Shown: piece after piece, positions 1 to 64,000 of the stretch
How positions within the stretch are numbered: position 1 is the first letter of the stretch
Layout of the letters: each line of letters begins with the position of its first letter
Source: Candidatus Latescibacterota bacterium
GTDB taxonomy: Bacteria > Latescibacterota > UBA2968 > UBA8231
NCBI GenBank assembly: GCA_965203355.1
Contig: OZ241889.1
Span: 2,848,001 to 2,912,000 of the forward strand
Reading direction: 5' to 3'
Length of the DNA stretch: 64,000 bases
Made by a program: the position numbers and the translations under genes
The notes under the pieces: model-generated
Database searches by the model: none
The model's input: the letters and a program-made list of their open reading frames with translations, nothing else
Told to the model about the DNA's origin: nothing

Positions 1-20
1 ATTAAGGCGAGCGAAAAACC

Positions 21-833
21 ATGATGACGCTCGGTGTGGTAGGCCATGCTCGCGAGGTCGCCGCTCATCGGGATGCCTTGCGGGGGTGCCGCGATATCCA
101 GCTCGTACACCAAGCCGACTGTGCCGCCGTATTGGAACGAAAAATAGATGGGCTGGTGTTGTTGCAAGTGGAAGATAAATCGCATTGGGGCGGCGTGGCC
201 CTCGCGTCGGGTCTGCACGTTATGGCGACCCATCCAGTACAAGTGCCGAGCCATTCTAAGGTATGTGTGCTGTCCCTGGGGAGGCATACGCACTTTTGCT
301 CGGCTTTAGCCGCTCGACAGGGCATAGCGCATTATTCGCTGGAGCTTTCCTTTGATTCGGCTTTATTCGATCCTATGGATCGCGAGATGGTGTGCAGCCA
401 AGCGGCCTTGGACCTATGCGACCTACTGCTGAGCACTTGGGGGCCGGTAGATGTGCTGTATAGCAGGATGCGCAACTTTTTTCATCTGGGTCGGATGGAG
501 GACGTATCGGCCGCGTTGCTGCGGATGCGCAACGGCGTCGAAGGCTCGGTTGCCCTCCTCGATTTTCCAGCGGTGGTGCCGGCGTTGCGCATCCGCGAGT
601 GCGCCCAAGACGAAATAGTCGATACTTCTTGGCCTTGGGTTTGGGAAGCGGACGATCTGGCGGCGTACTATCGCAATTTCGTCGCCTACATCCAAGGCCG
701 CGCCCAGCCGTTGTTGGGTTTAGAGCAGGTGACCGAAAGCTATCGTCTTTTGGAGTGGATGCGAATGTCGGCGAGACAGGATGCGATTTTAAACTGCAAG
801 GAAATAAAAAGTCTCATAAAATTTAATATGTAA
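21..833 (+). CDS. Divergent Gfo/Idh/MocA-like oxidoreductase
   Basis: N-terminal LGVVG Rossmann-like start, GLHVMATHP at the usual GKHVLxEKP position, ED-x-A-x-LLRMRNGVEG C-terminal domain pattern. Confidence 0.5.
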   Translation: MMTLGVVGHAREVAAHRDALRGCRDIQLVHQADCAAVLERKIDGLVLLQVEDKSHWGGVALASGLHVMATHPVQVPSHSKVCVLSLGRHTHFCSALAARQGIAHYSLELSFDSALFDPMDREMVCSQAALDLCDLLLSTWGPVDVLYSRMRNFFHLGRMEDVSAALLRMRNGVEGSVALLDFPAVVPALRIRECAQDEIVDTSWPWVWEADDLAAYYRNFVAYIQGRAQPLLGLEQVTESYRLLEWMRMSARQDAILNCKEIKSLIKFNM

Positions 834-850
834 CCATAAAACAAAAAAAA

Positions 851-1852
851 TCAGCCACCAATCTTAATATAATCAGACGCATTGTCGAGCAGTCTCTCGC
901 GATTTTCGTAGTAGCGCATGGTCGTCTTTAGATCCTTGTGGCGCAAATGGGCTTGCACCTGCTGGGGCTTGGCTCCACCTTCAATCGCCAAAGTGCAGCA
1001 GGTGTGCCGGAACATGTGTGCGGTGACGTTCTGGGGAAGGCCAGCACGCAAGGCGTACTTTTTGACGATGTGATTCACCGATTGATCCGTCAGTGGCTGG
1101 CCCCGAGAATGGTTGCGCGACAGACTGATGAAAACCTTGCCGGTCGTCGGCAAACCCACCATCTGTAGTTGTTGTTTGTATAATTCTAGATGATGTAGGA
1201 CGATGTTTTGCAGTTTGATTTCCTGCGCCACGCCTGATTTAGTCTCGGGCAGGTACAGGACGTGAAAGACGCCTTCTAAGGATATATCCTCCCAAGCGAC
1301 GCCTGCCACTTCGGAGCGGCGCAGCCCGCCAAACGTGAGCAAGTGAAATATGGCCGCATCGCGCGTGCGTACCAAGTCGTCTTTTTCCTCGGCGATGGCT
1401 TGCTGAATCTTGTTTAGCACCTGATTGGAAAGCGCTTTACCGGCCAGCGTTTCATCTACCTTGTAGCCGCGCACCAATGTAGAGTCAGCGGGATTATTCT
1501 CAATGTGGCCTAAGGCGACCAACATCTTGAACAACGACTTCAGACTGGACAGCTTTCTGTTGATGCTGCTGCGCTTGTAGCCTTCGTTGACGAGTTGATT
1601 TCTAAAGGCGACCACGTGCTCAAAAGTGATTGACTGCAAGATGGCAAGCGATACTTCATGTAGTTCTAGGTCGATGGATGCAAAGAAATGCTCGAGATCG
1701 GAGTAATACGCACGCCGTGTGCGTTCGCTGAGCTGGCCGCTGAGAAATTGTTCCAGCGGATCGTCCGCCATCAACGCGGGCGCAGGCGTTATCCTACAGA
1801 CGATCGGGTTGCGGGTTGCGGCCGCAACATGGCGGCTCGACTGCTCGCTCAT
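851..1852 (-). CDS. Tyrosine recombinase, Xer-like
   Basis: SAM-like N-domain (SERTRRAYYSDL, SSINRKLSSLKSLF); catalytic R (GGLRRSE), K (ETKSG), HxxR (HMFRH), H (LRH) and Y (TMRY); true start may be the downstream Met (MADDPL). Confidence 0.9.
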   Translation of the reverse strand: MSEQSSRHVAAATRNPIVCRITPAPALMADDPLEQFLSGQLSERTRRAYYSDLEHFFASIDLELHEVSLAILQSITFEHVVAFRNQLVNEGYKRSSINRKLSSLKSLFKMLVALGHIENNPADSTLVRGYKVDETLAGKALSNQVLNKIQQAIAEEKDDLVRTRDAAIFHLLTFGGLRRSEVAGVAWEDISLEGVFHVLYLPETKSGVAQEIKLQNIVLHHLELYKQQLQMVGLPTTGKVFISLSRNHSRGQPLTDQSVNHIVKKYALRAGLPQNVTAHMFRHTCCTLAIEGGAKPQQVQAHLRHKDLKTTMRYYENRERLLDNASDYIKIGG

Positions 1853-2047
1853 AAAATCTCGCTAGGGCTTAATTGGTATTCCAAATATAGCGAACATCAC
1901 GGGATTTTGCTTTCGCGATGCTTTGTGGCCGCGTCTTGACCCTCGCCGTCCTATCTGAGGCCATGAGGGGCAGTCGCACATGTCAGGGCGCGAAGAGCAA
2001 GATCAATTCTAAACTGGACAATTCATCCACGAACAACCTCCCTTCGG

Positions 2048-2079
2048 ATACTACCGATAATGCCTGTTATCGGTAGTAT
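2048..2079. other. Candidate dif-like recombination site (13-6-13 perfect inverted repeat)
   Basis: ATACTACCGATAA-TGCCTG-TTATCGGTAGTAT; inner ATAA-N6-TTAT matches the dif core; lies about 200 bp upstream of the recombinase ORF. Confidence 0.7.
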
Positions 2080-2099
2080 AATAGCCGAAATTAAAGAAA

Positions 2100-3866
2100 T
2101 CAGAATTTTCGCAGCAGACGCTCCATATCGCTCAATTTCATCCACGCCATGATCGGCTTATCCGTTGGGCTTATGTGCGGCGAGTCGACCTTTAGCAATT
2201 CGCTGATCAAATGTGCCATTTTCTCGGCGTTCAGTTTTTGCCCCTTCTTGATGCTCACTTTGCGTACGTAGGCCAAGACGATTGCTTCGCGCCAAGATCG
2301 ACCCGAATGTTGGCCATCGCGCACGTCGTTCAATAGCTGATAAAAAACCTCGCCTTCGCCAAAGCGATCCAGTTCGACAGGCACGGCTTCCACCAATACC
2401 GTACGGGCACCAAAATCCCGTAAGACAAAGCCCAGCTTGGCAACATCGCCTTGTATTTGCTTGAAAACTTCAAAATCCGCTGCGCCCATTTCTAGCTGTA
2501 TGGGAAAAAGCAACTGCTGGCTTTCTCCAGTTACGCCGTCCATTTTTTTTATGGCTCGATCGTAATTGATGCGTTCGTGTGCAGCCTGCTGATCGACAAA
2601 CAGCAAGCCGTCGGCTACCTCGACGAGGATGTACTGATTGTGAACCTGCCATATTGCAGCGTCTTCGGCGATGGCAATTTGGGTCGCCGGAGCGACGAAA
2701 GTAACGGCGAGCTGATCATCGGCATCCTGGGGTGTTGACCCGGGCCCCGGCAACTTCTGCAATATCGGCGATGTCGGTTCGCCCACGTGTGCTGGGATGG
2801 CAACGCCCTTGCTTTCGCTGAAGCGAGATGGGTCGTCCGGCCGCCGTATTGGGGACGTAGCATAAACAAAGGCTTGCGTATCGGGTCGCCGCAAGCTTTG
2901 CCGGACGCTGTTTTCAATAGCCGCGACAACCTGCCCTTCATTAGCCAAGCGAATTTCCCGCTTGGTCGGATGGACATTGACGTCGATTTTTCGCGGATCC
3001 ATATCGATCCAGAGCATAAACACCGGATGATGTCCTTCGGGTAGCAGCCCCTCAAAGCACCGCTGTACGGCGTTGGCTATCAATCGCGAAGCAATAGGCC
3101 GCCCCTGTACAATGAGGTACTGCTTGCCCTTGCTCCGACCACAGCGCTCGGGACCGACCAACACCCCTTCGAGCTTGAGGCCCTCTTCCGCGTACGCGAG
3201 GTCCAATAGTTCGGCAACTGGAATGCCCAACAGTTCGGCCGCCCGCTCCCGCCGCGATGAAGGAGCGTAGTTCAAGACTTGGCGGTCTTCGCGTTCTAGT
3301 TCAAACCCCAAGGCTGGATAACCAGTCGCTAAATGAATGATGGTCTGGGCCACGTGGCGCGCTTCCACATCAACAGAGCGGAGGAACTTGCGGCGCGCCG
3401 GTGTATTAAAAAACAGGTTCTTTACCACGATGGTCGTGCCGCGCGCTCGGCCGATGCTGTGCATTTCTCGCTCTATGCCCCCTTCCACGACCAAGCGCGT
3501 CCCCACTTCATCTTCCTGTGTACGCGATTCAATGGCCAAGTGAGCTACGGCCCCAATGCTGGCTAGGGCTTCGCCGCGAAAGCCTAGCGTCTGAATCCGA
3601 AACAGATCAGCTACTGAAGCCATCTTGCTCGTGGCATGGCGACGAGCACACAACGCGATATCCGCCCCGTTCATGCCCGAACCATCGTCGGTCACGACGA
3701 TCGACTGCTTGCCACCGGCCTTGATTTCCACGCGGATTTTAGTGGCACCAGCATCGATCGAGTTTTCGACCAATTCCTTCACGACCGAAGCAGGCCGTTC
3801 CACCACCTCGCCAGCGGCTATTTTCCCAATGAGACTTTCGTCTAGAACGCGAATAGTACTCGCCAT
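2100..3866 (-). CDS. mutL: DNA mismatch repair protein MutL
   Basis: IAAGEVVERPASVVKELVENSIDAGA, GFRGEALASI, DVNVHPTK, endonuclease motif DQQAAHER. Confidence 0.97.
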   Translation of the reverse strand: MASTIRVLDESLIGKIAAGEVVERPASVVKELVENSIDAGATKIRVEIKAGGKQSIVVTDDGSGMNGADIALCARRHATSKMASVADLFRIQTLGFRGEALASIGAVAHLAIESRTQEDEVGTRLVVEGGIEREMHSIGRARGTTIVVKNLFFNTPARRKFLRSVDVEARHVAQTIIHLATGYPALGFELEREDRQVLNYAPSSRRERAAELLGIPVAELLDLAYAEEGLKLEGVLVGPERCGRSKGKQYLIVQGRPIASRLIANAVQRCFEGLLPEGHHPVFMLWIDMDPRKIDVNVHPTKREIRLANEGQVVAAIENSVRQSLRRPDTQAFVYATSPIRRPDDPSRFSESKGVAIPAHVGEPTSPILQKLPGPGSTPQDADDQLAVTFVAPATQIAIAEDAAIWQVHNQYILVEVADGLLFVDQQAAHERINYDRAIKKMDGVTGESQQLLFPIQLEMGAADFEVFKQIQGDVAKLGFVLRDFGARTVLVEAVPVELDRFGEGEVFYQLLNDVRDGQHSGRSWREAIVLAYVRKVSIKKGQKLNAEKMAHLISELLKVDSPHISPTDKPIMAWMKLSDMERLLRKF

Positions 3867-3872
3867 ATGTCC

Positions 3873-4397
3873 TCATAACTCGGCCCAAAGCCGCTCAGCC
3901 CGCTGGCGGAATTCGGCTTGGGTAATTTGGCCTTGTTTGAGCGCGGTTTCCAAGTCGCGCAAGCGACGGCGTGGCCCCCCGCCCCCTTTGAGCTCTAGCC
4001 GTATTTGAGACCAGATGTGCCATCCCCCCACGCCGAGCAATAAGGCGATGAAAACCACACCTCCCCACCACGAGGCCCCTTGCTCTTGACGCACTGCGCC
4101 CCCCCGCCGTCGCCAATCTTCGGCCACGGCCGGGTCAGGCTCGGCTAGCTCAATCCGCTTGGCTACCGTCTCGCCGTTGATTCCTTGGACGCGGACCGGG
4201 CTTGTGAGCTGCCAAGTGAGTTCTTGGGGTTGCACGATCAGATACTCAATTTGATCGGCCTCTCGTATCCGGTCGAATTGCTCCCTAGTAACCGGCACGG
4301 CCATAGGACTCAGCATGTTGAACAGCAACACGATGGCCAACAAGAAGAATGCGAGTGCAAGAGCGAAGTAGGTGGGTTGTGATTGTTTTTTTGTCAT
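3873..4397 (-). CDS. Two-TM membrane protein with SHOCT-like C-terminus
   Basis: Two hydrophobic helices flanking a soluble loop; C-terminal LRDLETALKQGQITQAEF is SHOCT-like. Confidence 0.6.
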   Translation of the reverse strand: MTKKQSQPTYFALALAFFLLAIVLLFNMLSPMAVPVTREQFDRIREADQIEYLIVQPQELTWQLTSPVRVQGINGETVAKRIELAEPDPAVAEDWRRRGGAVRQEQGASWWGGVVFIALLLGVGGWHIWSQIRLELKGGGGPRRRLRDLETALKQGQITQAEFRQRAERLWAEL

Positions 4398-4432
4398 TTT
4401 TTGTTTACATATAAAATTTTATAAGACTTCTT

Positions 4433-7318
<2,886 letters not shown>

Positions 7319-7337
7319 AATAATCCTTATAAGACAT

Positions 7338-8642
7338 TTATGGATACAGACGCTGCATCGTGCGCGGAAATGGAATGGTCTCGCGCACGTGCTTGACGCC
7401 GCACAACCAAGCGACCACCCGTTCGATGCCCATGCCGAAGCCCGCATGTTCTACGGATCCATAGCGCCGCAAGTCGAGATACCAGCTAAAGGCTTCGTCG
7501 GGCAACTGATGCGTGGAAATTTTGTGCTGCAAGACGGCAAGATCGTCTTCGCGTTGTCCGCCCCCGATGATTTCCCCGTAGCCTTCGGGTGCCAACAGGT
7601 CCATGCACAGGGCTAAGCGGCGATCTTGAGCATCTTCCTTCATGTAGAACGCTTTGACCGCGCTGGGATAGCGGTGGACGAAAACCGGCGAATCGAACTC
7701 AGAGGCCAAGAGCGTTTCGTCGTCCCCCCCCAGATCGCGCCCCCAGGCGATGTCGCTACCCAAGGCCGTCAAGCGCGCAACGGCCTTATCATAGGTCAGG
7801 CGCGGAAAGGGCCGGTTGATCTGTTCCAACTTGGCGGTATCTCGCTCGAGGAGCTTTAGCTCTTCGCGGCGGCGGTCGAGTACGCGGTCGAGCATGCACA
7901 AGACCATGTCCTCGGCTAGGGCCATGGCACCCGCTAGATCGCAATACGCCATCTCCGGCTCGATCATCCAGAACTCGGTCAGGTGACGGCGGGTCTTGGA
8001 TTTTTCAGCGCGAAACGTAGGCCCAAAACAATAGACTTTGCCTAAGGCCATGGCGGCCGCTTCCATATAGAGCTGGCCACTCTGGGTCAAATAAGCCGTG
8101 TCGTCAAAATACGCGGTCTCGAACAGAGTCGAAGTCCCCTCACAGGCGGCGGGCGTAAAAATCGGCGCATCCACGAGAACAAAGCCACGCGCTTCCATGA
8201 AGTCGCGGCAGGCTTTGCAAACTTCGCTGCGGATCTTGAGAATGGCCCCCGGACGAGCAGACCGCAGCCACAAGTGTCGGTGGTCGAGGAGAAAAGACAC
8301 TCCATGTTCCTTGGGTGTGATGGGGTATGGCTCCGCTTTCTGCACGACTTCGAGGTGGCTAACTCCGACCTCATAGCCGATCGGTGCCCGGGCCTCCCGC
8401 CGGACTTGACCGCGGATTACGAGCGAAGATTCTTGGGGCAAGTGATCGCACCGCTCGAACAGCTCGGCTTCGACATCCCCCTTAAAAACGACGCATTGCA
8501 CTACGCCACTGCCGTCACGCAGTTGCAAAAAATGCAGTTTGCCGCTCGAGCGCTTATTGTACAACCAACCGCGCAGCACCACTTCTCGGCCCTCGTAGCG
8601 ACCAATATCAGCCACCTGAATCGACTTCATTTGCTTATCCAT
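7338..8642 (-). CDS. asnS: Asparagine--tRNA ligase
   Basis: OB-fold N-terminus, [53 protein letters not shown]. Confidence 0.93.
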
Positions 8643-8661
8643 ATACTATTATATAATAAAT

Positions 8662-8700
8662 AAGAAAAGGCTATCGAGCTAGACTCGATAGCCTTTTCTT
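8662..8700. terminator. Intrinsic terminator after pnp (potentially bidirectional)
   Basis: 17-bp perfect inverted repeat AAGAAAAGGCTATCGAG / CTCGATAGCCTTTTCTT. Confidence 0.85.
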
Positions 8701-8721
8701 CGTCTAGCGCAAGACTGCCAC

Positions 8722-10791
8722 TTACTTCTTTAACAGGGCCTTGTGGCTGAGCCTCATCTTGCCGCCGGTGTCGATTTCGAGGACCTTGACGGCGATCTTG
8801 TCCCCTTGCCCAACGACATCTTCGACCTTGTCCACGCGCCGATGGGCTAGCTCGGAGATATGCAGCAGACCCTCTTTGCCGGGCAGAATCTCGACGAAGG
8901 CCCCAAAGGGCATGATCCGCTTGACTACCCCGTTGTACTCCTTGCCCACCTCGGCGTCGGCCGTGATTCCCTCGATCATGCGCCGCGCTTCTTCGGCTGG
9001 GCCGGCTTCAACCGAGGCAATGGTAATCGTGCCGTCTTCATCGACATTGACCGTGGCACCTGTCTTTTCGATCTCGCGGATGGTTTTGCCGCCCGGGCCG
9101 ATGACCGCGCCGATTTTGCTCTGGTCAATCTTGACAAACTCAATGCGCGGGGCCCAGCGCGAAAGCTCGGGCCGCGCTTCGCTCAGACACTGGTTCATAA
9201 GGGCCAAGACCTGGTCGCGTCCCTCTTTGGCGCGGTCGAGGGCTTCCTTGAAAATGTCGAGCTGCAACCCTTGGATTTTGATATCCATCTGAATCGCGGT
9301 AATCCCATCCTTGGTGCCAGCGACTTTGAGGTCCATATCGCCGAGAAAATCTTCGGCGTCGCGGATGTCGGTCAGCAGCTCGTACTCGTCCCCTTCCTTA
9401 ACCAAGCCCACGCCCGTGCCGCACACCGCGGTTTTAGCGGGAATGCCGGCGTCCATCAAGGCGAGCGAGCAGCCGCACACCGTGGCCATGGAACTAGAGC
9501 TGCTTGACTCGGTAATATCGGACACCAAGCGAATCGTGTAGGGAAAGGACTCCACGGATGGGATGACTGGCTCTAACGCGCGCTCGGCCAGATGGCCATG
9601 ACCAATGTCCCGACGCCCCGGACCACGCTCAAAGCGCACTTCGCCGACCGAATACGGCGGGAAGTTGTAATCCAAGTAATAGGACTTAAACCGCTTGCCC
9701 TGTAAGTCGTCAGCCATGCGCTCGTCGAGCTTGGTGCCCAGCGTCGCCACGCAGAGCGCTTGCGTCTGCCCGCGCGTAAACAGCGCCGACCCGTGCGTCC
9801 GCGGCAGCACCGTGCTCTCGCAGGTGACGTCGCGGACTGCGTCGAGTGCGCGGCCGTCAATGCGCCGCTTCTCCTTGAGGATCATGGTGCGCATGTCGGC
9901 CTTGAGCAGGGCCTCTAGCTCGGCTAAGATGAGCTTTTCCGAGGCTGGAAAGCGCTCGGCTAGGCTTGCCAAGACATCGGCGTTAATCGCGTCAATGCGC
10001 TCTTGCCGCTCTTCTTTGAGGGGGCTTCTGTTGGCCTCGGCGATCCGCTCTTGCGCCAACTCGGCAACAGCACTGACCAGCTCGGGATCGGCTTCTGCGA
10101 CCTCAATGACAATTTTCTCCTTGCCGACTTCAGCAACCAGCCGCTCCTGTAGCTCTACCAGTTCGGCGATGCACTCGTGGCCAAAAGCCAACGCATCTAC
10201 TAGATCTTGCTCGGCAATCTCGTGGGCACCCCCTTCGACGCTGACAATGGAATCGGCCGTAGCGCAGACGATGATTTCGAGATCGGAATCCGCGAGCTGG
10301 GCTGGGGTCGGATTGGCGACGAACTCGCCGTGGATGCGCCCGACGCGCACGGCACCCATGGGGCCAGCAAAGGGAATGTCGGAGATACTCAAAGCCGCCG
10401 AAGCCCCGATTAAACCCAAGACATCCGCATCGTTTTCGCCGTCGTACGAAAGCACCGAAACATAGACTTGGATCTCATAGGGGAACTTCTTGGGAAACAT
10501 CGGCCGAATGGGGTGGTCAATTAACCGAGCACTCAGGGTTTCCTTTTCGGAGGGACGCCCTTCGCGCTTGAAGAAATTGCCCGGTATCTTGCCGCCAGCG
10601 TAAGCCTTTTCCCGGTAATCCACGATCAAGGGCAGAAAGCCCCGATCTTCCGGCGTGTTGGTCCGGCAGGCCGTTACCAGCACTACGGTATCCCCGTATT
10701 GTATCCACACAGCCCCATTAGCTTGCTTGGCGATCCGGCCTGTTTCGATCGACAGACTCCGCCCGCCTATTTCGCGTTCTAGTTTAGTCAT
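8722..10791 (-). CDS. pnp: Polyribonucleotide nucleotidyltransferase
   Basis: Two RNase PH domains ([23 protein letters not shown]), KH ([10 protein letters not shown]) and S1 (GLLHISEL); follows rpsO. Confidence 0.97.
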
Positions 10792-10880
10792 TAGATATAT
10801 CTTTTGCTCTTTTCTTTGAGGTTTTGAATTCTGTGCAGCACCTGCGCCAGCAGACGCTGCGGTGAGTAACTCAGTGGGAG

Positions 10881-11153
10881 CTAACGGCGCAATCCCAACT
10901 CGTGGATCAACGCCGCATACGCCTGCGGGTTTTTCTTTTGGTAGTAGCTTTGCAATCGCCTCCTCTTGCCTATGAGGACGAGTAATCCCCGCCGCGTGGC
11001 AAAGTCCTTTTGCTGGTCTTTGAGGTGTTCGGTCAAGTTTCGGATGCGCTCGGTGAGAATGGCAATCTGCACCGGGGTGGCCCCGGGGCCTCCATCTTGC
11101 CCGAACTTCTCGATCAGCTCTTTCTTGCGCTCAGTTGTTATAGACAACGGCAA
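10881..11153 (-). CDS. rpsO: 30S ribosomal protein S15
   Basis: VQIAILTERIRNLTEHLK...RRGLL...GKRRRL...LGLRR; GGAGG RBS before TTG. Confidence 0.96.
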   Translation of the reverse strand: MPLSITTERKKELIEKFGQDGGPGATPVQIAILTERIRNLTEHLKDQQKDFATRRGLLVLIGKRRRLQSYYQKKNPQAYAALIHELGLRR

Positions 11154-11183
11154 CCTCCGTATTTCGCGCCGCGCTTTCCGCCT

Positions 11184-11570
11184 TCAGCACTTGGAGGCGA
11201 ATAGGGCGCGTGCTTGGTGAATGTCTTTGCGAATTTGTCCTATCAGCTCGTCTGGACAGGCAAATGCGCGTTGGTCGCGCAGTTGCTTTACGAGGGCGAC
11301 CTGTAGAGTTTGTCCGTAGAGGTCGCCGGCAAAATCGAGTATGTGCAACTCGATGACTAGGGCGGCTTCGGCAAATGTAGGCCGAGGGCCAATGTGAGCC
11401 ACGGCCGGTAAAAACCCACTGCCAGGGTATTGTACTTCGGCGGCAAATACTCCCTGTGGCAAGGGTTTATCGCCATGAGGCCGCAAATTGGCCGTGGGAA
11501 ACCCCAGGGTTCTACCGCGTCCTTGGCCTCGCATGACGCGGCCGGAAAAATGGATGTCAGCACTTTCCAT
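11184..11570 (-). CDS. Monofunctional riboflavin kinase (RibF C-terminal domain only)
   Basis: GRGRTLGFPTANL, IGPRPTF, IELHILDF, DLYG; 128 aa; ATG directly abuts the truB stop. Confidence 0.9.
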   Translation of the reverse strand: MESADIHFSGRVMRGQGRGRTLGFPTANLRPHGDKPLPQGVFAAEVQYPGSGFLPAVAHIGPRPTFAEAALVIELHILDFAGDLYGQTLQVALVKQLRDQRAFACPDELIGQIRKDIHQARALFASKC

Positions 11571-12479
11571 CTAAGGTTGGCGCAAAACGCACAGGGGCCG
11601 CAATGCCCCCTGCTCCCATCGTGCGAGACCAAACAAGGTTTGTGCTGCGTCAAAAACCGCGCAGACCTCGCGCGGCCCTGTGCCAGTGGGATGCTCAATG
11701 GCCTTCCCATGAGCAAAATCAACCAGCTTGCCTTCGTTCAGTTCCACGACTGCCAGTTCGCTTAAGGCCAGTCGCGGATGGACGAGGGCCTTTTCAATTT
11801 GGCCTGCTCTACTAAGATGGGCTACTTGGTCTACCGTCAGGGCTTTGTCCAGCCCGAGCCCGCCAGCCCGCCGCCGGCGCAGTTCCGCCAAATAAGCACC
11901 CGTCCCCAACGCATCCCCCAGATCGGCGGCTAGCGCGCGAATATACGTTCCCGCAGAACAATGAATTTTTACGCTTAGTCTGGGGAAATCGTAGCCGAGT
12001 AACTCCATTGCATGGATGTGGACCCGGCGAGGTTTGAGGGCGATCTCATCCCCGCGACGCGCCCGCTTATACGAGCGCACCCCAGCTACTTTTACGGCTG
12101 AATACGCTGGCGGAATTTGGTCTATGCTCCCTGTAAAGTCGCGCAGGACTCGGGCCACACTTTGGCCGTCGGGAGGCGCACAGTCGGCTTGGTGGCGGAT
12201 CGGCCCTTCGGCATCGCCCGTAGCACTTATAGCCCCCAGACAAATCTCGGCCTCGTATTCCTTTTCCGCGCCACTGAGCCACTGGTTGAGCCGGGTATAG
12301 CGCCCCAAGCAAACGACCAAGACGCCGCTGGCCAAAGGATCGAGCGTACCGCAGTGCCCAATGCGCCGCAGTTGCAACAAACGCCGGAGCGAGACGATTA
12401 CGTCGTGGGAGGTGGGGCCTTTGGCTTTGTCGATGACCAAGACCCCGGTCAAGGCCGGATCAATCATGCGGCGTTCCAC
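11571..12479 (-). CDS. truB: tRNA pseudouridine(55) synthase
   Basis: GHCGTLDPLASGVL, QIPPAYSAVK, CSAGTYIRALA. Confidence 0.96.
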   Translation of the reverse strand: MERRMIDPALTGVLVIDKAKGPTSHDVIVSLRRLLQLRRIGHCGTLDPLASGVLVVCLGRYTRLNQWLSGAEKEYEAEICLGAISATGDAEGPIRHQADCAPPDGQSVARVLRDFTGSIDQIPPAYSAVKVAGVRSYKRARRGDEIALKPRRVHIHAMELLGYDFPRLSVKIHCSAGTYIRALAADLGDALGTGAYLAELRRRRAGGLGLDKALTVDQVAHLSRAGQIEKALVHPRLALSELAVVELNEGKLVDFAHGKAIEHPTGTGPREVCAVFDAAQTLFGLARWEQGALRPLCVLRQP

Positions 12480-12813
12480 CCAGACTATCGATCAAAGCCG
12501 TCAGGTGCGCGGCGCGTGCGGCGGTATCGTCGTATGCAACCCGCAACTGGGGCGCGTAGCGCAAGCGCATACGCTGGGCGATTTCTCGGCGTATAAAACC
12601 CAAGCCCCGCTGCATCCCTTGGAGTACCTGCTCTTGGTCGTCTGCATGGCCGAGCGTACTGACAAAGATCGTGGCATAGCTCATGTCGGAGGAGAGTTCC
12701 ACATCTACTACTTGGACTAGTTGCAACCGCGGGTCCTTCATCCGCCCTACGATATCGGTCAACTCGCGCAGCAGTTGCCCGCGCACTCGGCTAATTCGTT
12801 GCGGAGAGGCCAC
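12460..12813 (-). CDS. rbfA: Ribosome-binding factor A
   Basis: MKDPRL, VELSSDMSYATIFVS, LRYAPQL; lies between infB and truB. Confidence 0.94.
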   Translation of the reverse strand: MASPQRISRVRGQLLRELTDIVGRMKDPRLQLVQVVDVELSSDMSYATIFVSTLGHADDQEQVLQGMQRGLGFIRREIAQRMRLRYAPQLRVAYDDTAARAAHLTALIDSLGGTPHD

Positions 12814-12819
12814 CTGCCC

Positions 12820-13101
12820 TCAGTGTACTTCCATTTGGTAGTCGAGGATATGCACCCGGGGATCGCTTTCGACGAAGTTGACGATTTTAGTCAGCATCTC
12901 ATCGCAGTGTTCAACGGCCGAACTCACCACGGCAATCCCCAACACCGCCCGCTGCCAAAGCGCGTGGTCATCTACTTCGGCCACAGCCGCGTTAAAGCGG
13001 TTGCGGATGCGCCCTTTGAGGCTATTGAGGACTTGCCGTTTGTCTTTGAGCGAATGGCTATCGCCGATATAGATTTGCACTGCACAGCTCATAACGATCA
13101 A
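12820..13101 (-). CDS. DUF503 (YlxP) family protein
   Basis: SLKDKRQVLNSLKGRIRNRFNAAVAEVDDHALWQRA; conserved position between infB and rbfA. Confidence 0.9.
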   Translation of the reverse strand: MIVMSCAVQIYIGDSHSLKDKRQVLNSLKGRIRNRFNAAVAEVDDHALWQRAVLGIAVVSSAVEHCDEMLTKIVNFVESDPRVHILDYQMEVH

Positions 13102-13121
13102 AACAACTCAACCGCTCACCC

Positions 13122-15482
13122 CTACAGCGTCCGCGCGGTCTCGACCACAACCAAGGATTCAACGATGTCGCCTTCTGCGATGTCGTCAAATCCCGAGAAT
13201 CCCATGCCGCACTCGAATCCCTCAGCGACCTCGCGCACATCGTCCTTGAATCGCCGCAGCGAAGTAAGCTCGCCGGTAAAAACGACTTGATCATCGCGCA
13301 AAATCCGCACCTGATTACTACGGGCAATGGTGCCATTTTGCACCAAACAACCGCCAATCGTCCCCATGCGGGACGAGCTAAAGATCGCGCGGATTTCGGC
13401 CCGGCCCACTACCTGTTCTTCGGTCGTTGGGGCCAAAAGGCCAGCCAAGGCCCCGCGCACATCCTCAATGACCTCGTAAATGATGCGGTAGTTGCGAATT
13501 TCCACGCCTTCCTGCACGGCGAGGTCGCGGGCCGAAGGTTGGGTGCTTACGTGGAAGCCGAGCAAAATGGCGCTAGAAGCCGCGGCCAAGAGCACATCCG
13601 ATTCCGAGATGGAGCCCACTGCGCTGTGAATGACGTTGACCCGCACTTCCTCGTGGGTTATGCGGCCCAACTCTTCGGCAATAGCCTCGACCGACCCATC
13701 GACATCGCCTTTGACCACCACCCGCAATTCTTGGATGTGGCCTTGCTGGATCTGATCGTGTAAGTCGCTGAGCGTGACCGTGCGCAGCTTGCCGTGATCC
13801 TGCTCGCGCTTGACGAGCTGCCGCCGCTGGCTGAGGTCCTTGGCCTCGCGCTCGGAATTGGCAACGGCAAAAGTATCTCCGGCTTGCGGCACCCCAGGCA
13901 ACCCGAGCACTTGGACGGGCACCGAGGGTTTTGCCTCTTCGACGCGCTGGCCATGCTCGTCGAGCAGGGCGCGGACCTTGCCGCTGTGTACGCCGGTAAT
14001 AAAAGGCTCGCCGACGCTCAGCGTTCCCTCTTGGACCAAAACGGTAGCCACCGGCCCCCGCCCCTTGTCAAGATGGGCTTCGACAATAGTCCCACGCGCT
14101 TTTTTACGGGGATTAGCCTGCAACTCAAGCAACTCGGCTACAATGAGGAGCACTTCCAGCAAGTGGTCTATGCCCTGCCCGATCTTAGCAGAGATTTCGG
14201 CACAGGGAATCTGCCCTCCCCATTCCTCGATTAAAACCCCTCTTTCTGACAACTCCCGTTTGATCTTGTCTGGATCGGCCGTAGGTAAGTCTATTTTGTT
14301 AATCGCGACGACTAAGGGAACCTGCGCGGCCTTAGCGTGGTCGATCGCTTCAATGGTCTGCGGCATGACGCCGTCGTCAGCCGCCACGACTAAAACAACA
14401 ATGTCAGTTACTCTTGAACCGCGTGCCCGCATCGCCGTAAAGGCCGCGTGTCCTGGCGTGTCGAGAAACGTCACGCCGCGACCGTCTTCCATGTTGATCA
14501 CATACGCGCCGATGTGCTGGGTAATGCCGCCAGACTCCCCTTCAACCACCTTGCTTTCGCGCAAGTAGTCGAGCAACGAGGTTTTGCCGTGATCGACGTG
14601 GCCCATGACGGTAACGACCGGCGGACGCGGCTCGGGTTCGCCGAGTTCTTCCTCCTCGACAATCTCATCCAACTCGGCTTCTTCGGCCTCCAGCGGAACC
14701 ACTTCCGATCCAAACTCATCGGCCAGCGTCTGCATGGTGTCCATATCGAGGCGTTGATTGATCGTCGCCATGGTACCCAACTGCAAACACAGCGCGATCA
14801 CTTCACTGACCTTGACGCCGAGTTGTTCGGCAAATTCGCCGAGCGTGACAAACTCGCGAATCTTGATCTGGCGAAGCTCACCGCTTTCCTCGGCACCGTC
14901 TTCGCGCGGGCCGCGCTCGTAGCGTCGGCGCAGCCGCCCTTCGTTAAGCTGACTCAAGGTCCGCCGCACACTTTCTTGGACTTCCCTAGCATCGGGTGCC
15001 CCTTTGCGGCGCTTCCCGCGGCGGCGCCTTGTCGACGACCCGGGCAAATTGGCCTGGGCGGTTACTTCTCGCTTCTCGCCCAAGCCCTCGCGGACGCTTT
15101 CTAAACTATCCTGCCCCTTGCCACGACGACGACCGCGGCGGCGCCCCCCTCCTTCGGCCTTGTCGGGCAGCGGTACGGCACGCTTGCCGGCCTGCTCTTC
15201 AACGCGCTGCTTACTAGTGGTCGCCCCTCTTTCGCGGCGACGCTCGGACCGCACATTACCGGCCTGTTTGCGCCGGTCCTCTTTGGCCTTTTGCCGCTTT
15301 ACTTCCTCTATCGAGCTTTTCTTTTCTTCAGCCAGCTTGCGCTCGATGGCCTCCAGCATCTCGGGCGTAAGTACGCTCATATGGCTTTTGACTTCCATAT
15401 CCATGCCTTTGAGCATGGATATGAGCGCATCACTGGACAGTTTCTGTTCTTTGGCTACTTGATAAACCCGGCGTTTTTCCAA
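13122..15482 (-). CDS. infB: Translation initiation factor IF-2
   Basis: RPPVVTVMGHVDHGKTSLLD, GGITQHIGAY, DTPGHAAF, NKID. Confidence 0.98.
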   Translation of the reverse strand: MEKRRVYQVAKEQKLSSDALISMLKGMDMEVKSHMSVLTPEMLEAIERKLAEEKKSSIEEVKRQKAKEDRRKQAGNVRSERRRERGATTSKQRVEEQAGKRAVPLPDKAEGGGRRRGRRRGKGQDSLESVREGLGEKREVTAQANLPGSSTRRRRGKRRKGAPDAREVQESVRRTLSQLNEGRLRRRYERGPREDGAEESGELRQIKIREFVTLGEFAEQLGVKVSEVIALCLQLGTMATINQRLDMDTMQTLADEFGSEVVPLEAEEAELDEIVEEEELGEPEPRPPVVTVMGHVDHGKTSLLDYLRESKVVEGESGGITQHIGAYVINMEDGRGVTFLDTPGHAAFTAMRARGSRVTDIVVLVVAADDGVMPQTIEAIDHAKAAQVPLVVAINKIDLPTADPDKIKRELSERGVLIEEWGGQIPCAEISAKIGQGIDHLLEVLLIVAELLELQANPRKKARGTIVEAHLDKGRGPVATVLVQEGTLSVGEPFITGVHSGKVRALLDEHGQRVEEAKPSVPVQVLGLPGVPQAGDTFAVANSEREAKDLSQRRQLVKREQDHGKLRTVTLSDLHDQIQQGHIQELRVVVKGDVDGSVEAIAEELGRITHEEVRVNVIHSAVGSISESDVLLAAASSAILLGFHVSTQPSARDLAVQEGVEIRNYRIIYEVIEDVRGALAGLLAPTTEEQVVGRAEIRAIFSSSRMGTIGGCLVQNGTIARSNQVRILRDDQVVFTGELTSLRRFKDDVREVAEGFECGMGFSGFDDIAEGDIVESLVVVETARTL

Positions 15483-15496
15483 AACTATTCCCTCAG

Positions 15497-16840
15497 CTAC
15501 TCAGCCCTTTGATCGGACTCGTCTTCTCCGCTCTCTTGCTCAACTTCTGCCTCCTCAGCAGCGATCAAGGCTTCGATATCGACCTCACCATGTTCGGCAA
15601 GGTACGCGGCCGCGGCGACCTTTACTCCTTGGGCGGTTTCGGCCAGTTCTAGGCCCGGCACGGTCTGCAACAGCGCTGTATCGGCCTCGGTAATCGCAGT
15701 TATGGAGTCGAAACCGGACGTGGTCAAACTCAGGGCAATCAATTCGCTAATGCCATCTATCTGGCGGAACACTTGCTGGTACTTCTCCTGCTTGGCGCGG
15801 CGCTCTTGGTATTGTTCGTCGGTGATGATATCGAGCCCCCAACCCGTCAGTTGGCTGGCGAGTTTGGTGTTTTGTCCGCCTTTGCCAATGGCCAGCGATA
15901 GCTGCTCCTTTTCGACGATCACCACGGCATGCCGACGGCGCGAATCCGTGATACAGCGCACTACGGTAGCCGGACTTAAAGCGCGGCTTATGAATATATC
16001 CGACTCGTCAATCCAAGGAACTATATCAATGCGCTCGCCACTCAATTCTCGGACGATGGCTTGCACTCGAGATCCCTTCACGCCCACGCAGGCCCCCACC
16101 GGATCGACGCGTTCGTCGCTGCTACTGACCGCAATTTTGGCGCGTTCGCCTGGCTCGCGGGCCACGCCGTGAATCTCGACGATACCCTCGGCTATTTCCG
16201 GCACTTCTGTGGCAAAGAGCTTTCGGAGGAATTCGGGCCGTGCACGGGAAAGCAAAACCTGAGGCCCCCGACTCGACTTGAGCACCTCGTATATATAACC
16301 CCGCACGGCATCGCCTTGACGGTAACGCTCGCGGCGAATTTGCTCTTTGTATGGCACGGCGGCCTCGGCCCGACCCAGGTTGAGAATGATGTCGCCGTGG
16401 CTGATCTGTTGCACAATACCGGATTCGACGAGGCCAACTCGACCGATAAATTCGCCGTATATCCGCTCGCGCTCGGCTTCGCGGACCCGCTGAATGAGAA
16501 TCTGCTTTGCGGTCTGTATGGCATTGCGACCAAAGTCGGCGAAATTGAGCTGTTGGACCAACACCGAACCCAGTTGGGCATGAGGGTCGATATTGCGGGC
16601 GTCGGCGAGCAGAATCTCCGTGGATGGTTCGACTACTTCTTCGACGACAGTTTTGCGGGCGTACACGGCCATCTTGCCTTGGGCCGCGTCAATGTCAACT
16701 TCGTAGTTTTCGGTATTGCCGTAATGCCTTTTGGCGGCTGAAATCAGGGCGTCAACAAGGGTTTGTACCACCAATTCCCGATCGACGTTTTTTTCGCGGG
16801 CAATCTGCCCCAAAGCCTCAATAATGTTCGCGTTGTTCAT
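15497..16840 (-). CDS. nusA: Transcription factor NusA
   Basis: FGRNAIQTAKQ, EVPEI, DPVGACVGVKGSRV, LSLAIGKGGQN. Confidence 0.97.
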   Translation of the reverse strand: MNNANIIEALGQIAREKNVDRELVVQTLVDALISAAKRHYGNTENYEVDIDAAQGKMAVYARKTVVEEVVEPSTEILLADARNIDPHAQLGSVLVQQLNFADFGRNAIQTAKQILIQRVREAERERIYGEFIGRVGLVESGIVQQISHGDIILNLGRAEAAVPYKEQIRRERYRQGDAVRGYIYEVLKSSRGPQVLLSRARPEFLRKLFATEVPEIAEGIVEIHGVAREPGERAKIAVSSSDERVDPVGACVGVKGSRVQAIVRELSGERIDIVPWIDESDIFISRALSPATVVRCITDSRRRHAVVIVEKEQLSLAIGKGGQNTKLASQLTGWGLDIITDEQYQERRAKQEKYQQVFRQIDGISELIALSLTTSGFDSITAITEADTALLQTVPGLELAETAQGVKVAAAAYLAEHGEVDIEALIAAEEAEVEQESGEDESDQRAE

Positions 16841-16864
16841 GATTTTTTGCTCGACCTTCGCTGC

Positions 16865-17317
16865 TTACAATGCTGGTTCGATGCTGGCTTTAGCAATATC
16901 GGTACGGGCCACGATCTCGGCTGGGCTGTCGAGCTGAATCTGGTCGGCTTCCCAAGCGACCAGTCGCCCTTTGACCACGCGGCCGGACGTGAGCACGACT
17001 TTTAGCAGCCGGCCCTCGGCACGGGTAAAATCCCCATCGGTCTCTAGCGGTCGATCCAATCCGGGCGAAGTAACTTCGAGCCGATACCGTCCGGCAATAG
17101 GATCCTCTATGTCGAAAAAATCGGCCACTTCGCGACTGATTGACTCGCAGATGGCCAGCGTTATGCCGCAATTTTTGTGAACCAATAATCTGACTAGCTG
17201 ATTACCTCGGGCACCGCTGAGTTCAATATCAACGAGTTCGGCCTCGTGATCGCGGACAATAGGTTCGACAAGCGCTACTAGCGTGGCCTTTAATGCGAGT
17301 TTATCTACGGCGGAAAT
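16865..17317 (-). CDS. rimP: Ribosome maturation factor RimP (probable ATT start)
   Basis: YRLEVTSPGLDRPL; frame open upstream of the TTG call (LVEPIVRDHEAELVDIEL); AGGGGG lies 9 nt before ATT at 17317, giving 150 aa. Confidence 0.9.
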   Translation of the reverse strand: MSAVDKLALKATLVALVEPIVRDHEAELVDIELSGARGNQLVRLLVHKNCGITLAICESISREVADFFDIEDPIAGRYRLEVTSPGLDRPLETDGDFTRAEGRLLKVVLTSGRVVKGRLVAWEADQIQLDSPAEIVARTDIAKASIEPAL

Positions 17318-17332
17318 ACGCGCTTTCCCCCT

Positions 17333-17368
17333 AAAATAAAAAAACGGGCTATGCTATGACGCCCGCCC
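17333..17368 (-). promoter_or_regulatory. rimP-leader-like hairpin with U tract
   Basis: Minus strand CGGGC-GTCATAGCATA-GCCCG-TTTTTTTATTTT immediately before the rimP RBS. Confidence 0.65.
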
Positions 17369-17441
17369 AATTGGGATTATAAGATATAGGATTGTATTGA
17401 TTTAGGCAAGACAACTTAACAGCCATAGCCAAAGGCCAATG

Positions 17442-17900
17442 CTAGAGGAAACGCAAAATCTCGCGCAGTTCTTTTTTAGTCTCTTCAATCATGCTGAATG
17501 CGGCCTCCTGGTCCTGTGCGGGTTCGGGATCGGGTCGCTTCACTACTAAATCAGGACGGCTCCGTTGTTCAGCGAGCAAATCAGATACTTGCTCGCCAAC
17601 TTGACGCAGAAGTTCGGGTTCGTCTTTGAGTTTCTTCTTTACGCCTTGCGTCGTATAGCATTCCTCGTAGAGTAAGCGTTTGATCAATAGGATGATCCCT
17701 ATATCGCGCTCCCTATAAGCTCTGTTTTTGCCGCCGCGCGAACGCCGCGGTCGCAAACACGCAAATTCCTTCTCCCACGCCCTAAGTGTATAAGGTTGCA
17801 ACTGCGTGAGTTCGGCGACTTCACTGATGCTGTAATATAGCTTTTTTTGCCGTGGATTTTTCACGACCGCACTTCCCTGTATCCTTTGCGATGACGCCAC
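17442..17900 (-). CDS. MerR-family transcriptional regulator
   Basis: KLYYSISEVAELTQLQPYTLRAWEKEF...LRPRR...RAYRERDI; start uncertain (overlaps der). Confidence 0.85.
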   Translation of the reverse strand: MASSQRIQGSAVVKNPRQKKLYYSISEVAELTQLQPYTLRAWEKEFACLRPRRSRGGKNRAYRERDIGIILLIKRLLYEECYTTQGVKKKLKDEPELLRQVGEQVSDLLAEQRSRPDLVVKRPDPEPAQDQEAAFSMIEETKKELREILRFL

Positions 17901-19216
17901 GCGATGCGCAAGGGGGTTCCCTCGAAATCAAACTCCGATCTCAGTCGGTTTTCGATGTGGCGTCGATAATTTCCCGGCACGGAGCGGGGCAGATTCGTAA
18001 AGATCGTAAACGCCGGAGGGTTAATCGCGTGTTGGGTGGCGTAGAGCAGGCGGATGTCGCGGCCTTCTTGTGTTGCTAGGTACTCGCCGGATAGCTGCTG
18101 AATGATCTTGTTCAAGTGCGCGGTGGGAATCCGCGTCCGACGCTTGTCGCCCACCGCGGCCACTGCTTCGAGGCACTTGTGGACCCGCCGCCCGGTCAAG
18201 CCCGATATGCACAGCACTGGATAGTTGCGCAAAAAAGGATAGCGCCCGCGCAATTCGCCGCGATACTCATCCACAGTGCCCGCGGCCACTAAATCCCATT
18301 TATTGATCGCCACCACCAAGCCACAGCCTGATTTTATTATTTGCTCCATGATGCGGACATCCTGCATGACCCACCCCTCGGCCCCGTCTATGAGCACAAC
18401 CGCCACATCGGCTCGCTCGATGCTATGGGCCGCCCGGCGCGTACTGTAGAATTCCACCGAATCATCGACCTTAGATCGCCGCCGCAAACCGGCCGTATCC
18501 ACGAACTGCAAGTGGCTACCCTGCCAAGTCAAGCGAAATTGAGTCGGGTCGCGGGTCGTGCCAGGACGATCGTGGACGATGGAAACCTGATAACCGGCGA
18601 GGCGGTTAATAAGCGTGGATTTGCCCACGTTGGGACGCCCGACCAAAGCGACCCGAATCGCGGCCTCGTTCCATTCCGCCCCATACGCCTCGGCCCCGTC
18701 AAAGAGCGCAATGAGCGCATCAAGCAAGTCCCCAGAACGCCGCCCGGTCACGGCTGAAACGGGGAGGGGATCCCCCAAGCCGAGCCGATAGAATTCGTCG
18801 AGCGGCGCGACTGGCCCCGCCCCATCCACCTTGTTGACGGCCAGCAAGCACTTCCCGCCCCCACGGCGCAGCATGGCCCCCACCTCTTGGTCGAGGTCGG
18901 TCAAACCCGTGGTCCCATCGCAAAGAAAAATAGCTATGTCCGCTTCTGCCAAGGCGTTTGCCGCTTGGGAGCGCACCGCCGAGGATAGCGCGTCTTTGGC
19001 ATGGGGCATGTAGCCCCCTGTATCGACCAAAGTGAAGGAGTGCCCTCCCCACTCAGCCTCGGCAAATATCTGATCGCGTGTGACCCCGGGCTGGCCATCG
19101 GTTATGGCCCATCGGGTCCCCAAGATGCGGTTGAAGAGGGTCGATTTGCCCACATTGGGACGCCCGACAATCGCCACGATGGGGCGGCGATGGCTTTCGA
19201 CGGTTTGGGTGTTCAT
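17861..19216 (-). CDS. der: Ribosome biogenesis GTPase Der (EngA)
   Basis: Two GRPNVGKSTL P-loops, DTGG/DTAG, NKVD/NKWD, C-terminal FDFEGTPL. Confidence 0.96.
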   Translation of the reverse strand: MNTQTVESHRRPIVAIVGRPNVGKSTLFNRILGTRWAITDGQPGVTRDQIFAEAEWGGHSFTLVDTGGYMPHAKDALSSAVRSQAANALAEADIAIFLCDGTTGLTDLDQEVGAMLRRGGGKCLLAVNKVDGAGPVAPLDEFYRLGLGDPLPVSAVTGRRSGDLLDALIALFDGAEAYGAEWNEAAIRVALVGRPNVGKSTLINRLAGYQVSIVHDRPGTTRDPTQFRLTWQGSHLQFVDTAGLRRRSKVDDSVEFYSTRRAAHSIERADVAVVLIDGAEGWVMQDVRIMEQIIKSGCGLVVAINKWDLVAAGTVDEYRGELRGRYPFLRNYPVLCISGLTGRRVHKCLEAVAAVGDKRRTRIPTAHLNKIIQQLSGEYLATQEGRDIRLLYATQHAINPPAFTIFTNLPRSVPGNYRRHIENRLRSEFDFEGTPLRIAWRHRKGYREVRS

Positions 19217-20571
19217 TTTTCGCGCCCTATGTAGTACCCCAACTCAGTTAGCTGCCGCCCTTCCCCTTGCACTTTTACGCCTTGGTCGGCCCAAACGCGC
19301 TCGAGCGATTCGACCAAGTCGTACCCCCCTACCGCCAGGGGGACCCCAGCCTCTTCGGCCAGTTGCGGCACGGTCATGTCGTCCAGGGTCAAACCCTCGC
19401 CATTGATGCAATTGGGCGGCAGGAGGACTAAATCCCGCTGGATTCCATCGCGCACTCTTGCCGCCATATCGCAGCCGGTCAGCAGGCCCGACACGGTGAT
19501 ACCGCGCCCGAAAAAGTCGTTATCTACCGGCAGGAGATCGACTTGGACGTTCTCAATGGCATTCAGCCTATTGACTAGGGGGACGAGGATGCGCTCGGCC
19601 AATCGGCCGGTCAGCAGGCCAATCCGCATGGCCTTGGCCGTGTGCGCAGGCAACCGCTTGCTGGCCTCGTCCCAAGTGTCGAGGAAGGAGCGGACCATAC
19701 CGATGCCGTTTTCTAGCTGGGGAAACGCATCGTAATACGCCGCCGCTGGCAGGGGCCGGCCCGTCAGCAGAAAAATTTCGTCAGCCACATAGACGAAGCG
19801 CTCGCCAAAGTGCGCTTTAAATTGCAAGCCCCATGTTTTGGCGGCGGCCGCGTACTCCGCGGCCTTGGCCGGGGTCACCGGATCGAGTTGGACGAGCTTG
19901 TGCCGATGATCGGTCAGCCCCACTGGCACCAGTGCCACGGAGCGCACGGCGGGATAGTACGCAGACAGATCGGCCACTGTGCGTTCCAGATGCGGCCCAT
20001 CGTTCCAGCCTGGGCAGAGCACAACTTGGGTGTGCATTTCAATGCCGTTATCAGCTAGCTTGCGCAAGCGCTCGTTTATATCGACGGTCGCTTTTGTGCG
20101 CCCGAGCATGACTTGCCTCAGTTCGGGATCGGTGGCGTGGACTGAGATGTATTGCGGCGTTAGCCCTTGTTCAATGATGCGGTCTATATCGCTTTCGCGG
20201 ACGTTGGTCAGGGTTACGTACGAGCCGTGGAGAAAGGAGAGCCGAAAATCGTCATCTTCAAAATACAAGCTGCGCCGCATGCCCTTGGGCATTTGATGGA
20301 TAAAGCAAAAGACGCATTTGTTGTTGCAACGGCGCAAGCGCATATCCTCGAAGACCAGCCCTAAGGACTCGCCGCGCTGGCGCTCAATTTCGGCCTCGTA
20401 TCGTTCTTTGTCGCGCTCGATCTCTAGGCAGATTACCGCTTCGGCACTATGGACCTGCACGTCAATCAAATCGCGCACCGCTTCGCCATTGATGCGCAAA
20501 ATGCGATCGCCGATGCAAAATCCCGCGCGGGCGCCGAGGCTATTGGGCTCAATTTGTTTTACGACAACCAT
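19213..20571 (-). CDS. PDZ plus radical-SAM-like DUF512 protein
   Basis: N-terminal PDZ, CNNKCVFC, DDDFRLSFLHGSYVTLTN, PQLENGIG, ITVSGLLTG. Confidence 0.88.
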   Translation of the reverse strand: MVVVKQIEPNSLGARAGFCIGDRILRINGEAVRDLIDVQVHSAEAVICLEIERDKERYEAEIERQRGESLGLVFEDMRLRRCNNKCVFCFIHQMPKGMRRSLYFEDDDFRLSFLHGSYVTLTNVRESDIDRIIEQGLTPQYISVHATDPELRQVMLGRTKATVDINERLRKLADNGIEMHTQVVLCPGWNDGPHLERTVADLSAYYPAVRSVALVPVGLTDHRHKLVQLDPVTPAKAAEYAAAAKTWGLQFKAHFGERFVYVADEIFLLTGRPLPAAAYYDAFPQLENGIGMVRSFLDTWDEASKRLPAHTAKAMRIGLLTGRLAERILVPLVNRLNAIENVQVDLLPVDNDFFGRGITVSGLLTGCDMAARVRDGIQRDLVLLPPNCINGEGLTLDDMTVPQLAEEAGVPLAVGGYDLVESLERVWADQGVKVQGEGRQLTELGYYIGREK

Positions 20572-20679
20572 AGTGAACTAAGCAATTAATCTACGTATCG
20601 TATTGTGGGGCAAGATATTCTATCGGTATCGGTAAAGGTATATGGATATTGCGCCGACGGCAATACTTTAGAAAGAAGT

Positions 20680-20714
20680 AAAAAAATCCGCCCGACCCAG
20701 TGGGCCAGGCGGAT
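20680..20714 (-). terminator. Intrinsic terminator after tRNA-Gly
   Basis: Minus strand ATCCGCCTGGCCCACTGGGTCGGGCGGAT hairpin followed by a T run. Confidence 0.75.
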
Positions 20715-20716
20715 GA

Positions 20717-20791
20717 TGGAGCGGGAGACGGGAATCGAACCCGCGACATCAAGCTTGGGAAGCTTGCGTTCTACCCCTGAACTACTCCCGC
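20717..20791 (-). tRNA. tRNA-Gly(CCC)
   Basis: GCGGGAG acceptor stem, anticodon arm CAAGC-TTCCCAA-GCTTG, GGTTCGATTCC, encoded CCA. Confidence 0.96.
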
Positions 20792-20831
20792 TAATTTTTG
20801 TCCATAAGGTAAAGCGCGGCTCCAACCGCTG

Positions 20832-21782
20832 TCAACCCGCTCCACGGCCCCAGCGATACCTCCACTCGCCGACGATGCGCTGGACGACGCCAGCCTTTCC
20901 CCATACGTCGAGGTCTAATTCGCGCAAGCGACGATCGCGGCGGCACCACGTTATTTGTCGCTTGGCCAAGTGGCGGGTGCGCTGCTTGGTCTGCTCAATA
21001 GCTTCCTGCCAAGGGCAATGCCCGGCCAGCGCCCGGCACATTTCGAAATAGCCCAAAGTCCCCAAGGCACTTTCGCTTGGATCGTATCCCATTTCGCGCA
21101 AGGAGCGGACTTCCTCGACCCATCCCTGCTCGACCATCTGATCAACCCGCTGGTCAATTCGCTCGTAGAGCCGGCGGCGCACCATAGTCAGACTGATCAT
21201 TTGCGGGCGGCGCACCAGCGGCTGTCCCTGACGCTCTCGCCAGAGCTTGCTGAGCGTACCCTTACCCGTCATCACTACCTCCAACGCCCGCAGGATTCGC
21301 TGTGCGTCGCTCGGCGGCAAACGCGCTTGCGCGACTGGATCTCGACGGCCTAACTCCTCATATAGGGATGCCAGCCCCTCGCAGTGCAGGCGCTGTTGCA
21401 ATTCGGCGCGGGTCGGCGCGTATTGGGTGTCGTCCTCAAAGCATCCGTCTAACGCACTCTGCCAGTACAGGCCCGTTCCTCCCACCACAATGGGAAGGCC
21501 CTCTCGGTTCCAGACCTGCCCGATGATATGCCGTGCGGCGCGCGCGTACGCTCCCGCGCTGTAGTCTTCCTCGGGAGCGATTACATCAAGTAAATGATGG
21601 GGGCATTGATTTTGCTGTTCAGCGGTTGGCTTGGCCGTACCGATATTCATGTAGCGGTAGATTTGCCGCGAGTCGGCCGAGATAATCTCCGCTTTGGGTA
21701 CGTGTTGAGCTACTTCGAGGGCTATTTCTGTTTTGCCGGTGGCCGTGGGTCCAGTGATTAGTATTAATGGTTTAATTAACAT
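20832..21782 (-). CDS. miaA: tRNA dimethylallyltransferase
   Basis: GPTATGKT, IISADSRQIY, IGTAKP, GGTGLY, AKRQITW. Confidence 0.96.
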   Translation of the reverse strand: MLIKPLILITGPTATGKTEIALEVAQHVPKAEIISADSRQIYRYMNIGTAKPTAEQQNQCPHHLLDVIAPEEDYSAGAYARAARHIIGQVWNREGLPIVVGGTGLYWQSALDGCFEDDTQYAPTRAELQQRLHCEGLASLYEELGRRDPVAQARLPPSDAQRILRALEVVMTGKGTLSKLWRERQGQPLVRRPQMISLTMVRRRLYERIDQRVDQMVEQGWVEEVRSLREMGYDPSESALGTLGYFEMCRALAGHCPWQEAIEQTKQRTRHLAKRQITWCRRDRRLRELDLDVWGKAGVVQRIVGEWRYRWGRGAG

Positions 21783-21798
21783 ATTACATATTATAGGA

Positions 21799-23469
21799 CT
21801 AATTAGTCGATTCTTTCTTTAACAAAGCCGGCTCCACGATGATCGTTTTCTCGCGGCGCAACAGCGCCTGCCCGGATGCACCCCCACGCGGTTTGGTAAC
21901 GTGTTTTACCAAGGTGTACGCCACGGAGACTTTTTTGGCCGTTTTACCCTTGCTCCAATACGCCGCTAAAGCGGCGGCCTCCTCAATAGTTTGCTTGTTG
22001 GGGGCTTCCTTGCGGCCCTCGCTCCGCAGGACGACATGGGAGCCGGCGTACCCTCGAGCGTGAAACCACAGATCGTTTTGGGCAGACATTTTGTGCGTCA
22101 GCACGTCGTTTTCCTTGTTGTTGCGCCCAGCCCACACCGACCACCCGGTGGAGGTCCTATAGCGCCGGGGATGGGCTTGGGGCTGTTTGCTTGCCGCTTT
22201 ATCGGTGCTTGTCACCTTGCTCGCCAACCAGTTTTGCAGCGCGGCGTTAGCTTCCCAAGTACCGGCATCTACGGCACTAATCCAATGCTCGTATTGACCG
22301 CACTGACCCCTGAGTTCGGCTAGGCGCGGCGGCAGGGCTTGTTGGCGGCGCACGCATTTTTGCGCGGCTTTCAGATAGGATGCGGCGTTTTCCGCCAAGC
22401 TGCGGTTTACATCCAAATCAATCCGCAGGGTCGCTGCCCCTTCAGAATCGAAGAGATCGGCCAGTTCTACTTGCGCGGGCCGCCCCGATAGCTGCCCTAT
22501 ATTGGCCCATAGCGCGTACCCCTTTCGCTTGTATTCTTCAGCACGCGCCGCCTCGTCGAGTTCGGCTTGCATGGCAACCAAACGCCGCCGGGCATTCTTC
22601 AGAGCCTGGCTCAGCCGCCGCCGGATTTGTTGCTGCGTCTGCCGCGCTCGGCACTCGACCCGCTCCTTTTGGTACGCCACCCAGATTCCAGCGCTGACCG
22701 TGTCAAACGGCTCGTAGGCCCCTTGCAAGCGGCGCGGTTCAAGGGCGGAAAAGCAAAATCGGCCAGCCTCTTGCCATACATAGCTGCGGTCAGTCGCCTC
22801 ACTGGTGTACGCTTCGGTGGCCGCGCTCCACAAGGCCGTGGTCGGTTGATCTTCCCCACTCTGTTGGCTGCGGAAGATCAACTCGCGCACCACCGTGGCG
22901 TCCGCTCCGGCCAACCAACGCCTCGCCGCCTTTTCCAAGGGTGCATCCGCCCGCGTCAGCCGGTCATGCCACGCGCCGAGCGCGTCCGTGCCGGGCAACA
23001 GTCGGCCCGCTGGCTCGGGCGGCTGATACGACGCCCCCACAGGCGACCTATCCTTGGCCGTGCCCCAGTAGCCCAAAATCGCGCCATCGGCTTGGCGATG
23101 GAGTATAAACCGCACCTTGTTGGGAATGAGTTCGCACACCAAGACGCCAAAGCTCGGGCGCCCTTCGCGGTCGCGGCGCTCTAGGCACAGGCGCAAGATG
23201 CGCTCGCGGTGCTCGGCTTTGACTTCCACGATCCGCGCCCGCACCAAGTACTTTTGCGGGCCATCGCTCGCCCGCCAAGATCGCGGCCACGCCGCACGCC
23301 GCAGGCAAAGCAAACCCTCTCTTCCGCTGACGCCGTACAGCCACTCGCCCTCGGCAACCGCAAAGGCTAGTTCCGTCGGCTGGGCATAGGACCGCTCGAT
23401 GACCGCCCCTTGCAGACGGGCCCGCAGTTCTTGAGCGAGGGCCTGAATGGTAAAGTAGTCAAAAGCCAT
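21799..23469 (-). CDS. rqcH: NFACT/RqcH (FbpA-like) ribosome quality control protein
   Basis: MAFDYF start, coiled coil, SLAENAASY, NFACT-R domain (GRNNKEND, DLWFHA, GSHVVL, AAALAAYWS). Confidence 0.85.
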   Translation of the reverse strand: MAFDYFTIQALAQELRARLQGAVIERSYAQPTELAFAVAEGEWLYGVSGREGLLCLRRAAWPRSWRASDGPQKYLVRARIVEVKAEHRERILRLCLERRDREGRPSFGVLVCELIPNKVRFILHRQADGAILGYWGTAKDRSPVGASYQPPEPAGRLLPGTDALGAWHDRLTRADAPLEKAARRWLAGADATVVRELIFRSQQSGEDQPTTALWSAATEAYTSEATDRSYVWQEAGRFCFSALEPRRLQGAYEPFDTVSAGIWVAYQKERVECRARQTQQQIRRRLSQALKNARRRLVAMQAELDEAARAEEYKRKGYALWANIGQLSGRPAQVELADLFDSEGAATLRIDLDVNRSLAENAASYLKAAQKCVRRQQALPPRLAELRGQCGQYEHWISAVDAGTWEANAALQNWLASKVTSTDKAASKQPQAHPRRYRTSTGWSVWAGRNNKENDVLTHKMSAQNDLWFHARGYAGSHVVLRSEGRKEAPNKQTIEEAAALAAYWSKGKTAKKVSVAYTLVKHVTKPRGGASGQALLRREKTIIVEPALLKKESTN

Positions 23470-26229
23470 TTAGGCTTCGACGAGCTTGAGGCTGGCGTTC
23501 AGCTTCTCCTGGGCAGCGCGGTACTCGGCTTGGCGCTGGCGCTCCTGCTCTACAATTTCGGGCGGCGCTTTGGTCAGGAAGTGGTCATTGGCCAGTTTGG
23601 CGTCTAACCCCTTGAGCAAGCCGTCCATTTTGTGGATTTCTCGCTTGATTCGCTGCCGTTCTGCCTCTAAATCGATCAAGCCCGCTAAGGGCACGAAAAC
23701 TTCGGCCCCAGCCGTCATCGCGCTGCCCGAAGCGGGCGGCCGGACGAGTCCCTGGCCGACTTGCACCGATTCGGCCCGGGTCAACAGCGAGATATAGGGT
23801 ATGGCCTGGTGCAGGGTCTGTTCGACCTGGTCCGAGACGGCCGAAATCAAAACCTCGACTTTGCGCCCTGGAGGAACATTCATCTCGCCGCGAATGATCC
23901 GCACTCCAGTCACCACCTCTTGTAGGCACTGCATTTGCGCTTCGGCCTCTTGGTCTATCAGCGCGGCATCGCATTCCGGCCAAGCCGCGACCATGATGCT
24001 GTTAGCCGACGAGCCGTGCGGCAGGGCCTGCCACAAAGTCTCAGTGATAAAGGGCATGATGGGATGCAACAGCCGCAGGGCCGTTTCGAGTACGCGCACG
24101 AGATGTTCTTGAACCACGCGCCGCGCTTGGGGGTCGCCGCCTTGCAAACGCACCTTGGCCAATTCGAGGTACCAGTCGCAATAGTCGCGCCAGACAAAGT
24201 CGTAGATCGCCCGCGTCAAGTCGCTGAAGCGATAGGACTGCATGGCCTCGGTCATCTCGCGCACGGCCACCTGCAATCGACTCCAGATCCAGCGGTCGGC
24301 CCATTCGCTCCGTTCACCGGGGCTTGGCGCGTATCCGTCAATGTTCATCAGCACGAAGCGAGTCGCATTCCACAGCTTGTTGCCAAAGTTGCGGCCGGCC
24401 TCCGCGCTGGCCGACGCTTGTACTTGGTTGTTTTCGACTGCCGCATCAAAGCGTATGTCTTGTACGGCTCCAGCCTGTGCCAACAGACAGTAGCGCGTTG
24501 CATCCGCGCCGTAGCGCACGACCAAATCGAGCGGGTTGAGGCCCGTGCCCAAGCTCTTGCTCATGCGGCGACCGTCTTGGGTCAGAACGGTCGGATGCAC
24601 CAGCACCGTCTTAAAGGGAATTTGCTCCACGCACTCTAGCGAGGTCATGGCCATCCGCAAGACCCACAAATAGAGAATGTCGCGGGCCGTGATCATCAAA
24701 TCCGTGGGATAAAAGTACGCCAGCGCATCGCTGCGCTGCGGCCAGCCGAGGGTGGCAAAGGGCCACAAGGCGGAAGAAAACCACGTATCGAGCACGTCTG
24801 GGTCTTGCACCCAATTTTGACCGCCGCATTCGGGACAGGAGGACGGCTCGGCCGCGCTGACTACGGGCTTGGCTCCGGCCGCCACTGAGACCCTGAAATT
24901 GCCCTCGTGCAGGGCTTGCTCCCGATCCAAGGCGCCCATGGGGATCAGCCCATCGGCGCTGCAATGGGTGCAATACCAAGCCGGGATGCGATGCCCCCAC
25001 CAGATCTGCCGCGACAAGGCCCAATCGCGTATTTGGTCCAACCACTCAATGGCATAGTGGCGGAAGCGGTCGGGCGCGTATTGGATATCCTCCTGCACGA
25101 GCACCGGGCGCACCTTGGCCGCCAGTTCCTGCATGTTCATAAACCACTGCTCCATCGGCAGGGGTTCTATGACTGTGCCGCACTTGTCGTGATGCGGTAC
25201 GGCGTGTTCGTGATCCTCTATTTTTGCCAGCAGCCCCTCGGCGGCCAACGCAGCCACAACGGCCTCGCGTGCCGCGTCGCGATCCAATCCCGCAAAGCGG
25301 CCGGCCGCCTCAGTCATAACCCCGTCAAAGCCGATGACTTGGATTTGCGCTAGGCCGTGGCGCAACCCGAGCTCGTAATCGTTGGGATCGTGGGCCGGCG
25401 TGACCTTGACCGCTCCACTGCCCAGTTCGGGATCGGCGTATTCATCGGCGACGATGGGAATGGCTCTATCCATCAGCGGCAGCTCGACTTGCCGGCCAAT
25501 CGCTTCGCGCCAGCGGTCGTCGTGGGGATGGACGGCCACGCCCGTGTCCCCCAGCATGGTTTCCGGCCGCGTGGTAGCGACCACGACTTGCAGCGTCCCC
25601 GCTTGGACCGGGTAGCGAATGTGCCACAAGTGGCCGGAAACCTCGCGCTCTTCAGTCTCTAGATCTGAAATCACCGTGCGACACTGCGGGCACCAGTTGA
25701 TCATGCGGGTGCCGCGATAAATCCATCCTTTCTCGGCAAAACGCGCGAAGGCCTGCAAGACGGCCTCGACGTACTCCTCGTCGAGCGTAAAACGCTCCCA
25801 ACGCCAATCGTAGCTAGCCCCAAGTTGGCGCAACTGGCGATAGATGGCGTCCCCGTATTCTTCCTTCCACTGCCAAATCCGGTCGAGCAGGGCGTCGCGC
25901 CCTACGTCGTAGCGAGTCTTACCCTCAACCTGCAAAAGCTCCTGCTCGACCTTCATCTGAGTGGCAATGCCCGCGTGGTCAGTGCCCGGCAGGCAGAGCG
26001 TCTCAAAGCCCTGCATCCGCTTCCACCGCACCACTAGGTCGTGGATGGCGTGTTGAATCGCGTGGCCCATGTGCAACTCGCCCGTCACATTGGGTGGGGG
26101 AATTACGATGCTGTAAGGGGGCTTATCTGGGTTGATCTCCGCGTTAAAATGGCCGTTTTCCTCCCAGAAATCGCTCCATTTTTTTTCTATTGCCACTGGA
26201 TTGTATGTCTTGGCTAATTCTTTCGTCAT
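23470..26229 (-). CDS. valS: Valine--tRNA ligase
   Basis: PPPNVTGELHMGH, GTDHAGIATQ, SRQIWWGH, DVLDTWFSS, RMSKS, C-terminal coiled coil. Confidence 0.97.
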   Translation of the reverse strand: MTKELAKTYNPVAIEKKWSDFWEENGHFNAEINPDKPPYSIVIPPPNVTGELHMGHAIQHAIHDLVVRWKRMQGFETLCLPGTDHAGIATQMKVEQELLQVEGKTRYDVGRDALLDRIWQWKEEYGDAIYRQLRQLGASYDWRWERFTLDEEYVEAVLQAFARFAEKGWIYRGTRMINWCPQCRTVISDLETEEREVSGHLWHIRYPVQAGTLQVVVATTRPETMLGDTGVAVHPHDDRWREAIGRQVELPLMDRAIPIVADEYADPELGSGAVKVTPAHDPNDYELGLRHGLAQIQVIGFDGVMTEAAGRFAGLDRDAAREAVVAALAAEGLLAKIEDHEHAVPHHDKCGTVIEPLPMEQWFMNMQELAAKVRPVLVQEDIQYAPDRFRHYAIEWLDQIRDWALSRQIWWGHRIPAWYCTHCSADGLIPMGALDREQALHEGNFRVSVAAGAKPVVSAAEPSSCPECGGQNWVQDPDVLDTWFSSALWPFATLGWPQRSDALAYFYPTDLMITARDILYLWVLRMAMTSLECVEQIPFKTVLVHPTVLTQDGRRMSKSLGTGLNPLDLVVRYGADATRYCLLAQAGAVQDIRFDAAVENNQVQASASAEAGRNFGNKLWNATRFVLMNIDGYAPSPGERSEWADRWIWSRLQVAVREMTEAMQSYRFSDLTRAIYDFVWRDYCDWYLELAKVRLQGGDPQARRVVQEHLVRVLETALRLLHPIMPFITETLWQALPHGSSANSIMVAAWPECDAALIDQEAEAQMQCLQEVVTGVRIIRGEMNVPPGRKVEVLISAVSDQVEQTLHQAIPYISLLTRAESVQVGQGLVRPPASGSAMTAGAEVFVPLAGLIDLEAERQRIKREIHKMDGLLKGLDAKLANDHFLTKAPPEIVEQERQRQAEYRAAQEKLNASLKLVEA

Positions 26230-26366
26230 GCCGCGTCCTTATCTATATGTTTAACATGCAGGTTAAACTAAAAATATAACCCATTACCCTACCCTGACAA
26301 TTTGGCTCGCCGCGCCCGGCTGGCTATCTTGTGTCCAGTTCATTTCACCTGTACCAGCGATTCAAT

Positions 26367-27293
26367 ATGGGCAACTGGTCCAAACTGCAAACCGAACAGC
26401 GCAATCCAGCCACCGAGCACATCGACGAGGTTTCGACGCTAGAGATGCTGGCGATCATCAATCGAGAAGACGCCCGCGTGTCAGCCGCGGTCGCCACACA
26501 ATTGGCTCCCATCGCTGAGGCGGTCGACTTGGTGGCCAGCCAGCTTGGGAACGGAGGTCGCCTGTTCTACCTCGGCGCGGGCACCAGCGGTCGGCTCGGC
26601 GTGCTAGACGCGGCTGAATGCCCCCCTACTTTTGGCGCAAATCCCCAGTTGGTGCAGGGCCTTATCGCCGGGGGACCAACGGCCCTACGCCAAGCCGTAG
26701 AAGGTGCGGAGGACGACCGCACGGCCGCCGTTAGCGAATTAGCTCGACAGGGCTTGGGAACGGCCGACGTGCTCATGGGCATGGCCGCCAGCGGCGTGAC
26801 CCCTTTCGTTATCAGCGGCATGGAATACGCCGAGCAGCGAGGCTGTCCGACGATCTTTTTCACGTGTAATCCCCCGGCCGCCGAGTCCGTTGCAGCCTCT
26901 ATCAAGATCGTGCCCGAGGTCGGCCCTGAAGCCATTACCGGATCGACGCGAATGAAGGCCGGAACAGCGACTAAACTGGTGCTCAACATGATCAGCACCG
27001 GCGCGATGGTTAAATTGGGCAAGACCTACGGCAATCTCATGGTCGATTTGCAACCGACCAATGCCAAGCTGCGAGACCGCGCCGAGCGCATCTTTGCGGC
27101 ATTGACCGGAGCCTCGCCGCAAGTGGCCGCCGCCCGCCTGCAAGCGGCCGAAGGCGGCTTGAAACTGGCGCTGGTCATGGAACTGTGCCAACTAGATCGC
27201 ACCCAAGCACAGCACCTTCTCGACACCTGCGGTGGCCGCGTCAAGGCGGCCATCCTCGCCACTGGATCAGCCCCTTGCAACACGCAAACCTAG
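26367..27293 (+). CDS. murQ: N-acetylmuramic acid 6-phosphate etherase
   Basis: TEQRNP, GAGTSGRLGVLDAAECPPTF, EGAED, GSTRMKAGTATK. Confidence 0.95.
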   Translation: MGNWSKLQTEQRNPATEHIDEVSTLEMLAIINREDARVSAAVATQLAPIAEAVDLVASQLGNGGRLFYLGAGTSGRLGVLDAAECPPTFGANPQLVQGLIAGGPTALRQAVEGAEDDRTAAVSELARQGLGTADVLMGMAASGVTPFVISGMEYAEQRGCPTIFFTCNPPAAESVAASIKIVPEVGPEAITGSTRMKAGTATKLVLNMISTGAMVKLGKTYGNLMVDLQPTNAKLRDRAERIFAALTGASPQVAAARLQAAEGGLKLALVMELCQLDRTQAQHLLDTCGGRVKAAILATGSAPCNTQT

Positions 27294-27351
27294 GCCGCGC
27301 GCACTTGGACCTTGGCACCGTGCAATGGGGCAACTGGAGGTTATCTACGCC

Positions 27352-28449
27352 GTGAATACACCCACGCCCGGCCAAGCTGTTGGCGATTTAGAAACCCCGG
27401 TGTTGTTGCTCGATCTCGACCGCTTTGAATCCAATGTGCAGCACATGGCCGCGTATTGCCGCGACAACGGCAAGGACTGGCGGCCCCACAGCAAGGCGCA
27501 CAAATGTCCGGCCATAGCCCACATTGAGCTAGCCAACGGAGCCTGTGGCATCACCTGCGCCAAATTGAGCGAAGCTGAGTGGATGGTCGCGCATGGCATC
27601 CCTTCTATCCTGCTGGCCAACCAGATCGTCAGTCCAGCCAAATTCACCGCCTTAGCCCGCCTGCAACACCAAGCCGAAGTCATTGCCGCAGTGGATAATA
27701 TCGCCGTCGTTGAACCTATGGCCACCGCGGCCGATGCCGAAGGCGTCCGCATCCCGGTGGTCGTGGAGGTCGACATTGGCATGAAGCGGGTCGGCGTGGA
27801 GCCTGGCCCTCCTGTTCTCGCTTTGTCTAAGGCCATTAACGACCAACCTAAATTGGCGTTCAAGGGCCTGATGGGCTACGAGGGCCACGTGCTCGAATGC
27901 TGGCCGCACTCGGCCAAGCAAAGGGCCTGTTACGAAGCATTGGACATATTAGTAGAATCGCGTAATTTACTGGAAGACAATGGGATACCAGTGGAGATCG
28001 CGAGTGCTGGCGGCACGGGTTCATACGAGATCAGCGCCCTCCACGGCGGGATCACTGAGCTTCAAGCTGGCGGTGGCGTGTTCATGGACGCCATGTATCG
28101 CCGAACCTGCCACGTCGAAGCACTAACCCCGGCCCTGACGGTGCTCTGCACTGTAACCAGTCGGGCGACCGACCGGGTCGTCGTCGATGCCGGCTTCAAG
28201 ACGCTGTCTTCCGGCCACCAGCCGCCGGAGGTGCTAGGCCGAAGCGATTTGCACTTGCGCGGCCTGTCTGCTGAACACGGGATATTCGACATTGCAGCGG
28301 GCCAAACCGGACCGGCTTTGGGCGAGCGGATCGAACTGCTCGTCGGCTACTCGGATTCAACGACTTTCCTCCACGATTACTTCGTCGCCATCCGCAAAGG
28401 GCGCGTGGAGAAAATATGGGACATCTCGGCGCGGGGCCTTTTGCGTTGA
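27352..28449 (+). CDS. DSD1-family PLP enzyme (D-threonine aldolase / D-serine dehydratase-like)
   Basis: RPHSKAHK, GITCAKLSEAE, GLMGYEGH, GGTG, LSAEHG; GGAGG before GTG at 27352. Confidence 0.85.
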   Translation: MNTPTPGQAVGDLETPVLLLDLDRFESNVQHMAAYCRDNGKDWRPHSKAHKCPAIAHIELANGACGITCAKLSEAEWMVAHGIPSILLANQIVSPAKFTALARLQHQAEVIAAVDNIAVVEPMATAADAEGVRIPVVVEVDIGMKRVGVEPGPPVLALSKAINDQPKLAFKGLMGYEGHVLECWPHSAKQRACYEALDILVESRNLLEDNGIPVEIASAGGTGSYEISALHGGITELQAGGGVFMDAMYRRTCHVEALTPALTVLCTVTSRATDRVVVDAGFKTLSSGHQPPEVLGRSDLHLRGLSAEHGIFDIAAGQTGPALGERIELLVGYSDSTTFLHDYFVAIRKGRVEKIWDISARGLLR

Positions 28450-28477
28450 CGCCGAGTAATAGCAACGGAGGACGCAG

Positions 28478-28756
28478 ATGACTAAAGCCGAAATCGCCCA
28501 GCAGCTAGCCCGGAGTACGGGCCTATCCCAAGTGGACACCACGGCCGTTATCGAGGGCTTTATCGAAGCCATAACCCAAGCATTGGAAAGGGGCGACCGC
28601 GTCGAAATCCGCGGCTTTGGCACCTTCAAGGTCGTGGAGCGCGCACCGCGCACCGGCCGCAACCCCAAAGCCGGCGCGACCATCGCAATCCCCAAGCGCA
28701 AGGCCCCGACCTTCAAACCCTCCAACGCGGTAAAGAGCAGAATTGTCCAGCACTAA
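28478..28756 (+). CDS. HU/IHF-family DNA-binding protein
   Basis: MTKAEI, VEIRGFGTF, RTGRNPK, PTFKPS. Confidence 0.95.
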   Translation: MTKAEIAQQLARSTGLSQVDTTAVIEGFIEAITQALERGDRVEIRGFGTFKVVERAPRTGRNPKAGATIAIPKRKAPTFKPSNAVKSRIVQH

Positions 28757-28757
28757 C

Positions 28758-29861
28758 GTGAATCTGCTGTTGATTTCGGTTGATAGCCTGCGTTTGGATT
28801 TTGCCCCCGGGCTTAGCGCGGCCGTGCGCACCCCCGGATTTTCCGACTTGACGCACGATTTCCACCTCTGCCAGCACTGCTTTTCGGTTTCTTCGGCGAC
28901 TCGTCCGGTCCACACCTCGCTCTTTACCGGACTATACCCGTTTGAACACGGCATCAAGGGCCAGCACTCCTCCGCGATGCGGCAGGGTGTACCCAACCTT
29001 TTCGATCTCTGCTGTCGAGCGGGCTATGCGGTCGGCGCATTTTCAGAGGCTCGGGATATCTTCACTGGCTTGGGCTACGCCCAGCACATCGCCCCTTTAC
29101 CTACGGACGAGCAACTCGCCGGCTGGCTACAACGTCGCGAGCCGACCGTTCTCTTTATTCACTACTGGAGCGTTCACCCGCCTTACGGTGCCGCAGACGG
29201 GCTGGCCTTTGGCGAAGTGGGCCGGTTGCTGACGGCTGGGCGCATTGACGTGGTGCAGGCGCGCTACCGCACGGCCATTGAACAGCTCTTTGAACAGCCC
29301 ATCGCCCGGCTATTGGCCGCCTTGGATTTCAGCGCGTGGGCCGTTTTCATCATCAGCGACCACGGCCAGAGTTGGCGAGCTGACGAACCCTATCACGGTC
29401 AGACCTTGTGCAACGACGTGCTGCGAGTGCCTCTGTACTACCGACTTCCCGCGCAAGAACCCGTCGGACGCCCCCTCATTTCGCTGGTGGATCTCTTTCC
29501 GACTTTTTTATCGCTGTTGCAGTTGGACTATCCCTACAGCGGCTTTGCCCGCGACATCCGCAGCCCTTTCCCACCCGAGTACTATTTAGCCGAAATCGAC
29601 CCCGGCCCAGCCGCGCAACACGGCCAGCAATGGTCCCTCTTCAACGCCAACACCAAATTCACCTGCGATCAAGCGACCCAGCGCGAGACCTTGGTCGAAA
29701 CGTTTAGCGAGCGGCCGCTCGTCGCGCTGGACACTCGCCCCTACCACCAAGCGTACGAAGCATTCAGAGCGGCTTCTAATTATGTACAAGAGGGATTCGG
29801 CCCGGCCGCGGACCGGGTGCTGTTGGAGCAACGGCTGCGCGCCTTGGGTTATTTGGATTGA
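28758..29861 (+). CDS. Sulfatase-like hydrolase (alkaline phosphatase superfamily)
   Basis: NLLLISVDSLR, TRPVHTSLFTGLYP, HYWSVHPPY, SDHG, C-terminal RLRALGY. Confidence 0.8.
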   Translation: MNLLLISVDSLRLDFAPGLSAAVRTPGFSDLTHDFHLCQHCFSVSSATRPVHTSLFTGLYPFEHGIKGQHSSAMRQGVPNLFDLCCRAGYAVGAFSEARDIFTGLGYAQHIAPLPTDEQLAGWLQRREPTVLFIHYWSVHPPYGAADGLAFGEVGRLLTAGRIDVVQARYRTAIEQLFEQPIARLLAALDFSAWAVFIISDHGQSWRADEPYHGQTLCNDVLRVPLYYRLPAQEPVGRPLISLVDLFPTFLSLLQLDYPYSGFARDIRSPFPPEYYLAEIDPGPAAQHGQQWSLFNANTKFTCDQATQRETLVETFSERPLVALDTRPYHQAYEAFRAASNYVQEGFGPAADRVLLEQRLRALGYLD

Positions 29862-29871
29862 TTTTCGGCCC

Positions 29872-31449
29872 TCACGTCCGTTCCACCGCCAAAGCGGCCA
29901 CCTTGCGCGTCTGCCGACTAAACTCCACCCCAATCAGGTACATCGCTTCGCCGCGCCCGCGATACTTGGCCGCGTAGTCCCGCTCTTGCAACTGGCGCAG
30001 TGCCGCCCCCGACGCTGTCCGCTCCACCACCTTGAACTCAAACAGATACACGTTCCCATTGAACTCCACCGCCATGTCCAAACGACCTGCCTGGCTGCTG
30101 TCCTCCACCGTAATCGCCAGCCCTAGTGACGCGAAGTACGAGTAAAACACGCTGGCGTAATAGCCCTCGTAATCGGCAATTTTATTATTCGTGTGCCATT
30201 GATACGGGATGCTGGCAAAAAACGCCGCCAACAGCGTCTCCAAGCCATCAAAGTCGTTGACCAGTAACAGATCGTATAACCGGGCACTGTGCTCGGCGCG
30301 GCGCACAGGGTTGCCGGTCAGACGATTCAGCAGGCTCTTGTTTAGACTTTGCCGCACCTCCCGATTCGGATAGCCCAACCGGTAGTATATCTCCCCGCCG
30401 CGCGGCTCGGTGCGGCGAATGGTCAGGTAGCCAGTCTGGAATAGCAGTGCCTCGGTCGCAATGTGATCCACGTCAAACGCCGACAGCAACTCCTCACTGC
30501 CGAGCAGGTCGTCCAAGCCGAGGGCACTGATCTCCCGCTCCAACAACGTATCAAGCAGAAACGTCGGGGTACCCGTCTCAAACCAGTAGGCGGCAAAGGT
30601 GCGATGGCGAAACAGCAACAGGACATCAAACGGATTGTACACCTGTTCTGCGCCTAGCCAGTTGTAGCCGTTGTACCATGTGCGTATTTCATTTTGGTCC
30701 AACCCAATAAGCTCTGGGGCAAACACCGCGTCCAAGTCCGCCTCGGTATAGCCGCAAATGGCCGAGTAATGCGGATCTAGCGTGATGTCGATAAGATTGT
30801 TGAGGCCAGAGAACAAACTGACTTTGGAAAACTTGCTTACGCCGGTGAGGAAGGTGAACGCGATGTGCGCGTCGCCAAACTTGATCGTCGAGTACAGCCC
30901 GTGCAGGTAGTCGCGGTGGGCGCGGGCTACTTCCGGCACCTCCAGTGCGTCGAGAATCGGCTTATCGTACTCGTCAACCAGAACCACTACTCGCTGGCCA
31001 CTGCGCTCGTGCAACGCTTCAATGAGTTGGCTGAAGCGCACCGATGCGCCAGCGTAGTCCGAACTAACTCCCAACCGCTTTTCCAGGGCGTCCAGTTGCG
31101 CCGCCACATCCTCTTGTAGTTGGCTCGGCTCTTTGAAGTTGCCCCGGCTAAAGTCGAGCCGCAGCACTGGATGACGCACCGACCAGTCCCACCGATCGTG
31201 GATGGCCAATCCCTGAAACAGCGGCTCGTTGCCCTCAAACAACTCCTTGATCGTGTCGAGAAACAGGCTCTTGCCAAACCGGCGAGGCCGCGACAGGAAG
31301 TAATGGGTGCCTTCGTCCACCAACCGAGCTAGATAGGCGGTCTTATCGACGTAGTAGCAGTGGCCCTCGCGGATCTTGCGAAAGGTCTGAATGCCGATGG
31401 GCAGTTTGCGCTTAACTGGTTGGCCATCTTCAGGTTTCATCTGTATCAT
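29872..31449 (-). CDS. AAA-ATPase-like protein with C-terminal PD-(D/E)XK nuclease domain
   Basis: LPIGIQTF, YYVDKT, SRPRRFGKSL, VDEYDKP, FSGLNN, YNGY, GRLDM...FEFK. Confidence 0.9.
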   Translation of the reverse strand: MIQMKPEDGQPVKRKLPIGIQTFRKIREGHCYYVDKTAYLARLVDEGTHYFLSRPRRFGKSLFLDTIKELFEGNEPLFQGLAIHDRWDWSVRHPVLRLDFSRGNFKEPSQLQEDVAAQLDALEKRLGVSSDYAGASVRFSQLIEALHERSGQRVVVLVDEYDKPILDALEVPEVARAHRDYLHGLYSTIKFGDAHIAFTFLTGVSKFSKVSLFSGLNNLIDITLDPHYSAICGYTEADLDAVFAPELIGLDQNEIRTWYNGYNWLGAEQVYNPFDVLLLFRHRTFAAYWFETGTPTFLLDTLLEREISALGLDDLLGSEELLSAFDVDHIATEALLFQTGYLTIRRTEPRGGEIYYRLGYPNREVRQSLNKSLLNRLTGNPVRRAEHSARLYDLLLVNDFDGLETLLAAFFASIPYQWHTNNKIADYEGYYASVFYSYFASLGLAITVEDSSQAGRLDMAVEFNGNVYLFEFKVVERTASGAALRQLQERDYAAKYRGRGEAMYLIGVEFSRQTRKVAALAVERT

Positions 31450-31625
31450 GGGGATTGCTCCACAGCCCGGCCAACTGGATAAGGGCCGTCAACGTTGGCC
31501 TGAGTTGGGTAAGATAAGCCCGCGAGATGGGCTGTCAAAAAGCGGAGTAGTGTATCTTACCCTTCAACTTTCGCGCCGCCTGCGGCACACCACATACGCG
31601 AAGTTGCAGGGTATGAGGATCTCAT

Positions 31626-31660
31626 AAAAACCCCGGACGCCGCGAAAGCCGCCCGGGGGT
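31626..31660 (-). terminator. Probable intrinsic terminator
   Basis: Minus strand CCCCGGGCG...CGTCCGGGG stem followed by TTTTT. Confidence 0.6.
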
Positions 31661-31827
31661 ATCAGTTGCTGCCGATTTTACGCTGGAAACAAGGTGGTTT
31701 GCAGCGAATTTGATGACGACCGTAAGGGTTTTTTGCGTTTGAGACCGCGCACCGGCACTACTTCCAGAGGCAGCACCAACACTACCCCCACTGATAGCGA
31801 GCCACTGCGTAACATCAGATAATAAGA

Positions 31828-34104
31828 TTAATCCTTCGCGATTTTGAGAAGACGCACACCAATGGTATAGCTGCGGGAATCGGGCGAGCGGAGGTGACGA
31901 TATGCCGACCGTACCCCGTCGATATGGCCGAAGTGGCCACCCCGGATGACGCGATTCAGGCCGGATGTAGGTCCCTGCGGGTCATTACGAACCGACCTAC
32001 TATAATACTCCTCGTCATACCAATCCTGAACCCACTCCCAAACATTCCCGTGCATGTCATATAGACCCCAAGGATTCGGCGACTTTTTACCTACCGCTTT
32101 TGCTCCGGTGGGAGAATTGTTGTCGTGATACCACGCATAATCCGCCAGCAGGCTTTCATCATCCCCAAACGACCACCGCGTATCTGTTCCCGCTCGACAC
32201 GCATACTCCCACTCCGCCTCCGTCGGAAGACGATACAATTCCTCGTCCGCTGCCGCATTTAGACGACCGATAAACTCCTGCACTTCATTCCAAGAGATAA
32301 TCACGGCCGGATGAGATGAGTCTGCCTTAACTAGGCTCCGACCAGACCAAGGCTCTTCACCCATCACCGACTTCCACTGTTCCTGCGTGACCTCGTATTT
32401 CCCCAACCAAAAACCACGACTAATCTCTACCTCATGGACTGGACTTTCGTCTCTTCGGCCTGTATCCGACCCCATCTGAAACACCCCTCGCTCGATCCAC
32501 ACAAACTCCATCTGTGCTCCTCCAGGAAGCCGCGAAACCGATACTTGGTCGTCCGTCTCTGTGCCATCGTCCACCACTTCGCCATCATCCGTCCCGGCGT
32601 TGCCTATATCAATTATATCAGAGCCGTCCACGTCCATCACGCGAATCGCAGAGTAGTTAGCTTCGCGCACCACGAAGGCGATCTGCTGGCCGTCCGATGA
32701 CAAGGAGGGGTAACTAGCACCGGTTGTTAGGTCCTGGAGATTGCCGCCATCTAAATCCATCGCGTAAATCGCAGAGTTAGGGCCGCTAGTGGTCGCAAAG
32801 ACGATCCGGCCATCTGGCAACCAAGAAGGAGGAGACGGGGCCGCCTTGTGATCGGTCAGGCGTTGGGGTTTGGGGGGTTTGTTCTCATCCAACAAATCAA
32901 TCACGTAAACCCCCCTACTCTTGTCGTCGCGCTCGGACACGAAGGCGATGTATCGACCGTCTGGCGACCAAGAAGGATAGTTATCCCTAGCCTCGTGATC
33001 GGTCAGGCGGTCGAGATTGTTCCTATCCGAATCCATCACGTAAATATCAAAGTTGCCAGCGCGATTGGACGCAAAAGCGATCTGACCATCTGGAGACCAA
33101 GAAGGATGATTATCCATAGCCTTGTGAGGGGCCAAGGGTTCGAGGTTCTTCCCATCCGAATCCATCACGTAAATATCAAAGCTGCCAGCGCGATTGGACG
33201 CAAAAGCGATCCGACGACCATCTGGAGACCAAGAAGGATGATTATCCGTAGCCTCCTTGCGAACGTTCAAGGAGTCGAGGTTCTGCCCATCCGAATCCAT
33301 CACGTAAATATCAAAGCTGCCAGCGCGATTGGACGCAAAGGCGATCCGACGACCATCTGGAGACCAAGAAGGATGCGTGTCCGAATACTTCAAGGCCGGT
33401 TTCCCGCTCACCATCGTCAACGGCTCCGCTTCCACTACCAACTCTACGGCTGCCATCCCCGCTCGAACCTCAAAAGCTGCATCCGTATAGGTCGTCAAGC
33501 CCTCGCCCGAAACAACGAGACCATATTCCCGTCCCACCGCGTCCGTGGACATAGTCGCCGCTGTCGAGGAAGTCGCCGCGATCCCCGCCTGCCCATCCAC
33601 GAGCACCATGCGCTGGGTCTGCTGCCCTCCACTCGTCGTCAACCGGTAGAAATACACCCCAGCCGCCATCGCCTGTCCCGCCGCATCGGTCGCGTCCCAT
33701 TTCGCCGTGTGAAAACCGGCCTGCTGCTCCGCGTCCACTAGCGTCGCAACATGCTGTCCCAACACGTTAAACACATCTAGCCGCACCTCGGTAGCCGCAG
33801 GCAGTTGATAAGGGATCACGGTCGAAGGATTGAAGGGGTTAGGGTAGTTATGTCCTAGGGCAAATCCCTGCGGCAAGGCCGCCCCGCCCAACGACGCCAG
33901 CGGCAGCGCGAAATACCCAGACTCGTCGGTCATCGCCCGTGCCACCGCGCCTTGATGCGAATCAGCTAAGTCAAACAGCGTTACTTGTGCCCCGGCCACT
34001 GGTCGCCCATCGGCAAGCCGCACCTGCCCGGAAACAGTGGATTGCTGCGCCATATTCGCTTGACAGAGTATCAAGCCCATCAGACATACCATTAAAAGCT
34101 TCAT
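31828..34104 (-). CDS. Secreted multidomain protein: carboxypeptidase-regulatory-like + T9SS-CTD/FlgD-Ig-like + PD40 (TolB-like) repeats + FGE-sulfatase (SUMF1) domain
   Basis: Signal peptide, VSGQV...G.PVAGA.V, NYPNPFNPST...GVYFYRL, repeated PSWSPDG..IAF, RLPTEAEWEYACRAG, NPWGLYDMHGNVWEW. Confidence 0.85.
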   Translation of the reverse strand: MKLLMVCLMGLILCQANMAQQSTVSGQVRLADGRPVAGAQVTLFDLADSHQGAVARAMTDESGYFALPLASLGGAALPQGFALGHNYPNPFNPSTVIPYQLPAATEVRLDVFNVLGQHVATLVDAEQQAGFHTAKWDATDAAGQAMAAGVYFYRLTTSGGQQTQRMVLVDGQAGIAATSSTAATMSTDAVGREYGLVVSGEGLTTYTDAAFEVRAGMAAVELVVEAEPLTMVSGKPALKYSDTHPSWSPDGRRIAFASNRAGSFDIYVMDSDGQNLDSLNVRKEATDNHPSWSPDGRRIAFASNRAGSFDIYVMDSDGKNLEPLAPHKAMDNHPSWSPDGQIAFASNRAGNFDIYVMDSDRNNLDRLTDHEARDNYPSWSPDGRYIAFVSERDDKSRGVYVIDLLDENKPPKPQRLTDHKAAPSPPSWLPDGRIVFATTSGPNSAIYAMDLDGGNLQDLTTGASYPSLSSDGQQIAFVVREANYSAIRVMDVDGSDIIDIGNAGTDDGEVVDDGTETDDQVSVSRLPGGAQMEFVWIERGVFQMGSDTGRRDESPVHEVEISRGFWLGKYEVTQEQWKSVMGEEPWSGRSLVKADSSHPAVIISWNEVQEFIGRLNAAADEELYRLPTEAEWEYACRAGTDTRWSFGDDESLLADYAWYHDNNSPTGAKAVGKKSPNPWGLYDMHGNVWEWVQDWYDEEYYSRSVRNDPQGPTSGLNRVIRGGHFGHIDGVRSAYRHLRSPDSRSYTIGVRLLKIAKD
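32960..33376. repeat. Near-identical 132-135 bp tandem repeats encoding PD40 blades
   Basis: TCTGGAGACCAAGAAGGATG recurs at 33089, 33221 and 33356 with nearly identical flanks. Confidence 0.85.
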
Positions 34105-34241
34105 AGAACAATCCCTTATCATTGTGAGATCAGAAATCGGCCTTTGGTTGGCGTGGTTCGTCGCTTTTTAAGGCCGTTTTGAAGGAACAGCAACCGGAAC
34201 GGGACTTCGCTGCGCCTCGCCATGCGGTGTTGTAGAACGTT

Positions 34242-34279
34242 AAGTCCCGGCCAGACCTACTCCTGCCCAGCCGGGACTT
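34242..34279. terminator. Stem-loop downstream of the 331-aa gene
   Basis: AAGTCCCGGC...GCCGGGACTT 10-bp inverted repeat; weak U tract. Confidence 0.45.
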
Positions 34280-34441
34280 ACCATCACACAGATTAATCGG
34301 CGAATGTCGCCTTGATACGGCCCCAAGAGGAAGCCTCAGTGGCAGCGGCAGAGACCGGCTACCATCACACAGATTAATCGGCGAATGTCGCCTTGATACG
34401 GCCCCAAGAGGAAGCCTCAGTGGCAGCGGCAGAGACCGGCT
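34280..34441. repeat. Exact 81-bp tandem duplication
   Basis: 34280-34360 is identical to 34361-34441; the unit covers the last ~21 codons and stop of the 331-aa gene. Confidence 0.95.
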
Positions 34442-35369
34442 TAGCCGCCGGCCGCCAATAAGGCGCAACATCAATCACATACTCATCCGGGTCATGCACG
34501 GCCGGCTGTAAAAGCCGAATACTGGTATAGTCGAACTCCGCATAAGGAAAACTTTCTCTACCCCCTAAGGATTTTGTAAGGCCCTGTTCATTTTGTTCCC
34601 CCACAAAAGTCAAATCCTCGTTTGGCAGAGTCGCCTCCTCAGATGTCTTCGCCCGAATTGTAAATGAAATAATGCGAGGAGCCACCATTATGTCATCATA
34701 GACTTCAACTGGACATCCCAGACAAGGAGCAGCGGGACCGGATCCAAACTCCGTCCGCGACGCTTGGAAACTGTCATGGACTTCAACCAAATCGCTGAAG
34801 ATAGCATACAATTCCTTGCGACAGCGCGGCCTATTATCATTACAGGCTCGATATTTTTGAGAGCCATTAGCATTCAATCCGTCCGGCTCGTATCCGTCGG
34901 TTTCGAAAAACGCTCTCAGGGTCTGTCGTGGATCACCAGGTAATGGTTCACCGTACTGGGGCCCCTCAAGGCCTAGAATGTTTTTGAAAAGCGAGTCCTC
35001 AGTAGTTTTAGCATAAGCCAAGGGAATCCAAGCTGGATACCAAGAGCTGGTACCATCGCCACGATTCCTTATATCCGCTTTTAAGAAAGCCTCAGCCGCT
35101 AAAATTCGCGCCGCATTGTCCCGCGCCACCTGAGCTAGTTGCGCTTCTCTTGCTGGGGTAAAATCGCGCTCGAACGTCGTCCAAAGTAAAGGATCGCGCC
35201 ACTTTACCATGTATTCCTCCACTTCCTCCGTCACTTCCTCGTCACCTATGGGATCCACCATATAGACAGCAACCGTTACCCAATCATCCTCTTGGGCGAA
35301 AGACACGTTCAAAGCGAACAACATGCTGAGAAATAGGGCAATCATTCGGCCCCCGTTAAGTATAGCCAT
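34374..35369 (-). CDS. Secreted hypothetical protein with C-terminal TEASSWGRIKATF motif
   Basis: GGAGG RBS, signal peptide ending VSFA-Q, C-terminal AAKPVSAAATEASSWGRIKATFAD. Confidence 0.75.
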   Translation of the reverse strand: MAILNGGRMIALFLSMLFALNVSFAQEDDWVTVAVYMVDPIGDEEVTEEVEEYMVKWRDPLLWTTFERDFTPAREAQLAQVARDNAARILAAEAFLKADIRNRGDGTSSWYPAWIPLAYAKTTEDSLFKNILGLEGPQYGEPLPGDPRQTLRAFFETDGYEPDGLNANGSQKYRACNDNRPRCRKELYAIFSDLVEVHDSFQASRTEFGSGPAAPCLGCPVEVYDDIMVAPRIISFTIRAKTSEEATLPNEDLTFVGEQNEQGLTKSLGGRESFPYAEFDYTSIRLLQPAVHDPDEYVIDVAPYWRPAAKPVSAAATEASSWGRIKATFAD

Positions 35370-35424
35370 GAAATAGGCCTCCTATATTATTGCCTGCCAA
35401 TCTGTTGACAGTATGTGATTGCCC

Positions 35425-35441
35425 GTTTCAATAATTGAAAC
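35425..35441. promoter_or_regulatory. Candidate operator palindrome
   Basis: GTTTCAAT-A-ATTGAAAC perfect 8-1-8 inverted repeat between divergent genes. Confidence 0.4.
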
Positions 35442-35750
35442 AGGCGCCGCAAGAAACGATATCCTGCATGAAATGAATCCGACCTTAAAGGCCAGATAGA
35501 CTGGGAATTGACTAATGCTGTTCAGCTATAAACCTCAATAAACCCTCCTTTCCAAGAGACATCTTAATACAATGGGTTGCGGGAGCTCACGTAGCTCAAA
35601 GCATCTGGTCCGCGAAAATGTCTGTTGAGACAATAAAAAAAGAAAAACATGTATATAAGTCAATCATAAATTTTCAATGATGCCTTATAATACCTGTTTT
35701 TATTTCAATAAATACAACAATTTAAAGAAAAATGGACTATTTAAGAGGTA

Positions 35751-36110
35751 ATGGTACCCGACATGGATACAGGTATAGATGTCAGGAATGAGGTCTGCTC
35801 CAGGGTGCAGCAGCTACGTCGCCAGACAGGAATAACCCAAGAAAAGCTGGCTGAACAGGCCGGACTTAGCGTGGACGGGATCCGAAAGATCGAGGGCCGG
35901 AGGGCAACGCCGAGCTTGGAAACGCTTTATAAAATTTCAAAAGCATTGCGGATACAGCTAGTGGACTTGATAAGATATGAAGGGGAAATGCAAACGGAAA
36001 AAGGCAGAGAACTGCAAGAATTTCTCATGTATCTAGCGACGAAAAAGCTGGCGGATATCAGACTGGCTAAGCGGATAACCAGAGCGGTGATGGAAGAACT
36101 AGGGGAATAA
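35751..36110 (+). CDS. XRE-family HTH transcriptional regulator
   Basis: LRRQTGITQEKLAEQAGLS...IEGRRATPSLETLYKISKAL. Confidence 0.88.
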   Translation: MVPDMDTGIDVRNEVCSRVQQLRRQTGITQEKLAEQAGLSVDGIRKIEGRRATPSLETLYKISKALRIQLVDLIRYEGEMQTEKGRELQEFLMYLATKKLADIRLAKRITRAVMEELGE

Positions 36111-36176
36111 CAAGAAGTCAGAAATAAGCGACTGTCGATGATAGAAATCGTCGGTATTCCCAACCAACTTCGCGTC

Positions 36177-36734
36177 CTATCTCCGCTCTAAGGCCGCGAA
36201 CGCGGGCTTTAGGGCCTGATAATCCGCCCCCAAACGGGCGAAGATGGCGGCCCACCGGTGCGGATAGGATGGATGGCTGTTATTGGGCAAAAAGCCCAAC
36301 TTGAGATAGCTGCGCAGTGCCGGGATGCGGAAATCGTCCGTCAGCAAGTATATGGGCCTAGCACCTAGCGCCTTGGCTTGGGCTACCGCCGCTGCTACGA
36401 TGAACTTGCCTAAGCCGTGCCCCTGAAAGGCTGGGTGGACCGCAACCCAACCAATCTCCCAACATGGCCGCAGTTCGCGGGTGCGGTCGTTACACCCTGC
36501 ACAAGCGACGATCGGCCCCTCGCACTCGACAAAAAGCAGGACCCGAGTTCCTGCCAAAACGTCCGCTAGCCGTTGTCGATCCCAATGACCTAGCTCGCCG
36601 TTAGCCTGCAATAGGGCTAACCAACCCTCCTCGTCGCCCGGCTGGTACGTCCGCAAGCGATAGCCGGCCATGGCTGGTACGTCCGGGGCTGTCTCGCGCC
36701 CATACCAGAGGATGAGCTGGGGCAAGCGACTCAA
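36177..36734 (-). CDS. GNAT-family N-acetyltransferase
   Basis: VAVHPAFQGHGLGK acetyl-CoA motif A, ALRSYLKLGF. Confidence 0.88.
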   Translation of the reverse strand: MSRLPQLILWYGRETAPDVPAMAGYRLRTYQPGDEEGWLALLQANGELGHWDRQRLADVLAGTRVLLFVECEGPIVACAGCNDRTRELRPCWEIGWVAVHPAFQGHGLGKFIVAAAVAQAKALGARPIYLLTDDFRIPALRSYLKLGFLPNNSHPSYPHRWAAIFARLGADYQALKPAFAALERR

Positions 36735-37141
36735 GCGCGACCTTCCCGACGGCGAAAGAGAGACGACTTAAACTGCTCCGGGCAATGGGGCTGAAGCACG
36801 ACGATTTCGCACTGGGGGAAGGCTTCGGCCAAGCCCTGTGGCCTTCTTTGGTCATAGCCGAGGGCAATAATGTGGGGCGCGATCTCGCCGACGATGCGCA
36901 AAAAGTTGCACCCCTCGTGGCCGAGGCGGACTTCGGTGACTTCGGGCAGTTTCGCCAGCGCGGCTTTGCGCTCTTCTTGGGATTGATCGGGATAGTGCCC
37001 CTTGATGCGTTGGACGTTGTCGTCGCGGGCGACCACGACGAACAGTTCGTCGCCCAGCGCAGCCGCCTGCGCGATGAAGGAGCGGTGACCTGGGTGCAGG
37101 TAATCAAAGGTGCCGCAGCACAATACGCGCGTTTTATTCAT
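36731..37141 (-). CDS. ribL: Archaeal RibL-type FAD synthase (cytidylyltransferase family)
   Basis: GTFDYLHPGH, LGDEL.VVVARD, IIALGYDQ, C-terminal C..KSS; 136 aa. Confidence 0.7.
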   Translation of the reverse strand: MNKTRVLCCGTFDYLHPGHRSFIAQAAALGDELFVVVARDDNVQRIKGHYPDQSQEERKAALAKLPEVTEVRLGHEGCNFLRIVGEIAPHIIALGYDQRRPQGLAEAFPQCEIVVLQPHCPEQFKSSLFRRREGRA

Positions 37142-37571
37142 CAGCGCGCCGAGCTATCCAATACTCGACACCGCGATCCTTGGCAAAAATGCGGCCAAAG
37201 CGGTCGGCGTCGGCGCGGTTGGCGAAATAGCCGATCCGCACCCGCACGCCAGCATCGCTTTGCAGGCTATAGGCCGTATAACCCTCGTCCTTCAAGGCAC
37301 GCACCTTCTGATCGGCGCGTTTCGCATCCCGAAAGACGCCGACTTGAATGGTGAATGGGCCGTCGGGATCGAAAAATACAGGGCTAACATCGCTGGTATC
37401 GCTGGTATCGCTGGTACTGGCTGGGGTCGACGCGGAGTCCGTTGGCGTTAAGATGACTATTTCACTGCGGCCAGCGGGTTTGGATTCGGGAACATCGCTG
37501 TCGGCGCACCCCCCGATCCAGAGAACGGTCCAAGCGAGCATCCACAGCCAACTGGGATTCGCCGTGCTCAA
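37134..37571 (-). CDS. SPOR-domain lipoprotein
   Basis: Lipobox-like IGGC, S/T linker, FTIQVGVF...RVRIGYFANRADA. Confidence 0.8.
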   Translation of the reverse strand: MSTANPSWLWMLAWTVLWIGGCADSDVPESKPAGRSEIVILTPTDSASTPASTSDTSDTSDVSPVFFDPDGPFTIQVGVFRDAKRADQKVRALKDEGYTAYSLQSDAGVRVRIGYFANRADADRFGRIFAKDRGVEYWIARRADE

Positions 37572-38857
37572 TGTACAGCCTTGAGTGCATCAAAGTGAAT
37601 GCGGAGCGTTTCTTCAATGTCCCCTTCTTTGTGGACGAGCGAGGGAAACATGCACTCGTATTGGGAGGGCGCTAGATAGAGGCCCTGCTCTAGACAGGCC
37701 CAGAAATAGTGCTTAAAGCGCGTCAGATCAACCGTTTCGACGCTGGCAAAATTCACCACCGGGCACGAAGTAAAAAACATGCAGAGCATGGCACCAACTC
37801 GGTTTAGCGCGTAGTTCAAGCCTAATTTTTGTAGGTTGTCGGCCATGCCAGCCGCCAAGGCGGCGCAGCGGCTCTCCAGCGTTTCATAGACGCCGGGTTC
37901 GGCCAACATGTTTAATTGCTCTAAGCCCGCGGCCATGGCGAGCGGATTACCCGATAAAGTGCCGGCCTGCGAGACCTTGATGCCCAGCGGCGACACGTTT
38001 TCCATGATCTCTCGCTTGCCGCCGTACGCCGCGGCCGGCAAGCCACCACCGACGATCTTGCCCAAACACGTCAGGTCGGGCATCACGCCATAGCGCTCTT
38101 GCGCCCCACCACGGCCGACGCGGAATCCCGTAATGACCTCATCGAAGATGAGGACAATTCCCTCTTCGTCGGCTATTTGGCGCAGCGCGGGGAGGAACCC
38201 CTCGCGCGGCGGCACGGTTCCCATATTGCCGGCCACGGGTTCGACGATAATCGCGGCGATCTGGCCGCTGTTTTCCCGCACGGCCACGCGCACGGCATCC
38301 GCGTCGTTATACGGCAGCGTCAAGGTCGAATCCACCACGCTTTGCGGCACACCTGGACTTGTGGGAACGCCTAAGGTCAGGGCCGAAGATCCTGCCTCGC
38401 TCAAGAAGCTGTCCCCATGCCCGTGCCAGCAGCCCTCGAATTTGGCGATCTTGTCCCGGCCGGTATGGCCGCGAGCCAAGCGCACCGCCGCCATCGTGGC
38501 TTCGGTCCCCGAACTGACCATCCGCACCATCTCGATGGAGGGCACCATCGCCACAATGCGCTCGGCCAGCGCGATTTCCAGTTCGGTTGGGGCACCAAAA
38601 CTGGTCCCCTTTGCACAGGCTGCCTGCACGGCTTTTACGACGCGAGGATGGGCATGGCCGAAAATGAGTGGCCCCCAAGAGCACACGTAGTCAATGTATT
38701 CGCGGCCATCAATGTCAAAAATCCGCGAACCAACTCCTCGCTCAATAAAGCGAGGACCACCACCCACTGCGCCAAAAGCTCGCGCCGGACTGTTCACGCC
38801 CCCGGGCATGACCTGCTGTGCTTGGGCAAAAGCGGCGGCGGATCTAGGTGCTGGCAT
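37568..38857 (-). CDS. hemL: Glutamate-1-semialdehyde 2,1-aminomutase
   Basis: MPGGVNSP.RAF, SWGP, SGTEA, DEVITGFR, GKIVGGGLP, QAGTLSGNP. Confidence 0.96.
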   Translation of the reverse strand: MPAPRSAAAFAQAQQVMPGGVNSPARAFGAVGGGPRFIERGVGSRIFDIDGREYIDYVCSWGPLIFGHAHPRVVKAVQAACAKGTSFGAPTELEIALAERIVAMVPSIEMVRMVSSGTEATMAAVRLARGHTGRDKIAKFEGCWHGHGDSFLSEAGSSALTLGVPTSPGVPQSVVDSTLTLPYNDADAVRVAVRENSGQIAAIIVEPVAGNMGTVPPREGFLPALRQIADEEGIVLIFDEVITGFRVGRGGAQERYGVMPDLTCLGKIVGGGLPAAAYGGKREIMENVSPLGIKVSQAGTLSGNPLAMAAGLEQLNMLAEPGVYETLESRCAALAAGMADNLQKLGLNYALNRVGAMLCMFFTSCPVVNFASVETVDLTRFKHYFWACLEQGLYLAPSQYECMFPSLVHKEGDIEETLRIHFDALKAVH

Positions 38858-38904
38858 GAGTCTATATCCACTTAATACGCGAATCCGAGCGACGGAACAA
38901 AGAA

Positions 38905-39426
38905 TTAGTCGTCGTAATCGTCATCGTCGTAATCATCGTCGTAATCGTCGTCGTGATCATCGTCGTCGTAATCGTCATCGTCGTAATCATCATCGTAATC
39001 ATCATCGTGATCATCGTCATCGCGATCATCGTCGTAATCATCATCGTCGTAATCATCGTCATCGTAATCATCGTCATCGCGATCATCGTCGTAATCATCG
39101 TCGTGATCGTCGTCGTCATCATCACGACGAGCAGCATTGGCACACGCTGCCTCATAGATATATTTGCGGCCGGCAACCACCAAGGTATCAGAGAGTCTTA
39201 TCCAGCCCGATTCAATGGTGTAGCGGATCGGTATCGTTATCTGGAGTTCCGGGTTTGCGGTGCCGACTGTCTTGCCAGCAACCGCTAGATAGTTGACCCC
39301 GTTGATCGCTACAGTCTCCCAAGCCGCGTCAATTTGCGCTGGTGTAGTGCTCGTCGGCGGCTCTTCACCACAAGACCACAACATGCCAATGCTACCAAGC
39401 AAGCCCCAGCAAATGATCCTTTTCAT
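38905..39426 (-). CDS. Lipoprotein with poly-Asp C-terminal tail
   Basis: AAGGAG RBS, signal peptide with LWSC lipobox, 72-aa tail containing 57 Asp. Confidence 0.75.
   Translation of the reverse strand: MKRIICWGLLGSIGMLWSCGEEPPTSTTPAQIDAAWETVAINGVNYLAVAGKTVGTANPELQITIPIRYTIESGWIRLSDTLVVAGRKYIYEAACANAARRDDDDDDHDDDYDDDRDDDDYDDDDYDDDDYDDDRDDDDHDDDYDDDYDDDDYDDDDHDDDYDDDYDDDDYDD
38908..39123 (-). repeat. Degenerate (GAY)n trinucleotide repeat encoding D3-4[YHR]
   Basis: 216 nt of GAT/GAC codons interrupted by TAC, CAC and CGC. Confidence 0.9.
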
Positions 39427-39504
39427 TGGCTATCTCCTTTGGGTAAGAGGGGTGTCGTTAAACCTTATTATAAGGTAATACGTAATACCTCGCATGATTA
39501 AGGG

Positions 39505-40488
39505 TCAAACTCCGAGTGCGTTCACCCTCAGTAAAAGCCCAGCGTCTTCCTCTGCCAAACGCTCCAGCACGACCAGCCGATACGTCCGCCCGTGCTCGTG
39601 CATCTCCAAGTCGGCCAAGATGGCTAATGGATAGGCTTCGGTCTCCAAAGCGGCGATGAAGGGGTCGAAATGGGCGACTTGAACCACGGCGATCCCACCG
39701 GTACGCAACCCCCGCGCCAATTCGGCCAGTTCAGCGGCCGGGTTCTCGCCGGCTAAGCTAAAGGCGTAATCGAGATGGGCGGCCACCAGCGGCAGATGAT
39801 CCAACGCGGCGATGAGATGCGCTCGAATACCTACTAGCAGACGCGGAGCAAACGCCTCCTTTAGTGCGGCCAACTCCCGCGGATCGCGGCGCGCCCACAG
39901 GACACAAGCCCCCGGCTGCATAGCTACCAAGCGAGCCAAGCAATACGCCACGGCTTCATTCGGCCCAATGCCCTCCCCTAGCCGCAACCCCAACAGGGCA
40001 CGGCGCCCGGTCAGTTGCAGGTGAAGCCGCAGCAAATTCGGCCCGTTGCCTCGGCGCAACCCGTGTTTGTCGCGCAAAACCGCCGCCACGGCCGCGGTCA
40101 GCTCGGCCGCACTGAATCGGTACCGGCCCCGCAGCGTCGCGCTCAAGGTAAAAGCATGGGGGTCAATCGCCGTGGACTGGACCTGAGCGAGGCTTTTGAC
40201 CGGCGTCAGATCGCAGCGGGCGATGTGTTGGCAGATGTATTCGAGGCCCGGTCGCCCCACCGTAACGCCGTGCATCTGAACGAGTAAACCGGCGCACTGC
40301 ATGGCCGAGCGCAGTTGTAGCAGTTGCCGGGGGCTGCGCTTGTACGTGAAGAAAATCTGGCCCACACGCCCGCCCGGTTCGACATTGACCTGCTGCACCT
40401 CGGGCGCGTACTCGCGCAGTTCGTCGAGTGCCACGGCCTCCAATCCACTTGGCACCGCAATCCAATAGCGATAGATCTTGTCGGCCAT
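39505..40488 (-). CDS. THUMP/RNA methyltransferase-like protein, degenerate
   Basis: VPSGLEAVALDEL N-terminus typical of THUMP MTases; no clear SAM-binding motif; TAATG overlap with upstream gene. Confidence 0.5.
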   Translation of the reverse strand: MADKIYRYWIAVPSGLEAVALDELREYAPEVQQVNVEPGGRVGQIFFTYKRSPRQLLQLRSAMQCAGLLVQMHGVTVGRPGLEYICQHIARCDLTPVKSLAQVQSTAIDPHAFTLSATLRGRYRFSAAELTAAVAAVLRDKHGLRRGNGPNLLRLHLQLTGRRALLGLRLGEGIGPNEAVAYCLARLVAMQPGACVLWARRDPRELAALKEAFAPRLLVGIRAHLIAALDHLPLVAAHLDYAFSLAGENPAAELAELARGLRTGGIAVVQVAHFDPFIAALETEAYPLAILADLEMHEHGRTYRLVVLERLAEEDAGLLLRVNALGV

Positions 40489-41825
40489 TACTCCGCGCAT
40501 CCGGTGGGTACAATCTGCATCGCGCTCTGGTGCGCCGGAGACAAACAGCTATCCAGTACCTCGAGAATCTCGCCGACTCCGATCTGCTCGTGGACGTCAA
40601 AATAGACGCTAGGAGCAACTCCTCTCACCGCGGCCGCGCAGATCATATCGGCCACATCCTCGGTTTGCTCCCACGCACGCAGCAGCATGCCGTAGGCTTT
40701 GCGCTTGGCGCGGCCCAAATCCGCGGCCACGACGCGCTCGTCGAGACCAGCCAAGGCGGCGATTATCTCCTCGCATAATCGCTCGCTCTGCTGGGTGTAT
40801 CCGCCCACCGTACAAAAGCAGAACGTCTGCTCGGCATGGACCTCGGCTCCAAAGGCATCCTCGTCAATCAGGTCATCTTCGTAGTGCGCGGCAAAAAAAT
40901 GGCTCGCAGGCCCCACGGCAATATCCAAGGCCAGCTCTAAGGCCAACTCCCGCAAGAGCAAATCGCGGCCTGATTGACCAGCCTTGTCGTCACCGAAAAA
41001 TAGCAAGGTATAGGGCCGACTGACCGGCAGCACCAAGGCCCCGAGCGGCTGCGGAGTTGGCAACACCACTCGGCGTTCCACTCGGTCCCACGCCGAGCGC
41101 GGCCGACTGTACTTTAACTTTAGCAAAGTGGACTCGACGGCCGCGTAGGTAGCCTCTACGTCGAAATCTCCGCACAAGTACAGCCCCATATATTCGGGCC
41201 GATAAAACACCTCGTGGCAACGAGTTAGCGTGTCCGCGTCAATCTGCCCGATGCTCTCCCGCGTACCGGCGATGTCGCACGCCAAGGGACTATTCTGGTA
41301 CAGCCCCTCAAGGCCGCGTAGGAACCCGAGCCACTCCGGGTCGTCGCAACTTATCTGTAGCTCGCGGTCAATGATTTCGCGCTCCTGAGCGACGCCCGCC
41401 GACTGGACGTGCAGGTCCAAGGCAAGCTCAAAGAGCAAATCTAGGTGGGCGGAAAAGTGTTCAATGCACGTTAGAAAAAAGACGGTCGAAGTAAAACTAG
41501 TACTGGCATTTACGTAGCCCCCAAGACGGCTGATTTGTTCCGTGATGTCGCCGTAAGGTTTGGCAAAAAGGCGGTGTTCGAGAAAGTGCGCGGTGCCGGC
41601 CGGCGTGGCTTGTATCTGTCTGGAGTTGCGGGCACGCAAGCGCAGATCGACCGAACCGTAGTCTATGTACAGCACGGCCGCTTTCTGCCGACTGCCCGGC
41701 CGCGGCACCGCCCATACATCAAGGCCAGCCAAGCGGCTGCGGTACACTCCTTCCCCCCATAGCGTATCCGCGATCACGTTCTCACATTCCGTATAATAAA
41801 AAGGTTGTATCCGCCACAATCCCAC
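40488..41825 (-). CDS. M16 peptidase, YmfH-like (active subunit)
   Basis: YGSVD, PAGTAHFLEHRLF (HxxEH), NASTS, DIAGT.ESI. Confidence 0.85.
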   Translation of the reverse strand: MGLWRIQPFYYTECENVIADTLWGEGVYRSRLAGLDVWAVPRPGSRQKAAVLYIDYGSVDLRLRARNSRQIQATPAGTAHFLEHRLFAKPYGDITEQISRLGGYVNASTSFTSTVFFLTCIEHFSAHLDLLFELALDLHVQSAGVAQEREIIDRELQISCDDPEWLGFLRGLEGLYQNSPLACDIAGTRESIGQIDADTLTRCHEVFYRPEYMGLYLCGDFDVEATYAAVESTLLKLKYSRPRSAWDRVERRVVLPTPQPLGALVLPVSRPYTLLFFGDDKAGQSGRDLLLRELALELALDIAVGPASHFFAAHYEDDLIDEDAFGAEVHAEQTFCFCTVGGYTQQSERLCEEIIAALAGLDERVVAADLGRAKRKAYGMLLRAWEQTEDVADMICAAAVRGVAPSVYFDVHEQIGVGEILEVLDSCLSPAHQSAMQIVPTGCAE

Positions 41826-43062
41826 CGGCCACGCGCGTTAGGTCCTCAACGCCGACTTGCTCGATGCGCTGCCATAGCGTTTCTGGGGACTGGCTGCTTC
41901 CGATCAGTCCTTCCCGCAACTGATAGCGGAAAAAGCCCTCGCGGTCTTCGGCCAACCCCAACAGCCACGCGCGCAACAAGTGCCGAGCTGCTTCGATTTC
42001 TCGGCCATCAAAGTCCCCTGCGCACAATGCTTCGAACTCCCGTTTCACCTTATCCCGCACCTCGGAGTAGGCCGCCGCCTCAATGCCTGCGGTCACAAAG
42101 AGCAGGCCGCTCAATGCCTCGACATGAGATGCGATGTAGTAGCACAAGCCCTCTTCTTCGCGGAGACGCTTGAACAGCCGCGATGGCCCATCGCCGCCGA
42201 GCATCAGGTTTAGGAGAATCAAAGCCGGATAGTCGTCTGTGCCGTCCGCGCCATAAGCGACTTGCGTGCGGTAGCCCAACACTATATTTGCCTCTCGCAC
42301 CGCTTGGCATTCAAAAACCTCGCGCGGTATCTCAGTACGGCGAGGACGCCGCGGCTGGGGTTGGGGTTGGCTGGCAGTACGCTCCCCGCGCTCCCAAATA
42401 AAAAGCGACTCCACCAAGGGCTGAATCTGCTCCAAGCGCAGATCGCCGCTTATGAAGAGGTCGAGGCGGTCGGCAGTAGTCCGCGCGCAGTGGAAAGCCC
42501 ATAGCTCGTCGGCCTGCACAGCCGCAAAATCCGCGGGGTTGCCCAGCGGCGACAGGCTCGTGGGTTCGCCCCGGCACATCTCTTCCCGGCATCGCCCTTG
42601 TGCGTAGCCCAGTTTGTCGTTGAAACCATCGGCAATTTGCCGGGTGAGGCGGTGCTTTTCGCGCTCCAGCGGGTCGCGTTGAAATCCGCTACCATCGCGC
42701 ATGACGTCGCGGAGAAAAGTCAGACCTCGTTCTAGTATCCCCTTCTCCCCAAGGAAATTATCGTCTATGACTTCTAGGCATAAGTGAATGAACTGATGCG
42801 CCCCTAAGCGATCTACTTGCACCGAGTAATATGCCCCGTAGAGGTCGTCGATAAAGCGGTTGAGGCTCTGTATATCGGGCAGCTTGTGTGTGCCCCGCGC
42901 CAGCAGTCGGCTACTCAGGGCCACCAGTGAATGTCGCGGCGCACACAATGGCGTACTCAGACACACATCCACCCGGATCGTCTTGTACAGACCAATGCTG
43001 TGCAGATGCAAATAAAGGCCGTCCGCGAGTTGGACGCGGGTGAGTTCACCTACGGTGGGCAT
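41782..43062 (-). CDS. M16 peptidase-like, YmfF-like (inactive subunit)
   Basis: LYGA, NDK.GYA, SRLFKRLREEEGLCYYIAS; no HxxEH; start set at MPTVGE. Confidence 0.8.
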   Translation of the reverse strand: MPTVGELTRVQLADGLYLHLHSIGLYKTIRVDVCLSTPLCAPRHSLVALSSRLLARGTHKLPDIQSLNRFIDDLYGAYYSVQVDRLGAHQFIHLCLEVIDDNFLGEKGILERGLTFLRDVMRDGSGFQRDPLEREKHRLTRQIADGFNDKLGYAQGRCREEMCRGEPTSLSPLGNPADFAAVQADELWAFHCARTTADRLDLFISGDLRLEQIQPLVESLFIWERGERTASQPQPQPRRPRRTEIPREVFECQAVREANIVLGYRTQVAYGADGTDDYPALILLNLMLGGDGPSRLFKRLREEEGLCYYIASHVEALSGLLFVTAGIEAAAYSEVRDKVKREFEALCAGDFDGREIEAARHLLRAWLLGLAEDREGFFRYQLREGLIGSSQSPETLWQRIEQVGVEDLTRVAGGIVADTTFLLYGM

Positions 43063-43102
43063 TGGCGCACAGCGTCCTTCTTGGTTTAGTTTGACAAGCC
43101 GC

Positions 43103-47698
<4,596 letters not shown>

Positions 47699-47738
47699 GC
47701 ACCTCCGTTCACTGCCTAAAGGCAGCAGATAAAGCCTC

Positions 47739-48848
47739 TCAGTCCTTTTTAAGGCCCGAAGACACAAAGGGCCGCTTGACCACCACGGCAGGTTGCTGCT
47801 TGCCCCTCATGTCAATGTATAGCTCAGTGCCTATTTTTTGTGCGCCGCGCTGTAAATAGGCTAGCCCTATTCCTTCGCCGAGCACCGGCGAATGCGTCCC
47901 ACTGGTCACGGTACCCACCTGTTCCCCGCGCTCGTTGAGAATCGGATAATCCGGCCGCGGAATGCCCTTCTCCAACATGCGGAAGCCGCGCAGCCGGCGA
48001 TACCCTCCGGCCGTGCGCTGTGCTCGCAGGGCCTCGGCTCCGACGAAATTAACCGCTTTTTCCAAATCCAAAGTCCAAGACAAACCCGCCTCTAAGGGAG
48101 TTGTCTGCTCGTCCAATTCGCTTCCATAAAGGCAAAAGCCCATTTCGAGGCGCAAGGTGTCGCGCGCGCCTAGCCCGCAAGGCTGAGCACCGGCTGCGCG
48201 GAGTTTGGCCCACAACGCGACAATTTGGGCCGTCGGGCACATAATTTCAAACCCGTCTTCGCCGGTGTAACCATTGCGGCTGAGTAAGACTCGGATTCCG
48301 GCGATCTCCATCGCCGCGCAGCGATAGTAGCCCAGTGCCACGCTAGCCGGCCCAGCAAGCGCTTCGACTAGGGCGACGGCCTGCGGCCCCTGCACCGCTA
48401 CCATGCCCTGTCCATCGCTCAAATCCTCAATTTGCACGCCGGACCACCCGGCGGCGTACGCGGTAATCCACTGCCAGTCAACGGCCTTCCGGCTCGCGTT
48501 GACCACCAAGAGGTACTCCTGCGGTGCAAGCCGATACACTACCAGATCGTCCACGCATCCTCCCTGTTCATTGCACAGCGGCGCGTAGAGCATCGCGCCG
48601 ATAGTCAATTCGCACACCCGCGCTGGTAGGAGGCTGTCGAGGAAGGCTCGTCCACGCTCCCCGGAAACGGCGATTCGCCCCATGTGCGAGATATCGAACA
48701 GACCAACCGCACGGCGCACCGCCCAGTGTTCGCTGCGGATACCTTCGAACTGGACCGGCATTTCCCACCCACCAAAAGGGGCCATGCGCCCGCCTTCGGC
48801 GACGGCGACTTCATAGAGCGGCGTCCGCTGCAAACGCTCCTTGGTCAT
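47739..48848 (-). CDS. gcvT: Glycine cleavage aminomethyltransferase
   Basis: [38 protein letters not shown]. Confidence 0.96.
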
Positions 48849-49462
48849 GGTTGCCTCTTTCCTGCGCCATTGACTAACTCGGCCCACAGTTTTTTCGCCT
48901 GCGCGGCGAGCGCGGCCAAGCCCTTGTTATTGTCAATGACAAAGTCGGCGCGCCTCTTTTTTTTTGCTGGATCCATCTGGCGTGCCATCCGCTGCCTAAT
49001 CTCGTACACCGACAAGCCACTGCGCTGCTGTACCCTCGACACACACTGCTCCTCCTCAGCATCAACCACCACGATCCGGTCAAAGTTCCCCTCATGGCCC
49101 CACTCGTATATCAGCGGCGCATCAAACACCACGACTCCGCCAGCGGCTTTCTCCACAGCCTGCGCTAGCTGGCACTCTATGGCCGCTGATAGCGGCGGCC
49201 GCATAATCGCCTCTAACCGCTTGCTCGCCTCGTCCGACCGCAGGGCACGCCGTCCCAACTCCCGGCGGTTCAAGCACCCGTCCGAGCCGAGCAAATCGCG
49301 GCCAAATGCCGCTTGTAGCTCCTCTATCACTGCCGGGATGGCCGCCACTTCGAGGGCCACTTCGTCGGCATTGACCCGCAGAGCACCCAACTCCGCGAGT
49401 ATTTGCGCCAGTGAGGACTTGCCCGCCCCCATGCCGCCGGTAATACCTACGAGCACGCGCAC
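48845..49462 (-). CDS. coaE: Dephospho-CoA kinase
   Basis: GITGGMGAGKS, NAD, DAPLIYE, ADFVIDN. Confidence 0.92.
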   Translation of the reverse strand: MRVLVGITGGMGAGKSSLAQILAELGALRVNADEVALEVAAIPAVIEELQAAFGRDLLGSDGCLNRRELGRRALRSDEASKRLEAIMRPPLSAAIECQLAQAVEKAAGGVVVFDAPLIYEWGHEGNFDRIVVVDAEEEQCVSRVQQRSGLSVYEIRQRMARQMDPAKKKRRADFVIDNNKGLAALAAQAKKLWAELVNGAGKRQP

Positions 49463-49622
49463 CTGTGACCAGCTAGGCCCAAGCAACAAAGTTCAAAAAG
49501 TCGTAGCACTATGCCTGGCAATGGATTAGAGACTTTACCTTCGGAGGGCAACAACGTACTGTGAGCAAGGTAAAATGTACCGCCCCAGCCCAGCGCGGTC
49601 AACCGACCTAAGCGGCGTCCCA

Positions 49623-49651
49623 TTGACACTATATTGGGCATCGCCTATAGT
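49623..49651 (+). promoter_or_regulatory. Sigma70-type promoter for clpP
   Basis: TTGACA-N17-TATAGT, about 43 nt upstream of the ATG. Confidence 0.7.
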
Positions 49652-49694
49652 CCATTAACCAACAATAGGCTCCCTTCTAACCACAGAATAGCAC

Positions 49695-50300
49695 ATGGCA
49701 ATCGTACCCGTAGTAATCGAACAGACCGGTCGCGGCGAGCGTGCCTACGATATTTTCTCGCGCCTCCTCAAGGAACGGATAATTTTTATCAGCACTCAGA
49801 TCGACGACCACGAAGCCAACCTCGTCATCGCCCAGTTGCTCTTTCTAGCCTCAGAAGATCCCAAGAAAGACATCTCGCTCTACATCAACAGCCCCGGCGG
49901 CAGCCTCACGGCCGGCTTGGCCATCTACGACACCATGAAGCACGTCCCCTGCGACGTAGCAACGCTGTGCATCGGCCAAGCGTACAGCATGAGCGCAATT
50001 CTCCTCGCTGGCGGGACCCAAGGCAAGCGCCACGCCCTGGCCCATTCTCGGCTCATGCTGCACCAGCCTTGGGGTGGCGTCCGCGGCCAAGCGGCTGATA
50101 TCGAAATCCACGCCCGCGAAATCGTCGAGTGGCGCGACCGGCTCAACCAGATCTTAGTCCAAGATACCGGCCAGTCGCTCGAGCGCATCGAGCTGGTCAC
50201 CGAGCGCGATTACTTTCTATCGCCGGCCGAGGCGATCGATTTCGGCCTGATTGACGGGCTGCTGGCATCCGAAAAAGAGCTGGCCACCCTCGCCGACTAA
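49695..50300 (+). CDS. clpP: ATP-dependent Clp protease proteolytic subunit
   Basis: [29 protein letters not shown]. Confidence 0.96.
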
Positions 50301-51580
50301 TGCCCCAGTGGAAAGGCGATGACCTCTTCTAGGCAAGACGCGCCAGCCATAATCACAACCAACCGATCCAACCCCAAAGCCACGCCACCGGCTGGCGGAA
50401 TGCCTCGCTCCATAGCTGCGAGAAATGCCTCGTCGGCTGGTGCGCCTCCTGACCGCACCCCCCGCGCAAAGCGCTCTCGCTGCTGGGTTGGGTCGTTTAA
50501 CTCGGTATAGCCGTTTGATAACTCCACTCCCCCCAAGTACGCTTCCGTCCTCTCGGCTACGGCTGGATCGCCTTCTTTTAACTTGGCCAATGCGGCTAAT
50601 TGCCGGGGATAATCGAAAAGGTGGACAGCCCCTAGTTTGGCCAATTCTGGCTCGACTCTCTCCAGCAGAATTTTGTGGTATAAGTCCTCCCAACGATCCG
50701 CTTGTCTAGCACTGTCATAGCCCAGCGCACGCGCTTGGCGAAAAAGTGATTCCGCGTCTGCACAGGCATCCAAATCGACAGCAGCCCAGCGCACAAAAGC
50801 ATCGCGGACGCTGAGCCGCTCCCACGGCGGCTGCAAGCGGATCTCGCGCCCTGCTCGGACCACGCTCGACCGCCCCAAGACGCTTTCCGCCACATGGGCC
50901 ACCAAGTGCTCGACATCGGCCATGATTTCCGCGTAACTGGCGTACGCCCGATACCATTCGATTAGGGTAAACTCGGGGTTGTGTTGCGGCCCCAACTCCC
51001 CGTTGCGGTACGAGCGGCTGATCTGGTAAATCCGCTCAAAACCCACTCCTAACAATCGCTTCATGTATAGCTCGGGTGAAGGGGCAAGGTAAAGCGGCTC
51101 TTGCGACTTGTCGCCCTGGTACTCCGTGGCAAATAGCTCAATGTGCTCCTCTTGCGCCGAGGCGCGGGCCAGTGTGGGCGTCTCCACCGCGAGAAAGCCC
51201 AGATTCCTAAAAAAATCGCGTACAGCGTCTAATACGGCGGCGCGCACCCGCATATTCGCCCACAGTCCATTGGCGTGGAACCGCGACCAATCTCCTTGGC
51301 GCCAATCCGCTCGACTAGAGGCTAATAAGCGAATTTGATTAACATCTATAATCCCTTCTGCCGCAATCCCATATAACTCCACTATATCCCCGGCTTTTAT
51401 CCCAGCTACCCCTGTCTTGACGACGAAATTGACCTCCCCACTCTCGTCTGCGATGCGCCCTCGACCTGCGGCGAAGCGGAGGAGCCGCCCTCGCACAGCC
51501 ACTTCTCCGACGGCGGTGGCCGCGGTGGCCGCAGGCTGGTGCCGCCACAGCACCCGCGATGGATAATGCCTAGGCTGCAT
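50297..51580 (-). CDS. epmA: EF-P lysine aminoacylase EpmA (GenX) with N-terminal OB-like domain
   Basis: [20 protein letters not shown]...[28 protein letters not shown]. Confidence 0.85.
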
Positions 51581-51594
51581 TGCGCTTTTCTCGC

Positions 51595-51639
51595 AAAAAA
51601 ACCCTTCTCCACCCGCGCGTTCACTCGCGTGGAGAAGGG
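51595..51639 (-). terminator. Intrinsic terminator after clpX
   Basis: CCCTTCTCCAC...GTGGAGAAGGG stem followed by 7 T on the minus strand. Confidence 0.8.
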
Positions 51640-51670
51640 ACTAATTAAAGCTCAACGCTCAATTTCGGGA

Positions 51671-52897
51671 TCAAGCTCGCTTCTTGTTGTACACGAAGGT
51701 GGGCGGGGCCTTGTTTTCGATGAATTCCTTAGTAATGACGCATTCGGCGGTATCGTCTCGGGTCGGGAGCTCAAACATGATTTCAAACATGACGGTCTCT
51801 AAGACCGCCCGCAGACCGCGTGCGCCCATTTCCTTTTCTTGGGTTAATTCGACGACCTTGTACAGCGCCTCATCTTCAAACCGCAGGGCAATGCCGTCCA
51901 TCTCAAAGAGTTTCTGGTACTGTTTGACGAGTGCGTTCCGCGGTTTGAGCAAGATGTCCATTAACGCCTGATCGCTCAGGGGATGCAAGACGCCCACCAC
52001 TGGCAAACGGCCAATCAACTCGGGAATCAGGCCGTACTGGATCAATTCTTCGGGTTCGACGCGCGCCAATAGATTGGCCCCGCCCACTTCCTCGCGGTCG
52101 TCAAGGGGGCTACCAAAGCCCATGGACTTGGTTCCGATGCGTTGGCTGATAATTTTATCTAGCCCATCGAAAGCCCCGCCGCAGATAAAGAGAATGTTTT
52201 TGGTGTTTATTTGCACCAAAGGCTGTTCGGGATGCTTGCGTCCCCCCTTCGGCGGCACTCCAGATACGGTCCCCTCTAAGATCTTAAGGAGTTCCTGTTG
52301 GACGCCTTCGCCTGAAACGTCGCGGGTTATGGAGGGATTACCGGATTTGCGGGCGACTTTGTCTAGTTCGTCGATAAATAAAATCCCGCGCTCCGCTTGT
52401 TTGACATCATAATCCGCAGCTTGGAGGAGCCGTACGAGGATATTTTCCACGTCCTCGCCTACATACCCGGCCTCGGTCAGGACCGTAGCATCAACGATCG
52501 CAAAAGGCACTTGTAATATGCGCGCCAACGTCTCCGCCAAAAGCGTCTTGCCCACTCCGGTGGGGCCGATGAGCAGGATATTGCTCTTGCTGAGCTGGAC
52601 ATCCGCAGCACCGGAATGCACACGCTTGTAGTGGTTGTACACAGCGACCGAAAGTGCTTTTTTGGCGCGTTCTTGGCCGATAATATGCGCGTCGAGGTGA
52701 GCCTTGATTTCGGCCGGCTTGGGGAGAGGACGGCCATTGAGACTAAGATCGCGCTTGGCGTCCTCTGACAGCCTCTCATTGCATAAGCCGATGCATTCAC
52801 TGCATATATACACTGAGGGCCCCTGAATGATCTTCTCGACTTGGTCGCCCCCTTTGCCGCAGAACGAACAGGCTATATCGGACGTTTTTTTACCCAT
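51671..52897 (-). CDS. clpX: ATP-dependent Clp protease ATP-binding subunit ClpX
   Basis: CSFC...C..C zinc finger, [28 protein letters not shown]. Confidence 0.97.
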
Positions 52898-52903
52898 CTT
52901 GCC

Positions 52904-53527
52904 CTACAACTGCCCCTCGTCGTCTTGGAAGTCTGGGATCTTGTCTTCGCTCTCAGAGGCATCGCCGTCAGTGCTTTCGACCGCCTCGGTTTCGTCGGGG
53001 GTCTCGACCGCCTCGCCCGAGTCCGCCTCCCCTGCGGCCTGGTCTTGGCCAGCCTTCATCACGTTGATGGCTTGAAATCCCTTGGCAGTGCGGGTCACCA
53101 TAAACTCAACTTCATCATCTTGGGTCAAAGTCCGGTCCCAAGATGAAATATCGCGCCAGTGGACGAAAACATCGACATCGCTGTCTGTCGAGATAAAACC
53201 ATATCCCTTATCGTTGTTAAACCACTTGACTATGCCACGAGTCCAAGTGTTTTCCGCCAAGGCGCGGCGTTCGTGTGGCAGGGGGCTAGTCTCTGCACTG
53301 CCGGAAAGCGGACGAGACAGTTGTTTCTTTCCTTCGCTGTCTAGAACGCGGGTTAGCAGGTCTTGCTTGAGCCCTTGGCCACCTTCTGTACCTTGGGTTA
53401 TCCATTCGACAGCCGCCATCACACCTATGACATAAGGACTATCGTTGCCGTAGAGTTTGCGGGCGTCCCCGATGCGTTGAGCCAACTCGCTCACCGCCGT
53501 GCTTTCTAAGTGTATTGAACTACCCAA
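52904..53527 (-). CDS. Cold-shock domain protein with N-terminal extension and acidic tail
   Basis: GIVKWFNNDKGYGFI, DVFVHW, VEF...KG.QA.NV. Confidence 0.88.
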   Translation of the reverse strand: MGSSIHLESTAVSELAQRIGDARKLYGNDSPYVIGVMAAVEWITQGTEGGQGLKQDLLTRVLDSEGKKQLSRPLSGSAETSPLPHERRALAENTWTRGIVKWFNNDKGYGFISTDSDVDVFVHWRDISSWDRTLTQDDEVEFMVTRTAKGFQAINVMKAGQDQAAGEADSGEAVETPDETEAVESTDGDASESEDKIPDFQDDEGQL

Positions 53528-53625
53528 TTAATCTATTCCTCCTACCCCTTAAGGGGCCTTAAGTACTTCGTACTACAGTTGAGATGTGAGGTGTAGTTAA
53601 GCAAAATATATATAAGTCTGTCAAC

Positions 53626-55008
53626 CTATCTCAATCGGTATTGCTTGACCCCTTCGCAGATGGTTTGGCCGCTCACTTTCGCGATGCCTGTGAGCGGCAC
53701 GGCGATCAGCATCCCGACGATGCCCATCAACTGGCTTCCCACCATGACGACAAAAAGGACGACCAAAGGGTGCAACTCGACGCTTTTGGCCACCATTGTG
53801 GGTTGAATGAGTACGTTGTCGATCAGTTGAATAACCAAAAACATGACGATCACTTTGGCCACCATCGCCAAGCCACCGCCGGTGGCCAAGGCCACAATCG
53901 AAGAACAGACGATCCCGATTAATGGCCCGAGAAATGGGATTACATTGGCCAACCCGGCGAGCAGCCCCAAAGGCAGGGCATAATAGAGGCCAAGAATGGA
54001 CAGGCCGCTAATCGCGAGCACCGATACGACGAGAACGGCCAAAAGCTGGCCGCGAATGTAATTCCCGATCTGCCTATTGGCTTGGTACATCAGGTTTAGG
54101 CACAATTCAAAATAGGCGTTGGGAACCAGTGCCATCAGGCATCGCGTCAAGTGCCGTCCCTCCTTGAGAAAGAAAAAGGCCACAAACGGCACGATCACCA
54201 CAAAAGTAAGGCCCGAAATCACGCCCTCGATAAATAGCGTAGTGCCTCCCAACATGGTCCTCATCAGCCGCTCGCCATGCTCCCGAATCAACTCGGCGAG
54301 GCGGAAATCGCTCCCCAAATAGGGCTGTAACATAGGCTCAATTTTTGCTGCTCTGGTGCTAGTTTCCGCCAATATCCTATCGCCGATTTCCACCAAGACG
54401 TTGGGGTCGGCCTCGCCAAAGCCAATATCGGTCCGCGAAAACCTAACAGAACCCGACCTACCGGCTTGGCCGCCTGCGACCACCCCGCCATTGCCGTGGA
54501 CGCTAATGCGCTGCCTATGATCGTCCTGGCCCTGCGAGTACGCGATCAAGAGCGCGTTTCCAGCCGGTGTTTGGTCCTTGGGCACAAAGCGCAGGAGAAC
54601 GGATAACTCATCCAAGGGGGCGATCTCGAGCGGCCAGCGGTATTCTTCTCTTAGGACAAACGGCTGGTCCCGCGAATCGTCTTCCCAAACCATCTCGCGG
54701 ATGATTAGGGGTTGATCGCCGGTATTGGCGATGGTAAAAACCCTATCTACCGTTTCTCCAACCAACTTGTCTCCAACCTTAAATGAGCCTAGCCCCAACC
54801 CCACAAAAACGAGCGAAAAGACAAGCAGAGTACTCCAAGCCCGCCCCAATCCTCTTCTCTCCATCCAATCGATGATTGGGTAGAGGACATAAGCTAAGAT
54901 AAAAGCCAAAACAAAAGGCGTGAGAATGCCGCGAATCTCATATACAAACCATCCGCCGACCGCCACGGCCACCAAGGCCAGTACTACTTTCACTTGCCAA
55001 TTCATCAT
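53626..55008 (-). CDS. AI-2E family transporter with inserted Ig-like domain
   Basis: PFVLAFILAY.L.P, YIRGQL, IPFLGP, IQP, LHP, GIVGMLIAVP. Confidence 0.88.
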   Translation of the reverse strand: MMNWQVKVVLALVAVAVGGWFVYEIRGILTPFVLAFILAYVLYPIIDWMERRGLGRAWSTLLVFSLVFVGLGLGSFKVGDKLVGETVDRVFTIANTGDQPLIIREMVWEDDSRDQPFVLREEYRWPLEIAPLDELSVLLRFVPKDQTPAGNALLIAYSQGQDDHRQRISVHGNGGVVAGGQAGRSGSVRFSRTDIGFGEADPNVLVEIGDRILAETSTRAAKIEPMLQPYLGSDFRLAELIREHGERLMRTMLGGTTLFIEGVISGLTFVVIVPFVAFFFLKEGRHLTRCLMALVPNAYFELCLNLMYQANRQIGNYIRGQLLAVLVVSVLAISGLSILGLYYALPLGLLAGLANVIPFLGPLIGIVCSSIVALATGGGLAMVAKVIVMFLVIQLIDNVLIQPTMVAKSVELHPLVVLFVVMVGSQLMGIVGMLIAVPLTGIAKVSGQTICEGVKQYRLR

Positions 55009-55583
55009 TGAATACTACCTGCACGCCGCGCGCCTTTTAACAGGCGCTCAGAGTCGCGCAACTGCGCCGAGAGTTTCTCTATGACTTCGAGTAGGTCGGT
55101 CGAGATGGCTTGCGCCAAGCCGTCGAGGATCTTCAAGGCAAGCGGGAGATTGATATCTATGAGTTCGAGTAAGTCGGGGCGGCAAAAAACGAAGAGGCTA
55201 CAGGGCTGGACGGCGTAAGCTGAAGCAGGGCGCGGCGATTCATCAATAAGGGCATGGGCACCCAAAAGATCCCCCCGGGTTAAGGTGGCTAGCTGCTTCT
55301 CAAACCCGTCGTCGCCCTTCTGGACGATCCGCACTTGGCCGGAGGCGACGATGTACATCCCCATCCCGGGGTCTCCTTGGTTGATAATCACCTCACCAGC
55401 GCGCCAGTCTCGCGGCCCGTAGAGCATCTCTTCTATTTTGTGTAGTTCGCGCCCGCTTAGTTCCTGAAAAATGGGCACTTTCCGCAAGAGCTTGCAGGCG
55501 GCAGTCTCTTCTTCGTTGCGGCCGTTCCTTACGCGCTCTTGCAGACGACGAAAGACGTGTCGCCAGAGAGGATCAGACGACAT
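55005..55583 (-). CDS. Cyclic-nucleotide-binding domain protein
   Basis: LRKVPIFQEL, IINQGDPG..MYIV.SG.V, PRPASA; no HTH. Confidence 0.85.
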   Translation of the reverse strand: MSSDPLWRHVFRRLQERVRNGRNEEETAACKLLRKVPIFQELSGRELHKIEEMLYGPRDWRAGEVIINQGDPGMGMYIVASGQVRIVQKGDDGFEKQLATLTRGDLLGAHALIDESPRPASAYAVQPCSLFVFCRPDLLELIDINLPLALKILDGLAQAISTDLLEVIEKLSAQLRDSERLLKGARRAGSIQ

Positions 55584-55638
55584 GTGCTTAGCACTCCCGC
55601 TTAGACAAGCAAGGCCCCACACCCGTTCGTCCGCACAA

Positions 55639-55965
55639 TTAGGCCAAGGCGGCCTCTAGCTTTTCGGTGATTTGCCCTTTGGGGACGGCGCCAATGATCT
55701 GATCGGCGACTTTACCCTCTTTGAAAATGAGCAAGGTAGGGATGCTGCGGATGCCGAATTCAGCCGCTGTTTTCTGGGCCACGTCGACGTCCAATTTGCC
55801 CACTTTGGCCCGGCCTTCGTATTCGCTACTCAATTCTCGGACAATCGGCGCGATCATTCGGCACGGCCCGCACCACGTCGCCCAAAAATCCACGAGTACG
55901 GGCTGACTGGCATTGAGAACTTCGGCGCTGAAATTGTCATCGGTTAAGACGATAGGTTCGCTCAC
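55639..55965 (-). CDS. trxA: Thioredoxin
   Basis: VDFWATWCGPC, IRSIPTL. Confidence 0.96.
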   Translation of the reverse strand: MSEPIVLTDDNFSAEVLNASQPVLVDFWATWCGPCRMIAPIVRELSSEYEGRAKVGKLDVDVAQKTAAEFGIRSIPTLLIFKEGKVADQIIGAVPKGQITEKLEAALA

Positions 55966-56019
55966 GATACATCATCCTTAGTTTTTCGATTATAGTTGTG
56001 GCACTATCCATTGTCAAGC

Positions 56020-57039
56020 TCAGTCCTTCCTGCACAACTTGGTCACCAGCAGCTCCAAAACCAAATGCTCCTGGCGTCGTCCCTGCGATTTCAGACGCCA
56101 ATCGGCTTCGCTTAAGGCACTCAACCTCGCCCACAGCCAAGCGGTGGACCGACGCTGGGCCTGTTCCAAATACCCGGTCAGAAAGAATGGCGCAACCCCC
56201 AATTCAGCGGCCATTTTGTCGCGCGGTAGCGACTGATCCATTAGCCCTTTAGCCTTGAGCAAAAGCTGGAAGTGGCGGGAGACCATGGCTACGGCGCGAG
56301 TTGGCTCTTCGCCTTGGCTGAGAAACCGCTGCATCAGCTTTTGAGCGATCTTGCCCTGCCCTTTGCCGAGGGCATCGGCGAGTTCGAACACGCTAGCGCC
56401 GCGCGTAAGGCCAGCGACTTGTTCGACCGCAGAGGCGGTGATCGGCTGGCCCACCCCGACAAAACTGACCAACTTTTCTATCTCGCTGACTAGCTCCCTT
56501 GGCTTGGCCCCTACGTACTGGCTGAGTAGTTGGACAGCCGCAGACTCTATTTGCAATCCCTGACGCTTGGCGTAGCGCTGTATCCACTGCGGAACTTGGT
56601 TGTCGTAGGGGGGCCTAAATTCTAGCGCACACCCCTTGCGGCCCAGTTCGCGAAAAAACTTCCGCCGCATATCGACCTTTTGGCCGACAACGAGCAGCCG
56701 ACTGGTTTCCACCGGCTTTGCAAATACGCGCTCCAAGCCGCGACAGTGATCGGTCGTCAGAGCCTCGGCATCGCGCAGCACAATCAGCCGACTCTCGGCC
56801 ATCATGGGATAAGTCTCATAGACCTGAAAAAAATCTAGCACCTCTAGGCGTTCAGCCCTCAGTACGTCGAGATTAAAATCCCGCGTCTGAGCCGGCACCA
56901 AGGCTTCGATCATAGACGCGACTAAGGCTTCGCGCTCGTATTCCTCGTCCCCGTGCAGCAAATAAAAAGGCCGGACCTCTCCCTTGGCGATTTCGGCCAG
57001 TAGTGCAACGGGACTTATTCCTTTGGCTTTCTTAGCCAC
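56020..57039 (-). CDS. holA: DNA polymerase III delta subunit
   Basis: PFYLLHGDEEY, EIEKL, VFELADAL, AD.RLKS. Confidence 0.88.
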   Translation of the reverse strand: MAKKAKGISPVALLAEIAKGEVRPFYLLHGDEEYEREALVASMIEALVPAQTRDFNLDVLRAERLEVLDFFQVYETYPMMAESRLIVLRDAEALTTDHCRGLERVFAKPVETSRLLVVGQKVDMRRKFFRELGRKGCALEFRPPYDNQVPQWIQRYAKRQGLQIESAAVQLLSQYVGAKPRELVSEIEKLVSFVGVGQPITASAVEQVAGLTRGASVFELADALGKGQGKIAQKLMQRFLSQGEEPTRAVAMVSRHFQLLLKAKGLMDQSLPRDKMAAELGVAPFFLTGYLEQAQRRSTAWLWARLSALSEADWRLKSQGRRQEHLVLELLVTKLCRKD

Positions 57040-57235
57040 GATCGTTGCGTTCGACCTCTTCTTCGTCTTCTTCGTCCAATATGCTGTATTCGGCCTCGGT
57101 GACCCGGCTCGAATCAATGCTGCTGCGTTGGGTAGCCGCGCCGCGGCGAGGACCGCTTCTTAACTGCCGGTACACGGCGTAACACAGCAACACGATCGCC
57201 GTCGCCAGCAGCAATTTGAACAACGCGAATATCAT
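57032..57235 (-). CDS. Small single-TM protein
   Basis: AAGGGG RBS-like sequence, hydrophobic N-terminus, acidic tail VTEAEYSILDEEDEEE; overlaps holA start. Confidence 0.6.
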   Translation of the reverse strand: MIFALFKLLLATAIVLLCYAVYRQLRSGPRRGAATQRSSIDSSRVTEAEYSILDEEDEEEVERNDRG

Positions 57236-57274
57236 GGCTTGTTCACCCCTTTCTGCCATGCCGGAATTGAACGC

Positions 57275-57303
57275 AAAAAGCTCCCCCGGTTATCGGGGGA
57301 GCT
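57275..57303 (-). terminator. Intrinsic terminator
   Basis: AGCTCCCCCG / CGGGGGAGCT stem followed by a T run on the minus strand. Confidence 0.8.
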
Positions 57304-57332
57304 CTGCGCCGTGCAGCAAGCGGCAGACTCAA

Positions 57333-57788
57333 CTATTTTGAGGCTTCCCACTTAAGCGGGAAGGGTGCGGTCTTGCCAGCATCCTCCCATATTTTTTTTA
57401 AGTTGGCGTACACGGTGACAAATTCGTCTTCGACGACCGAAATGCTCTTTTGGGCATTGGGCACAAACGTCGGGAAGTCCGGCTCGACCAGCTTGCGCAT
57501 CGCCGCCTTCAAGGCCCGCTTCATTTTGTTGTTCAAAGCCCGGAGATACTTATCCTCTATCTCGACCTTCTCCAATTCGTCGTGCAAGGTCTGCATGATT
57601 TCCTTGACGTCGTGGGCCTGAGAGGTCATGCCCTCGGTCGTTAGGTACACCTGATAGCGCATTAGCTGTTGGCTATAGTTATCCAAGCTCTGCAAGGTCT
57701 GAATGTAAGGAGTCAGCTCATCTTTTTTACCTCCCCCGCAAGCCACAAGCCCAGTTACGAGCGCGGATAGGATTAGATTTTTGCTCAT
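57333..57788 (-). CDS. Hypothetical lipoprotein
   Basis: GGAGG RBS, LVAC lipobox, helical body. Confidence 0.75.
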   Translation of the reverse strand: MSKNLILSALVTGLVACGGGKKDELTPYIQTLQSLDNYSQQLMRYQVYLTTEGMTSQAHDVKEIMQTLHDELEKVEIEDKYLRALNNKMKRALKAAMRKLVEPDFPTFVPNAQKSISVVEDEFVTVYANLKKIWEDAGKTAPFPLKWEASK

Positions 57789-57832
57789 TGGTTCCTCCAT
57801 TTCCCAAAGACATTATTGCTGTAAGCCCCAAC

Positions 57833-58693
57833 CTAATAATCTGTTCGACAGGCGTCAAATGGATGGCGGCGGTGGTAGAGCACCGCGTTCAGTTCGCCGC
57901 CCAACAATAATGAAAAAGCCAGCAAGTACGCAGCCAGCAAGAGGATGATGGCAGTCCCGAGCACACCATAGACAATATTGTAATAACTGAACCGCTCGAT
58001 GTAATCCAAGGCAATGGCAATGACCCCGGCCAGCCCAGAAGACATCACACTCCCCGGCAACACGTCGAGCCAGCGCAGGCGCACGGCGGGCATGATGTAG
58101 TAAATACAGGCGGCCGTGGCGACCATGCCCATCACGACCACTGTGCGCCTCAACAAGGCCACCAACGGATAAAAGTGAGAGGAAATCCAATAGCCCCGCA
58201 GCCAACGCTCGACGTGTTCACCAAATAGGATGAGGTTAAAGAAAAAAACGAAAGAAATCCCTAAGACGACGATTAAGGCGAGCGAAAGAATGCGCCGCTT
58301 GTAAAAGGACCGATGCTCTTGCACACCGTAGGCTCGGTTGAGTGCCATCATCGTAGTGGACATGCTAGCCGACGCCGGCCAGATGACGCCCAAGAACCCG
58401 ACGACGAATAAACTTTGCGACGAGAGAAAGCTGATATTGTCTTCGACTACCTCCAGCAGCGGAACGGGGATGACAATGCCCAAAATTTCGAGCACTTTAA
58501 TGAAATCCTCGGACGATATGCCCAAGAATCCCAATAGGCCCGTTAGAACGAGAATGCCCGGAAAAATGGCAAATACAAAGTCAAAGGCCATGGCTGGAGC
58601 CGCAGTCGTACAATCATGGCGGTACGTCGCCACCACCGCATCGCGGCCAACAGCTAGGCAGAAGGCGGTCCATCTTCCAAGCGCGTCTATCAC
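57833..58693 (-). CDS. YihY/virulence factor BrkB family membrane protein
   Basis: FAIFP, ALNRAY, VLPG, YNIVYG.LG, GGELN; GTG start overlaps the hisN stop. Confidence 0.85.
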   Translation of the reverse strand: MIDALGRWTAFCLAVGRDAVVATYRHDCTTAAPAMAFDFVFAIFPGILVLTGLLGFLGISSEDFIKVLEILGIVIPVPLLEVVEDNISFLSSQSLFVVGFLGVIWPASASMSTTMMALNRAYGVQEHRSFYKRRILSLALIVVLGISFVFFFNLILFGEHVERWLRGYWISSHFYPLVALLRRTVVVMGMVATAACIYYIMPAVRLRWLDVLPGSVMSSGLAGVIAIALDYIERFSYYNIVYGVLGTAIILLLAAYLLAFSLLLGGELNAVLYHRRHPFDACRTDY

Positions 58694-59466
58694 GGCTGCT
58701 GACCCAGATGCTCCATGATGGACGCAAAGAGATGCCCGTTGGAAGAGAAGGCGTCTTTGCCGTATATCGTCGGCACCCCCTGCCAATCGGTAAAGGTGCC
58801 GCCAGCTTCCTGTAGAATCGGCAACAGGGGTCCGCAATCCCACGGATTCATAATGGGGTCAAAACTGGCCTCGGCTCGGCCGGTGGCCACGAGTATGTGG
58901 CCGTAACAATCGCCCCATCCCCGACGCAGCCGAGTGCTGGCGACTAGCTTCTGCCACTCCTGTTGGCGGCCTTGTTCGGCAAAGCTCGGCCATGACGTAT
59001 AGCAGATACAGGCCTGGCCTAACTCAGCTACCGAGGACACTGCCGCCCGCCGGCCATTCCACCAACAGCCCTCGCCCCTAGCGGCCCACACCATCTCGTC
59101 GAGGGCTGGCATATAGCAACAGCCTACATCAATCCCATCCGGCCCTTCCCGCGCGATGAGTACTCCGTAAAACGGTACGCCTTGGACAAAAGATTTAGTC
59201 CCGTCAATGGGATCAATAATCCAGCGCGTACCGGAGCTTCCCGCGACTTGGCCAAATTCCTCGCCGACAATGCCATCGTCGGGATAGGCTTTAGCCAACA
59301 AGTCCCGTATCTTGGCTTCGGCTTCGCGATCGGCAACGGTCACCGGTGATAGGTCTTCCTTCCTGTCGACTCGGACATCCGCTTGGAAGTAGCGCAAGGC
59401 GATCTTGCCCGCTTGCCAAGCCGCATCTACTGCAAAATCCAAGCCGTTCTGCAGCGACGCGCTCAA
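58690..59466 (-). CDS. hisN: Histidinol-phosphatase, inositol monophosphatase family
   Basis: SPVTVADREAE, GEE, WIIDPIDGTKSF, GDCYG, WD. Confidence 0.8.
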   Translation of the reverse strand: MSASLQNGLDFAVDAAWQAGKIALRYFQADVRVDRKEDLSPVTVADREAEAKIRDLLAKAYPDDGIVGEEFGQVAGSSGTRWIIDPIDGTKSFVQGVPFYGVLIAREGPDGIDVGCCYMPALDEMVWAARGEGCWWNGRRAAVSSVAELGQACICYTSWPSFAEQGRQQEWQKLVASTRLRRGWGDCYGHILVATGRAEASFDPIMNPWDCGPLLPILQEAGGTFTDWQGVPTIYGKDAFSSNGHLFASIMEHLGQQP

Positions 59467-60311
59467 CCCAAAATCTCTCGGCGTAGGTCGGTGAGTAGTT
59501 GGAGAGCCACGCGAATATCCCCGACTTGGTCCGGGGCGTATTCGCGCTCAATGGTCAGCGGCCCCTCATACCCTAAATCGCGTAACTTCAAAAGGAATGC
59601 CCGGATGTTGACGTCGCCTTGACCAAGTGGCGCGTCCTCATACCAAGGCTGGCCCGGGCAGCGCTCAATCGCAGCGTCTTTGCAGTGTACGCTGCGGACA
59701 AAGCACCCCACCTGATCCAATGCTTCTAGTGGTGGGCCGGCCTGATAGAGGATCATATTGGCCGGATCGAAATTGACCGCGAGATTCTGGCGATCGACCG
59801 CTTCGATAAAAGCGAGCAGTTCAGCGGCGGTTTCCTGACCGGTTTCTAGATGAAAATACTGGCCGTGCGCCCGACAGTGATCGCACACGGTACGCGCAAC
59901 TTCAACGACCGCGGAAAAATCCGGCTCCGACGCCTCCGGCACAAAACCCAAGTGCATACCAACGGCATCTACGCCTAGCGCAGCAGCAAAGTCCGCGATA
60001 GCCAGCGTCTCTTCGAGCCGGTGTTGCCGGTGCTCTAAAGGCACGAGCCCGACCGTTTGCTGGGCAATTTCCGGCGTGGTGTAATCATCGTCGGGAAAAC
60101 CGGCGAAAACCACGCTGATTTCAATCCCGGCCGCGGCGAATTGGGCCTTGATTTCCGCGGTTTTCCCTGCAGTGCGAAAATCGCGGCCCGGAGCGTGTAG
60201 ATGTACGGTGTCAACCCCTAGCTCCTTCACCGAATCCAAGCCGGCCCCTAAGCCCTCGTCGATCGAGGTAAATATGCCTGTTGCCCATTTATCCATTTCG
60301 GTTCTCTCCAT
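59463..60311 (-). CDS. Sugar phosphate isomerase/epimerase (xylose isomerase-like TIM barrel)
   Basis: LETGQE, NFDPAN, VHCKD, LTIERE. Confidence 0.85.
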   Translation of the reverse strand: MERTEMDKWATGIFTSIDEGLGAGLDSVKELGVDTVHLHAPGRDFRTAGKTAEIKAQFAAAGIEISVVFAGFPDDDYTTPEIAQQTVGLVPLEHRQHRLEETLAIADFAAALGVDAVGMHLGFVPEASEPDFSAVVEVARTVCDHCRAHGQYFHLETGQETAAELLAFIEAVDRQNLAVNFDPANMILYQAGPPLEALDQVGCFVRSVHCKDAAIERCPGQPWYEDAPLGQGDVNIRAFLLKLRDLGYEGPLTIEREYAPDQVGDIRVALQLLTDLRREILG

Positions 60312-60325
60312 TTGGTTGTAAATAA

Positions 60326-60363
60326 ACCAAAAGAGGGGACAGCCGAGCCATCCCCTCTTTGGT
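60326..60363. terminator. Intrinsic terminator
   Basis: ACCAAAAGAGGGGA...TCCCCTCTTTGGT inverted repeat. Confidence 0.75.
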
Positions 60364-60378
60364 AAATCGACGCGTCGC

Positions 60379-60534
60379 TTATCGCCTCGCGTCCCCTTCC
60401 TTTTCGTTGCGCCGCGTTCCCTCGGCTTGGGCAGCGTCCAAAACGGCCCGCACCCGCTGGCGAAAATTTTTGATCTGATCGTCTACCTCATCTATAGAAT
60501 TCAGCAGATCCTCCTCAACTGCATCTTCTGGCAT
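60379..60534 (-). CDS. Small 51-aa protein (below ORF-track cutoff)
   Basis: AGGAG-N6-ATG; MPEDAVEEDLLNSIDEVDDQIKNFRQRVRAVLDAAQAEGTRRNEKEGDARR; terminator follows. Confidence 0.6.
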   Translation of the reverse strand: MPEDAVEEDLLNSIDEVDDQIKNFRQRVRAVLDAAQAEGTRRNEKEGDARR

Positions 60535-60601
60535 GGCATACTCCTGCGACTATTGGGGAGCAGGGGAGCCTTGTGGGGGGGCATTTTCAAGCGCACACTG
60601 A

Positions 60602-61456
60602 CTAACTATAGGTGCGCAAGTGATCGCAGCGGCTGGGGTGGCGCAAGCGGTGCAGTGCTTTCTCCTTGATTTGCCGGACTCGCTCGCGCGTAAGCCCAAA
60701 GCGCATACCAATCTGGTCTAAGGTCATAGGCTCTTCCCCATTCAACCCAAAGTAGAGACGGAGAATCTCGGCCTCGCGCCCAATGAGCCTATTCAGAGCC
60801 GAGTCAATCTGCCCGCGCAGACAACCACGCATCACTTGGTTTTCAGGGGACTCTTGCCGCTCGTCTGGTAGCACGTCTAGCAGACTGTGCTCTTCTTCGC
60901 CGAGAAAGGGCGCGTCGAGCGACCTCACCGAGCGACTGCACATTAAGGTCTCCTTGACCTCTTCGACTGAAACATCGAGATGCTCGGCGATAGCTTCTGG
61001 GTGGGGGGCGTCGGTTCGCTTTTGCTGCAGGATACGGGACGCTTTGGATATCTTGTAGAGCAAACCGATCTTGTTCAGTGGCAGGCGGACCGTACGGGAC
61101 TGTTCAGCCAGCGTCTGTAAGATGGCTTGCCGGATCCACCAAACGGCATAGGAGATAAACTTGAAGCCCTTGTCTTCGTCAAAGCGCTCGGCAGCGGTGA
61201 TCAATCCCATGTTCCCAGCACTGACCAAATCTGCGAGAGGGACGCCGCGATTTTGGTATTCCTTTGCGACACTAACCACAAAGCGCAAATTCGCTTCGAC
61301 TAAGCGATTGCGTGCGTCCTCATCCCCTTGCTTGATTTTCCGCGCTAGATTGACCTCGTCGGCCGAGGAGAGTGGCTTGGATTGGGCAATTTCAGCCAGA
61401 TAACTCCCGAGGCAATCTTCCATATCCCAAAATGGAACTTTAGTCACACCGGCCAT
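60602..61456 (-). CDS. RNA polymerase sigma factor, RpoD/SigA family lacking region 1.1
   Basis: YLAEI, NLRFVVSVAK.Y, DLVSAGNMGL, KFISYAVWWIRQAI, TRERVRQI. Confidence 0.93.
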   Translation of the reverse strand: MAGVTKVPFWDMEDCLGSYLAEIAQSKPLSSADEVNLARKIKQGDEDARNRLVEANLRFVVSVAKEYQNRGVPLADLVSAGNMGLITAAERFDEDKGFKFISYAVWWIRQAILQTLAEQSRTVRLPLNKIGLLYKISKASRILQQKRTDAPHPEAIAEHLDVSVEEVKETLMCSRSVRSLDAPFLGEEEHSLLDVLPDERQESPENQVMRGCLRGQIDSALNRLIGREAEILRLYFGLNGEEPMTLDQIGMRFGLTRERVRQIKEKALHRLRHPSRCDHLRTYS

Positions 61457-61528
61457 GGAACCATCCTCTTCGTTTAGAGTGGGGAGGAAAAGGAAAGCTA
61501 CACGTGCTTCAAGCTAAAGATTGTTTAT

Positions 61529-61557
61529 AACTTAGCCGGGGGTACAAAACCTGTCAA
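61529..61557 (-). promoter_or_regulatory. Sigma70-type promoter for the sigma gene
   Basis: Minus strand TTGACA-N17-TAAGTT. Confidence 0.55.
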
Positions 61558-61575
61558 GCCATTTCTCCCAAACCC

Positions 61576-62289
61576 CTAAGCCTCCGTAAGTGCGCTTAAA
61601 ACAGACTGTTGTACTGCCAGTAGGTGCTTTGTGCCCACAGCCGCCAAGTCGAGTAAATCAATGGCCTGCGCACGGGTAAAGGGACGCCCCTCGGCCGTAC
61701 CTTGGACTTCGACGATCCCCCCCGAGCCGGTCATAACGACGTTCATATCGGTTTCGGCGCGGCTATCTTCCTCATAGCACAGATCTAATAGCAGCTGGTC
61801 CCTTACTACTCCAACGCTAACAGCGGCGACCTGATCTCCCAGTACAGTGCCTTGCCGCGTCTGCAACGCCTCGACCAAAGCCACATAAGCCCCTGTTATT
61901 GAGGCCGTTCGCGTACCGCCATCCGCCTGTATGACATCGCAGTCAACATACAGCGTCCGCTCGCCTATTTGCTCCAAATCCACGACCGATCGCAGCGACC
62001 GACCGATTAGGCGCTGAATTTCACGCGCCCGACTATTGGGTTCGCGGGCCACTCGACGTGTAGAAGACCCAGGGAGCATACTGTATTCCGCAGTCAGCCA
62101 GCCCTTGCCAGTTCCCACCAGAAAAGGCGGTACCCCATCAACGGACGACACGGTACAGAGCACCCTTGTATCGCCCATTTCGATCAGAGCCGATCCAGCC
62201 GCCGTTTTCAGGTACCCCGGGAAAATCTGCACCGGCCGCAATTGATCGGGCCGGCGTCCATCGCTGCGCTTCCAGTTCGTCTCACTCAT
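61576..62289 (-). CDS. rph: Ribonuclease PH
   Basis: [42 protein letters not shown]. Confidence 0.96.
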
Positions 62290-63109
62290 TGAGATGCATC
62301 CGATAATCAGGACCGTCCATGGGGATCGGTTGGCACATCTCTACTAGGCGCGAATAGATGCGGCCTTTGGCTAGGTCCTTGAGTCCATCAAGGGGCTGAT
62401 TGGTGGTCACAACGGTGAATCGCTGGTCGCCGTAGCGGGCATCTACGAGATCGTAGAGCATTTCTATTTCCCATTCGGTCCCCCGCTGGATGCCGAAGTC
62501 ATCTAGGACGAGATAGGGCATATTGCACAACTCTTCGAGTATTGACCAAGTATGGCCATAGCGCTCGCTATCGGCTGAATAGGTATCGCGCAATTTCTGA
62601 AAGTACGTGCGCGACAGACTGAGAAAACGGCCCGGCTTGGTCCAGCGCAACATGAGTTCGTTGAGTGCAATACAGCCCATCAAGGTCTTACCCGTGCCGG
62701 GATTTCCGTGGAGAAGATAGCCGCGCTTAGGTGCTGCTGCTGCTTCGATCAGGTCTTGGTGAATGCGGAGATAGACTGTGGTCGCTAGGTCAATGGGTGT
62801 CCCGTCTGGTGCCGCTATTCGGAAATCATCGACAAACTTCCATTTGTAGCGTTCGGGGATATCGGCTTGGCGAAACAGGCGATTGGTTTCCGTCATTTTG
62901 CGGCGATAGGAACGGCAGGGACACCACTGGTTGCGCGAATCGTCGTCCCAGTACTGGTAGGGTGCCCGCCCCCCGCAGCGACACTCAACGCATTCGCAAA
63001 GCCGCAGCGTACCATAGCGTCCTACCTCGACTATCGGATCGTAGTACAGGCCCACTCCACGACACTTAGAACAGCGCGGCGCGGCCTGGTCAGACGCCGG
63101 CAAACTCAC
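62282..63109 (-). CDS. DnaC/IstB-like AAA+ ATPase with Cys-rich N-terminus
   Basis: CSKC...CEC..C.C...[37 protein letters not shown]. Confidence 0.85.
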
Positions 63110-63585
63110 TGGTGGCGCTCCTTGAGGACCCGGGCGACATCGCGGTCGGCCTGGCGTTGAGCCAAAACCTGACGCTTGTCAAACTGCTTCTTGCCGCGGA
63201 CCAATGCCAATTCCACCTTAGCTCTGCCGCGTTTGAAATAGATCTTCAGCGGCACTAAGGTAAGGCCCTGTTGTTGCGTCCTCCCCGTCAGCTTGCGGAT
63301 TTCGTTGCGGTGCAAGAGCAATTTGCGTACGCGCTCTGGATCGTGATTGAAACTGTTGCCGCGCTCGTATTGGGCAATATGCACATTGTACAGGAAAATT
63401 TCGCCTCTTTCAACGAGAGCGAAGCTGTCCTTGAGGTTAGCACGCCCGGCGCGCAATGACTTGACCTCCGTACCGCGCAGGACAATGCCCGTCTCGTAGC
63501 GGCCCATCACCTCGTAGTCGTGCCGAGCTTTGCGATTTTGCACGACGATTGACTCGTGCTTGGAGCCGCTTTCCATTTTGGCCAT
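63106..63585 (-). CDS. smpB: SsrA-binding protein
   Basis: NRKARHDY, GTEVKSLR, RKLLLH, GKKQFDKR. Confidence 0.97.
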   Translation of the reverse strand: MAKMESGSKHESIVVQNRKARHDYEVMGRYETGIVLRGTEVKSLRAGRANLKDSFALVERGEIFLYNVHIAQYERGNSFNHDPERVRKLLLHRNEIRKLTGRTQQQGLTLVPLKIYFKRGRAKVELALVRGKKQFDKRQVLAQRQADRDVARVLKERHQ

Positions 63586-63614
63586 AACCGCCTTATTTCA
63601 CCAAAGAAACGGGC

Positions 63615-63643
63615 TTGACGACTGCAAGCCCTGCGCTTAATTT
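63615..63643 (+). promoter_or_regulatory. Sigma70-type promoter for tRNA-Leu
   Basis: TTGACG-N17-TAATTT just upstream of the tRNA. Confidence 0.6.
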
Positions 63644-63656
63644 TTGCCGTTCACTT

Positions 63657-63743
63657 GCCGAAGTGGCGAAATTGGTAGACGCGCATGGTTCAGGACCATG
63701 TGGGGGCAACCCCGTGGAGGTTCGAGTCCTCTCTTCGGCACCA
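63657..63743 (+). tRNA. tRNA-Leu(CAG)
   Basis: GCCGAAG acceptor stem, anticodon arm CATGG-TTCAGGA-CCATG, long variable arm, GGTTCGAGTCC, CCA. Confidence 0.96.
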
Positions 63744-63869
63744 TTTTTTCTTCTTTTTTGTCCCTAACTATTTAATCTACACGCCCCGTTCCAACCCGCG
63801 CAAGGGACTGCCTATACGCACAGCAACCCTTGCTTTCAACATGTACACCCCTCGCGAAAGGATTGTTCT

Positions 63870-64000
63870 ATGGCCCGCTTTCTGCACACCCGCATCCGCG
63901 TCGGCGATCTCGAACGCTCGATTGAATGGTATTGCACCCACCTCGGCTTTGAGGTGCGGAGCCGCTCCGATAAATCGCCCGCTGGCAATCAGGTCGTTCA
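63870..64000 (+). CDS. VOC/glyoxalase family protein (partial, runs off window)
   Basis: MARFLHTRIRVGDLERSIEWYCTHLGF. Confidence 0.8.
   Translation, partial: MARFLHTRIRVGDLERSIEWYCTHLGFEVRSRSDKSPAGNQVV

Follow-up and report, generated by a model that had tools for sequence, protein, structure and literature searches.

The locus lies near the start of the window, by which we mean the whole 64-kb stretch of Latescibacterota DNA that was analysed. The gene rec, on the reverse strand (851..1852), encodes a 333-residue Xer-like tyrosine recombinase, a clade-specific third paralogue in which Pfam recognizes the Phage_integrase domain (PF00589) and a SAM-like N-terminal domain (PF02899). Upstream of rec is site P (2048..2079), a 13-6-13 palindrome with no strand of its own, which is proposed to be the core recombination site of the adjoining recombinase. 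Directly upstream of P and rec is mutL (2100..3866, reverse strand; TIGR00585, 476.7 bits), which adjoins them on the same strand in all the loci compared for synteny. The next gene, orf174 (3873..4397, reverse strand), codes for a small protein that has no Pfam match and no assigned family, and it is the first gene of a segment that is invertible in the close group of relatives.

Three canonical dif-like sites are found at the same skew switch as P, 1.2 to 5.3 kb from it in the window. B2, GTCTCATAA-AATTTA-ATATGTAAC (811..834, forward strand), closely follows rec on the 3' side and shares bases with the stop codon of a 270-residue open reading frame (21..833); an equivalent site comes after the rec stop codon in most loci. 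B1, GTCTTATAA-AATTTT-ATATGTAAA (4404..4427, reverse strand), is inverted relative to B2, and the two sites are the boundaries of the invertible segment. B3, GTCTTATAA-GGATTA-TTATGTCAA (7312..7335, reverse strand), overlaps the probable start codon of leuS and is the nearest match to published XerCD dif sites, as given in Table 1 of PMC2731167 and the Methods of PMC3025954. A weaker dif-like site with two mismatches (21776..21799, reverse strand) agrees in polarity with the remaining sites on the right-hand side of P.

The sequence of P is ATACTACCGATAA-TGCCTG-TTATCGGTAGTAT, in which the 13-nt arms are 100% complementary and flank a 6-nt spacer. The distance to the rec ATG, which it precedes, is 195 bp, and the mutL stop codon is 20 bp upstream of it. 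A previous sequence-only reading had described a perfect inverted repeat at this position, about 200 bp upstream of the recombinase gene and with no U tract beside it, and each of these points proved accurate: the coordinates and the full complementarity of the arms were verified, no T or U run flanks the site on either side, and a terminator scan of positions 700 to 4600 raised no flag at P. The window contains seven perfect palindromes with arms of at least 10 nt and spacers of 0 to 12 nt, and P alone has an ATAA-N6-TTAT core. When the window was scanned with the core pattern and three mismatches were permitted, two matches were found compared to 0.15 expected. With its 13-6-13 arrangement and this core, P has the geometry of dif-type sites, which are about 28 to 32 bp long and have inverted arms around a centre of 6 to 8 bp. 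In a related strain, homology to the window resumes precisely at position 2048. The placement of P in the rec upstream region, 20 bp past mutL, would also suit an operator.

The product of rec belongs to the tyrosine recombinase superfamily (PF00589, 94.8 bits against a cut-off of 27.1). The complete R-K-H-R-H-Y catalytic set that had been read from the sequence is confirmed by the family, since R178/R179, K205, H279, R282, H305 and Y314/Y315 do not vary among 20 members and align with the motifs of Escherichia coli XerD. The best relative in the Protein Data Bank is also XerD (1a0p, 1.2e-17), and the XerA-like chain 4a8e is matched at 6.9e-11. Eight PDB sequences were matched at E ≤ 1e-5, none of them named XerH; solved XerH chains are reported to be in the databank (PMC5241119). 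The top NCBIfam matches are to XerC (TIGR02224, 130.7 bits against an equivalog cut-off of 335.15) and XerD (TIGR02225, 119.8 against 329.6), so that rec is neither equivalog. It is likewise not a member of XerS (NF003462, 84.3 bits, cut-off 267) or of archaeal XerA (NF040815, 110.1 bits, cut-off 220), and it misses every Xer cut-off of NCBIfam.

Identity within the rec family is 57-93%. The gene is present in single copy and is carried by 48 of the 150 genomes of the phylum, or about a third of the sampled genomes labelled Latescibacterota. Comparison of the close group with the distant lineages gives identities of 57-69% for rec, 59-65% for leuS and 36-45% for mutL at the same loci. Judged by these identities, the constraint on rec appears similar to that on a housekeeping gene, near the level of leuS and well above that of mutL. 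The 55 open reading frames scanned in the window include no further tyrosine recombinase, no phage gene and no clear IS gene, in agreement with the claim that the locus has no phage or IS cargo. The description of rec as a 'lone' recombinase holds within the window, but not in the lineage, as the genomes of relatives each hold three or four PF00589 genes.

The linkage of P to rec extends across the family. A conserved palindrome beside homologues had been suggested as a check, and a site with the ATAA-N6-TTAT core was indeed located 54 to 657 bp upstream of rec in 50 of the 55 loci whose upstream DNA was long enough to judge (41 by a strict rule and nine more by a relaxed one). Three further loci have a P-type site 0.9 to 4 kb upstream of the gene. 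Arm positions 3-6 and 10-13 are invariant or nearly so, and 30 of 53 family sites have CAGGCA or its complement as the spacer. The identity of the two arms, which the sequence-only reading had taken as a sign of a homotetramer, is true of the window site but is not a family trait: the palindrome is perfect in 11 of the 53 sites, and degeneracy is greater in the arm nearer the gene. Covariation of a hairpin stem was considered and rejected, the arm positions 8-9 being symmetric in 26 cases versus 28 expected from shuffles (43 distinct sites). As far as the aligned sites tell, the conserved feature of P is its sequence, not base pairing. Of the 150 genomes of the phylum, 48 carry rec, and 37 of these contain the P-type pattern, compared to 5 of the 102 that lack rec; a reversed-pattern control matches 10 of the 150. 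The distribution supports the view that P-type sites track the presence of rec rather than that of XerCD. P is neither a chance palindrome nor a mere terminator.

P is positioned at the replication terminus. In nine complete relatives, some with a rec only about 64% identical, it lies at 0.467-0.498 of the chromosome from dnaA. In G001 and G004, the GC skew taken over 60 kb in either direction is +0.07 to one side of P and -0.066 to the opposite side, and the cumulative skew reaches its maximum at most 40 bp from the site. The window has the same profile, with a skew of +0.069 before P and -0.068 after it and a cumulative G-C maximum at position 1997. P thus occupies the location of a dif-type site, the skew shift point opposite the origin. 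A site with the CAGGCA/TGCCTG spacer is found once in each of five close genomes (G001-G005), which contain in addition zero to four sites with the same arms and other spacers. The terminal position of P could also reflect hitch-hiking in a cassette that is bounded by dif-like sites.

B2 and B1 bracket the rec-P-mutL-orf174 segment, and the relatives display a similar bracketing. Opposed XerC/D-type sites around a group of genes are the hallmark of a dif module, and the segment has this make-up. The likeness of the B sites to published dif sequences suggests that XerCD may act on them. In the distant lineages a dif-like site is found 10 to 90 bp from P. Genomes of the close group with rec contain two to seven dif-like sites, and many genomes without rec contain one. 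The strict dif pattern CATAA-N6-WTATGTMAA has one match among five distant genomes; with one mismatch it identifies a site beside rec in G138 and in G087, but none in G009.

The segment between the inverted dif-like sites has flipped recurrently among close relatives. Full exchange by XerCD in the central region of these sites was considered as the cause of the inversions, and it is a poor simple fit because the spacers and inner arms travel with the inverted segment, as does one single-nucleotide difference in the C arm of a sister pair of loci (L008/L009). The Logan contigs of two sequencing runs (X5 and X6) break at both boundary sites, which a k-mer repeat would explain as well as heterogeneity of the population.

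The relatives have kept enzymes of the XerC/XerD kind. In all five close complete relatives, a XerD equivalog occurs together with a XerC-like gene, the catalytic motifs of both being intact, and XerD-type genes are found in 146 of the 150 genomes of the phylum. In G004, one gene scores 337.1 bits on XerD and another 316.3 bits on XerC, both separate from rec; in G001, XerD, the XerC-like protein and rec are the only tyrosine recombinases. This coexistence was established in relatives, the nearest of which are 86-93% identical to the window in rec. A single-recombinase system is recognized by the lack of both XerC/XerD and a canonical dif, whereas here XerCD is found in the relatives and dif-like sites are found in the window itself. 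The sequence-only reading had presented rec and P as an independent one-gene system for dimer resolution and had named XerC/XerD genes together with a canonical dif at the skew switch as the evidence that would speak against it. As the genes are retained in relatives and canonical dif-like sites adjoin P, that reading is only partly right, and rec/P is not a stand-alone replacement of XerCD/dif. A second dimer-resolution system even looks redundant, because XerD and the XerC-like protein are intact and the dif-like sites are so close to P.

P-like sites are also found away from rec. In the relatives, sites that differ in their spacer occur at a great distance from the terminus, and some of these are conserved and single, so that a pure dif role fits P poorly. 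Most of the extra sites examined are single and have a spacer that is not common to another site of the same genome. Inverted pairs were found in one of the nine inspected genomes with extra sites, G001, where two pairs, 158 bp apart, are located upstream of two genes for leucine-rich repeat (LRR) surface proteins. The pairs flank about 130 bp upstream of these two genes, which are paralogous and encode LRR proteins with T9SS tails. Such pairs also speak for P-type sites as targets of rec, since G001 has no tyrosine recombinases besides XerD, the XerC-like protein and rec. At other chromosomal positions, rec probably serves a few P-like sites of differing spacer as well.

Rec might instead be an invertase or shuffler, which would act at paired P-like sites to vary the phase of surface proteins, with its own P as an autoregulatory site and the terminal location of P as a by-product of trapping in the dif-bounded cassette. 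The inverted pairs of G001, the additional P-like sites in many genomes with rec, the promoter-proximal position of P and weak NCBIfam matches of rec to tyrosine-type DNA invertases (1.5e-10) are consistent with such a role. We nevertheless consider it somewhat unlikely: the pairs are confined to a single inspected genome, the unpaired sites with unshared spacers predominate, and neither a strict position at the terminus nor leuS-level conservation throughout the clade is expected of a phase-variation enzyme. The conservation of the spacer of P also argues against it. A quite improbable explanation is that P and rec are a domesticated mobile 'dif module', comparable to the pdif modules of Acinetobacter or to IMEX elements, which became lodged between duplicated inverted XerCD sites and has no host function of its own. 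The pdif modules are described as flanked by inverted XerC/D sites (PMC11705084), P and rec are bracketed by such sites in close and distant lineages alike, the multiplied dif-like sites mark the close group with rec, and the bracketed segment flips recurrently. However, rec is under strong purifying selection, occurs as one copy in strict synteny with mutL and, at 57-93% identity to the window protein, looks vertically inherited. The cassette of the close group includes the housekeeping gene mutL as well, and no copy was found off the terminus or on another replicon, unless 'chromosome 2' of G009 is such a case.

That P is merely another XerC/XerD site, a dif variant to which rec is unrelated, would agree with the dif-type core, the position at the terminus and the proximity of a dif-like site in the distant lineages. 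This is very improbable, since P-type sites follow rec and not the nearly ubiquitous XerCD, and since the arms of P are nearly identical to each other and differ from the XerD-type arm of the phylum, TTATGTAAA. The notion to which we give hardly any chance is that P is an RNA hairpin or terminator that ends mutL and nothing more. The transcript that contains P is predicted to fold well (-27.2 kcal/mol, z = -3.97), P follows the mutL stop codon closely, and a syntenic 'site 2' is likewise found 15 bp past a stop codon. However, an intrinsic terminator consists of a G+C-rich hairpin and a U tract, whereas the stem of P is A+T-rich and the U tract is absent. The stem has one to three mismatches in most relatives, yet the sequences of the arms and the spacer are conserved, and the arm sequence recurs at other loci essentially in genomes with rec only. 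The possibility that P is simply the mutL terminator, which the sequence-only reading had raised against itself, is thus contradicted by the silent scan and by conservation of sequence instead of pairing.

The explanation that we favour, with about even confidence, is that a clade-specific third Xer paralogue has P as its cognate core site and that P serves in terminus-linked recombination of sister chromosomes beside XerCD/dif. Two rec protomers would bind the two ATACTA-NNN-ATAA arms of P, and two P sites, for which the sister chromosomes are the most plausible source, would synapse as a rec homotetramer, with strand exchange at the borders of the 6-bp spacer. The pair would then assist in dimer resolution or unlinking alongside XerCD/dif, not in its place. 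The link to the terminus and to sister chromosomes is suggested because the module lies at the exact terminus and is nested between inverted dif-like sites.

A more elaborate form of this explanation, speculative and rather unlikely, treats the terminus as a hub of two systems. A polar array of dif-like sites, within about 25 kb and of '+' polarity on one replichore but '-' on its partner, would mark or trap the terminus and might stop FtsK, unload SMC or pause replication forks; XerD has been described to unload SMC at XDS sites (PMC11894783, PMC11840125). Rec would perform the actual exchange between sister chromosomes as a homotetramer at the near-palindromic P in the centre of the array, and the P/rec cassette would regularly flip between the inverted dif-like sites closest to it.

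Several known systems resemble rec and P in part. Like rec, the genes for streptococcal and lactococcal XerS and for XerH of Helicobacter and Campylobacter are described as adjoining their own dif-like sites at the terminus, difSL and difH (PMC5357621, PMC9765430). However, their hosts are without XerC/XerD, whereas rec coexists with XerD and a XerC-like gene; rec is also far below the XerS cut-off (84 versus 267 bits) and finds no chain named XerH at the PDB threshold used. The centre of difSL is given as 11 bp and the arms of difH as unequal (PMC5357621), unlike the 13-6-13 organization of P with its ATAA/TTAT core. A fully symmetric dif of a single recombinase has already been described for XerL of the Legionellales, where the site has uninterrupted inverted-repeat arms of 10 and 12 bp; according to the same account, xerL and dif of Legionella pneumophila are over 400 kb apart and the order is without XerCD (PMC9765430), whereas rec adjoins P. 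Archaeal XerA is another single recombinase and its site is reported to be an 11-6-11 inverted repeat (PMC5357621), but rec scores 110 bits against the XerA cut-off of 220 and has a bacterial host with XerCD. With XerC/XerD-dif, rec and P share the superfamily, the ATAA-N6-TTAT core, the 6-bp centre and the terminal location. They differ in that rec is far below the cut-offs of 335 and 330 bits and the arms of P are alike instead of one XerC-type and one XerD-type, and the true XerD (337 bits) and XerC-like (316 bits) genes are separate from rec, elsewhere in the genomes of relatives.

The surroundings of rec recall the pdif (xrs) modules of Acinetobacter, in which genes are described as lying between opposed XerC/D-type sites (PMC11705084). 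Unlike these, the rec cassette is chromosomal, sits at the terminus, has its own third recombinase and site and has been inverted repeatedly. Lactobacillus delbrueckii ssp. bulgaricus is reported to have two opposed dif sites at its terminus, there as part of inverted repeats of 38 to 76 kb (PMC5345009), compared to 28-bp sites in the rec cassette. Among the papers listed by a search on dif sites, inversion and the terminus, none describes the rec-P arrangement; the dif tables in the supplement of PMC3025954 may include predictions for related phyla. A search for literature on tyrosine recombinases in Latescibacter found none.

Chromosome dimer resolution is usually described as the work of XerCD/dif or of one replacement recombinase, such as XerS, XerH, XerL or XerA. 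The whole clade described here retains XerCD-type genes and dif-type sites and adds a third Xer paralogue, which is conserved about as well as an aminoacyl-tRNA synthetase. The site that belongs to this paralogue is exactly at the skew switch, in a much-inverted cassette with dif-like sites at its ends. Should rec act at P, the two would be a simple, short recombinase/site pair, symmetric in some species, that could be used as a tool orthogonal to Cre/loxP. They would also provide a natural case in which to ask why one terminus needs two systems of site-specific recombination and what purpose multiple polar dif-like sites have. Even if rec is only a regulator or an invertase, the architecture of the surrounding terminus is still unusual.

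The palindrome P, ATACTACCGATAA-TGCCTG-TTATCGGTAGTAT, is a perfect 13-6-13 inverted repeat at positions 2048-2079 of the window. It is located 20 bp past the stop codon of mutL (2100-3866, minus strand; TIGR00585, 476.7 bits) and 195 bp ahead of the ATG of rec (851-1852, minus strand), a 333-residue tyrosine recombinase with a Phage_integrase and a SAM-like N-terminal domain. Perfect palindromes with arms of at least 10 nt number just seven in the 64-kb window, and P alone among them carries the ATAA-N6-TTAT core, a pattern that is enriched in the window (two matches vs 0.15 expected from shuffles). P is not followed by a T run on either strand, a terminator scan of the region leaves it unflagged, and no second tyrosine recombinase is present among the scanned window ORFs. 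Thus, the sequence-only reading had described the palindrome and its recombinase correctly. The remaining scanned ORFs are housekeeping genes, nearly all on the minus strand; those to the right of P include leuS, asnS, pnp, infB, nusA, valS, gcvP/T and clpX. On that side (2080-64000) the minus strand carries 41 of 52 scanned ORFs, a bias co-oriented with replication toward a terminus at the window's left end.

The chromosomal position of P was measured in nine complete relatives as the distance from dnaA, expressed as a fraction of the chromosome. It is 0.492, 0.482, 0.493, 0.470 and 0.498 in five close genomes, and 0.497, 0.476, 0.467 and 0.476 in four further ones, three of which have a rec that is just ~64% identical to that of the window. 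GC skew changes sign at P, both in the window (+0.069 before, -0.068 after; cumulative maximum at 1997) and over 60 kb on each side in relatives G001 (+0.0695/-0.0662) and G004 (+0.0689/-0.0657). P is at the replication terminus at kilobase resolution. The cumulative G-C maximum is 39 and 40 bp from P in G001 and G004; part of this closeness, however, stems from the base composition of rec, a 1-kb gene, so that a match to tens of base pairs should be read with caution. In genome G009 the order mutL-P-rec-leuS (L032) is found at ~0.53 of the length of a 1.13-Mb record, C2, titled 'chromosome: 2'; dnaA is on C1, and the genome has a single XerD-type match at E <= 1e-60.

Rec does not reach the cut-off of any of the four Xer families against which it was scored. 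Its best NCBIfam score is to XerC (130.7 bits), followed by XerD (119.8), XerA (110.1) and XerS (84.3), far under the respective curated cut-offs of 335, 330, 220 and 267. The closest solved structure is E. coli XerD (1a0p, 1.2e-17); a XerA-like chain matches at 6.9e-11, and no XerH chain is among the PDB sequences matching at E <= 1e-5. A homolog search gave 307 matches, the best 120 of which are 61-89% identical to rec. The organism names on the genome records are Candidatus Latescibacterota, with some labelled Gemmatimonadota. In 20 aligned family members the catalytic R, K, H-x-x-R, H and Y are kept, and the final ~70 residues are almost invariant. Of 150 genomes sampled from the phylum, 48 contain rec (at least 57% identity), never with more than one copy each; the matches ranking next are 30-32% identical. 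At distant loci rec is 57-69% identical, compared to 59-65% for leuS and 36-45% for mutL, so its conservation is similar to that of leuS.

The palindrome accompanies the gene. Fifty-seven loci from distinct species genomes were surveyed using a strict rule (13-6-13 with an ATAA/TTAT core and symmetry at 10 or more of 13 positions). A strict site is present 54-523 bp upstream of the gene at 41 loci and 0.9-4 kb upstream at three (L030, L027 and L029), and a relaxed rule finds a more degenerate copy 95-657 bp upstream at nine. Neither rule finds a site at L024 and L037, and the upstream DNA of L040 and L053 is too short to judge. It is the sequence of P that is conserved, not its base pairing. 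Little or no variation is seen at arm positions 3-6 (ACTA) and 10-13 (ATAA), whereas positions 8-9 show no excess of symmetry (26 observed vs 28 expected in 43 distinct sites). CG is kept by the gene-distal arm in 39 of these 43 sites and by the gene-proximal arm in 30. Just 11 of 53 family sites are perfect palindromes, and 30 of the 53 have CAGGCA or its complement as spacer, which can point either way with respect to the gene. In the contigs of a related strain (runs X5 and X6) 19 different letters stand in place of window positions 1917-2047, and homology restarts exactly at 2048. Although the RNA of P would fold (-27.2 kcal/mol, z = -3.97), the conservation of arms and spacer and the restart at 2048 argue for a site that is recognized by a protein rather than a mere hairpin.

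The proposal of a single-recombinase lineage was not borne out. Five complete close relatives have three or four PF00589 genes each, comprising one over the XerD cut-off (336-347 bits), a second Xer scoring 282-289 bits against the XerD model, and rec with ~119 bits. In G004 one protein scores 337.1 on XerD (cut-off 329.6) and another 316.3 on XerC (cut-off 335.15), the latter also passing subfamily NF001399; both retain the R, H-x-x-R, H and Y motifs. XerD-type genes (E <= 1e-60) are present in 146 of the 150 genomes, 114 of them over the cut-off. Several distant genomes with rec (e.g. G053, G055, G075, G086, G087, G114, G125, G138 and G153) have one XerC/D-type match at E <= 1e-60, under the XerD cut-off, where most of the phylum has two; these are either incomplete MAGs or a sub-lineage that has lost one Xer. 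The P-type pattern ACY-N4-ATAA-N6-TTAT-N4-RGT is found in 37 of 48 genomes with rec vs 5 of 102 without it (the reversed pattern, as a control, matched 10 of 150). Because XerCD is near-universal in the phylum, P-type sites track rec and not XerCD. This co-occurrence is the strongest computational argument for P as the presumed site of rec, and P is quite likely to be its cognate site.

P is surrounded by sites with a different anatomy. Two inverted repeats resembling XerCD dif, B2 (GTCTCATAA-AATTTA-ATATGTAAC, 811-834, plus strand) and B1 (GTCTTATAA-AATTTT-ATATGTAAA, 4404-4427, minus strand), are at the two ends of the block orf174-mutL-P-rec. A third, B3 (GTCTTATAA-GGATTA-TTATGTCAA), is at 7312-7335 and a weaker fourth at 21776-21799, both on the minus strand. 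These are four matches vs 0.03 expected in the window. B2 contains the stop codon of a 270-residue ORF, and leuS probably starts within the TTATGTCAA arm of B3 (ATG TCA ATA AAA, MSIK). For comparison, dif is given as GGTGCGCATAATGTATATTATGTTAAAT in E. coli and ACTTCCTAGAATATATATTATGTAAACT in B. subtilis (PMC3025954, Methods) and as AATGTCGATAATTGATATTATGTCAAAT in B. mallei (PMC2731167, Table 1). The pattern ATAA-N6-WTATGTMAA typically has one match in genomes of the phylum lacking rec, e.g. ATAAGATACATTATGTAAA, and would for that reason be the phylum's ordinary dif; in nine such genomes the sole match is on a megabase-scale contig. In contrast, 20 close genomes with rec have 2-7 matches each. 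Across the 4.5-6.6-Mb genomes G001-G005 all dif-like matches (at most one mismatch) are within ~25 kb of P and none was found beyond (control 0). They are on the plus strand on one side of P and on the minus strand on the other, a polar, multiplied layout like that of a Ter-type fork trap or of XerD XDS sites. In most loci, distant ones included, a dif-like site in '-' orientation comes after the stop codon of rec. Its '+' partner is ahead of orf174-mutL in the close group and 10-90 bp from P in distant lineages; in L023, L035, L042, L049, L051 and L055 dif and P thereby combine into one composite region that is located between mutL and rec, 200-350 bp ahead of the latter. The sequence-only reading had stated beforehand that a canonical XerCD/dif located at the skew switch would count against it, and the dif-like sites around the module are at just that place. 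P is still a separate, conserved element despite these neighbors.

The 3.6-kb block between B2 and B1 (811-4427; equivalents in L001-L057) is found in two orientations relative to the flanking leuS and 270-residue ORF, both of them also among complete, single-contig chromosomes. On a DNA tree of the segment (26 rows, close relatives) seven orientation changes are needed (shuffled mean 7.6), at least five of which are forced by well-supported branches. Sisters just 3-4% diverged have opposite orientations (L011/L014, L008/L009, and L003 vs L007/L044). The breakpoints fall at the outer edge of the dif-like sites; the spacer and inner arm always travel with the segment, as does an outer-arm SNP in L008/L009. 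This joint movement is not what a plain two-step XerCD exchange within the central region would give. Two opposed dif sites at the terminus of L. delbrueckii ssp. bulgaricus were called unprecedented (PMC5345009), and Acinetobacter pdif modules are bracketed by inverted XerC/D sites (PMC11705084).

Genomes with rec contain 0-4 further sites with the arms of P and other spacers, so rec probably has several targets. One, 'site 2' (arms ACTCCCTATAA / TTATCGGGAGT; spacers such as GGGATA and GGGGCA), is conserved in synteny across six genomes (L076, L077, L079, L092, L093 and L097, position 3001-3028), 15 bp past a ~305-residue ORF with no Pfam match in the single copy scanned (L077). G004 has a second, inverted copy 800 kb off (L078), and G087 has three P-like sites with different spacers within ~430 bp (L096, 2799-3259). 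In G001, whose tyrosine recombinases are XerD, a XerC-like protein and rec only, two paralogous loci (L074 and L075, 3001-3186) each contain an inverted P-like pair 158 bp apart with spacer TAAAAG, upstream of paralogous leucine-rich-repeat protein genes. The pairs look like the layout of an invertible promoter switch. The L075 protein, the sole copy scanned against Pfam, matches FlgD_ig and, weakly, Por_Secre_tail, a T9SS-type tail.

The biological role of rec and P is much less certain than the identity of P as the site of rec. Rec might be an invertase for which P is the home operator, or the pair might be a domesticated dif module; the secondary P-like sites, and the coexistence of intact XerCD and dif-like sites with rec and P, speak for either. 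The exact terminus position throughout the clade, the single-copy vertical inheritance and the leuS-like conservation favor terminus-linked recombination with a sister-chromosome function, a role that we would put at about even odds. Xer-type recombinases that have their site next to them at the terminus are already known as a kind, and XerL provides a fully symmetric dif (PMC9765430). A literature search on Latescibacter tyrosine recombinases gave no paper, and among the papers listed on dif, inversion and the terminus none describes the present arrangement, supplementary tables of dif surveys aside. The novelty is in how these features combine: XerCD is joined by a third Xer paralog, whose presumed site P is central among multiplied dif-like sites of ordered polarity and inside a flipping cassette.

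Follow-up and report, generated by a model that had tools for sequence, protein, structure and literature searches.

A RibL-family protein and a kinase-only RibF as a predicted two-protein route to FAD in an order of Latescibacterota

The RibL-like gene and its surroundings

The gene studied here is the third of four overlapping genes on the minus strand of the window, by which we mean the whole 64-kb stretch of DNA that was analysed:

37568..38857, minus strand: hemL (glutamate-1-semialdehyde 2,1-aminomutase), at the head of the overlapping operon (NF000818, 618 bits)
37134..37571, minus strand: SPOR-domain protein (SPOR, 1.9e-11), with overlaps of 4 nt (hemL) and 8 nt (RibL-like gene)
36731..37141, minus strand: RibL-family nucleotidyltransferase, predicted FMN adenylyltransferase (FAD synthase); ATG ORF, 136 aa
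36177..36734, minus strand: GNAT-family acetyltransferase (GNAT, 6.3e-15), overlapping the RibL-like gene by 4 nt

An overlapping hemL-SPOR-ribL-GNAT operon had been described in an earlier, sequence-only reading of this DNA, and both the coordinates and the domain matches of the neighbours confirm it, with successive overlaps of 4, 8 and 4 nt. The motif strings listed in that reading are each found in the translation of the third gene: GTFDYLHPGH at residues 10-19, which includes the HxGH motif as H16-P-G-H19, GDELFVVVARD at 30-40, IIALGYDQ at 91-98 (LGYDQ at 94-98), and C120-PEQF-K125-S126-S127, with KSS at 125-127. The ORF is a real gene, given its match to Pfam CTP_transf_like and its homologues of similar length, of which there are 261 (61-93% identity among the 120 matches listed). 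The order SPOR-ribL-GNAT persists at identities as low as 55%, in 43 of 44 Latescibacterota-type loci, and hemL lies upstream in 41 of the 44, two of the three exceptions running off the end of the locus. As hemL, SPOR and GNAT are without a known link to flavins, we draw no functional inference from the operon neighbours. An Rfam scan of the window returned two tRNAs only, and an FMN riboswitch was not found. The GNAT protein, which is the downstream partner in 43 of the 44 loci, has an MshD-like model as its best named match (30 bits).

Several other features of the window deserve a brief record. A 173-aa ORF at 38905-39426 (minus strand) has a lipoprotein-like N-terminus (LWSCGEE) and a long Asp/Tyr-rich C-terminal tract (DDDDYDDD), with no Pfam family; the tract is encoded by imperfect tandem repeats of 12, 15 and 27 nt at 38909-39124 (about 8 copies of the 27-nt unit, 76% matches). 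A tandem duplication of 81 nt, perfect over its 2.0 copies (100% identical), occupies 34279-34441, between a 331-aa ORF (34374-35369) and a gene of unusual architecture at 31828-34122 (minus strand, 764 aa). In the product of the latter, a CarboxypepD_reg/FlgD_ig-like region at the N-terminus is combined with repeated beta-propeller blades of the PD40 type and, at the C-terminus, an FGE-sulfatase (formylglycine-generating-enzyme-like) domain. Two paralogous class-II (D/K/N-type) aminoacyl-tRNA synthetases are encoded within the same 64 kb, at 7338-8642 and 50297-51580 (both minus strand), and in the latter the OB anticodon-binding domain was not detected.

Assignment to the RibL family

Pfam matches of the 136-aa protein are confined to CTP_transf_like (1.8e-11), and among the NCBIfam models the generic TIGR00125 is the sole one above its cut-off, the best named model after it being rfaE_dom_II. 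The scores of named models are as follows:

RfaE-II/HldC (rfaE_dom_II, TIGR02199): 52.5 bits, cut-off 181.5, covering profile positions 12-106 of 144 only
TagD glycerol-3-phosphate cytidylyltransferase (TIGR01518): 28.6 bits, cut-off 165.4
Archaeal PPAT (NF001985): 36.8 bits, cut-off 104
PPAT (TIGR01510): 22.9 bits, cut-off 103.3

Scoring against RfaE-II and TagD models had been suggested in the sequence-only reading, and it places the protein far below both cut-offs. The archaeal RibL-type protein of Methanococcoides sp. FTZ1 (L146) behaves in the same way, with generic or sub-threshold NCBIfam and Pfam matches only. Since these collections are without a RibL-specific model, sub-threshold scores of named models do not count against RibL. 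On the FAD_syn side, there is a weak match of 16 bits to NF045965, around HxGH.

The best solved relative is PDB entry 3glv of Thermoplasma volcanium, found at 1.3e-17 with the single sequence and at 142 bits (8.6e-41, positions 1-135 of 138) with family profile A1, which was built from 58 aligned family sequences; the next-best structures for this profile were ECT (104 bits, spread over two domains) and TagD (66-68 bits). The invariant columns of the profile are G10, D13, H16, G18, H19, R58, G74, G95, D97 and Q98. An AF2 model computed from the single sequence was unusable (pLDDT 46.7), and an alignment-based model (pLDDT 92.1) was used instead. In a Foldseek search with this model 3glv ranked first (37% identity), with TagD, HldC and other cytidylyltransferases close behind, and the top matches were all cytidylyl- or adenylyltransferases. 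The entry is thus the closest solved structure both by sequence and by fold; it is a structural-genomics entry deposited under the generic name "lipopolysaccharide core biosynthesis protein", and is probably the RibL of T. volcanium.

The five related genomes searched for paralogs (G001-G005) contain 4-5 PF01467 matches each. All five encode a separate RfaE-II-like paralog, that of G001 scoring 169.4 bits over positions 7-143, just under the cut-off of 181.5, and all five encode a true CoaD (190-199 bits). Homologues of the 136-aa protein already carry the names "FAD synthetase" (JGI) and "FAD synthase [Candidatus Latescibacteria bacterium]" (NCBI); in the Protein Atlas they fall into clusters with the unspecific titles "cytidylyltransferase-like" and "FAD synthase family", whose taxon labels are doubtful and which we did not count as evidence.

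Comparison with archaea was based on 80 loci from Thermoplasmatota, Methanosarcinales, Methanomicrobiales, Methanobacteriales, Archaeoglobales, Halobacteriales and others, Methanocaldococcus not being among them. In each of five archaeal genomes the 136-aa protein matched a single RibL-type gene (E 8e-19 to 1.4e-15), the second-best match being 4.6e-3 or worse. In the reverse direction, the Methanococcoides RibL-type protein ranked the RibL-like locus first in five of five Latescibacterota genomes (4e-21 to 1.3e-14) and an RfaE-II-like paralog second (7e-11 to 1e-8); the margin of these reciprocal best hits is modest, at 56.6 vs 37.4 bits in G001. A maximum-likelihood tree (79 rows by 141 columns, with TagD, PPAT and ECT sequences left out) separates the RibL family from the RfaE-II paralogs of the same genomes with support of 100/100. 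All 44 bacterial rows, comprising the Latescibacterota clade, CPR and metagenomic sequences and the domains of fusion proteins, form one clade (96/98), while the archaeal rows are paraphyletic to it with weak support (53/83 and 59/91), which applies to the root within the family as well. Because the bacterial rows are monophyletic, we assign the RibL-like gene to a bacterial branch that is shared with CPR. A recent gene transfer from archaea is not supported, as 44 of 44 bacterial rows fall into one clade.

The C-terminal motif differs between the branches. Several methanogen and Archaeoglobaceae homologues have C-x-x-C-S-S where the bacterial clade has E-x-x-K-S-S in the same columns, and in the 136-aa protein the positions of the archaeal cysteine pair are taken by E122 and K125. 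Cys120 is not conserved, being replaced by H, Y or Q in close relatives, and it does not align with the methanogen pair, so that the alignment rules it out as a RibL cysteine. KSS, by contrast with this incidental cysteine, is conserved across the bacterial clade; of the "C...KSS" pattern in the sequence-only reading, the second part thus stands and the first does not. The term "archaeal RibL-type" used there needs a similar adjustment: membership of the RibL family is upheld by 3glv, the reciprocal hits and the tree, but the bacterial sequences are a monophyletic clade and "archaeal" applies at the level of the family only. Thermoplasmata homologues in the alignment likewise have no cysteine pair. 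In PMC11423594, the two conserved cysteines of archaeal RibL are linked to air sensitivity, and an active Entamoeba enzyme is described that is devoid of them. This enzyme and the Thermoplasmata sequences suggest that the pair marks a methanogen subtype rather than activity, and the air sensitivity ascribed to it in that paper may not apply to the 136-aa protein, in which the pair is absent.

By sequence, predicted fold and tree we therefore place the 136-aa protein in the RibL family. Its orthology to the characterised MJ1179 and Entamoeba histolytica enzymes is suggested by the matches in archaeal genomes and by a statement in PMC5397151.

Kinase-only ribF, domain loss and distribution

FAD synthesis is essential, and the bacterial route is treated as the job of the bifunctional RibF. 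The window does contain a ribF gene, in the following setting:

11571..12479, minus strand: truB, conserved neighbour upstream of ribF, marking the slot where the FMNAT half is missing
11184..11570, minus strand: kinase-only RibF (riboflavin kinase domain), 128 aa; Flavokinase 2.4e-37, no FAD_syn domain
10881..11153, minus strand: rpsO (S15), conserved neighbour downstream of ribF

This is the kinase-only gene to which the sequence-only reading had referred, and it lies 25 kb from the RibL-like gene. When examined as a bifunctional RibF, it has Flavokinase alone and the N-terminal FAD_syn domain is absent; against the RibF model TIGR00083 it aligns to positions 171-289 of 290 and scores 111.6 bits (cut-off 184). 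Its start codon abuts the truB stop, so that an FMNAT domain could not fit in between. Genomes with and without the FMNAT half share the order rbfA-truB-ribF-rpsO. In RibL-bearing genomes (loci L064-L068) the kinase domain begins 4-80 nt after truB, whereas the RibF-bearing loci of the phylum (L069-L074) have an FMNAT-coding segment of about 570 nt between truB and the kinase domain. The FMNAT half of RibF has thus been lost in place, and sister orders keep the full RibF in the same slot.

Genome-wide searches were run on relatives of the window genome, not on its own assembly. The closest loci are 93-96% identical and come from "Candidatus Latescibacterota" MAGs, some of which were labelled Gemmatimonadetes by their submitters. 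The genomes searched gave the following counts:

Phylum sample, 120 genomes: FAD_syn (PF06574) in 77, RibL-like gene in 33, both in 0, neither in 10
Class sample, 100 genomes: FAD_syn in 49
GTDB order of the window, all 75 genomes: FAD_syn in 0, RibL-like gene in 66

RibL-like calls in the phylum sample were full-length matches with E 1e-42 or better and at least 54% identity, the weaker matches (1e-9 to 1e-12) being RfaE-like paralogs. Flavokinase is present in 115 of the 120 genomes, including 32 of the 33 with a RibL-like gene. The co-occurrence proposed in the sequence-only reading is therefore borne out: FAD_syn and the RibL-like gene never overlap in the 120 genomes, and within the order they stand at 0 and 66 of 75. 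All 33 RibL-bearing genomes of the phylum sample belong to the order of the window, so that they represent a single evolutionary event within Latescibacterota and not 33 independent ones. Genomes of this order measure about 3.6-7.9 Mb, and several have been assembled as single chromosomes. In this order, which lacks FAD_syn, the FMNAT candidate is the RibL-like gene, in a search that covered FAD_syn and RibL-like proteins, not eukaryote-type FADS. A different kind of split RibF was seen in one genome of the phylum sample (G051), with FAD_syn at 5881-6228 (plus strand) and Flavokinase at 8023-8391 (minus strand) of contig C80.

Nine of the 75 genomes of the order (G048, G081, G095, G102, G107, G112, G115, G137 and G139) have neither type of FMNAT, and at least six of them keep the kinase-only flavokinase. 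A divergent RibL was sought with the family profile in five of the nine, which returned RfaE-II-like genes only, and in two of the nine the hemL locus has no SPOR-ribL-GNAT downstream. All nine are MAGs, and the six smallest genomes of the set (3.5-4.3 Mb) are among them. Either these MAGs are incomplete or the lineage has another FMNAT.

The same pairing recurs in CPR bacteria. Among five CPR genomes with a RibL-like gene, four have a kinase-only flavokinase (open frames of 114-134 aa), and FAD_syn was above its cut-off in none of the five. Six weak FAD_syn matches were seen in these genomes, five of them on the RibL-like genes themselves, around HxGH (19-25 bits).

Gene fusions were surveyed by Pfam domains in the best 150 cluster representatives of the RibL-like family, from a search that retrieved 3852 proteins at E 1e-3 or better. 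Within these best 150, the RibL-like domain is fused to Flavokinase in two proteins (P0220 and P0257) and to TruB, the canonical neighbour of ribF, in four (P0152, P0221, P0245 and P0189). Two more (P0149 and P0173) are fusions with Ham1, and a RibB fragment is found on P0251. The partner in P0149 and P0173, from metagenomic bacteria, is a non-canonical NTP pyrophosphatase of the Ham1/RdgB type. In P0263 the fusion partner is a PAP2 membrane phosphatase, and in P0169 it is a methyltransferase.

A proposed hybrid route to FAD and its relation to known systems

Membership of the RibL family, phyletic complementarity, loss of the FMNAT domain and fusions of RibL-like and kinase domains are shown by the data. 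To explain them, we favour a hybrid route from riboflavin to FAD in two proteins, a RibL-family FMN adenylyltransferase of 136 aa and a stand-alone kinase, which is very likely fixed in the order. In this route the product of the kinase-only ribF (11184-11570) would supply FMN from riboflavin, and the 136-aa protein, with the small Rossmann-like fold of its predicted structure, would make FAD from FMN and ATP through its HxGH/KSS nucleotidyltransferase site. We predict an FAD synthase function for this protein with good confidence; that it is catalytically active, and uses ATP rather than CTP, is part of the same prediction, and it may tolerate oxygen, because the archaeal cysteine pair is absent. 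The kinase-only ribF would be the remnant of a RibF that lost its N-terminal FMNAT domain by in-place deletion inside the rbfA-truB-ribF-rpsO operon. The split pathway by non-orthologous displacement, as proposed in the sequence-only reading, is accordingly in good agreement with the complementarity with the FMNAT of RibF, the pairing in CPR and the fusions. In its wider form, this interpretation holds that an old, monophyletic bacterial branch of RibL (E-x-x-K-S-S, plausibly oxygen-tolerant) is the sole FAD synthase of CPR and of a whole Latescibacterota-affiliated order, where it took over from the FMNAT half of RibF, which was cleanly deleted in place, and this we regard as probable.

The substrate might be a different one, such that the protein transfers to heptose-1-phosphate (RfaE-II/HldC), glycerol-3-phosphate (TagD) or phosphopantetheine (PPAT) and resembles RibL at the family level only. 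That just the generic TIGR00125 exceeds its cut-off, followed by rfaE_dom_II as the next named model, would fit such a function, as would the name under which 3glv was deposited, the proximity of TagD and HldC to 3glv in the Foldseek scores, and operon neighbours that encode a cell-wall-binding SPOR protein and a GNAT. We nevertheless consider it very unlikely, as the scores of 52.5, 28.6 and 36.8 bits are far from the cut-offs (181.5, 165.4 and 104), and a bona fide archaeal RibL-type protein is likewise sub-threshold. The same genomes have a true CoaD as well as an RfaE-II-like paralog that is full-length (169.4 bits), and the tree sets the protein apart from the RfaE-II paralogs at 100/100. 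Another substrate would explain neither the exact complementarity with the FMNAT of RibF nor the fusions with riboflavin kinase.

FAD could instead come from a third, unrecognised FMN adenylyltransferase, or from outside the cell, with the RibL-like gene not essential for its supply. The nine genomes of the order that have neither FAD_syn nor a RibL-like gene point this way, as at least six retain the kinase-only flavokinase, the five that were searched yielded RfaE-II-like genes only, and two have a hemL locus without SPOR-ribL-GNAT. These nine are, however, MAGs that include the six smallest genomes of the set, and no candidate third enzyme was identified in the genomes searched. That 66 of 75 genomes carry the RibL-like gene, with synteny preserved and identities as low as 54%, indicates purifying selection, and there seems to be only a small chance that FAD is supplied by such other means. 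We therefore retain the hybrid route of kinase-only RibF and RibL-type enzyme as the best explanation.

On this explanation, a whole bacterial order has swapped the FAD-forming half of its enzyme for a RibL-type protein, with the ancestral state kept in sister orders at the same slot, and is thus a clear case from nature in which a single protein domain has been displaced non-orthologously. Differences from the human enzyme have made RibF a target of drug development. The order would also offer a bacterial, possibly oxygen-tolerant RibL for comparison with the air-sensitive archaeal enzyme, and would correct rules for pathway reconstruction by which these genomes, and those of CPR, are otherwise scored as unable to make FAD. 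The new element is the fixation of the trait throughout an order of bacteria with large genomes whose sister orders keep RibF, so that the displacement is visible in place. The advance is a modest one, as every component comes from a known family and annotation pipelines already name the protein.

Our literature search, which covered papers without their supplements, found none on a bacterial route of kinase-only RibF and RibL, nor one for Latescibacteria. For Parcubacteria, PMC4508563 reports no ribKL/ribF genes in the genomes examined there. RibL of Methanocaldococcus jannaschii (MJ1179) is the archaeal FAD synthase (Mashhadi et al. 2010, as cited in PMC5397151 and PMC11423594), and its orthologues are said in the former to occur in all archaea and to be absent from Bacteria. 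If a RibL-type enzyme is indeed the sole FAD synthase of CPR and of this order, that statement of absence in PMC5397151 is contradicted.

The proposed route is reminiscent of several known systems. With the bifunctional bacterial RibF (FAD_syn, PF06574, plus Flavokinase, PF01687) it would share the overall chemistry, in which riboflavin is converted to FMN and then to FAD; the truB-ribF-rpsO slot still contains the kinase half, and FAD_syn was not found in the 75 genomes of the order. The fusion proteins P0220 and P0257 re-create a bifunctional protein comparable to RibF, in that a RibL-like domain is joined to the kinase. CPR/Patescibacteria share the enzyme clade, and there too the gene is paired with a kinase-only flavokinase, but the order of the window differs from them in its large genomes, in the fixation of the trait across the order, in having the two genes 25 kb apart and not joined in a flavin operon, and in its own conserved context of hemL-SPOR-x-GNAT. 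The 136-aa protein and its archaeal RibL homologues are alike in being small stand-alone proteins of about 140 aa with HxGH, (V/I)ARD, LG(Y)DQ and a C-terminal x-S-S. They differ in that the methanogen type has C-x-x-C-S-S where the 136-aa protein has E-x-x-K-S-S, and also in the partner kinase, which here is a bacterial flavokinase of the ATP type and in archaea the CTP-dependent RibK. A further parallel, drawn from its description in PMC11423594, is the archaeal-type FADS of the eukaryote E. histolytica (EHI_198800), reported there as laterally acquired from archaea and accompanied by a separate riboflavin kinase. FAD synthase activity has been demonstrated for this enzyme, which, like the 136-aa protein, belongs to the RibL family, occurs outside the archaea and does not have the two cysteines.
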